Shown one piece after another: positions 1 through 64,000 of a stretch of DNA of 64,000 bases. The position numbers and the translations under genes are program-made. Where the stretch lies: contig NW_026931568.1 of the NCBI RefSeq assembly GCF_032062105.1, positions 310,001 through 374,000 on the forward strand. Direction: 5' to 3'. Positions within the stretch are counted from its first letter, which is position 1, and each line of letters begins with the position of its first letter. The notes below the pieces were generated by a model, which was not told where the DNA came from, searched no databases, and saw only the letters and a list, made by a program, of their open reading frames with translations. This DNA is from Saccostrea cucullata. Taxonomy: Eukaryota.

Positions 1-11961: not shown

Positions 11962-14900
11962 TCAGTTTCTCCTTGGAGGTGGGGGCCTGGCTGGTGCCGA
12001 GGGTCGACTAGGTTTTGAACCTTCAGAGTTTCCTTTCCCTAACCTTTTATTTAAAGCACTAGTAAGTTCATTGTTAAAATTATTATTGCCCACTGGTCTT
12101 TGAGTATTCATTGTATTACTTTGAGTATTCATGGTATTAACGTATATATGTTCTAAATCGGCAGACATTCTGCCTCTTTGAGGGACTGGAGGCCTGAGAC
12201 TGTTAAATGGTTCTGATTCGTATTCGGCTAAATCTCCCTGCATGCTCAAATCCTCCATTGACCTGCTGATACTCCGGGCTATGGTGGGTAATTCGGGGGG
12301 CGGTCTACGAGAATAAAAAGTCCGTACAGAGTCATCTGAGCTCTGACTGGCTGTTGATACATTTGACGTTTCAGACATGCGTTTGTGCTTTGCGAGTGGT
12401 GACTTTGGAGGTGCCCTGTTAGGGCGGGGTTTTGGGAGAGGGTCTGTTGAACTACCCGAGCTTTCTTGATCGGGTCTTTCAAAATTCTCATCCTCTCCAT
12501 CGTCCACTTTGATAAATGGTCTCTGTTTTCTTCGAACTGTTTGACCCAAAGCTGAAACCACCTATAATTAAAAGGAATGAAGATATTTTATTTTACCTGT
12601 TGATTTTAAAATTTTCTTTTTAAGTTTTCTTTGAAATCACCTCAATTTAAATTCACCTACTTGCAACCTGGGCAAAAATTAAACTGGGGCAAAAAATTTA
12701 CCTGCATATAGTAGCTGCCGAAATATATGCAATACACATTCAGATTGCAATACACTTTGTACTTTGGAAATAATCAATATGATCTATTTTTAATTTCAGT
12801 TATAATATGGAGCAACTAGTATAAATTAAGTCATCAACCTTACCCTTGCTTTGCCTAGATAATCTCTTTTATCTACATTTTTGAGCAGTTCCTTTGGTGG
12901 ATGAAATATACAAGAATCTGGTAACTCTTCCAATTCAGGAGCTTCCTATATAACAATAAAATTTGTAAAGTTTGCATTGCCAGTTAGAGTTAATTCATAT
13001 GGGCCAGTGTAAAACAAAAGTATTTTACTATGTGCCACCGGCTCTATTTTAATTAACATTTTAATACAAGTACATGTGCAGAAAAAAAATAATACAATAA
13101 AAAATCAACTGACCTCCTCTACCCCATTTGATTGAACAACTGCATGTTTTAGAAGGGCTTTGGATTTTTTGGTTACTGGTTTACCGCTGCTGTGTTGGTA
13201 TTCTATCAACTCTTGTATTGAAGGAAAAGAAAAACCCTCAAACTTCCAGTAACTCTGTGAAATTCATGAAATGTCAAAATAACATACTGAATTGTTTTTT
13301 TTTTAGTAATTCACATTTACATATACATGCAATATTTATCAAGGTCTCTTATCACTAAGCCAAAAAAGCTCCAAGGTTCAGAATGAACATTTTATACACT
13401 GGAAGGATGAAAAGTGGAGCACCTGGCCATGAATGAGTTTCATTTTACAAAATGATAAAATAAAAAAAAAGAAAATAGAACTGGATATACATGTTTAAAT
13501 ATTCAAATACCATGAAAATACAAAGAAATATTTTTTTAACGTAGATATTGTCAAACTGCTTAACTTTCTAAAAATTACCCTCATATAAACATTTCCATAT
13601 TAACAAATTCATTAAATATTTTTCATTTTCTTTAAATGATATATACATCTACCTCATCATCCTGTATAATGAGAATATGTCTGTATCCTTGCCACAGGAC
13701 AGACAGGACGTACTGTAATGTGTTTTTCTTCTTGTTGAGACTCTCTCTGACTAGGAAATCACCTTCCTTGCGTAACATTTTCTCTGCCTCTTGCCTCGGT
13801 AGTCTACCGTGATACCAACTCTGACTGCGTAGAGAGTGTCGCCTCTTTAATGCTGAGACATCTTTTTTCATCTCCTGTAATTAATTTGCATATTGTATTG
13901 ATATCAGTTATTAAAGTAAAATGGCAGTGCCAAATTTACTCTATATGATGAATTTTTAAATTCTATTTTTTTTTTCAATGTTCAATATATCAAGTACATC
14001 TATCAATTTGTATATTTTATAAATAAATGATATATGTAATATTACTTCAATCTTTCTAATTTAAGATCACTACAGTCTATCTAGCAGGATGAAAGCAGTC
14101 TTTATACATAAAATTCTACATGAAAATACAGTGGAACTTGTATTGCAACATGAACACATTTTTAGTGAGTTCATGTACACAAATATAATAATCCACATTC
14201 CAAGGTTTACTTTCCTCAAATAACTAACAGATACTAATTATGCTCAGACATAGAAGCCTAATTGAATTAGAAATTTTCAGAGTTCAAACAGTTTTTTTCT
14301 CTTTAGAATACAAAGCCTGTAAATTTATAGATAAAATACTTTATACTAAGGTTGTGTGCACTTTTACTGCACACTGTGTCAAGTATATACCAGTAATACT
14401 TCCTCACTGACCTGTAATTTTTGTAGTGCCTGGATACAGTTCCTTCTGGTTGTATCATCATCTTCCTGTTTCATGACTGCGATCAGAAACTCCTCGGCTT
14501 CTTGTCCTCTACCCATCATCTTCATCGTGGTGGCCTTGGCAATCCATATCTGTTAGGAAAATGTGGAATATGATATACACTGTTTTATCAGAAAGATGTG
14601 ATTAGCAGTATTTAAAATAGATTCATATGTGATATTTTCAGATTCTTAAAATTATTTAATGAAAAAAAAATTAAGTATGAATGCCTGCAGTATTTTTATG
14701 AAAATTATGAATATAAGGTGAAAAAGAGACATTAAACATTAAGTTCTGTACCAGCATATGATATACATGTATGTATGCTTATGAAAACTGTCCTCGGTTT
14801 GTAACATCACCAATTTTTCTTCCCTATCTTTCAAGTAAATTACAGTATATATTTCAGGTGCACGTGCACTGTGTAAACGGGTCTTGTGCATCAATTAACA

Positions 14901-17900
14901 TTGTTACTGTACCTCTGATAGTGTCAGCTTGTAGGCCATTCCTAGCTGGTTGTAATCTATGAAGCTTGCTGATCTTAGTTTCTCCACAGCATTATCAAAA
15001 TCTGCAATGGCTTCTCTATATCTATGGATATATATTTTTGAAGATCTTGAGCTATTTTGTTTGCAGCATTCTGAGCTATTACTTCCAATTACTAAGGAGA
15101 ATTCTTCTTAGCGTCAATTTATCTTTCATTTTATATAAATAATTACATGTAAATTTTAAACCTTTGTATCAATGCAAGAAAGGAAAGTCCATTTTCATTT
15201 AAAATTACACTTTTTAAAGGGAAAATTACTAAATTTACACTGAATATTGATTTTAAAATTCTTCTTTTGTGTGAACAGTTTACATATCTTACAGGTATAT
15301 TATATGTTAATTTATTCTTTAAAATAAAACACAATAGAAAAGTAGAGGTCATAATTCTAAGCCAAATTTATGAGTACAAAAATACTCAGTGCATGGTCCA
15401 TTACATGATGAACAGCACAGTATATTGTATATCCTATTACACCAATATAAAGGTGTAACTGGGTATTAAATTAAATACCTATACATTATAGTCTTATGAT
15501 TAGTAATTTTTATCATAAGACTATGATGTTGATCAGCTTGAAAATAAAAGAATTTAAAAATTCAATTTTCAAATTTATGCTGGGAGATTGCTGGACCAAA
15601 TACAGAATCTTCAAGAGAATATTTCCTATACATATTGATCTACAAGTAAAATTGTATTGCAGCTTTCTAAAACATGTACTCCATACCTGTGAAGCTTTGC
15701 TTCTGCCAGTCCTTTGCAGAAATAGGCAATAGCCAAGTGTTGATCTTTTTGAACTGTTTCTTTGAAATTCTACAAAGAAGTTAAAATATTTAAAAACTGT
15801 AATGTATTATCATATAATAAGACAACTATTAATGAAGTAGAAAATATTAGCTCACAAAGATTATTTTGCATTATTTAAAACAATTTTATGCAGACATTTG
15901 CTTTAATCTTGACCACTTACTTAACATATTTCTTTCATCTTTCATGAAGTTAATTCAAAGTTAATAAACAAGAAATTAAGAGCTTCATTTCAGGAATGGC
16001 TTTCAAACCAATACATGTTCCAGTTTTGTCCTTGAAATTAAATCTAAAGGGCATGATCCCTAAATTGTTAAACCAATGCCCATATTGCATACCTTTTACC
16101 CAGGGGACCTCTTTAACAGGCTAGGTACATGTAAGAGTATGAGCTGCTTTAGACAATAGGTCAGAGAATAGATTGAGGATAAATATTTAGTAATATTTAC
16201 ATTTGCTGTGGTTTTCTAGTAAGCCAATAGTGAAATTGATTTGAAAACCATTTTCGTGTATACTCACACATAGAAAAACACAAGGAGAAACGTGCCCTAA
16301 CGTGATGTCACAATGAGGCTTCAGAGATGTTAGAAAAATGCAATGAAATAGGTCAGCAAGAAATTCAAATATTGAGTTTATTATTGGTGCTTTAAGACAT
16401 GGAAAATATAAATATATATAAGGAATGTTCTTAAGTTTTTGTGTGAATTATTGGTGTGTGAATCACACAGACTTGCACATATATTTCATGAAGCGCGCTA
16501 GTGCACTAAAATTCATGAAATATGCCTACGTGACAAGTCTGTGTGATAGTGCTTCATGAAAAATATGCCTACGTGCAAGTCTAGGTTAACTCACACAAAA
16601 ATAAAAAACATTCCTTAAAAGAGACATGGAAAGACAGACAGCTAAAGAATAATCATAGGAGGGTACTAATCTTTAGAATACCCACCGAGACCAAGGCATA
16701 CATTATCTAAACAAGGAAACTTCATCATGATACAGGATGTTTAAGTAACTATTTGGACAAAGATTAGATCTAGGTTAAGTGTATGGATGCTCATCTCAAT
16801 CCATTAACTGTGTGTTGATCTATCATCAACTTGAATGTCTGTCCTTAAATAAATTGATAGGATTTGATAATTTAATATCTAAAACTCAAAATTTATATTC
16901 TGAGTGCTGCAAAATTTTGCATCTATGATCCTATACTGATGAACATAATTAATATACTACGGAAGTATCATATGAGTATCTAAACCTAAGTGGGAAGGTT
17001 ATTCGTCAATCAGGATGCAATGTATGTAATTTATAAACATAAAATGTCTACAGTAGGTTGTTAATCAACATCTGTATATGTGTATAAGTAGCAGATCATT
17101 TCATTAGCTTTTCAAATGTCTCTTTGCTAATTCACTTATTAGTGGTAATTGGGGGTGGGGTGGGGTATCCAGCAAAAAATGTGAAAACTGTCAATATTTA
17201 TCTGTTGCATTGTGAATTCAGACCTGCATGGATAAAAAGACTATCCCACTCAGAACCACTGGAAAATTGTACAATTAATGCATGTCTTATTCTCATTTCA
17301 AGTGGTTAGACTGAGAAAATATTGATTGCATTGTCTATGTCTGCAATAAACTTTTATGACACCTTTTGTCCACATTGAACTTGCATCATATATTAATACT
17401 GACCTATACTTACAATTCTGTGTATATACATGTATATCTGCAACCAGGCGTTATTACAAGGATTTACCTACACTTATATAGTTTCTCTAATGTTAAAGTT
17501 TAAATATTCACTTTAGAATTACTCTATTTATTATCTTCTAGACCATTTATCACTCTTACAAAGTTGAGGTTTCAGTTATAATCAATGACATGTATATACA
17601 TGTAGCCACTTACATGTAATATACAAGTATGATTCATATAACTTCACCACGTTCACCTTTTAACATGTAAATGCACTTACTTAATTCAGTCTCATCTTTT
17701 AATGAGGAAACTGAAAAAATTGTCAAGAGTATTCTCTCATTTTTTGAAAGTACTGCTGTAGGCAATATACATAAAATGATTTTTAATCAAAGAAACCTTT
17801 GCATAATGAACACAAACAACTAAAAGCCTCTTAATGAATTGCAGAAAAACAAGACCATATAATATCTCTTCTGCTCAATATTGCTGAACTGATTGTTATA

Positions 17901-18274
17901 AATACTAATTTAAGCAAAAATTGATTTTTCAAGTAAGGCAATTTCAAATCTTACTCTTTTTATAGCCTAAAAGTTACTTTTTATTCTAATTAAACCAACA
18001 AGCAGACTCTTTACTTTAAAGAAGGAAAAAAAACAGAAATTCATAATTAGTTTCTAAAGATACCCACAACACTTGAACAGAGACATATAAAACCATTGCT
18101 TCTGCCCACAATAAGAAAAAAAATATTTTTTAGATATACATATAATGAGTTTTAATTACTATTCTCAGTCATGAAAAAAAAGAAACATGCACGTTACATC
18201 TATACGTGTGCACATGTAGTTTTCAAGATAAAATTTATGACAATATGTGGTGGAGTTGAAACAGCTGCAGGTTG

Positions 18275-18305
<31 letters not shown>

Positions 18306-18490
18306 CATACCTTTACCGCATCCTCTAATCTGTTTAGTTGGAGATAAGTAAAGGCGATGTTGTAAAAAATGCGAGCATTCGGATTTTCGATTTGCTGGAA
18401 CTTAGAAATAGCCTCTTCAAATTCCTCTTCTAGATATGAATTTATGCCATCGTTCCATGATATAATTGTGTCTTTTAGCGCCATGTTCAT
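11962..18490 (-). CDS. NADPH oxidase activator (p67phox/NCF2-NOXA1-like) with TPRs, inserted SH2 domain, activation domain and Pro-rich tail, ~522-524 aa
   Basis: Exons 18490(or 18484)-18311, 15769-15687, 15021-14913, 14549-14412, 13874-13653, 13254-13114, 12945-12844, 12561-11962. p67phox-like motifs WNDG, ARIFYNI, KDQHLAIAYF, LRSASFIDYNQLG, DYLGKARVVSAL. SH2 motifs WYHGRLPR and GDFLVRES. Confidence 0.88.
16419..16617. repeat. Imperfect palindromic TAAGGA...TCCTTA repeat in intron 1 of the NCF2-like gene
   Basis: CACAGACTTGCAC...TTTCATGAAGC inverted against TTCATGAAA...CAAGTCTGTG. TAAGGAATG/CATTCCTTA ends. Confidence 0.55.
18278..18305. repeat. (GA)n microsatellite next to the exon 1 donor
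   Basis: Direct observation. Confidence 0.9.
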
Positions 18491-19193
18491 AAATGAACCG
18501 GCTTAAGACAGACGGCAGTTTTGTGGCTTAGCTGTTTTATGAAGTCATTGCAAGTGTTTGTAAATACTCGCCCACGTGACAATAACTTCAGTTCCTGCTT
18601 TATACCGGAAGTCATCGGCAATTTTTCGCGGGAAAAGATAAAAAAAATCTTTTAAGCCTGAGAATACATATGTCTCGGTTTTTATTTCGGTATTTTTTAG
18701 TTGTTTATTCTTTTGTTGTTGTTGTTGTTTTTTTTAAAATATAACTTTATTTCATTTTCTAAGTCAATTCTCTTCTGATAAACGTCTCTTCTAAACTTTT
18801 ATTATTATTATTATTAAAAGCCCTAAGAGATTCATTTTTCGGGGGAATAAAAGGGGTGAGGGGTGGGGGCATGGTCATCATTTTGCTTAGAAATTAAATA
18901 ACTGCGAAAAATTCCAGGGGGATCCCTCTAGACCCACCCATTACTTTATTCTTTTCAATATCATCACACATTGATCATTCCTATTTTTATTATTGATAGC
19001 TACTATATACATGTATACCGGCATCTATAAAGTTTGTTCTGCGTTCAAAACGTAAAGAAGGAAAAAAAGAAGGATTAAAATAAGCCTTCTTCCAATCCTA
19101 TATATGTCGATTTCCTGGTATAAATAGCATGGTTGAAAAATTAAAGTAAATTTAATTTGAAACACAATCATCCAGATTATACATGTAGTGATT

Positions 19194-19443
19194 CAGGCAC
19201 GGATCCAGGTTTTTTTTTTCGGGGGGGGGGGGGCACCCCATCAAAAAAAATTCCAACCCAGAAATTTTTTGACAAACAAAAATTTCACATGCATCCTTGT
19301 TTTCGAGGAGGGGTCCGCGTTTTCTATAGGGAGGGGCCAAGCTAGGTTCCTTGGTTTCTAATATAGGCCTACATTAACTCTTCAAATTCGGGGGAGGGGG
19401 TCCGAACCCCCGACCTCCCCACCCCCCTCTAGATCCGCGCATG
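19194..19443. mobile_element. Small MITE with imperfect TIRs
   Basis: CAGGCACGGATCCAG ... CTAGATCCGCGCATG. Degenerate 8-bp flanks TAGTGATT/TAGTAATG. Confidence 0.5.
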
Positions 19444-20919
19444 TAGTAATGTTTAATTATGCATGATAAAGTAAATATAAACGGATCTATACTCAATTAT
19501 TTTTCATGGAGCTATGGAGGGGTATTATTCAACTATTATTATACATGTACAAGGAGGTGTGGGGATAGGGAGGGGGTCTTCATCATTCATCATCCATGGC
19601 TGTAGGAACCGGGGAGGGGGAAGGGCCCCAATGATTTTGCCCATTTATATAGAATATGCTATAGAAACAAAGCTACTACATGTACAGTATTTGCTCAGTT
19701 GTGCTCTCTCAATCAAAAAGTCTGAACCTTTTTTTTGTTTTTGCTTGTCAAGGAATTTCGGTTGACAGTGCACCAACTGAGAATGTATGTGGATGTGCCC
19801 TCACCCCCATCTAGGTGTTATGTAGAAAAAAGGATCGAAGTCTTTTTCTTTGAACAATATCACGGTCGATCAAGCTAAACTGTGCACAATTTACTCAAAG
19901 AAAAATAACTCAGTTTTATTAGCCAATTGATTTTTTATAGAACTCATGATTATCAATTTAATTACAGTGAATTATAATTTAGTTCTACATCACATGCAAG
20001 TTTTATTAAATCTTCTAAATCTCAATCATTCATTGAACATTATTTTTTTTCTATAATGAATTAAAGTTTAATGAAATGGTGTTATATCAATTATTACACA
20101 AATATAGAAACGGGGGTTGAAGGCAACCAAGGGACGGAATATTGCCTGACGCAGCGCATTTGAAATTCGAATTTTTTACTCAAAGAAAAAAAATATGCTT
20201 ACTATAAAGATGTTACAAAATGCTGTGCAAGTTACTTACAATGTAATAAAAAAAGCGCATATAATGCTTAACCCCCCTCCCCGTTACTAGTATATAATGC
20301 ATAAAGTGCATTGTGATTTATTATATACACGACGAGAATTTAGATTTATTCTACACCTATAGAAAAGTATGCAATTTTTAAACAGGACATTATGAATATT
20401 TGTTCTTTTTTATAGAACAGTTTTATTATTAATTTTTAATTAAAAACAGAAATCATCATCTACATTTTAAACGAGTTTGTGGAGACTGTGTATGTACATG
20501 CTCGACCACAGTCCATTGTTCCATTTAGGTAGAAAACCCTCTCAAATCACATAGAATATACAAACAATACACAGTAACAGGTGTCTTCGCGGCACATGTC
20601 TCCACCTGTGGCACGTGAGGACAGGTGCCTCTGACTGCACAGACCAGTAGCAACGGTTTCAAAAGGGGGAGGGGGGTCCTAAGAAAAAAAATTGAAAAGC
20701 AAAAGGAAAAAACCTAACATTCAAACAACAAGCATCGAATGTTTTTTTAATTATTATTGTAATAGCAAAATACAATAATTACGCATGTAATTTTACTCAG
20801 AAAGCCTCTAGACGGAATAACCTGGCATCCACTACGGAAATCACTGAGAAACATGATGTAAACTATTGAAAAGCAAAAGGAAACTTTTTATTATTATATT
20901 GCAAAATACTATAATTCCA

Positions 20920-21449
20920 CAATGCTTCCCTAAATAAAGTAATTTAAAAGAATTTTGAAGTTTTCCCTGTAGTTTCCATTTTTCGGACCCCAGATAATTC
21001 CATCAAGTTTCCGTCACACGGAAACTGCTACAATCACATTCCATACCGGTTCCTGGGTCACGGAAACTTTAGGAATGGTGAGGTTTCCCTAAGTTTACAT
21101 CCAAATGAATATTAAAGATTCCATCGAGTTTCCATTCCACGGAAACCACTTCGTTCCTATTCCATATTGTTTCCTGATTACGGAAACCAGTGGAATCTTC
21201 AGGTTTCCCATTACGAGAAACTACTAGTACATGGAGGCTCGGGGAATTTCAGATTTACCGAGGTTGCTGTGGTGGAGGATACCTAATGGAATATCGGAGA
21301 GTATTAGTTTCCGTGCCACGGAAACTAGACGGAATAACCTGGCATCCACTACGGAAATCACTGAGAAACATGATGTAAACTTGAGGTTTCCATGTGGTTT
21401 CCATAAAGTTTCCCATGATGGGAAACACTAATTTCACCTGAAAACAGTG
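20920..21449. mobile_element. Repeat remnant rich in GGAAAC/GTTTCC motifs ending in CAGTG (probable CACTA/EnSpm-type non-autonomous element end)
   Basis: Many CACGGAAAC and GTTTCC motifs in both orientations. Terminal AAAACAGTG. The left end was not identified. Confidence 0.4.
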
Positions 21450-22994
21450 AAAAGTGGATAATCTTCACTTGTACCTAATTTTTTAAATATATCTTTTGAA
21501 ATGGTGCTCTCTTTTAAATACTATCCAATCGTTCTGTTTCTTAAGTCTTGAGTGTATACCTACCATTTATTATTGGTACCCGTGCCTTCATGTACTATTT
21601 ATCAAGTTCTATTGAAATGGAAAGAATAACCATGATTTACAACTGTCGATCGTCTTAAAATAGTACATTTTAAATATCAAACATGATGAAGCATGTAGCT
21701 GATATTAGATGATACCCGGTATTAAAAAAAAAACACAATAATTATTATTTATTGATTTATTATTGGGGAGCTCCTTCTCTTAGAGAAAATATCTATAATA
21801 GTTTTCTTTTTGATCCATTTATACAATGTTCCCCAGAGCCCGTCACAAATGTAATCTCTACCACCCTTCCCCCACCCCCCACAATAAATAAAAAATTGAT
21901 ACCTCTCCGAAACGAAAGCACAGATCCGCCTTTGAATAAAATATTACAACTGGATCAAACAACTATGTGTGATTTACCGGGCTGGATTGCTTTTCTCAAG
22001 TACCACGTTCTGATCACGTATACATACATGTACACTTACATATTCATGCAAGAGTAAGCTATGAAATCAACATGTATTTATAAAAATCGTGGGACACATT
22101 TTTGTCTCAAAGCGGAAGTATTGACGAGGTAAACACGAGATTTAAATGACAAAATCGTCTAGGGAGTTATAGATTCTACTCGGGGGATTTTCCTTGTTTT
22201 GGTTTTATGTGAGGGAATGATTATTAAATCGACAAATTTGATAAAATAAGAGTGCTCATTAAGATGTCGTAAGGGCCACAAACAAACCATGCGTATATAG
22301 ATATCGCAAACTGGAAAAGACGGTAAGTGGTTCTAGTGTTTTATGTATTGTTGTTTATATGCATGTACATAAGTTCAGTGAGATGTAAAATGATGGATGA
22401 AAATATCTGAGCTTGATGAATATTTTTCTACATTTATAGTTCTTACTGCTGCTGATATTAATTCTTGAGGTAATAGAACCTCTATTTAAAGTTGTATAAA
22501 TTTGATCATACAACAATCACATGTACATGTATTATTGTTTGTACAGCAAATATATGCATGCATCCACAGATCATTTTATGACCCAAAATGAAAAAAAAGG
22601 TACCGATCGCGAATAAAATTTGGAATGATTTAAAAATGAAAAATATAAATAATCTTCAAATTCAAAGATATGTCAGATAAAAATTAATTTAATTTTCTCA
22701 CAATTCCGGCAATTAGAAACCATGAAATATCCTACTTTACCAGGAAATATCATATTACCATTGGCTTTTCAGAAAATAATGGGACACGAAATGTGAATTT
22801 ATATATATTAATTTCTTCCGTAAATAAAGCATTTTAATAATTAACACTCGCTGACAGGGTCATTTGAATGGATTTAATTTATTGCTTTAGTAATTGAAAA
22901 TGTAACTTGTATGCAAAGATTGATTTCTTTTTATATATTTTTTAACATAGTGGGAAAAAACCAATGAAAATTTCGATCGAAATGACCTTTGAAT

Positions 22995-25162
22995 ATGAGC
23001 AAAATTGAACTTAGTGAAAGCGATGACCCTGTTCGGGTCAAGGTCGTTGTTATTGGTGATATGTGCGTTGGGAAAACGGCTATCTCTCATAGATTTACCA
23101 AGAATGCCTTCGAAGAGAAAATAGCCCACACAGTTGGAGGTAGGTAGGATGTACCTGTACCAAACATTAGTTCATTTGCAATTAATAATAATTACATTTA
23201 CCTTAATTTAGACATAATAATCGATCAATTTGAATCTATTCAGCTAGCTATTATATCCGATCTATGGAAATAGAAGACAGGACTGTCCTTTTCCAAATCT
23301 GGGACACGGCAGGTCAAGAACGTTTCAGGAGCCTCGTTCCTATGTATCTCCGTGACGCCGACATAGCTTTGCTGGTGTTCGATATTACGTCACAGGTAAA
23401 TCAAAATATGTCTATTAAAATTATTCAAAACTAAAAAAAATGAGTCTACAGTACAGGACATACATGTATTCCATTTTATTTTTAAGGAGTCCTTCCACAG
23501 TTTGGAACTATGGAGAACTGAACTCATGACTAGCGCACCTGCCCACGTGACCGCAGCTGTAGTGGGCAACAAATCTGATCTGGGCAGCAAAAGAAAAATA
23601 GAGGCTACGGTAATTTCCCTTGGCTATGATTAAAATTCTTTTCCTCAAAGCAGTCTTGTACAGAGGACATGCAATCTTACAATAATACATCTCAGAATGA
23701 ACAAATCAAACAGGAACAACAACAATGTCCCTATTTTAAAGACCTATTTTATATTTGCAACACGGCACGAATTTTCAATGTCTTCAAGCACTCTGCATCG
23801 TGGAGGTGATGCTCACTCTCACCAATGGCGCTTGATCCCACCTCTGATGTTTTTGCTCTGCTCCTGATTTTTACTGTTTGAATGGACCTTAGAGCTTGTA
23901 TACTGCTCCTTATCTCCATATATTTTATTGAATATTTATAATGCGACATCTGGAAACCTTCCTGGTTTTGAATATCTACCTAACCTTACATTTCAAACGT
24001 GTTCGAATCATTTTTGTTATCAGCGCTCTTATATATCAAAGTTATAAATTGGAAGATTTTTCTTACTTCAGGCTGGTCGTGCATACGCGGTGAAGCACAG
24101 AATGCTCTACACAGAAACATCAGCAAAACTTGGAACCAATGTTGAGGAACTTTTCTATGACTTAGGTATTAAACATACTGCACGAAATATTTATTATACT
24201 CTTTTGTCTCACATGCACTTGGAACAGACGTCGAGGAACTTTTCTATGACTTAGGTGTAAAACACACTGAAAGAAATATCTATTATACTCTTATATTCAC
24301 TTAGAACCAATATTGAGGAACTTTTCTATGTCTTAGGTATTAAACATTTTGCACGAAACATTTATATTCTTTTGTATTAAATTCTCTTACATTTGTAAAT
24401 TTTGTAACTGATATATAACTATCAAAATATACTATATACTTGTATTCAGTTAGAATTTTTGTTGCAATTCAATAGATTTGTTAAACTATTTCTGGAACCT
24501 TGTATCTTGGAATTACCATTCAGCCGTTCCCATCTTATCCGCGACAAGACGTCAATTACAGTGAAACATTTCCTTTTCATGGAAATTAATTGTAGCTATC
24601 ATGTTGCACTTGTATCATGTTGTAAATTTTGCATTCACACACCCTAGTAAATTCAAAAGAACCCGCGAATTAATGGCCTACAACACTCAATCTTTCAGCC
24701 CTAAAATCAAACCCTCGAACCCGTATTTGTCCTACAAACCATGAAAACTTGCCTCTGTGGATATTTATGATTTTTCAATTTAAGTAAATCTGACCGAATC
24801 TATAACATATAAATTATTTACCCTTGATAAAGTCCTTTTTTACTTACGAGTACCGTTTTGACTCCTGCTATCTTGATATTGCGAATATGAGTTATATAAA
24901 GCAAATCCCAACTCAAATAAAGTTTCCCAAGAAATGAAGAATCTGAAAGAATGGTATAACGCTAATAGCCGTTATTTTAAATGAATTTGTATTTGTTAAA
25001 GTAGTTTTTTTCTTAATTTCAGGATTGCGGTTTGCAAACCCAGAATTAAGTGGACACATAGAAAACAGCATAAAAGTTCCAGAAAAATACAAAAACATTA
25101 TCAGTGTTCAAATTCCCCCAAAGGAAGAGACAGAATTCTCACAGAAATCGTGTTGCGGTTAA
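22995..25162 (+). CDS. Divergent Rab5-family small GTPase (copy A)
   Basis: Exons 22995-23139, 23244-23395, 23487-23609, 24072-24165, 25023-25162. Motifs [35 protein letters not shown] and C-terminal SCCG. Internal exon sizes 152/123/94 match the Rab5 gene structure as I recall it. Confidence 0.9.
24129..24370 (+). repeat. Three tandem ~80-90 bp copies of the Rab-A exon 4 3' end and splice donor
   Basis: GAGGAACTTTTCTATG(A/T)CTTAG|GT recurs, with donors after 24165, 24254 and 24336. Confidence 0.85.
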
Positions 25163-28100
25163 AACTGCATTTTTTCAAGATTTTTTTTTATGAAAAAAAT
25201 CTTTATAAAAAATGTCTGTCTTTGGTGCTAAGACTGTTGTTTTGGAAAGTTTATCAGTTTGTTTTAAAAAAATCCTTACAATATGCAATTTGACATGACG
25301 GACAATTGGCATAGTACTATATTATTATTCTTTTAATTTATCAAATTACATGTAGATTAGAATAACTATACTTTTATCATTATTATTGTTCTTTAGTTAA
25401 TTTATATTAAAACATACTTTTGAATTATATCTTTTTGGAAGTCACTGATCGACGTGGAGTTATCATAATGAAATTTCTGAAAATCTCTTCACATATCTAT
25501 CTTAATGTCTTTTGTACTTCTTAATTAATTTTCGAAAAATATAAGTTCGGGAAAAAAATTAAACGATCATTTTCAAATTCACAGAGTTTTTAAACAACGT
25601 TTTCAAAATCTTTACGGTCACTATTATTGCAAATAAGTTAAAAGATGCTACGGTTTACATCTTTCAAATATTTCTGTGAAATATATTTCATATAGCAGTA
25701 GTAAAATTGAATCTTAACTGACCAAAATTACAATATAATATTTTTCGAATAGATAATTCCTCGAAAGGTTCACAGAAGACCAATTCTTGAACAAATTAAA
25801 CATGCAGTCAGCAATGTTTGTGTTAAATGTTGGAGGCATCAATTCATTTTTTGGAATCGGTGCAAAAGTAACAAACGCTAGCTAATTATATAAAATGACA
25901 AAACTCTAAGCAAATACTGGTGACGAAGTTATGTAAACAATAAACGACTTGAACCACTCAGGAGGCTTATCATAACAGTTGCAGACTTGAGTTCGTGCAA
26001 ATATTGGGGAAGTGTACGGCTGAAAATAGATCAGCATCTAAAATAATTATGCACATACTACACGTATGTAAGTAATGAACACCGTAATTAAAATAGGAGA
26101 ACCTTTATAAATCTAAATATTTTTTTTATATTGCTGTTTTTCATTGGTAGCATTTGAATGTTGAACTATTTTAATTCTTCACAAAATACGTTTTGAATTT
26201 AAACACAATTAAATAACAATTCTGTCAAATTGCTATGTAGCGTGAATCATCCAGTTTTCAATGTCTGTTCTACTAACAAAATAATCTTAAAAAAGCCTGA
26301 AAAATACTTCCTTTTCTTTGCGCACACCAAACATGTTTGTTCTCTTTTATAATCATAGTAGCATAACACTTCATCCAATTCCGCTATTTACTTCCAGTCC
26401 AAATCGTTTTATCATGTTAATTCTTCCTTAAAGTGGGGTATCATGCAGTTCCATTTCGTGAACTCCCACGAGGATTTTTAAAAATACATTGTTCCCATGC
26501 GCTTGCTCAATTGTGAGAGGAAGTAAATTATATTTTTTAAAAATATTCCCCTTCTATTTTATCCACGTCTGTACTTAACAATGGATGAAATACACGTGTA
26601 CCTGGCTTCACCGTGAGATAAAGTCTAAAAATATGTAAACCCGATGACATCCATCTGGTCAAGGTAAGTGTTTGTGTTTTTACACCTTGTAAAGAAAAAT
26701 CTTTTGGGTTCAATGGTGCAATGATGCAGATCGGTAGAAATAAAAATACACATTTCTCATATAAGAATAAAGCTGTTCACACTTGGTTTCATCATTCGCT
26801 TCAACTTCAAGTTCAACGACATGACAAATCCACAAGGGCGATATTAAAATAATTGCACTTTCGTTTTCAGATTTCCAAATAAAAAGAGCTCATTGACAAG
26901 GAAACTGGTGTATTTGAATGTTTCTACAGCGCATTTACAGAAAAAATGATATTATAAGAGCCTCATTTTATAACAGTAAGTATATGCTTATCATTATATT
27001 GATAGACCATACGCAAAAAGTACATCTATCTCGAAAGATATGAATATATGCCCACCATCAGATGTTATATATCGGTATTCGCTTGTATCTTAAAATATGA
27101 ATAAGCTATTGATAGAAAAACTTGTGGTACAATAATTTACAATGCAACAAAAAAAAACACGGAAATTACTCATCACAAAATGCATGTATACCATGATAAT
27201 TCCTGGGGAGAAGCATGGACTCTGTAGAAGATTATGGATCACACATGAAAAAAGAAAACATTGACACTTTGTTTAAGTAGATTAAATATCAAATAGATGT
27301 TAAAATCTCAAATTTAGAGACCGAGGGGCTAAAGGAAAGCCATCTATCCCTTGGTCTTCAATAAATTGGTAATGAAACAAAGAAAAAATAGATGTATTGT
27401 TGAATCGTTTACAATGCAACAGAAAACAGTCTCCGCCCCCGGAAATTACTCATCACAAATGATTTGTGACACGTATATCAAAAATAACTCCGCCCACTTT
27501 ATAACTTTGCAGCATCCACTGTGTGAGGAAAAGCATCCGCAGTATATATATATTTCCACGGAAAACGTAAAATACTATCGGTCAAATTTGTTTTGACAAT
27601 TTAACACGTAACGAGTGATAGTCAGTCTTAATGGATGAATTGGAGGATTTAACTGTAATTGTTGTGATCTATTGTTATAATTGTAGATGGAGATTTATCA
27701 TAATTTATTTCAGGGGTCTTAAAATCCCGGTTTAACTAGATTTTCATTTTCAAATTGAATTGCGACATTAAAAAAAGTGAAAGAGACGTGTGGCTGTCAT
27801 CAGCGAGAAGGATTTTTTCCGTGATAGCGAATTTTCCGTTTCGTGTGGATTGTTCAAAATTAGGTACAAAGGATGTTTTCCGTTATTGCGATTTTTTTTT
27901 TACTTTCGATCGAAATTACGTGTAGATTCTGTGTGGAATACATTTTTAGAAATTGATTGAGAAATGTTGACATTCTACATTCTCAGGAAAATACCGGGTA
28001 TTTCTTAAAAATTAATTATAGGAAAACATCAGTATTTATTATGTGTACGTGCTAGCTTTGCTAAATTGAATCAGATTTATTTTTAGACCGTGCTGTATTT

Positions 28101-28716
28101 TAGATACAGAATAGTTGGCAAATACACTGTATACATACAGGGCTAATACAGAACGGAAAGTAGCTCCGCCCACCACAGTCCCGTTCTGTATTGCTAATAC
28201 AGAACAGTAAACTTCAAAGAAAAACACCGCTATCGTGTCACAAATTCAATATACATATGAATATTTATGTCCCAGCTGACAAAGCAGGTACATGTAATAC
28301 CACTGTTTTTGCAAAGCTGATTGTTAGATTTGCATTTTAGAGGAACTGGGATTTTATTCTGGGGGTAATAATTTAACTTATAACCATAGTTCCCCTTCTA
28401 AGGATGTATTATCTCATCTTTAAATATTTTTATATTCCCAACAATCGAATTGAATTTGATTTACCCTATCCGCACTGGATTTCTATAAGCTAGACAGCAA
28501 TCCTTAGGAATAAAAGATACATAATGGGTAAGAGTGAGTTTTCTTCGAAGTTTCCTTTTTACTCCACTTTAAAATATAAACATCGAAGAAGAAGCTGTAG
28601 AAAAAGTGGTGATAATCAAATGTGAATACTCCAAAAAAACTGTCAGAAAATGTGAAATTACAACATTTTACCAAAAACAATAACATCAAAACTTACAATT
28701 TTTAAAGCACTTTATA

Positions 28717-29761
28717 CGAGGGTTGTTCGAAAAGTTCGTGGACGATGTCTATCTTCGTCATATTACCCACTAGAAATTTAAAATAAGCACAATCTAAAAT
28801 GTAAAAATATTTGTTTTGTTGATGTGTGAAGTTTTCTTCGATTCGATTGAACAGAAATCAATTTACTTCATTTTAAAATCAACATGTTTAGTACTGTGGA
28901 GCACACTTAACGGCAATATAAGGTCAAATCATAGAATTTCTAAAAAATACTATCCCTACACATTTCACACAGTATAATCCAATATCCACTCATTCAATTA
29001 TTTTTCCTAGACATTTATTTTGTAAGAATTACTCTCGTTGTATAATTTCCTTTGTTAACATTTTAATTTCTTTTATTACTTAACTCTGCTTTCACAGGAT
29101 AAGCAACTCTGAGGCGCCTATGTCTTTCCTTGACGTTAAAACTTTAATTTTTGTTAAGATTTTTACAGTTTTACCGTTTCTCCACAGATTTTCCTCGTCC
29201 GTTACACAGTCTTTGTCACTCAAATACTACCTGTACTATTTGTACACACATGCACAACTCGCTATTGACATATTTTTTTTTATTCCTCCAACAGTTTTAG
29301 AGTTTATTCAGGATTTTTCCTGAGTAAAACACAAAATGGCATCGTTATCTGCTACTCCGTGACGTTCTAAAACGTCATCGTTTTTGTCGTTTTCAATGAG
29401 GACTACCTATCTTCTCAAGTTGATTTCTTTTCAACATAGCAAAATATTAAGCCATAATCTGGAATACGAATCGATGTAACAATTCTTAATTTGAATTTCT
29501 AGGTTGTTTTTCATTTTTGCTCCATTTTACAGAGAACATGACTACAGAAATTATTTAGTCTATTGTTTATTACTTGCTAAATTTTGAACCAATTTTTGCA
29601 TTTTTAAAATCTGGATAAGTTTTGAATAAATCGTTATATTTGAAAAAAAAACCCAAATCATTTGGATTTATTGTTAAAATATTTCTACCCAATTTGGATA
29701 ACATATGACATCAAATAAAAAAGTTATGACAGAAGTCTAGGAACTTATCGAACAACCCTCG
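28717..29761. mobile_element. Tc1/mariner-type non-autonomous element
   Basis: TA|CGAGGGTTGTTCGAAAAGTTC ... GAACTTATCGAACAACCCTCG|TA. No transposase ORF. Confidence 0.85.
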
Positions 29762-30254
29762 TACAACTATTTCCAACGGTAAATTAAAATCCAGAAATCT
29801 TGACACCATTGAATGCTGCTTTAAAAAATTGAACTAGTACAATTATGTTCTTTCATTGCCATTGTTCTTTTGCAAAATCATTACGCTTAAACGTTTTGAT
29901 TGTACAAACCCATTCCAAAGTATCCTAAGGGCTTGTAGATTTTGGAGATGAAGTCTTCCAACAGTACCAAAAGTATTATTTGCGCCCAGTTATAAAAGAT
30001 TTTTTTCTATTCATATGAAGTCGTATTTATTAAAATTATACTTTTGCATGAAAAGAAGGTATTTCATGTTGTGGCCTCCGATTCCAGGTTTTAAAATATC
30101 ATTTTATCAATCAAAACATTCATTTTCATTCCTACATGCACGTTTGTTCGAGATAATCCGTATAAACATGAAATAAAAATTATCAGAGAGTCTGACATAA
30201 CTATTTGTTTCATGTTAGTATACTTTATTAAAAAAGACGTTTATAGTAACTAAA

Positions 30255-31110
30255 CAACAACACTTTATGATAAAGGTGATGATTCATCAATTTTTTCTAT
30301 CTTCAGTTAGCCTTATTTATGCTGCAATACAAATCATTATAACCTGCATATGGGGTAAATGTTAGCTGCAGATCTGTAGCTCTCCGAAAAAAAATTATTG
30401 ATAGACCGGAGAGCTACAGAGCCACCCATTGAAAAAACTGTATATTTATTGCGCACAAAAAAATGCGCTAGGTTCTCGATTTATTTCTCCATTTTTTTTA
30501 AAGCTGTAATCTCAAAATATTACTAACCGTGTGTTCCTAACATATTTTTTGACTCTTTCCACAACAAAACATTCCTCATAATTGTTGTTGATAGTCCTCC
30601 TGGCCCTGATATTGCAATCATCGGACATTTCGCTTATTTATACTGCCATTTTGGTTTCAAAGATAATTCAGTCCAATATGCTTCGTTCAGATGTCAACTA
30701 CGAAAGAACTTGATAGAGGAGAGAGTAATTTTTTGAAATCTTCCATTTTTTGCAATTGAGGTAAGAATTTGGAAAAATTAATCAAGAATCGAGCGCACTT
30801 TTTTGTGCGCAATAAATATACAGTTTTTTCAATGGGTGGCACTGTAGCTCTCCGGTCTATCAGTATATATTTTTTCGGAGAGCTACAGATCTGCAGCTAG
30901 GGTAAATGTCTCCAAGTTGATTCGATATGCAAGAGCATGCTCTACATGTACATACGAACTATTTCTAAAATGAGGCAAGCTAATGACAAATGAAATCATG
31001 ATACAAGGATATTCTTGGTCTGGTTTACAATTAATATTTCGTAAATTCTATGGTCTATATAATGACGAGAAGCACACAGCGGGTGTGACCATTGGACCAT
31101 CTGATCCCAT
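30255..31110 (+). mobile_element. Degenerate retroelement RT fragment (Penelope-like), split by a MITE
   Basis: Decayed LYDK.DD, PAYG and SKLIRYARACS-like coding remnants lie on either side of the 30363-30899 insertion. Confidence 0.5.
30363..30899. mobile_element. Long-TIR MITE with 10-bp TSD
   Basis: TAGCTGCAGATCTGTAGCTCTCCGAAAA termini with ~120-bp TIRs. TSD GGGTAAATGT at 30353-30362 and 30900-30909. A partial end copy lies near 9687. Confidence 0.88.
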
Positions 31111-32324
31111 TTCTGCAGTCTTATAAGGTCCATGTTTGCTCTGCTCTTAACTGTCTCAATGAATTTCTGAGTTTGATTCATATTTCTATCTTCATATATC
31201 ATCCTTTAAAATTAGTCTTTTAAAACGACTTAGAATTTTTCAATTTTATCTGTCACCTTCTGGCTATTTAGCTGTATGTAGTCTGTTCCAATGTACTCTT
31301 TGGTCTGGTTTATTTATACTTTTGGTAATTTGACAATTTACGGCTTTTATAAGGTCATAAAATCAATGGAGAATCCCCTTTTCCTGAATAAATGGCAAAT
31401 TCCCCTTTTCTTGATCTAGAAAACATGACTATTGTTCATGCTTGAGACAGGTTTAAGTTTGCGTCAGTTAACAGAGTTTTTAAAGTATTTACATTTGAAT
31501 TAAAGTTTGTGCCATAAATGAAAGAACTAACTACCTTTTCTTGCTGATGATTTTTGTAGAAATGATTGAATGAAATATTTAGAGATAATAGTAATCAAGC
31601 TGAAAAGTCCATTAAACAATGTAAATCAGGAGCAGATCAAATACGAACCTCTTAAACATCAGAGGTGGGATCAGGTGCCATGGAGGAGTTACAGCCCTGC
31701 CGACCGGTCACACCTGCCATGTTCCTTGTCTTGATCGGGAAATAACGGGAAAATCCGTCGTTATTCAGTATGTAAATAATGACCTTACAATTTAATGAAT
31801 AGATTGTATATCAATTTGCTGACAAGGTCATTGTTTCAACAACTATTTCACAATAATTACCTTGTTTCAGAAATTGTTCATACGAAGAGTTTGCTTTTGA
31901 GTATCGAATCAACTGAGACATACATGTATAAACCCGGTATTAAGATGATAAGGGAATATTGGTGCATATTTAAGTAAGGGAAGTTGAAAATAATCATGCA
32001 TTATATCTGCAAGTCGTATGCCGAAATGCGTTTTGTTTTCTTTCGCTTATTTTATCACCCAAGTCATAAACCTCCACCGTTGTCATAACTTTAAACCTTT
32101 CTCAGGAAACAATAATCTTTTATAACTTTAAGTTGATTATTGTTTCTATTTTCAAAAAATTAAAGCTAAAACCAAACGGCACCAAAGAATCACATTTCTT
32201 TACTATTGAAGTACGAAGCCAAGTTCAGCTGAGACAAAAAAAAATGCAGAATATCAATGGAATGTGAAATTTGTTTCTGTTTACTTGTAGAAATCAACGT
32301 CTTCCTTGAAATGCGGCAGTTGCA

Positions 32325-34701
32325 ATGAACAGGCCTAGGCAGTGTGATGACAACATCTACGTAAAAGTTGTCATCATTGGCGACAGTGGTGTAGGAAAAA
32401 CTTCCGTAGCTCAAAGATTCGTCGATGATACATTTTATGATTATACTCCTGCCTCCGTGGGAGGTAAGACTTTCAAGTAAAAGTAAGAAAGAGAGATGAC
32501 AGTAGTAGATCAGATCAAGTTCTTTGCCATAGCTTATTTTGGTAAGTCTCAAGTATTTTAATTGAACAGAATAATATGACTTTTGACATGATTTCAATCT
32601 TTAGAAACCAGAGCAGAAGAAAGAAAAAAAAAGTTTTTATTGAATTCTATATGTTTTCGAAAAAAATGTTGTATTGTGTTTGCTTTAAAAAATAAAGCAT
32701 TTATCAAGCTTTTTTTTGCCAGTTAGATTTCAAGAGTGCTTTATAGTTTACAATCTCTTCGCTGTTTGTCCCCATCTTTGAATTTAGCAGTTACACTGTA
32801 AAAAAATATAACTAGTTAATGTCACGAAGAAAACTAGTAGATTCAATGTCCATACAATCACTACCTTAATAGTAGTTTTACCAGATACTGGTATATTTAC
32901 TAGATAAGATTAGTAAATTTAGAATTGATGAGTAACTTTCACTAGGTATCTAAGTATCTATACGACCCCCGCTCCACAACTGACTATCTTAACCAATAAA
33001 CTGAAAGTTTACTAATCACGGCCAACGCTTTACGAAACACACTAGTTAAATTCACTAGGTTTTTCTTTCAGTGATATATTGATTGTGTTATCTTTATATT
33101 TACAGCAAGCTACTTCATAAAGCATCTGGAAATTGAGGACAGGAAGGTATATTTTCAAATATGGGATACGGCTGGTCAGGAAAATTTTAGGGCGCTCGTT
33201 CCTATGTATCTCAGAAACGCAAAAATCGCACTCCTAGTGTATGATATTACCAAAATGGTGAGTCCGTTAGACTGTCTGTTGCCTAAACATGTTTAGAAAA
33301 TATACTTTAAATAGAGATTTACTTCTAAATTTTGAATGAATACGGAAAACAAATTCAAAATTAATGTTATTTATGTTTAACTACTGCCAATGTTGAAAAT
33401 ATATGAATATAATTTTATTCATGTACATTATTCCTTTCAGAGAAGTGGATGGGCTTTCGCCTACTTCTATGGATGTAGGCGAAAACTTGTCCACTTCTAA
33501 TGTACATTTATATATATCTTTTTTGGAATTGTACAGTGCTTGGACCCTTGGACATGTTTTAGTTGGAAAAATGAAATTAGTTAAAAGATATTAAAGAGAC
33601 CAACTTTGAAATAATTGTCTCCATAATCTCTATAGATCTCGTTCCTGAATTTAGAAGTATGGCGTTCAGACCTTCTTCTAGCAGAGCCAGGAGTTACAGT
33701 AGCGGTTATTGGTAATAAGTCGGATCTCAAGGACGACAGACAAGTTGAAGTCAGGGTATTGTTTAAACAAAATGTTGTTTTTAATGAATTTTATATACCT
33801 TATAGAATTTAAATTCACTATGTCAGTTTCCTAAAAGTTGTTTCAAGTCTTGTTTGAAAAGCACTATATGTTTAGAACAAGTGCCAGACAAATGTTGTTG
33901 ATATGATATTTTATTCAATTTAAGACGTAGTAATAATGCTGTTACATACTGAAATTCATTTGCAAATGAATTGGTTTATAAAAAGTTAAAAACACATAGG
34001 AATATTTTTTTTCTCTATGGAACTTTAATTTTATTTCAAACCTGTCATTCATTTGACCATTTCATATGACACTGTAATCCATGAAATGAGGTTCAACTTT
34101 CTCTTTTTTAATTTTAAGAAAGGCCAGGATTATGCTAATAAACATGGTATGCTGTTCACTGAAACATCTGCTAAAAGGGGGACAAATGTAGAAGAAATAT
34201 TTTTTGAATTAGGTAAAATATTTGTACAAAAGATTTAATTCTTAAAGTAAAGTACATTATATATATTTATTTATTATAAAGAACTATATGCGGTATATTC
34301 AAATTTTGAAAACTTCCTGAAATGTGCTGAATTCAATAAATTGTATGAGAAATATAAATTAACAGAAAATATTATTGTGTCAAAGCAGTGTATTCACAAT
34401 TTTCACAACTAGTCCGATTTTATATCCTTTTTCAGAAAGAGGACAAAATGGACAAAATTTCAACAATTTTAGCTATAAAATTTATAGAGCGCAAGTTTGT
34501 TCAGGAACAATATTGACATACATGTATTTCATTGATATTATCATTTTACACATTATATCAAAATATTGATCCTGAACACACATGCGCTCGGTGACTTTTA
34601 CTCAAAATATCGAAAAAATATGTACATTTTTCTGTAAAATGCATAAAAAACTGAAATTTACGTCATGTTTGTGACGTCATTACGTATATATGGCGTCATT
34701 A

Positions 34702-34779
<78 letters not shown>

Positions 34780-35088
34780 CATCAAAGTTTGATTTGGGGG
34801 GCAAATATTGGTTATAACCGAATAAAGTTCTTTAATCAAGTCAATAATTTACTTTGATATAAGTTAAACATTTGAAATATGTAGTGATTATAATTTGATT
34901 TATCTTGATTTATTGTTAAAAATATATAATAAATAGAAAATTTAATTCTTGAACTTAGTTAATATTGTATTCAATATCTTTTAGGATCCCAAATTGTTCA
35001 GCAGAATATAAAGGAGCAAAATATCAAAACTGTACAACTTGGATTAAGTGGTGAAAGAGAGAAAAAACTAAAGGATTGTTGTAATTAA
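32325..35088 (+). CDS. Divergent Rab5-family small GTPase (copy B)
   Basis: Exons 32325-32463, 33106-33257, 33636-33755, 34119-34212, 34985-35088. Motifs GDSGVGKT, PASVGASY, WDTAGQENF, GNKSDL, ETSAK and C-terminal DCCN. Confidence 0.9.
32794..33073. mobile_element. CACTG...CAGTG MITE (CACTA/EnSpm-like) in intron 1 of Rab-B
   Basis: CACTGTAAAAAA ... TTTTCTTTCAGTG with internal ACTAG motifs. Confidence 0.5.
34704..34776. repeat. (TA)n microsatellite
   Basis: Direct observation. Confidence 0.95.
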
Positions 35089-38000
35089 AAAAAAACAACA
35101 AACACAACCCCTTTTTTGTACAGTAATGCACACTTATAGCGAAAATCCTTACAATGAATTGATTCTCACAGGAAAGTGTTTTTCATTTCCCATGACTTTC
35201 AATTATTTTGTACACTTATTGGATGTATCAATTTGATTTACGCTTATAACGAAGCAAAATTGTCCATCCCTTGCATGTCGTTATAAGCGTGTTTTACTTA
35301 ATGTAGATTTTGCGAAGAGTAGGTGTTATCCAAAAGTGACTGAAACAATATGAAGTTTTAATTATTTCAATAAACTTCAAAATTTAAAGACAATATTTTT
35401 TGTAACAGATCCAGTAGGAAGCAATATTTGTTAAATTCTTGGCAAACACTATATGTTAAAAATATGATATAAATTTTGTTACATATATAGTTTTGTATAT
35501 CCTATTAATTAATGCATGCTTTTGCACTTATATGCCTTTGCATGCATAATTATTCATATGAATAATGTTATATTTGTAAACAAGAAATAATGTTACAATA
35601 AAAAAATCTTATTTTTCTTTTTAGATCTTTTTATTTGAATACTTTATAAAAATGTTTTACCACCAAAATCCCTTTTTGTAATAGGTGATTTTCCCCCAAA
35701 ACTAAAAATGCTTTTAACATAATACATGTACATGTACATGTATATGTTTATTTTTAACCTAGGTGGCCTTAAACTCGATGTTTATATATATTGACTTATT
35801 TACAAAATCAGTATATCCTTGTGAACTTGAAATAAAAGATCTGATACATGTACATCAGAGTCTAATATCTATTTAATCTTTGGATATTTAATTAGAAAAA
35901 GTTGACAGTGGGTACTTAACATCAAAACTTTGTGATAAGACGATCTTTAAAAAGATGTTTGGTTTCCCTTTCCCGACCGACTGGCTAAAAATGACCCGAC
36001 TCAACTTTTTTTAAAGAGGGATTTTTGTCTGGTTTCTGACTAGAAGAAATATTCAAATATTTGCTTATTTGTCTTATATATTCCAATGTGAGAGTTTTAA
36101 AAGGTCGTTTTTTTTTCCTTCATCATAATTGCACAACTTTAGAAATGGTAAACTGAGTTTGAAATCTAGTAGGGACTGCTAGTATATTTTTGGCGGAATG
36201 GCGGCGCATGAAAATATCTTCTTTATTGCTTCTCAAATTAAAGTATTATAGAACAATGAACTTATTTATAATTTTTACACAATCAAAGTCACGAGAGGGC
36301 AAGCAAAATTATTTTAAAGATGGCTTAAACGCGATGTCGATTTTATCATATTTTTTGTTATCGTAAATTACCCTTACTTAAAAAGCAATTAATTTCTTTT
36401 TCCTAATTGTTTTGATACGCAAGAGTGTGCTATACGAATGAGCAATTCCTCAAAAGAAGCAAGCTAGCCATTAGCAAAACAGTTGATGACACAAGAATAT
36501 CAACAGACTAGATTAAAGTGATCACTTCGCAAGTTTTTATGGTAAATACAATGATCATATCGGCAAATACCATCAAACCTTATAAAGGTCGAATGACTTT
36601 TTCGTTCTTATTGTCAGGCAATTATTTATACGAGGGGTACACACTGCATATGAAAACCACAATTCAGATTAGAATAATTCAGTACACACATAGCCATACA
36701 CAAGTTTATAAATAGCATATGCTGAATAAAGTTTCTCTCCTTGTTTGTGATCACAATGTGAAAATGACGCACTATTTAGGTCACTGTGACGAAAAATGGT
36801 TGTCTCAGTCGAACTCGTTCAACAAACGACTGTACAATTTATTGCATATCTTAGAAATCCCTCTACAGTATCATATAATAATTTGTAGACAGTTTATTGA
36901 GATAAACTAGTTCCTATAAATTCAATTAATGATTGGATTAATCGTTTTAGTGAAGGAATGCTGATGGTTAAAAATGTATTTATTGCCCAGTGAAAGCAAG
37001 TTTGAAAAGATATGTATTTTTAATCATGCAATTTGGTATCAAAGACCTCCAATTAGGACTTTGAAAAATAGTTGAATATTTGAACAATGATATAAGTATT
37101 AAATACCTAAGATATCGTTTACTTTAGATTTTAAACATATTAGATATGCAAAATCCACCTTGAAAAAATGAAGATTTGTGTTTAAATGGTCGCCATGCTT
37201 ATTTTTGGAAAGGATATTCTTATCAACCCATTCTGTTGCCGAGATATGATCATTTCTGACAAATGAACTGTTCTTGTCATAAAAATTAACTCACATGGTC
37301 AGAAAAATCTGTCATATTAATGACAATATACGTGATTCGCGCATGCGCAGAACGGTGGTTGATGTGCATTAAAATCGGAGAGGAAATTAAAATATAATCA
37401 ACATTAAAACCAAATATTGTTTCTTGTATGGAAGTTATTCAATTAGTTTGACCATTGTCTACAGATCGTTTTTAATCAAAAGTCGGGTGTCAAATGACTT
37501 ATATTTCTTTTTTTGTGACATCATGGCAAAAACGTGGAAAAAATGAAGGTGACGTAATGGATATGGTATTTGGGCGATCACTAATTGTACAATACGGTAT
37601 GTCATATTAATGACAATTACAGTAGCGTAGCTTAAATGAAATTAAAAAAAAAACTTAATATTCCTTGACCTTGAAATCTATTTTCAAAATCAAATGACAT
37701 ATTTTTTTTTATCTAGAGCATACCTTAAAAGTTAACAGTTTAAAAAGAAGTACAACTCTACTTGCTGATTTAATTTGCTGATTAGAGTATTTGTGTAAGA
37801 GAGCATAAATACATGTACTCAGACAGACTTTTTATTCCCCACATAACAAAAAGTTTCACGTGCTTTACTATAATATATCATTTGATAACAAATTTAAAAT
37901 TTCTGATTATAAAAACCATAGCTTTTTCTATACAAAAATCTTACGAAGCTCATTTTCGTCAGAAATTACAACAAAGTTGCAAGAAAGATGTACATGTAAT

Positions 38001-38606
38001 GAACTTTTGGTTTTTTATTGTTATTCTAACAGAGATTATATGAAATACTCAAAGACTGTGAGAGGTTAACTCATATCTCTTTGTTGGTCAAATGGAGTAA
38101 AGCAGTTAATATTGTACGAGTCACAGTACAAAAGCCGCTCGTGTGCAATAATATGTAGAGAAGAAACAAATCCTCTGTGATTAAAAATAAATTCTTCTAG
38201 AGTATAAAAAATTGGAAAATCAAATGCTTAAAAGCATGAGCGGAAAGAAATTCTAGATAAAATAAAGCGTATTTGCTGTGAATAAGTGCAAAATTAATGA
38301 AAATATAAGCTATAAATAATTCTCAGGGGCAATATAAACAAACATATAAACCAGGCTTTAAGGCAACTGATTCTACATGGAAAAAGTTTCTAAACACAAA
38401 ATAAAAAGTAGGACGACAAATAAGGCCAACGAAACACATGAAACAGTAGTCTAAAATAAAATAAAATGCTTAGTGGTAATCATGGCTAGGATTTTGCATA
38501 ATCATCCATAATGTTACTAATTTACAAAAGCTTGGCATTGCATTATATTTCTTCCACAAAAAAGCTTCAGTATAAATGAAAACAATTTCAAAAAATCTTC
38601 TAGTAA

Positions 38607-41600
38607 TTAATGAAATGGAGTGGTATGTGTTTCTTTACAATGACATAATTTGTTTATACACTGCCATTCCGTATAACACAAATTGATGTGTCGTCGACAG
38701 TCCCCGGGTGTTACACATCCTAGAGAAAGAGAAAAATTAAGAATGATATATTTATCATAGTTATTATCTAAGTGTATAAACATTGACCTTTACATTTTAA
38801 ATCATGCTGCTTTGTAAAAACTAAAATGATTATGTTTAGGTTTATGTCCGAGTACCCTATCATTCTCAACACCAGTGATTTCAGGAATGGAGGTGGTTCG
38901 AATTTTTGCCAGATGAATTGTTTGTAATATATACATAAAAACCGCATGATATTACATCTGCATTCACCAACAAAAATCAAGCAGTCAAACAAAAGAATAA
39001 TATCATACTAGTAAGTGGATTTGACAAATATTGTCGTTAAAGGGATAAAAAATTTGTTTTTCAAACTAAGCGTTGAATACGTAACAACAGCTCATAAATG
39101 TTGAAAACTTACTGGCAGGTTCTGTAGTGGTTGGAATGGTCGTGGTCGTTGGTGGTGCTGGTGTACTAATGAGTTGATCTACATTAAATGTATGTAGATA
39201 AAATTAAACAAAGTACAAATGTAAACATGCATTTAAGAAATAAACAACAATGTTAAGAAGTTCTCTGGGAAATGAACTTTTAGTTGGTCACGTGATCAAA
39301 TCCTGTGAAGCCCGAAGGGCTTCTCAGTAGATTTGATCACGTACCAACTAAAAGTTCATTTTCCAGTGAACTTTTTAACATTGTTGTTTCATACTTATAT
39401 TTACATTTGAAACGAAAACATTTTGAGTTAAATTGTATTTATTACACGAACGGGCCAACGAACTGCTATGTAACGACGCGCAATAACCTAGAAGTTGTTT
39501 GGTCAAATCGTGTTGTGATCCGGTCGCGCTATGACCTCTGACCCCCAAATGAAATTCACACAGAATTGAACGTATTTTCTCTTCAATAAGTTCATCTAAG
39601 AAAGATATTTGCAAATGTAAATATTAGTGCTTAATCTACTTTAAAATCACTAATTTACGTGGCTGGTTAATTTTCGTTGTTTTCGAGGTATGGAGAACCC
39701 AACGAATTCATGACCACCACTAAATGTAAAATTTTGCATGCATTACTACTTAAGTTAACATTCTCCAACAACAAAATCAAATTCCCCCAAGCCAATATTT
39801 TTTATCGAACCTGGAAAATTTAACCCCACAAAATATGTGATTTTACAGTATTAAATGACATTTATTTATGTTTGAACTTAACCTGGATTAATGCCTCCAA
39901 AGTCTCCACAGGTTGGAAAGTTGTCTGGAACCTTTGGTTGGTTTTCGAAAGATTCATTCAGAAGAACAGCAATTCCATCTGCTACGAGTGGAAGCATTTG
40001 GTAAGAGATGGCCCACATCCCTGGGTTATCAACCTTGATTCGTGCTATGACGTAACCACCATACGGGAGTGTAATTGTGTCCTTCAGAGGAGGATCTGCG
40101 AGATTCAAACCGGTGTCATTTCCGTTGAACCAATCTGGATCGCTCCATGTAGCACCATTACAGTTTTCATCTTCAGTAGTGTTCCCTCCACAGTTGATGT
40201 CGGTATTCTCCGAAATATACTCTCCAGTAGTTTCATTGTAGTTTGCATATCCTACCTTTAAAACCTCGAAAGAATGGCCATGCATATGAATTTGAACATC
40301 CCATCCCTTTTGTTTTCCCATGTTCAAGAAAACAAAGTTAATCGTGCCGTTATAGTTTGCATCAATTATATTGACACATGTACATTCATCGTTGTTCTTA
40401 CATTCTTCTGTGGAACACAAACTTTTAACGTGTTTGTAATGGGATTTTGCTGAGATAGGGGGTAATAAGTATTTCATGGGGCCAGAAACGGCAAAATTTA
40501 AGAAATATTCGTGTAGAGAACCTTCTGAAGAAGGTGCATTGGATATGAATGCCGTCGTTGAATCTATAGTTAAACATTGAAGTTCTGGCTCCATGGGAAA
40601 AGACTTGACTGGACAATTTAAAATGGCACATTGTTCTGTCGGTGTGCACGGATTCCTCGTAGAAGATAAAGACACAAACATTTCATCTGCTCCGGCATAG
40701 TGCAGCACTGCTTCAGCAGGTATCGAGTTGATGACATTTTGTGCCACTCCGCGAATTTTGAAATTACCAATATCTGCCTTGGCTTCCAGTATAAAGTCAA
40801 ATCTCTCTCCGGGGTTAACTATTACAGATTCTACATCAACTGGTTTGATTAAACGAGCATCAGAAGACACAACAGTCAATGTGTGGTTGTCCACAGAAAC
40901 TCTGTAAGAGTACATAGAAGCTGCATTTATAACTCGAAATCTGTAGAGTTCGCCTTGATCAACATCAAATACCTGTATTGGTGCTTCATTATGCTTTCCC
41001 GTATCAGGGTTATAGTATCTTCCTCTGCCATTGATCAGAGAAGAATGTGCATTCCAGATAGAATCAAACGTTAAAATTTTACTTGATTTGAGATTTTCCC
41101 CTACCTCAGAAGAGAGAAATTCTCGGTCTGCATTAAAGTCATGATTCCAGTCCTGCAGCTGTAGAATGAATTCTCCTGAAACATTCTGCAGATGTGAAGG
41201 AGGATTTCGTTCTCGCACTACTAATGCCCCGTACAACCCTTTTCCCCTTTGTAAACCTGATTGAGAACGGTACCAGTAAGTGCCGCCCTGACCGACGTTG
41301 AAAGTATAAGTAAAAGATTGACCAGGATCAATGGGACATTGCGACGCATAACTAGCTCCATCCATGTTTGGCGTGCCTCTTTGTTCTATCCCATGCCAGT
41401 GGATGAATACTGTTTCTGACATGAGGTTATTTTTGACGTGGACAACAAGAATCTGATCCTCATAAGCTATGATTGACGGACCAGGTAAAGAGCCATTTGC
41501 TACAACAACCACTATCTGCTTCTCAAATCCATCTGCTGTGATAACTTCGCTAATGTTAACAGGCACAGGTAAAATGGGGTCTGCGGAGTATTTATAAAGA

Positions 41601-41773
41601 GAACCATTACTGGGGTAAACAGCTTTTTCCTTCTCATGAAACATGGTCAATTCTTCGGTAATTACCAAAGAGGTTTCGCAGATGTTTGCATTCTCATCGC
41701 ATTCAAATGAGGAGACGACATGCAGCAGGGATAATGCAAGAAGAAAAATCACTGCCGTCTTTGCCATCTGCAT
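38607..41773 (-). CDS. Secreted laccase-like multicopper-oxidase homologue lacking most Cu ligands, predicted to continue into a Thr/Pro linker exon and a cvSI-type Cys domain exon
   Basis: Large exon 41773(or 41767)-39883 encodes a signal peptide (MAKTAVIFLLALSLLHVVSS) and three cupredoxin domains. Donor CAG|GTTAAG at 39883. Phase-1 exon 39178-39113 (DQLISTPAPPTTTTIPTTTEPA). Phase-1 exon 38719-38607 (RCVTPGDCRRHINLCYTEWQCINKLCHCKETHTTPFH*). The laccase homology is very strong, but the splice to the 3' exons is inferred. Confidence 0.8.
39269..39362. repeat. Palindromic hairpin repeat with GCCCGAAGGGC apex
   Basis: AAATGAACTTTTAGTTGGT...GATCAAATC pairs with GATTTGATC...ACCAACTAAAAGTTCATTT. 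Confidence 0.8.
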
Positions 41774-42268
41774 GAAATCAAGAAACATTAAGAAGAGGGG
41801 AAAATCCCACCACGACCTTGACAAACTTTAAATTTATTTTAAAAAAAACAAGAATAGAAATAATATATTACTTTCAACACAAACTGCATACATAAATGGA
41901 AAGTTTTATTTTTATCTGTCGAAATAAAATAAATAACAACTGACTGATTTATTGTACGTTGTTTGACGCCCCTTTGAAATTTTTCCACCCATATAGGGAC
42001 GTCACCAAATACCGGAAAAGGACTTTTTCTCGGCATTCATTGCCAGTTTGCAGTGAGGGTTCTTTATCGTACCAATGCCTATCGTGACATGGGGACCGAG
42101 TTTTAAAGGTCTCATGCGAATGACCCGCAACTTTCACTTCAAAGTGCAGAACACTTGGTGAAGGAACAGTTGATACCTATTTTTTTTTTAAAAATAGACT
42201 TAGGTCAGTCGTGGCATTGATTCGAAGACACAACCTTTTGATCATGAAAACTTCGAACAGGTGGAAAA

Positions 42269-42810
42269 GAACTACGCACGCTAATTCTAGATTCCCGCCT
42301 ACATTTTATAACCGTTTAATTCAATATTGAGGAAAATTTGGCCATAAAATAATTTTTCAATACAAAGAACAGTTCAATGGTAATTAATTAATTATTTTGA
42401 TACCAGTGCTAAATACCAGAATATCCCGAATTCCAACCTTTGAAAAAAGGGGGGTAGACGATAGTTTCCACTGAAATCAAGCTATAAATCATACCATATT
42501 TTGAGATAGGATTTGATGTGAATAAATGTTTCATAAATCTTTTTTAAGGTATTATGGATTTAAAATTATTCATATATATTACTAAAATACAATGTTTCAT
42601 TTGTAAAGCACTTCAAAATAGCTGGAAAAATAAGCATTTTTGTCGTTTTACCAAAGTTTTAGAATTATCTCTCGTTGTTTTTCCAAATAAGTAATTTTTT
42701 ATGAAAATCCATATAAATATCAATGTAAATACTAAAAAATCATTTGAATACTTAACTTTTGAAAATTGACTTGGAGGTAGGCGGGAGAACAATACTATCG
42801 TTCGTACTTC
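42269..42810. mobile_element. MITE copy 1 (GAACTACG...CCCGCCTAC termini)
   Basis: Imperfect TIRs. Homologous in reverse orientation to 46641-47364. Confidence 0.7.
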
Positions 42811-43206
42811 TTTGAAATAACGCCTTAGTACTTTGTCGGTGTTTGACTATTTGGTGCCGTTGCTTAATTAGAAATATATGACTTAAGAAAACGTTGTCAA
42901 TGCATAGGTTTAAATGCAAGAGTGATTTATACCATAGCATACTAGCTAAAATTGGTCCATACATTTCAAAGAAACATGCAATGCACTAATGTACTTTGCA
43001 TATGAAGGCGGATAGCAGTAATGAATAAGACAAGACTTTATACATGTAATTAGACCAGGCGCATTAGTGATGATTTGTCAATGACTGACTTGAAAAAAAA
43101 AAATTTTCAATGTTTTCTTTCATGAAATAAAAGACCTACCTTTAAAAACCTATACCAATTTTTCAAGAGAAGGTTCAAAATGTAAAGACGTACAAACCAG
43201 TTGGGG

Positions 43207-43216
43207 TGTTTATATA
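43207..43216 (-). promoter_or_regulatory. Candidate TATA box for the laccase-like gene (upstream non-coding exon ending at ~43140)
   Basis: TATATAAA on the minus strand, followed by an AAG|GTAGGT donor at 43140 and an AAG acceptor at 41826. Confidence 0.3.
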
Positions 43217-44077
43217 TTACGCAAGATCCCTGTAATCAGACACCATTGCAATGTTGCTAAGTTTTTTGTTCCTATAAATACAATTTTTATCAAAAAACTC
43301 CATGTCAAGCTTTTTTTGTTGACATAGACAATTTTTGATGGCAAAATTAATGCATCAACGTTTTACTATGACTTCCTCTTAAACTTAATAAAAGGACATA
43401 AGCTTGAAAAGTGGTCACGGACAGAAATTTTCATCAATTCATTTTGACTAAATAATTTTGTGATCAAAATTACAGTTCTCAAAAAAAGATGCTCTTAATG
43501 CAATTTTAATTTTGAGCTATTTCATGAAATTGATATGAATCTAACCTCTTTAAACTACTGCATGCCTCTTAATAGTTTGTTGTCAGAAAGGAATGCATAT
43601 TTTAGTTGCCTTTCTTTCAACTAAGCCTCCATTGTTTTAGGGAATATTGTCTGAACGGATTTTAATACTTAGTTGTTCCTTTGAGAATTTAGCCTATGAG
43701 TGAAGCTTGGCTCACCACAGCAAATATTTTAACAGAAGATTGTATCATTTAATTATTACTTAAATAAGAAAGATTTTTATATATTTGAAAATTCCCTTTC
43801 TGAGAAATGATGAGTACCCCAGATGTTCTTCGTTTCATTTTTATTATGCTTTATTTGCATTGCTACTTAAAGACTTGTAAGCCTGTATGCACTTTAATTT
43901 ATATCAATTCATGTCGTCTTCAATAACTTCTATGATTTTTTGCTTGCAACTAGCTTTGAAGATTTAAATAGAAAACAAAGCAAATTGTTACATTTTATTA
44001 TTTATTTTTCATACAGTGAATTTCTTCGCGACTAAAATAAATACTTGAAAAAATGACTTTTTTACAGATGTGTGGAT

Positions 44078-45166
44078 TTATTTACAACGGCATTGTTCCT
44101 GAATGCATTCCCATTCTGTATAACATACGCCAGTGTGTCGTCTGCAGTCCCCGGGGGAAAGACACCCTAAAAAAGAGGAAACAGTGAGCAAGCATATTAA
44201 TATTAAAAGTCCTCAGAGATAAAAAAAAAATAGTATTACGCATATGTTTATCTAAAGTTATAGCAAACGATAATTTATCGGCTGTAATATACCCGTCGAT
44301 ATTGTAAATCATCTTTTGTTTTACAATAGAAGTAATGAATTTGATAATGACGTCATTTATTGAATTATACTCACTGTATACGTCAGTTATTGGAGTACAT
44401 GTACACAGGTTGTTCTGGCAGGTGAGGGTAGTGTGATGAATACACCCCACATCAATACATTGGTACTTGCTGACACAAGCTTCCCCGGCAATCAGGCCTA
44501 AACATAAATAATTATAAGTAGAAAATAATAATAAAAAAAATTAAAATGTATTTTATTTCATTAAAAAATATATTCGATTGTTTATAAACCTGTCACATAT
44601 AAGCCATAAAGATTAATTATATAAAAATCAATCACTGAACGTATAAGTTTATTGGAATTGACGTACTGGGTAAACAAATACAAAAAGTAATATTTTAGTT
44701 CTATTTTCAAATGAAGGATTAATAGATCAATTCATGGATTTTTATATTAAACCTCAGTTTTTAAATCATACCAACATTTATACAGCTAAAAGCGAAGTAC
44801 CAGTTTTAACAAAATGAACCAAAGAATTTGCAAAAAATTCTTATCGTACCAGCCCTTGCTACAATTTCACCGGCAGCAGACTTGTGACTTTATTTGTACT
44901 GCCGATCACTTCTATGATTTCGTACTATTAGTTTTGACTTTACAAAGATTCAAACTCACAACTTTCCTAAGCTTTGTCGATGAGATTTTCAAAGAACTCA
45001 AACATTTGTTTATTTAAGGTCATTGAAAGCTTGGAATTGAGCTACTGAAGAGGATCTTTTGAAATTGTCTTTGCTGATATTCATATAAAAAAATCATAAA
45101 AATCAATAAAGATGAATTTTACTTACCAAGGAATGAGAGTATGAGAGCAGCTGTTAAAATCTTCAT
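44078..45166 (-). CDS. Secreted 12-Cys serine protease inhibitor, cvSI-2-like (MEROPS I84), copy 1
   Basis: Exons 45166-45127, 44497-44375, 44166-44078: MKILTAALILSFLGLIAGEACVSKYQCIDVGCIHHTTLTCQNNLCTCTPITDVYRCLSPGDCRRHTGVCYTEWECIQEQCRCK*. Confidence 0.85.
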
Positions 45167-45465
45167 GCTAACGTTGATGAAGAAAACAAAGGAATAATAG
45201 AGGTCTAAATACTGTTTGACCTTGATTATAAGTACCTTATCGAGTTTAATACACCCTGACTCTTTGTCAAATCAAGTGGCTTGATGACCAAATTGTTTCT
45301 TCACTAAGATACCAATTTATTTTGTGGTCAACGTTCGCATTTTGCCATTTTAGGACTTCATAACAAAGCTTAGTTCAGTAAGTATCAACAAGTTAACGTT
45401 ACTTTAGTTCATTATATTTGTTGATACTACAGCATATTATCGTTTTTTTTTAGATTTGAGAAAAG

Positions 45466-48072
45466 ATGACGAAACTGCATCTAAGTGTCTTTGTATTTGC
45501 TGTGCTTTTTGTTGGTAACGTATATGTAGCTTACTCTTATAATATTATCATTCTCTTAAATAAATTGCCACTTCTAAATGGAAGTTCAATTTAATGACTA
45601 ATATTGTCACTTCTGAATGAATGCATTATTTAATGACAGTTAACTAAATAAAAATTGAATTTGCATTTATAAGACTGAAAATAAAAGAAACGTTAATGTT
45701 TCAGGATTTCTGAAGTCTGAGGATTGTACGGTAAGCAGCGGCTGTATAGACACGGTGTGTAACCACCAAACCAACTTAGAATGTGTTCACGGCATCTGTA
45801 CTTGTTCACCACCACCCTACGACCAACGTAAGTAAATCCTACCACAAAGTGAATTCTAGAATATAAGTAAATGATGTAACAAATTACATTTATGTAATTG
45901 TAGTTGAATTCTACTTTAAACGGGAGTAAAGTAAAGAAAAACACATGAGTTTTACATCGTAAGTAACATGTTTTTATGGTAATACCTAAATATATTCTAT
46001 GGCATCAATACCAGTAAGAATTCTGCGATATACAAATGTGATTTCTGTGAGTCCATTCTGTAAAACCTCATTAAAAAATTATTCCAATTTATTACTTAAA
46101 AATTCTCAATTAGTTTCAATATAAATTCTAAATCATTCAAAACCGAAGGTATCTGTTGAAATCCAATGATCAAAACTAAAATGATATCGATTTGGATACT
46201 AGGCAATCACTTTCTTTTCAGTTTTGTTCACATTGCGTAAATGTAATTCGTTTTAAAGCATTTTAAAGACGGAGATTAAACTTTTAACTGAATTAAGATA
46301 CCTATACGTTCTGTTTAATGATAAATGCTTACATTAAGAGTAAAGGTCTTCCATAACCACCTCAACAAAAGAATTTTCAAGATAGTCAGACTTCGCACTT
46401 ACCCGTTTGTTGCAAAAGTAGGTCGATCTAACCAGGTATACCTTAAAGAATTCCAAAATAACTGCGGATTTTTGTACACATTTTCTATTTTTACTAAACA
46501 GGTGTCTTATTATGTCTAAATAGGGATCTTAATGTTAGGTAACACACTGTGAAGAAATAATTCGACATACTCATCAAATTTTCTCAAGTCTGTTTAGTCT
46601 GGTCTGTTTGGTGAAGATTGACTTAAGAAATTGCGAGAAAGAACTACGAACGATAGTATTGTTCTCCCGCCTACCTCTAAGTCAATTCTCAAAAGTTAAC
46701 ATATTCGAATGATTTTCAAATTTTTTTTATAGATATTTATATGAATTTTCAATAAACGTTACTTATTTGGGATACCAAAGAGAGATAACTCTATAATTTT
46801 GTTAAACTTGTGTTTTTCACTATAGAAATCAACAGAAAACGGAAAATATTTTTAAAACATCTTTCCCCCCCGTGAAACAAAAATTCCTTTTTCCAGGTAA
46901 TATGGACTGTCATTTTACAAATTTATGCCAAAGCTTTTTGTGTTTCACGGGGGGGGGGGGGGGGAACATATGTTTATAGACAAAAAACGAAAGAAATGCT
47001 GATTTTTCACCAATTTTAAAGCTATTTACAACTAAATAATTGTATTTTATTAATTTATATATGTTTTATTTATTTGCGTAAAACATAAGAAAAGATATGA
47101 GATACATTTTATCATATTTAAGACTATTTCAAAATATGGTGATTCTTGAAAGTTCGATTTCACTAGAAAATATCGTCTACCCCCCTTATTTCAAGAGCTG
47201 GAATTAATGATAATTTACTATCTAGCACTGGAATTAAAATGATTAATCAATTACCATAGAACGTTCTTTGTATTAAACAAAGATTTAATGGCCAAATTGC
47301 CATTAATATTGAATTTAATGGGTGCAAAAAGTAGGCGGGAATCAAGAGTTAGAGTTCGTAGTTCATTGAGTCAATGACCGCTTAAGATTTGACTGATTAT
47401 TTAAACTCCATGACACATTTACATGTAACGTTTGTAGCAATTTTCAAATACATTTTATATTTCATTTTGAATGTTTCCAATTGTTGTCATTAGTAGCAGC
47501 TACAGTTCTGATCTTTTGATATGTTAATGAAATGCTATCGTCTACAAATCTGATGAATATTTCTTACTTTCAAATCTCATATATTGACTTTGTAATTGAA
47601 TTGTGATTAATTTTTTATGCTTCCAAAGGCGTTCTTCAATTTATATTCTTCAACAATCTCATGACAGTCATTTGAATAAATCATGGGGATATTCATCAAT
47701 AAAATTTGATCTGCTGACATAAAATCAAAATTAAAAAAAATCAATCAAATTATCTCTAGCTGTAATGCATATCTTATAAAACACTCTTAAAAAATTTCAT
47801 AAACTATTGTGACGGATAAATACTACTCATTGAAAAAAGTATTTCAAAACAGTACACATCGATAATACTAGTAAACAATTGTATCACAAGTGTTGATTGT
47901 AGTATCCTTGCCACCCCTTTAAGAAAAATGATTTTTCAGTAGTTTTAAATCATATTTAATATATCATCTTTGAATCATAGGATGTTTGGAGAAAGGTGAT
48001 TGTGATAGACATATCTATGACTGCCCCACAGACTGGAGATGCATCAATCAAAAATGTAGATGTGGCAATTAA
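45466..48072 (+). CDS. Secreted 12-Cys serine protease inhibitor, cvSI-2-like (MEROPS I84), copy 2
   Basis: Exons 45466-45514, 45705-45827, 47981-48072: MTKLHLSVFVFAVLFVGFLKSEDCTVSSGCIDTVCNHQTNLECVHGICTCSPPPYDQRCLEKGDCDRHIYDCPTDWRCINQKCRCGN*. Same phase-1 introns and 123-nt exon 2 as copy 1. Confidence 0.85.
46641..47364. mobile_element. MITE copy 2, in intron 2 of cvSI copy 2
   Basis: GAACTACGAACGATAGTATTGTTCTCCCGCCTAC ... GTAGGCGGGAATC...CGTAGTTC. Confidence 0.7.
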
Positions 48073-50445
48073 AGGTCCAAAGGTAATTTCTACAAAAAAT
48101 TTAATGTTCTTTTAGGAAAAATCTCGAATTCATTGTAGACAATATCTTACTGATGGAAATTCATAAGCAAAACATTATTTTAAAAAGGAATTAATTTTTG
48201 TCTCTATTCTTTGCAGAAGACCTCCCGTCACAGATGCTCATTATCAAGTTTTCGTCAATTTATCTGAAAAAATAAAGAAAAGCGATTTTTACAATGTGTT
48301 CCTGTCGACTTCTTATTATAGAATATTCAGAAAAAAAAATTCCTTTCTGTTTTCAAATGTGTTAATATAACACAGTAAATAATGTTATCATTGAATCAAT
48401 TGATGAGAATTTTTTAAAAAAGAAACTATCACACGAAACATAGTATGAAATGGCAAGGTAAATTTGTAAATATTACATAAGAAAATAAAAGAGACAGAAA
48501 TGTCTTTTTACATGTAAAAAAATGAAGATAACGAATACTGATCGATTAAAAAAAATCAATAAAAAATAAAAATTATTTGTTCAAAGGGAATTCCAGAGGT
48601 GGGAATAGGTGCCTAGTAAGAATCCCCTTTAACTGGTCACAATCGCAGTGAGCTTTGTGAATTCATGAAGGACTCACCGTCTAGTTTGTTAGATAAGCAA
48701 GGGCATCAACGATAGTTTGAAAAGTGATGCCTTATATTTCCATTTCATTGTGAAATAAAAATGTTAATGAAGATTTAAAAACGTTAAAAACTAATAGATT
48801 AAAAGTACACTAGGCCTCCCACGTTAATTTCAATAGTTCCCGTCCAGACCTCAGACACAAAGACAGCCGTACGAAATTTACATGCATATTAGACTTTGTT
48901 TGGCTCCTGGCCTTTTGCATGTCAAAATTTACATACCGGGAAAATTGTCAAGAAATCAAACCACCTAAACTTTCAAAGACTTATCACAGAGAAAACAAAT
49001 GGAAATGTTAAAGGATGCATTGTGTGGTTAAATCTAATATAAAAACAAAGGCCTAGCATTATGTGTTTGACAAAACTTCCGAAATACGAACAAACGATAG
49101 GTTACATGCATATCTGCTAACAAGGTCATTATAATGACCATAAAATATACGAAATGCTGACTATAAATGAGATTGTTAAATTCCTGTAACATCAACTTAT
49201 TAATGAGTATTATTCCTTGCTTTTAAAATTTGAAAATCGAACTCAGAACAAACTCTTGAGTAGCGAGTACATAGGGAGACATAAAGCCATAAGCAAGTGA
49301 TATTGATTTGTGATACTATTAAAACATAAATAAGGAATGTTGACGATAGAAATGCTGAAATCATCCTGTTTGTGATACGATGCAGTTGTTAGTTGGCTTG
49401 TTCTTTAAAATACAAAAAGAGACCAGCGTGAGAGGGAATTGGACGGTCTCAAAGAGCTAAAGCCACGAATTATCAATATCCGCCTTTAATTTTAGACAAA
49501 AATTCTAAAATCACGAAGCCTTTCATATGTTATTTTGTAGAGCACAATGTCATGGTACGCTACATATAATTTTTTGGTACACAGGCCATCGTCTTTAGCA
49601 CATGCGCAGAGACAAGTATACCTATGAAGTTAAAAACTGCCTAAAAACGCCGATTTTACGGCAGTTATTTCGAAATTTGAATGTGGCCACACTCAAGTAC
49701 CCTTTCCAAACTTTGCATGCATGAAAATATTATATATAGGCACCTTCATGCAAAATATCCTAGAGGTACTCGCGTGTGGCCAATATGAATTTTACATTTT
49801 ATGAATGTTGAGCTTTCAGAAATTAAAGCAAGATCCTCCATTTCAGTAGTAATTATATGTTCATTATATGCGTAATTACCCTAAATTAGTTATTAGTATA
49901 TCAGATTTATTCTTGATAATCATATTATCCCATATTTGTCAATAATTTTGTGATAGAATATCTTAAATTGTCATTTAATATGTGTTCTTTCATATAAAAT
50001 TTAAAATTACGCTCTTTTCTTTCATGCTTACGTACATGATACAATGATGACGTCATAATCTGACCGTGAGGTCTACTGCATCTGAGCAAAAATAATTTGA
50101 AGAAGTTTGTCAAAATAATTTTATAATTAGAAAAAGGTGTTGAGAATTGATTTGTGTCGAGTTTCCAATATGTTACCAGCACTAGATGTTGAACGTAATA
50201 CTTGTTTTAAATCTTGTTTATAAACATAAAAAAAAATGCCTAATCCGAAGTTGATATCTAAAATTCATGCAACTCCATGTGTATTCTAGGATACATAAAA
50301 AGTAAATAGTTTTATTTGTTTACACACTGATATTTCGATTGAAGAAATATATAGCATTTATGAATAGTATGCATTTAAGATTACAGTAAATGTTAGTTAG
50401 CTAATATTATTTTAAAACTCGAAGCTCTAAAACGCATGCCCCCCT

Positions 50446-50454
<9 letters not shown>

Positions 50455-50533
<79 letters not shown>
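50455..50533. repeat. (CT)n microsatellite
   Basis: Direct observation. Confidence 0.95.
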
Positions 50534-50535
<2 letters not shown>

Positions 50536-50754
50536 CAGCTTTCCCTTCTTTATTAACCTTTTACGATGTCTTAGAACTTTTTCTTTGGCATACCTTTAAA
50601 AAAATAATACGACGCAGATTTTTTTCCTGAAGGAAAAAAGAAAGAAAAATTTATTGGTAATCTAATAACTCTGAAATTGAATAACTCGGGATGATCTATC
50701 TGCACACGTATACATTATAGAAAAAATACGTCTCGTAACCACAATAGAAACTGG

Positions 50755-50910
50755 TGTCCGAAATTCTGTAGCATCTGAATGCATTTTGAGGTAAATACCG
50801 AGGTTACCCGATTAAAATAAAAAGGTGTCAAATGTGTCCGAAATTCTGTAACATCTGAATGCATTTTCAGGGAAATACCGAGGTTATCCGATTAAAATAA
50901 AAAGGTGTCA
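50755..50910. repeat. 79-bp tandem duplication
   Basis: GTGTCCGAAATTCTGTA...AAAAGGTGTCA occurs twice. Confidence 0.85.

Positions 50911-64000: not shown

What the first reader, a model, noticed from the sequence alone, without database searches (positions are those of the whole stretch)
11962..18490. p67phox/NOXA1-like NADPH-oxidase activator with a Fer-type SH2 domain inside it and no SH3/PB1 domains
Seen in sequence: four exons encode p67phox-type TPRs. Two exons then encode a complete SH2 domain (WYHGRLPR, intact GDFLVRES, WKFEGFSFPSIQELIEY, VTKKS, closest in pattern to the Fer/Fes SH2). The p67phox segment then resumes (IFHPPKELLKNVDKRDYLGKAR|VVSAL), followed by a Pro-rich tail. Established knowledge: p67phox and NOXA1 use TPR (Rac-binding), activation, SH3 and PB1 domains and are recruited through p47phox/NOXO1. 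The activation motif is DYLGKATVVASV. Rac-contact equivalents D67, H69, R102 and D108 are conserved here. Inference: this activator could be recruited directly to phosphotyrosine receptors, bypassing an organiser subunit. That would link tyrosine-kinase signalling to the oxidative burst in an invertebrate. I do not know of a described TPR-SH2-activation-domain architecture.
Basis: partly seen in the sequence, partly recalled or inferred. Interest (0 to 1): 0.9.

Follow-up and report, generated by a model that had tools for sequence, protein, structure and literature searches.

The report
Oyster oxidase activator with inserted SH2
In oysters, the protein that switches on the superoxide-making enzyme (p67phox) has gained a phosphotyrosine-reading module copied from the Fer kinase gene, which scallops, limpets and vertebrates lack, so oysters may wire tyrosine-kinase signals straight into this switch.

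Summary
Observation confirmed. The eight-exon, 524-aa gene is the only p67phox-like gene found in Saccostrea cucullata (XP_062570957.1, 'uncharacterized'). It reads TPR, Fer-type SH2, activation segment, Pro-rich tail. Transcript contigs of a close relative (four studies) contain the SH2 junctions, and one runs from the TPR exons through SH2 into exon 7. The same architecture occurs in Saccostrea, Ostrea and Magallana under purifying selection. The syntenic scallop gene has identical exons minus the two SH2 exons, which sit in its phase-0 intron 4. The oyster Fer gene has the same phase-0 two-exon SH2 module (58% identity): exon shuffling. A model rebuilds the p67phox fold around the insert. 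Best reading: a normal Rac-dependent activator with an added phosphotyrosine tether; its ligand is unknown, and the organiser's acidic pY-E motifs are my lead candidate. I found no description in the papers searched. Mussels, ark clams and pearl oysters are untested. The scan noted the phase-0 cassette on this window only.

The parts
18311..18490 (-). exon 1, aa 1-60, p67phox TPR start (two in-frame ATGs, 18490 and 18484)
15687..15769 (-). exon 2, TPR; D69 and H71 (human D67, H69)
14913..15021 (-). exon 3, TPR with the beta-hairpin insert; R104 and D110 (human R102, D108)
14412..14549 (-). exon 4, last TPR helices; ends at the ancestral phase-0 intron
13653..13874 (-). exon 5, linker and N-half of the Fer-type SH2 (WYHG, Arg alphaA2 R197, FLVRES R213/S215, H236); phase 0-0
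13114..13254 (-). exon 6, C-half of the SH2 and short linker; phase 0-0
12844..12945 (-). exon 7, segment that packs back on the TPRs and first part of the activation domain (IFHPP..DYLGKAR)
11962..12561 (-). exon 8, V326 (human V204), then a tail with no Pfam match, conserved class I/II PxxP motifs and three conserved tyrosines (Y408, Y439, Y465); stop

Best explanation
This is the oyster orthologue of p67phox/NOXA1. After oysters split from scallops, a symmetric phase-0 two-exon SH2 module from the Fer kinase gene was inserted into its intron 4 (shown by gene structure; donor inferred). The TPR core and the segment after the SH2 still close into the p67phox fold, so the SH2 hangs as a looped-out module (predicted). 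The protein should still bind Rac-GTP and switch on the NOX2-like/p22phox enzyme through its activation segment (inferred from conserved residues). It most likely still docks on the p47phox/Tks-like organiser through its Pro-rich tail (inferred). The SH2 adds a phosphotyrosine-dependent tether within this ordinary complex, making assembly or localisation depend on a tyrosine kinase as well as Rac. The leading candidate ligand is the organiser itself, whose linker before the last two SH3 domains holds five tyrosines in acidic context, including pY-E-E-V (speculative).
For: Spliced in four studies, one contig spanning TPR exons, SH2 exons and exon 7. Only p67phox-like locus found in the genome. 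Same eight exons in S. echinata and M. gigas; Pecten has six with identical phases and the same TTLL11-like neighbour. dN/dS of the SH2 exons 0.07-0.15, TPR 0.05-0.07, tail 0.11-0.13. Oyster Fer SH2 is two phase-0 exons with the internal intron two codons before the same Trp, 58% identical, sharing a longer BC loop. Model aligns with all 192 residues of human p67phox 1hh8, Z 26, rmsd 2.3 A, over model residues 2-313. Organiser, p22phox and NOX2-like genes present. Fer/Fes SH2 bind DEpYENVD and VpYEPV (PDB 6kc4, PMC2572732). In mammals Src phosphorylation of Tks4/5 and NoxA1 promotes NOX1 activity (PMC11657503).
Against: No binding or activity data exist. The organiser's tyrosine cluster is only weakly unusual (shuffle P 0.12 for a YExV/I motif, 0.03 for five Tyr in 35 residues) and was seen in one species only. 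The extra residue in betaD may change or weaken phosphotyrosine binding. Two Rac-contact positions recalled from the Rac-p67phox structure (S37, N104) are Ala. dS against Magallana is saturated, so those ratios are rough. The SH2 tree was unresolved.
Confidence: 0.5

Rival explanations
1. One reading: the SH2 brings the activator straight to phosphorylated receptor tails and no organiser is needed.
For: Intact Arg alphaA2 and FLVRES; no SH3/PB1. The scan noted oyster receptors with ITAM-like tails (unchecked). A Saccostrea glomerata transcriptome paper found no p47phox (PMC4892480).
Against: An organiser with PX + five SH3 and a p22phox PRR exist in this genome. The Pro-rich tail is conserved under selection. 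SH2-less scallop, abalone and limpet proteins equally lack SH3/PB1.
Confidence: 0.2
2. Intramolecular switch: the SH2 binds a phosphorylated tyrosine in the protein's own tail (Y439 or Y465) and thereby hides or releases the activation segment or the PxxP motifs.
For: Three tail tyrosines are conserved in all five oyster proteins examined and have no counterpart in the two scallop tails examined; the SH2 sits right beside the activation segment.
Against: Y439 (YE[SE]E) lacks the hydrophobic +3 residue of Fer/Fes ligands; Y465 (YVN) fits the Grb2 type from my own knowledge, suggesting outside partners. No structural support: the tail was not modelled.
Confidence: 0.12
3. The protein has been partly redeployed as a Rac-binding signalling adaptor, or its SH2 works without phosphotyrosine; oxidase activation is minor or unaffected.
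For: Altered betaD register; Asp-to-Asn in the activation motif of most oysters; new conserved tyrosine motifs.
Against: Y320, L321 and V326 of the activation segment are kept, exon 7 is 82-91% identical among oysters, it is the only activator gene found while the other subunits are all present, and both pocket arginines are invariant.
Confidence: 0.15
4. Artefact: the SH2 exons belong to another gene or a pseudogene lying in the intron, or are usually skipped.
For: The cassette is phase 0-0, so skipping would keep the frame. Contigs drop rare variants.
Against: Joints in four studies, none skipping; every full-length oyster product fetched carries the SH2; purifying selection.
Confidence: 0.03

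Closest known systems
p67phox (NCF2) / NOXA1 / fungal NoxR activators, including invertebrate p67phox-like proteins (Lottia, Ciona, Strongylocentrotus; PMC2121648)
   Same: TPR core with D67/R102, activation segment with V204, same fold. Like Ciona, Lottia, scallop and abalone: no SH3/PB1, Pro-rich tail.
   Different: About 120 residues with an SH2 domain are inserted between the last TPR helix and the segment that packs back on the TPRs. None of the non-oyster p67phox-like proteins fetched has it; PMC2121648 never mentions SH2.
Scallop NCF2-like proteins (Pecten maximus, Mizuhopecten yessoensis, Ylistrum balloti)
   Same: Orthologues: same exon phases, same 83/109/138-nt exons, same downstream TTLL11-like gene (Pecten).
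   Different: Six exons, no SH2, no SH2 remnant in the locus, no conserved tail tyrosines.
SH2 domain of Fer/Fes kinases
   Same: Best sequence and structure matches; 58% identity to oyster Fer; same two-exon layout.
   Different: No F-BAR or kinase domain attached; one extra residue in betaD; second exon 12 codons shorter than Fer's.
Src-dependent Tks4/Tks5-NoxA1 control of NOX1 in mammals (reviewed in PMC11657503, PMC7663256)
   Same: Tyrosine phosphorylation promotes assembly of a Tks-type organiser with the activator.
   Different: There the link is SH3 to proline-rich region; no mammalian activator carries an SH2.

Membership tests
p67phox/NOXA1 NOX activators | N-terminal TPR domain homologous to NCF2 | tested here: met
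   phmmer E 3.6e-22 to 1hh8 with the S. echinata orthologue; structural Z 26
p67phox/NOXA1 NOX activators | Rac-binding residues D67 and R102 | tested here: met
   D69 and R104; S37 and N104 equivalents are Ala
p67phox/NOXA1 NOX activators | Activation domain with Y198, L199, V204 | tested here: met
   Y320, L321, V326; D197 is Asn in the other oysters
p67phox/NOXA1 NOX activators | Orthology to annotated molluscan NCF2-like genes | tested here: met
   exon structure and synteny with Pecten; single copy found
p67phox/NOXA1 NOX activators | Binds Rac-GTP and activates a NOX1-3/p22phox enzyme | not testable with these tools
   partners are encoded in the genome; activity not measured
vertebrate p67phox or NOXA1 proper | C-terminal SH3 and PB1 domains | tested here: not met
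   no SH3/PB1 hit; so it is an invertebrate p67phox-like protein, not either vertebrate paralogue
SH2 domain (Fer/Fes type) | Pfam SH2 above cut-off, SH2 fold, Fer/Fes as nearest kin | tested here: met
   57 bits against cut-off 21; model alpha-beta-beta-beta-alpha
SH2 domain (Fer/Fes type) | Phosphotyrosine pocket: Arg alphaA2, Arg betaB5, Ser betaB7 | tested here: met
   invariant in alignment A6
SH2 domain (Fer/Fes type) | His betaD4 and aromatic betaD5 in Fer register (ligand specificity) | tested here: inconclusive
   one extra residue: His aligns with oyster Fer's His but is one off against vertebrate Fer/Fes
SH2 domain (Fer/Fes type) | Binds phosphotyrosine peptides | not testable with these tools
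   needs a binding assay
Fer/Fes kinase | F-BAR and kinase domains | tested here: not met
   absent from this gene; the kinase exons follow the SH2 exons at the separate Fer locus G000:C12537

The most novel reading that the evidence does not exclude
Oysters evolved an NADPH-oxidase activator whose recruitment is gated directly by phosphotyrosine: an SH2 shuffled from Fer reads a phosphorylated organiser or receptor and works with Rac as a two-key switch, a form of NOX control not described in the papers searched.
Probability: 0.55. Interest if true: 0.75.

Novelty: new variant of a known kind. Interest (0 to 1): 0.62.

Why it matters
The TPR-plus-activation region of NOX activators is conserved from fungi to humans and is treated as one uninterrupted module (PMC2121648). 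Oysters carry a whole SH2 inside it and keep it under selection in three genera. If the SH2 is functional, tyrosine-kinase signals feed directly into superoxide production in farmed oysters, and this is testable with one point mutant. It is also an unusually clean case of exon shuffling, with donor, acceptor intron and an SH2-less orthologue all visible. Side result: oysters do have a p47phox/Tks-like organiser, which PMC4892480 could not find.

Tried and rejected
Pfam PF05038 search of the genome found no p22phox and the PX search missed the organiser; short motif patterns found both, so those blanks came from small exons. SH2 tree: too short to resolve, Fer and the inserts fall in one open group; pairwise identity and intron position carry the donor claim. 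DNA comparison with the Fer locus gave only one weak exon match (67% over 117 nt): no recent duplication. ESM Atlas searches returned ordinary NOXA1/NCF2/NoxR clusters, none with SH2; small clusters are not covered. No O. edulis gene record, so its exons were not mapped. Primary papers on Tks-NoxA1 and the Fer SH2 structure were not held; reviews and PDB titles were used. Whole-protein searches and folds used database proteins of other species (P0001, P0073, P0096 and alignments of them). Exons were joined only inside local scripts for frame, dN/dS and identity checks.
Full report
Observation. The minus strand holds eight exons (18490-18311, 15769-15687, 15021-14913, 14549-14412, 13874-13653, 13254-13114, 12945-12844, 12561-11962), all GT-AG, joining in frame to 524 aa. 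Exon 1 best matches human NCF2. Exon 5 scores 47.6 bits with Pfam SH2 and its best solved structures are Fer and Fes. The model equals XP_062570957.1, Saccostrea cucullata LOC134232981 'uncharacterized', which identifies the organism. The joined window model was not sent to any search tool; searches used single exons or database proteins of other species.

Splicing. Contigs from four runs of four studies, mostly 90-95% identical to the window and so from a close relative rather than this species, cover the exons and not the introns. They show the joints between exons 2-3, 3-4, 4-5, 5-6 and 6-7 in all four runs and 7-8 in three. One 969-nt contig runs from exon 2 through both SH2 exons into exon 7, with a loose end matching exon 1. 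No joint skips the SH2 exons. Contigs drop rare variants, so a minor skipped form is not excluded. Every full-length oyster product fetched carries the SH2 motif.

Distribution. The same architecture is in S. echinata, Ostrea edulis, Magallana gigas and an unnamed transcriptome relative. UniProt labels the M. gigas protein only 'SH2 domain-containing protein'. It is absent from the p67phox-like proteins of three named scallops, three abalones, Lottia, Owenia, echinoderms, amphioxus, a sponge, a reptile and fungi. Mussels, pearl oysters, ark clams and heterodonts did not turn up in the searches, so the insertion is dated only to after the oyster-scallop split and before the three oyster genera diverged.

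Origin. The Pecten gene has six exons with the same phases and the same 83, 109 and 138-nt exons, and the same TTLL11-like gene downstream. The oyster SH2 exons sit in its phase-0 intron 4, and the scallop and abalone loci hold no SH2 remnant. The oyster Fer locus (G000:C12537, kinase exons downstream) encodes its SH2 on two exons of 216 and 177 nt, phase 0 at all three introns, with the internal intron two codons before the same Trp. The insert is 58% identical to this SH2, against 46% to fish Fes and 34-54% over shorter or partial matches to other SH2s, and shares its longer BC loop. The tree was unresolved, so the donor rests on identity and intron position. Exon shuffling of a symmetric module is the simplest account.

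Selection. dN/dS is 0.05-0.07 for the TPR exons, 0.07-0.15 for the SH2 exons and 0.11-0.13 for the tail (dS to Magallana is saturated). The SH2 is maintained, not decaying.

Structure. An AlphaFold2 model of the S. echinata orthologue (1-335) has the TPRs at pLDDT about 90 and residues 301-310 at 83, with the SH2 and linkers at low confidence. It aligns with all 192 residues of human p67phox 1hh8 across model residues 2-313 (Z 26, rmsd 2.3 A), so the segment after the SH2 is predicted to pack back on the TPRs. The alignment given to the predictor held SH2-less relatives, which favours that contact. The SH2 alone folds as an SH2, top match Fer 6kc4 though tied with other SH2s. D69, H71, R104, D110, Y320, L321 and V326 match human D67, H69, R102, D108, Y198, L199 and V204. 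Both pocket arginines and Ser betaB7 are invariant. One extra residue in betaD makes the His register ambiguous, so Fer's specificity cannot simply be assumed.

Partners. This is the only p67phox-like locus found. The genome has p22phox with a C-terminal PRR (C12811), a NOX2-like gene (C20886), two NOX5-like and two DUOX-like loci (assigned by motif from my own knowledge). It also has a p47phox/Tks-like organiser (C7265): PX exons carrying the motifs of Lottia p47phox in PMC2121648 and five SH3 domains. PMC2121648 proposes that invertebrate activators without SH3 dock by their Pro-rich tail on the organiser's extra SH3 domains. The oyster tail keeps several class I/II PxxP motifs.

Mechanism. 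Shown: architecture, splicing, orthology, selection, presence of partners. Predicted: intact p67phox fold with a looped-out SH2. Inferred: Rac binding, NOX activation, tail-to-SH3 docking. Speculative: the ligand. The organiser's last exon opens with five tyrosines in acidic context, including YEEV, which resembles the Fer/Fes ligands DEpYENVD and VpYEPV (PMC2572732); Tks proteins are Src substrates that promote NOX1 with NoxA1. The statistics are weak (P 0.12 and 0.03). I give 0.5 to an added phosphotyrosine tether within the ordinary complex, 0.2 to direct receptor recruitment without organiser, 0.12 to an intramolecular switch, 0.15 to redeployment or a phosphotyrosine-independent role, 0.03 to artefact.

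Novelty. Ten literature searches found no description of a NOX activator with an SH2; the reference survey has no occurrence of 'SH2' in its main text. The library lacks most subscription journals. The proteins are in public databases without a functional name. Verdict: new variant of a known kind, interest 0.62.

Noticed in passing
G000:C7265:14321-43760 (minus; L042, L054-L057): p47phox/Tks5-like organiser (PX + five SH3) with an acidic five-tyrosine cluster at the start of its last exon; PMC4892480 reported no p47phox in oysters.
   Followed up: partly
P0073, P0112, P0113, P0114 (scallops): Scallop p67phox-like proteins have His at the position of human R102, a key Rac contact, and EYV instead of DYL in the activation motif.
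   Followed up: no
L004, L006, L008, L010, L011: Five further divergent SH2 exons of the WFHG..DGDFLVR type in this genome, one 65 kb from Fer on the same contig; they group together in the tree; host genes unknown.
   Followed up: no
window 23025-25171 and 32349-34214 (+): Two tandem small-GTPase genes of Rab-like sequence upstream of the finding; one is syntenic in M. gigas.
   Followed up: partly
window 3265-7278 (-) and 54444-54850 (-): TTLL11-like tubulin ligase gene downstream (the synteny marker) and a further TTL-like match far upstream.
   Followed up: partly
   Followed up: no
P0017, P0030, P0044, P0115 (echinoderms): The doubled TPR-activation unit known from sea urchin is also in a sea star and two crinoids.
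   Followed up: no
window 14397 (run X3): One contig reads on into intron 4, just before the SH2 exons: unspliced RNA or a minor end.
   Followed up: no

What the first reader, a model, noticed from the sequence alone, without database searches (positions are those of the whole stretch)
39883..41773. Intact laccase ORF that has lost the whole type-1 Cu site and most type-3 ligands
Seen: L1 HWHG is kept. L2 WYHSH has become WYRSQ. L3 HPxHLHGH has become VQIHMHGH. L4 HCHxxxH has become SYQMLPL. Established: laccases need 10 His + 1 Cys. Only 4 His remain, namely both type-2 ligands and two type-3 ligands. The ~630-codon frame, signal peptide and structural Cys are intact. Inference: this is a maintained pseudo-oxidase or a residual mononuclear metal-binding protein rather than a decaying pseudogene. 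Its single-exon body suggests retroposition.
Basis: partly seen in the sequence, partly recalled or inferred. Interest (0 to 1): 0.7.

Follow-up and report, generated by a model that had tools for sequence, protein, structure and literature searches.

The report
Oyster copper-less laccase with inhibitor tail
This oyster gene is spliced and conserved but has lost 7 of the 11 residues a laccase needs to hold copper, so it is predicted to be a dead enzyme that likely serves as a secreted carrier for a small protease-inhibitor-like module copied from the neighbouring gene, and its Pacific-oyster counterpart lost a different set of those residues on its own.

Summary
The ligand loss is real: 4 of 11 copper ligands remain (both type-2 His, two type-3 His), and the type-1 site, axial Met included, is gone. 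The gene is not single-exon. It has four exons, and its spliced product equals a RefSeq Saccostrea cucullata protein. It ends in a Pro/Thr stalk and a six-Cys exon copied from the adjacent cvSI/I84-like inhibitor gene. It is not a pseudogene: all three introns are skipped in contigs of a related organism's runs, dN/dS is 0.30-0.42, 86 of 95 conserved non-ligand positions are kept, and the predicted laccase fold is confident. Recent retroposition is refuted, because 18 own-genome loci have an equally uninterrupted body. Orthologues show parallel decay: Ostrea edulis and Crassostrea virginica keep 10/11; Magallana gigas keeps a different 4/11; a single origin of the two dead forms is rejected (p-AU 0.0007). 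This argues against one shared residual metal site. The M. gigas orthologue appears to be the best-detected laccase in a published whole-oyster proteome. Copper-less multicopper-oxidase relatives are known (insect MCORP, plant SKU5); this is an independent mollusc case with a captured domain. Its function is inferred, not shown.

The parts
41945..42147 (-). 5'-UTR exon (its upstream end may lie beyond 42147)
   Evidence: Contig of RNA run X13 joins 41767 to this stretch; donor GTCAGT and acceptor GCAG
39883..41767 (-). Main coding exon: ATG, predicted signal peptide, three cupredoxin domains; ends at a phase-1 donor
   Evidence: Pfam PF07732/PF00394/PF07731; spliced translation equals P0122; model pLDDT 90.2, pTM 0.88
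41393..41401 (-). L1 motif HWH, kept (H123 type 2, H125 type 3)
41261..41269 (-). L2 motif, His-Ser-His replaced by Arg-Ser-Gln (two type-3 ligands lost)
40280..40297 (-). L3 motif VQIHMH: type-1 His lost (V491), H494 (type 2) and H496 (type 3) kept
   Evidence: these codons unchanged in contig X1
39971..40006 (-). L4 motif: HCH replaced by SYQ, type-1 His by Leu, axial Met by Ile
   Evidence: these codons unchanged in contig X1
39113..39178 (-). Exon 3: Pro/Thr-rich stalk, phase 1 on both sides
   Evidence: Joints 39178-39883 and 38718-39112; AG/GT ends; low pLDDT at 640-646
38607..38719 (-). Exon 4 coding part: six-Cys module, copy of the last exon of the neighbouring cvSI/I84-like gene; 3'-UTR runs on to at least 38346
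   Evidence: 61 of 88 nt identical to exon 3 of the neighbour, same Cys spacing 5-6-5-4-1, same phase; E 5e-8 in own genome; contigs cover 38346-38718
44078..45166 (-). Neighbour A: three-exon, 83-aa, 12-Cys cvSI/I84-like gene (45127-45166, 44375-44497, 44078-44166); likely relative of the donor of exon 4
   Evidence: 79 of 83 identical to P0205, named 'serine protease inhibitor Cvsi-2-like' by NCBI; exon 2-3 joint in contigs
45466..48073 (+). Neighbour B: three coding exons, 88 aa, 12 Cys, second cvSI/I84-like gene, divergent from A
   Evidence: joints 45377-45454 and 45827-47981

Best explanation
This is a four-exon oyster gene under purifying selection whose laccase-like product lacks 7 of 11 copper ligands, so it is predicted to have no oxidase activity and likely acts outside the cell as a folded, glycosylated carrier that holds out, on a Pro/Thr stalk, a six-Cys module copied from the neighbouring cvSI/I84-like protease-inhibitor gene. 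Steps. (1) Shown: ligand loss, exon structure, splicing in a relative, dN/dS below 1, scaffold conservation. (2) Shown by tree and synteny: one orthologue each in S. cucullata, S. echinata, O. edulis, C. virginica and M. gigas, all with stalk and tail. (3) Inferred: an intact, uninterrupted laccase came to lie beside a cvSI cluster in the oyster ancestor and captured a last exon; every ligand is still present in O. edulis or C. virginica, so the simplest reading is an ancestor with all 11. (4) Shown: the Saccostrea and Magallana dead forms do not form one clade, so the heavy loss happened twice. (5) From established laccase chemistry: without the type-1 Cys and the His-Cys-His bridge there is no electron entry or O2 reduction. 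(6) Inferred and untested: function now lies in binding, most likely by the tail towards proteases in host defence, with the body giving size, stability and retention.
For: Ligand strings: window HHRQVHHSYQL, S. echinata HHRQVHHAYQL, O. edulis HHHHHHHHCQH, C. virginica HHHHHHHHCHD, M. gigas HYHSHSHKSNE. The M. gigas string is the same in 15 of 15 cluster members examined. Orthogroup support 100/100 with ligand columns removed; dead forms as one clade rejected, p-AU 0.0007 and 5e-5 or less for three such topologies. Synteny: a fused M. gigas model (P0152) begins with the orthologue of neighbour A. dN/dS 0.30 (95% CI 0.16-0.61; 310 codons), 0.37-0.42 with transition bias; no indel over 1847 nt. 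Non-ligand conservation 86/95 (window) and 91/95 (M. gigas), Cys 12/12. Fold: pLDDT 90.2, Z 38.8, rmsd 2.2 A over 457 residues to a fungal laccase. Tail kept with six Cys in all five named species. 10 N-glycosylation sequons, no hydrophobic anchor after residue 40. Protein evidence for the orthologue: PMC7848083 Table S1 row 'laccase-4 [Crassostrea gigas]', 702 aa, 78.4 kDa, 14 unique peptides, 175 spectra, against 16, 3 and 2 spectra for the three other laccases listed; P0151 has the same name, length and monoisotopic mass 78.44. I84 members inhibit subtilisin-type proteases (PMC9198434 introduction).
Against: No activity, copper content or binding was measured. The tail is only half of an I84 protein (6 of 12 Cys); PMC9198434 says the two halves differ and it names no reactive site in the passages read. 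The neighbour's I84 identity rests on an NCBI name and on matching gene structure, not on an alignment with cvSI-1/2. The protein evolves faster than its intact sister paralogue (tree distance 0.141 against 0.087 between the two Saccostrea species; 0.77 against 0.37 to M. gigas), so constraint is relaxed. dN/dS uses 40 of 77 listed differences, from one contig, with no intact-laccase control. The proteome row is matched by name, length, mass and pI, not by accession, and concerns the orthologue. O. edulis and C. virginica keep 10 of 11 ligands, so some activity there is not excluded. Tissue and location are unknown. Sister laccases carry other tails (C-type lectin, weak ShK-like), so a tail may be an accessory.
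Confidence: 0.55

Rival explanations
1. The dead laccase body is itself the working part: it binds phenolic or matrix material, or partner proteins such as active laccases, and the tail is an accessory.
For: The whole 600-residue body is under constraint, which is costly for a mere carrier. 25 positions are invariant in six orthogroup rows but rare (<10%) in 107 intact relatives. MCORP is essential without activity and without such a tail being described (PMC4203857).
Against: Both Saccostrea proteins carry in-frame deletions of 7 and 9 residues in loops that, from recalled laccase structures, border the substrate pocket. The tail and stalk are kept in all five named species.
Confidence: 0.22
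2. The protein keeps one mononuclear Cu or Zn site built from the two type-2 His and the two remaining type-3 His, and works in metal buffering or weak redox chemistry.
For: H123, H125, H494 and H496 are kept in both Saccostrea species, and H494/H496 codons in contig X1. SKU5 and most MCORPs also keep both type-2 His (PMC4203857).
Against: The M. gigas orthologue has Ser at one type-2 position and Tyr at one of the retained type-3 positions; overlap of retained His between the dead lineages is 2 of 4, expected 1.45 by chance. H496 is invariant in all 148 rows of alignment A3, consistent with a structural role. MCORP held 1 Cu per 17 molecules.
Confidence: 0.15
3. A retrocopy or duplicate that is slowly decaying and has not yet been hit by a stop codon.
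For: About twice the rate of the intact sister paralogue; long Saccostrea stem of 0.27-0.33 changes per site; several in-frame deletions.
Against: dN/dS significantly below 1 (p 2e-4 to 5e-3). Three introns, spliced. 4.5% of point changes in this frame give a stop, yet the frame is open across 0.36 changes per site since the Ostrea split. Orthologues in five named species, one with peptide evidence.
Confidence: 0.03

Closest known systems
Three-domain laccases / multicopper oxidases, above all the intact oyster sister paralogues (own locus L002, S. echinata XP_061195268)
   Same: Three cupredoxin domains, 12 conserved Cys, uninterrupted coding body, 54% identity; fold Z 38.8 to fungal laccase.
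   Different: 4 of 11 ligands, no His-Cys-His bridge, no axial Met, two loop deletions, plus stalk and six-Cys tail.
Insect MCORP (Peng et al. 2014, PMC4203857; passages and discussion read)
   Same: MCO-like sequence that lacks the type-1 Cys, the His-Cys-His triad and most type-3 His, keeps both type-2 His, and is maintained by selection.
   Different: MCORP is insect-restricted and has a signal anchor; the oyster protein nests among intact oyster laccases, has no anchor, lost ligands twice within one orthogroup with 10/11 intermediates alive, and carries an I84-like tail.
Plant SKU5 / Bp10 ascorbate-oxidase homologues (as described in PMC4203857 discussion; primary papers not read)
   Same: Type-1 and type-3 ligands absent, both type-2 His present.
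   Different: Plant lineage derived from ascorbate oxidases; unrelated origin; no captured inhibitor exon.
Family I84 (cvSI-1/2) mollusc serine-protease inhibitors (PMC9198434; introduction and passages read)
   Same: Exon 4 is a phase-1, six-Cys exon matching the third exon of the adjacent cvSI-2-like gene.
   Different: Only one of the two six-Cys modules, fused to a 630-residue body instead of a free 8-kDa peptide.

Membership tests
Laccase / three-domain multicopper oxidase | Three cupredoxin domains with the laccase fold | tested here: met
   Pfam; model pLDDT 90.2; Foldseek and VIA-align to laccases
Laccase / three-domain multicopper oxidase | Type-1 site His-Cys-His | tested here: not met
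   V491, Y589, L594; axial Met is I599
Laccase / three-domain multicopper oxidase | Two type-2 His | tested here: met
   H123, H494; site assignment recalled from fungal laccases and consistent with the Fet3p legend in PMC4203857
Laccase / three-domain multicopper oxidase | Six type-3 His and His-Cys-His bridge | tested here: not met
   2 of 6 kept; HCH reads SYQ
Laccase / three-domain multicopper oxidase | Four Cu per chain and oxidase activity | not testable with these tools
   needs purified protein
MCORP / SKU5-type copper-less MCO relatives | MCO fold with type-1 and most type-3 ligands lost, both type-2 His kept | tested here: met
   Met for the window protein and S. echinata; the M. gigas orthologue keeps only one type-2 His
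MCORP / SKU5-type copper-less MCO relatives | Common descent with insect MCORP or plant SKU5 | tested here: not met
   Nested beside intact oyster laccases with 100/100 support; MCORP and SKU5 themselves were not in the tree
MCORP / SKU5-type copper-less MCO relatives | Membrane anchor (MCORP signal anchor per PMC4203857) | tested here: inconclusive
   Only the N-terminal hydrophobic stretch; highest 19-residue window after residue 40 is 1.47; no signal-peptide predictor was run to tell a cleaved peptide from an anchor
I84 (cvSI) protease inhibitors | About 70-residue mature peptide with 12 Cys in two exons | tested here: not met
   The laccase tail has 6 Cys only; neighbours A and B have 12
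I84 (cvSI) protease inhibitors | Last exon entered in phase 1 and holding six Cys | tested here: met
   Exon 38607-38719, spacing 5-6-5-4-1 as in neighbour A exon 3; feature from PMC9198434
I84 (cvSI) protease inhibitors | Inhibition of subtilisin-type serine proteases | not testable with these tools
   needs an assay
Processed pseudogene / young retrocopy | No introns, unlike its parent; neutral evolution; disablements | tested here: not met
   Three introns; 18 own loci with uninterrupted body; dN/dS 0.30-0.42

The most novel reading that the evidence does not exclude
A laccase that captured a protease-inhibitor exon in the oyster ancestor switched jobs: the tail became the business end, and the four-copper centre then decayed independently in each oyster lineage, leaving a living series (11 to 10 to 4 ligands, twice). 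The most abundant 'laccase' protein of Pacific oyster tissue would then be a non-enzymatic, tethered anti-protease of host defence.
Probability: 0.3. Interest if true: 0.72.

Novelty: new variant of a known kind. Interest (0 to 1): 0.52.

Why it matters
Oyster laccases are counted as phenoloxidase immune enzymes from domain content (PMC6289776, passage). If the best-detected 'laccase' of the Pacific oyster proteome cannot hold copper, such readings need revising; that protein fell to 0.49 and 0.57 of control (adjusted p 3.6e-4, 5.6e-4) in the resistant family at 12 and 26 h after OsHV-1 injection (PMC7848083 Table S1). The orthogroup is also a natural series for how pseudoenzymes arise: two single-ligand losses and two independent four-His end states in one gene, each of which can be expressed and assayed. 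It gives a direct test of whether retained type-2 His in MCORP/SKU5-like proteins mean a metal site.

Tried and rejected
Structure from a 10-sequence alignment was unusable (pLDDT 42); repeated with 148 sequences. First tree run did not finish. ESM Atlas on the tail gave only leads under 0.9, and Pfam has no family for the tail or for P0205. A complex prediction of the tail with subtilisin could not be run, so docking is untested. Ancestral states were not computed; the intact ancestor is read from the ligand strings. Split-site complementation, as proposed for bacterial two-domain oxidases in earlier findings, was rejected: in three-domain enzymes the cluster lies within one chain (PMC4203857), and the other degenerate paralogue in this genome (L008, HHYTHHHHSLR) lacks the same L2 His and type-1 Cys. 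Read depth comes from contigs and was not used to rank expression. Literature: searches listed no paper on copper-less oyster laccases; a search for six accessions found 0 papers; supplements of three C. virginica papers held no row for the orthologue; the supplement of PMC6289776, with a laccase tree and tissue expression, could not be read and may bear on novelty and tissue. Subscription journals were not searched. Earlier findings near the place, by sequence and by first word set were empty.

Full report
Observation. The frame at 39878-41788 (-) is open for 636 codons and holds the three Pfam Cu-oxidase domains. In an alignment with 120 homologues and 19 own-genome frames, the ligand string is HHRQVHHSYQL against the canonical HHHHHHHHCHH; 107 of the 120 homologues and 17 of the 19 own frames have all 11. 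The type-1 pocket is replaced by Val, Tyr, Leu and, at the axial Met, Ile. The assignment of His to site types is recalled from fungal laccases and agrees with the Fet3p legend in PMC4203857 (passages).

Gene structure. The gene is not single-exon. Joining 41767-39883, 39178-39113 and 38719-38607 gives, letter for letter, the 687-residue RefSeq protein XP_062570960 of Saccostrea cucullata (P0122), with AG/GT ends. A fourth, untranslated exon lies at 41945 to at least 42147. Contigs of a related, unnamed organism skip these introns: 38718-39112 in 4 of 4 runs laid, 39178-39883 in 2 of 4 (with a loose end matching exon 3 in a third), and the 5'-UTR intron in 1 of 4. These are contigs of another species at about 96% identity; they show spliced transcripts there, not levels or tissue.

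Retroposition. The own-genome search gave 74 matches. Of the 30 loci fetched, 18 have the whole body in one open frame of 603 residues or more (L002-L006, L008-L018, L022, L024, whose output was cut in the middle); some are probably two haplotypes of one gene. Exon-sized hits on other contigs point to intron-rich multicopper oxidases too. An uninterrupted body is thus a trait of the subfamily; any retroposition is ancient and says nothing about this gene.

Selection. Contig X1 covers 1847 nt with 81 differences and no gap. The first 40 of the 77 listed differences cover 310 codons: 18.7 synonymous, 21.3 non-synonymous, dN/dS 0.30 (95% CI 0.16-0.61, p 2e-4), and 0.37-0.42 (p 0.002-0.005) with transition bias. 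No intact laccase served as control. Of 95 non-ligand columns at least 95% conserved in 107 intact relatives, the window keeps 86 and all 12 Cys, but 4 of 11 ligands (Fisher p 1e-4); intact controls keep 84-95. The reference set was chosen for having all ligands. A model from 148 sequences has pLDDT 90.2 and pTM 0.88 and matches laccases (Z 38.8, rmsd 2.2 A, 457 residues); a deep alignment of intact relatives favours that fold, so this shows compatibility only. Against: the protein evolves 1.6 to 2.3 times as fast as its intact sister paralogue in three of four tree distances compared and 1.4 times in the fourth.

Orthologues. With ligand columns removed, the window protein groups at 100/100 with S. 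echinata XP_061184675 (87%), O. edulis XP_056010293, C. virginica XP_022328453, M. gigas XP_011455858 and unnamed relatives of the last (32 rows; 15 rows, mixture model). A profile search added no further orthologue cluster. Synteny agrees: a fused M. gigas model starts with the orthologue of the small gene upstream in the window. Ligands: S. echinata 4/11, same sites; O. edulis 10/11 (one type-3 His to Gln, shared with Saccostrea); C. virginica 10/11 (type-1 His to Asp; Glu in M. gigas); M. gigas a different 4/11, HYHSHSHKSNE, the same in 15 of 15 cluster members examined. Holding the four dead rows together is rejected (p-AU 0.0007; one search agrees). The Ostrea-Saccostrea grouping itself is only moderately supported (86/83). 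Every ligand survives in O. edulis or C. virginica, so the simplest reading is an intact ancestor and parallel decay. The two dead lineages share 2 of their 4 His, no more than chance (p 0.47), which speaks against one conserved residual site.

The tail. All five named orthologues end in a Pro/Thr stalk and a six-Cys module; among held proteins over 400 residues only this orthogroup matched the tail pattern. The module is 61 of 88 nt identical to the last exon of neighbour A (44078-45166, -), with the same phase-1 entry and Cys spacing. Neighbour A is 79/83 identical to a protein NCBI names 'serine protease inhibitor Cvsi-2-like'; a second such gene lies on the other strand. All 5 own-genome matches to that protein are in this window (a lower bound). 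PMC9198434 (introduction and passages) describes I84 genes as three exons with phase-1 introns and six Cys in each of exons 2 and 3, inhibiting subtilisin-type proteases. Local exon capture is the direct reading; whether half an I84 protein inhibits anything is unknown.

Protein evidence. Table S1 of PMC7848083 (methods, passages and table rows read), a whole-spat proteome of 3,214 proteins, lists 'laccase-4 [Crassostrea gigas]', 702 aa, 78.4 kDa, pI 5.71, 14 unique peptides, 175 spectra. The three other laccases have 16, 3 and 2 spectra; a fifth row is a 'laccase domain-containing protein' of another kind. P0151 has that name and length, monoisotopic mass 78.44, and pI 5.35-5.72 by four recalled pKa sets. 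The match is not by accession. The protein fell to 0.49 and 0.57 in the resistant family at 12 and 26 h; the other three contrasts were not significant.

Mechanism. Without the type-1 Cys and the His-Cys-His bridge, electrons cannot enter or reach the oxygen site, so no oxidase activity is predicted (about 0.9). What it does instead is inferred. I rank first a secreted, glycosylated carrier presenting the inhibitor-like module (0.55 for the whole account), then binding by the body itself (0.22), a residual metal site (0.15) and decay (0.03).

Comparison and novelty. Copper-less multicopper-oxidase relatives are known: insect MCORP keeps both type-2 His, has no activity and 1 Cu per 17 molecules, and SKU5 is described as similar (PMC4203857). 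This protein works like them in having lost the centre, but it is not a member by descent, and it is not a laccase by the defining ligands. New here are the mollusc origin, the parallel loss with living 10/11 intermediates, and the captured I84-like exon. Nine searches of the open library (listings and abstract starts seen) showed no description of it; subscription papers and the unreadable supplement of PMC6289776 may hold one. Verdict: real, new variant of a known kind, interest 0.52.

Noticed in passing
L008 (G000:C5627:15430-17283) and L009 (G000:C16580:332704-334419): A second degenerate multicopper oxidase in the same genome, 6/11 ligands (HHYTHHHHSLR) in a 627-residue open frame, about 5 kb from the locus of an intact paralogue (L006 and its broken copy); a separate lineage in the tree.
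   Followed up: partly
P0192 / P0121 (M. gigas 'laccase-3'): Third degenerate lineage, 8/11 with the type-1 Cys replaced by Ser; 12 of 126 representatives with a located L4 motif were non-canonical, so ligand loss recurs in animal laccases.
   Followed up: partly
P0181, P0165, P0029: Intact sister laccases are annotated with other added modules: C-type lectin, a weak ShK-like hit, Sushi plus fibrinogen. Some may be fused gene models.
   Followed up: no
window 44078-45166 (-) and 45466-48073 (+): Head-to-head pair of 12-Cys cvSI/I84-like genes with start codons 300 bases apart, both with spliced contigs.
   Followed up: partly
window 5493-6248 (-): 251-codon frame of the tubulin-tyrosine ligase family (Pfam PF03133, E 1e-40).
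   Followed up: no
window 11962-12378 (-): 138-codon Pro/Ser/Asn-rich frame with no Pfam match, probably an exon.
   Followed up: no
window 7911-8398, 9165-9573, 56140-56713: 21-base minisatellites and a degenerate satellite that produces a spurious Cys/Met-rich frame at 56378-56791.
   Followed up: no

Follow-up and report, generated by a model that had tools for sequence, protein, structure and literature searches.

The window analyzed here, a 64,000-nt stretch of a Saccostrea cucullata contig that is free of N, carries on its minus strand a four-exon gene for a protein of 687 aa, in which a three-cupredoxin laccase body is followed by a 23-residue Thr/Pro linker and by one copy of the second module of the I84 protease inhibitors. 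Two I84 genes lie next to it (Table 1). Exon 2 contains Cu-oxidase_3 (PF07732), Cu-oxidase (PF00394) and Cu-oxidase_2 (PF07731), all above the curated Pfam cut-offs, and it ends in a phase-1 donor, G/GTTAAG, the apparent stop TAA being intronic. That overlap of stop and donor, with two clean phase-1 exons downstream, was pointed out in a preliminary description of this DNA and is confirmed in the sequence; of the mucin-like stalk proposed there, the Thr/Pro composition holds, but 23 residues are short for such a stalk. There are ten N-x-S/T sites and, by hydropathy, no second hydrophobic stretch beyond the N-terminus, and the protein is probably secreted and glycosylated. RefSeq already has the gene, as XP_062570960.1 (LOC134232985), identical to our model over all 687 residues, so it is not new as a gene model; publications on it or on its orthologs were not found in the literature searched, which includes few subscription journals. 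This record was the reference row of the local alignments. Otherwise the gene was searched and folded exon by exon or through the records of other species, and the joined three-exon model served in local tblastn runs, with the window and two loci as targets, and in the RefSeq comparison.

Table 1. Features of the fusion gene and of the neighboring I84 genes in the window
Feature	Position	Strand	Basis or remark
TATA-like element TATATAAA of the fusion gene	43209..43216	-	sequence; function inferred
Non-coding first exon, 5' end approximate	43140..43185	-	RNA joint; donor G/GTAGGT at 43140/43139
Exon 2, signal-peptide-like N-terminus and three cupredoxin domains	39883..41767 (1885 nt)	-	Pfam, hydropathy, RNA depth and joint
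MITE-like high-copy element of about 400 bp, in the intron after exon 2, outside the protein	39230..39626		copy search
Exon 3, Thr/Pro linker, 66 nt, phase 1 on both sides	39113..39178	-	RNA joints on either side
Exon 4, coding part: second I84 module with 6 Cys, a short His/Thr/Pro end after it	38607..38719	-	Cys spacing, identity, RNA joint
Neighboring I84 (cvSI-2-like) gene, 83 aa	exons 45166-45127, 44497-44375, 44166-44078	-	signal exon and two 6-Cys exons, two phase-1 introns
Second I84 gene, 87 aa	exons 45466-45514, 45705-45827, 47981-48072	+	exons match RefSeq XP_062570972.1, "serine protease inhibitor Cvsi-2-like"

The splicing of the gene is supported by four RNA runs from three studies, aligned over 38560-44520; one of these (X1) was only guessed to be RNA, yet its contigs are spliced. 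Both predicted splices are present, 39883>39178 (joint 39178/39883, skipping 704 nt, CT..AC) in runs X22, X24 and X1 and 39113>38719 (joint 38718/39112, skipping 393 nt, CT..AC) in all four, so transcripts continue past the laccase exon. Raw reads are thin, 2 and 3 for the laccase-linker joint and 1 and 2 for the linker-tail joint, and since read similarity to the window is about 95-97%, the RNA comes from related animals. At the 5' end, a joint at 41769/43160, seen in run X3 only, connects the non-coding first exon to an acceptor just before the ATG; the 15 letters inside it match the end of that exon, and Magallana transcripts likewise have a separate 5' UTR exon. Further upstream, 222 bp around the TATA-like element are 88% identical with S. 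echinata. A laccase-only isoform produced by intron retention had also been suggested. Records of this kind exist (650-652 aa, with the stop just past the donor), but all three that were mapped come from contigs that also retain the 5' UTR intron and the pre-linker intron, and are thus unspliced. The read-through ending past the laccase donor is different in each species, and Magallana has an uninterrupted 702-codon frame, with no introns, on 14 Logan contigs. Intronic polyadenylation at the AATAAA at 39866 is possible. One X1 contig, 41070-42338, is unspliced from the laccase exon to about 570 bp inside the 5' UTR intron and could represent a retained intron, a second start site or DNA.

The window also contains several repeats. 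The MITE-like element has inverted arms of 58 nt (39231-39288 and 39343-39400), and the copy search returned 3728 candidates, of which 40 were scored and 39 are other copies at 89-93%. Low word sharing between the runs and the window is not due to this intronic element alone, since alignment showed real exon coverage too. A repeat pair in opposite orientation, with blocks 72-95% complementary, occupies 42266-42813 in the laccase 5' UTR intron and 46638-47367 in intron 2 of the plus-strand I84 gene, and short-period tandem repeats at 8003-8404 and 56378-56791 give rise to long spurious open frames.

The two I84 genes are regular members of their family, each with a signal peptide exon, two 6-Cys exons, two phase-1 introns and the published Cys pattern. 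In the same-strand gene (44078..45166) the joint of exons 2 and 3 is found in RNA, and the gene has its own AATAAA at 44006/43999. The two are head to head, with start codons at 45166 (-) and 45466 (+), 300 bp apart, and the retention of this pair in S. echinata and C. virginica suggests a shared promoter. The fusion departs from the family in that it has 6 of the 12 Cys of the two-module arrangement, all in the second module, and in that it is a 687-aa protein from four exons rather than a secreted peptide of some 70 residues that stands alone and is encoded by three. The pattern of the first module, encoded by I84 exon 2, was found neither in the tail nor anywhere within 36000-44000, and the tail exon is indeed the orphan that it had been taken for. 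In PMC9198434, I84 proteins are described as two 6-Cys modules on separate exons, which probably differ in function.

The tails of S. cucullata, S. echinata and O. edulis have the second-module spacing, C-x5-7-C-x3-6-C-x5-8-C-x4-C-x-C, on a phase-1 exon of their own, while those of C. virginica and M. gigas carry insertions of 2-3 residues and do not match the published spacing exactly. All six Cys are retained in the tails, and the second-module Trp of I84 is kept in 4 of the 5 species; D-C-x-R-H is invariant across 15 tails and I84 second modules, and the tail, the two neighboring genes and a Pinctada I84 protein have this motif and their six-Cys spacing in common. The acceptor lies where it does in I84 exon 3, two bases ahead of the first Cys codon. 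Identity with exon 3 of the same-strand gene (44166-44078) is 18/28 (64%), the value given in the preliminary description, and with exon 3 of the plus-strand gene (47981-48072) it is 15/27 (56%). Folded alone, the tail is predicted to form a compact helix and hairpin, with a mean pLDDT of 78 and about 82 over residues 1-30. Structure searches turned up no I84 structure, nothing of significance emerged from PDB sequence and fold searches (best E 0.18, best Z 2.2), an Atlas search gave only weak Nodulin_late-like rows, and the tail region as the sole query for homologs returned no candidates.

Cu-oxidase proteins with cvSI-like C-termini do occur in other oysters. The same succession of laccase, Thr/Pro linker and 6-Cys tail is found in S. 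echinata (XP_061184675.1), O. edulis (XP_056010293.1), C. virginica (XP_022328453) and M. gigas (XP_011455858.2). Since four oyster genera share this tail and RefSeq contains the exact model, the fusion is not the novelty that was first claimed. The laccase bodies of the five proteins form one clade (SH-aLRT 100, stem 0.45), in which Ostrea and Saccostrea stand against Crassostrea and Magallana; the tree is a quick version, with SH-aLRT only, a midpoint root and all rows kept. These oyster genera split many tens of millions of years ago. The structure and the age of the gene, taken together, are in our judgment close to certain. Among the 120 best laccase matches, an I84-type tail is absent from every non-oyster protein. 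A search with the O. edulis linker and tail region among long proteins returned only the two known clusters, and in a profile search of 1.84 billion representatives the sole long protein was the S. echinata fusion; the fusion is likely restricted to oysters, both of these searches being weak for 30 residues.

The preliminary description explained the gene by an intronless laccase copy that had landed in the cvSI cluster and captured a duplicated terminal exon, and it named as the alternative a laccase nested in a cvSI intron, with the small exons spliced from cvSI exon 2. The phases are compatible with both, and the genes adjoin on one strand, but either origin now appears extremely improbable. 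Nesting fails on the RNA, in which the laccase exon joins the linker and cvSI exon 2 joins its own exon 3, and a joint from 44375 to 39178 is absent among the joints listed. As for the landed copy, the catalytic region is in one open frame at no fewer than 14 other laccase-like loci of the genome, and since a single catalytic exon is normal for the laccases of this genome, missing introns are no sign of a retrocopy. The fusion also has a 5' UTR exon and intron of its own. S. echinata, C. virginica and a Magallana-like contig each have an I84 gene upstream on the strand of the fusion, but O. edulis has the same fusion and no I84 gene was found within 10 kb upstream of it. A recent event is further contradicted by the synonymous sites, which between tail and neighbor exon are near saturation (dS > 1.3).

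A better account of the slot into which the tail fits comes from sister paralogs on contigs C7654 and C3030, where a 63-nt phase 1-1 Ser/Thr/Pro exon separates the large exon from an ShK-like or C-type lectin module. Their models are those of RefSeq, and the ShK Pfam match was obtained with the M. gigas rather than the S. cucullata paralog. In these genes the phase-1 donor falls at the same codon as in the fusion, 12 codons past the last FPxC motif. Because donor codon and phase 1-1 linker exon are shared, we read the linker and module slot of the fusion as inherited from sister laccases and the last exon alone as I84-derived. That the tail goes back to a duplicated last exon from the adjacent I84 subfamily, the part of the earlier account that stands, is supported by the 64% identity, the phase and the Cys spacing; the same-strand neighbor is a likelier source than the plus-strand gene (64% vs 56%), although 28 residues, with synonymous sites near saturation, are insufficient as proof of source. 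The course of events would then be that, before the four genera split, a copy from an oyster laccase subfamily with the layout large exon, phase-1 linker exon, phase-1 module exon was placed immediately downstream of an I84 gene and gained, as its module, a duplicated copy of that gene's phase-1 last exon; the copper ligands would have decayed afterwards, lineage by lineage. Two further records touch on these laccases. S. echinata XP_061195268.1 is annotated with a short read-through end at the same donor and may thus have tail exons missing from its annotation. A scallop laccase with a fibrinogen domain was considered as a tailed relative and not counted, since that domain is N-terminal.

Compared with S. 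echinata, the laccase exon has dN 0.068 and dS 0.344 (dN/dS 0.19), the linker dN 0.071 and dS 0.618 (0.11; Fisher p 0.0018) and the tail dN 0.047 and dS 0.449 (0.10; Fisher p 0.0025). By these ratios, purifying selection at dN/dS 0.1-0.2 acts on all three coding exons, the two small ones included, for which the measurement had been proposed. The linker exon is 67-86% identical among the five species. The fusion body changes faster than ligand-intact paralog pairs (0.19 vs 0.08 and 0.12, in pairs that may not be strict orthologs), and the tail has diverged faster between genera than the neighbor's exon 3 (43-66% vs 71-82% identity; for S. cucullata and C. virginica, 43% vs 82%). The faster body and the loss of catalytic ligands might be taken as marks of a decaying pseudogene with a chance tail, but with frames open in five species, each coding exon under constraint and the RNA spliced, there is hardly any chance that this is so.

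The laccase was described as copper-deficient, and it is. Of the 11 ligand positions (123, 125, 167, 169, 491, 494, 496, 588, 589, 590 and 594), Saccostrea keeps 4, namely H123, H125, H494 and H496, which are both type-2 His and two type-3 His. In S. cucullata the His, Cys and His of the type-1 site are lost (V491, Y589, L594, with I599 at the axial position), and the trinuclear site is left with 4 of 8 His, the others being replaced by R167, Q169, S588 and Q590. Without the type-1 Cys and the His-Cys-His path, a multicopper oxidase has no laccase activity. With both absent here, electron transfer from substrate to oxygen by the S. cucullata body is presumably impossible. In Magallana the four that remain are a different set (123, 167, 491 and 496), while O. 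edulis and C. virginica each keep 10 of 11, having lost 590 and 594, respectively; H123 and H496 are common to all five species. Since no ligand is missing from all five species, a full set of 11 in the ancestor of the clade is most likely, with heavy loss at least twice. The O. edulis and C. virginica orthologs have diverged by 36% and still have 10 ligands each, so a metal site may still matter in these two. Of the 120 best laccase matches, 108 have all 11 ligands; the deficient ones of full length number 11 and occupy the first 11 places, all of them orthologs of the fusion gene or unspliced forms thereof; one further deficient match is truncated. Two other laccase-like genes of S. cucullata (C5627 and C16580) have 6 of 11 ligands and lack the type-1 Cys, a further and separate loss; the former falls outside the fusion clade on a long branch, and the latter is absent from the tree.

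Three known systems resemble parts of the fusion. The first are the oyster three-domain laccases with ShK-like or C-type lectin tails (XP_011415244.4, XP_022297812.2, XP_062607270.1 and XP_062597127.1), its sister clade, which share the one-exon cupredoxins, the phase-1 donor, a Ser/Thr/Pro linker exon of 63-66 nt and a small Cys-rich module; unlike the fusion, they have all 11 copper ligands, and the fusion differs in its I84 module and longer stem. The I84 inhibitors cvSI-1, cvSI-2 and scSI agree with the tail in the second module's exon boundary, phase and Cys spacing, but they are stand-alone 8 kDa peptides, whereas the fusion bears one module on a 650-residue protein and inhibition by it is putative. 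The insect MCORP and the plant SKU5 have, like the Saccostrea fusion, lost the type-1 Cys and most type-3 His and kept both type-2 His, a combination that the Ostrea, Crassostrea and Magallana orthologs do not have. In contrast to the fusion, a probably secreted protein with an I84 tail and incomplete, species-specific ligand loss, MCORP and SKU5 are membrane-anchored. MCORP, which is found only in insects, has no oxidase activity and holds little copper, yet is essential (PMC4203857). The nesting of the fusion clade among ligand-intact oyster laccases argues for an origin apart from MCORP and SKU5, neither of which is in the tree.

Our main reading, to which we assign a probability of roughly 0.55, is that the fusion in Saccostrea would act as a secreted non-oxidase scaffold that displays the tail as a binding module. 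A folded, glycosylated extracellular body would hold the disulfide-rich tail out on its short linker as a binding tag, in parallel with the ShK-like and lectin tails of the sister laccases, and the likeliest ligand would be a protein of microbial origin or from host mucus, a serine protease or another. The role as a decoy or in the shell that the preliminary description put forward is conjectural. A less probable proposal than the scaffold is that the tail functions as a subtilisin-type inhibitor, either tethered or released at the linker, with the body mainly as its carrier. The retained Cys, D-C-x-R-H and Trp, the low dN/dS and the compact predicted fold of the tail are all compatible with inhibition, and I84 proteins act on subtilisin-family proteases, as stated in the accessible part of PMC9198434, which leaves their reactive site unplaced. 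That unplaced site, the lack of an I84 structure, the divergence of the tail ahead of the neighbor's exon 3 and the insertions that break the published spacing in Crassostrea and Magallana all count against it, and 630 residues at dN/dS 0.19 exceed what a mere carrier needs.

It is likewise rather unlikely that the body matters chiefly for a reduced metal site, handling copper or zinc or acting as a weak oxidase in some lineages, with the tail merely as an anchor. Saccostrea does keep both HxH motifs where domains 1 and 3 meet, both type-2 His among them, and the two His common to all five species fit as well; in C. angulata a laccase transcript, not necessarily that of the fusion gene, rises with copper burden (PMC4673431). 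But Magallana, with its other four ligands, has lost the second type-2 His, and in an insect MCORP that has both type-2 His, copper amounted to about one atom per 17 molecules (PMC4203857). A bolder extension of the scaffold reading, which we hold to be doubtful, is that capture of the I84 exon freed the body from catalysis, that oysters keep successive independent stages of this change (10, 10, 4 and, in a different set, again 4 of the 11 ligands), and that a single module would suffice to bind or inhibit pathogen proteases. If true, an I84 module would for the first time have been shown as part of a multidomain protein, and the half responsible for inhibition in this family would be located.

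In any case, the fusion combines known kinds of change, the exon shuffling of a module-swapped laccase and ligand loss as in MCORP and SKU5, and is not a new kind of system. Its value lies elsewhere. The oyster "laccase-4" labels in immune and copper transcriptomes may cover proteins that are not oxidases, and the orthologs with 10, 10, 4 and 4 ligands are material for following the change from enzyme to pseudo-enzyme. For the I84 family, the tail is a natural single-module construct, which makes the question of the roles of the two I84 halves directly testable.
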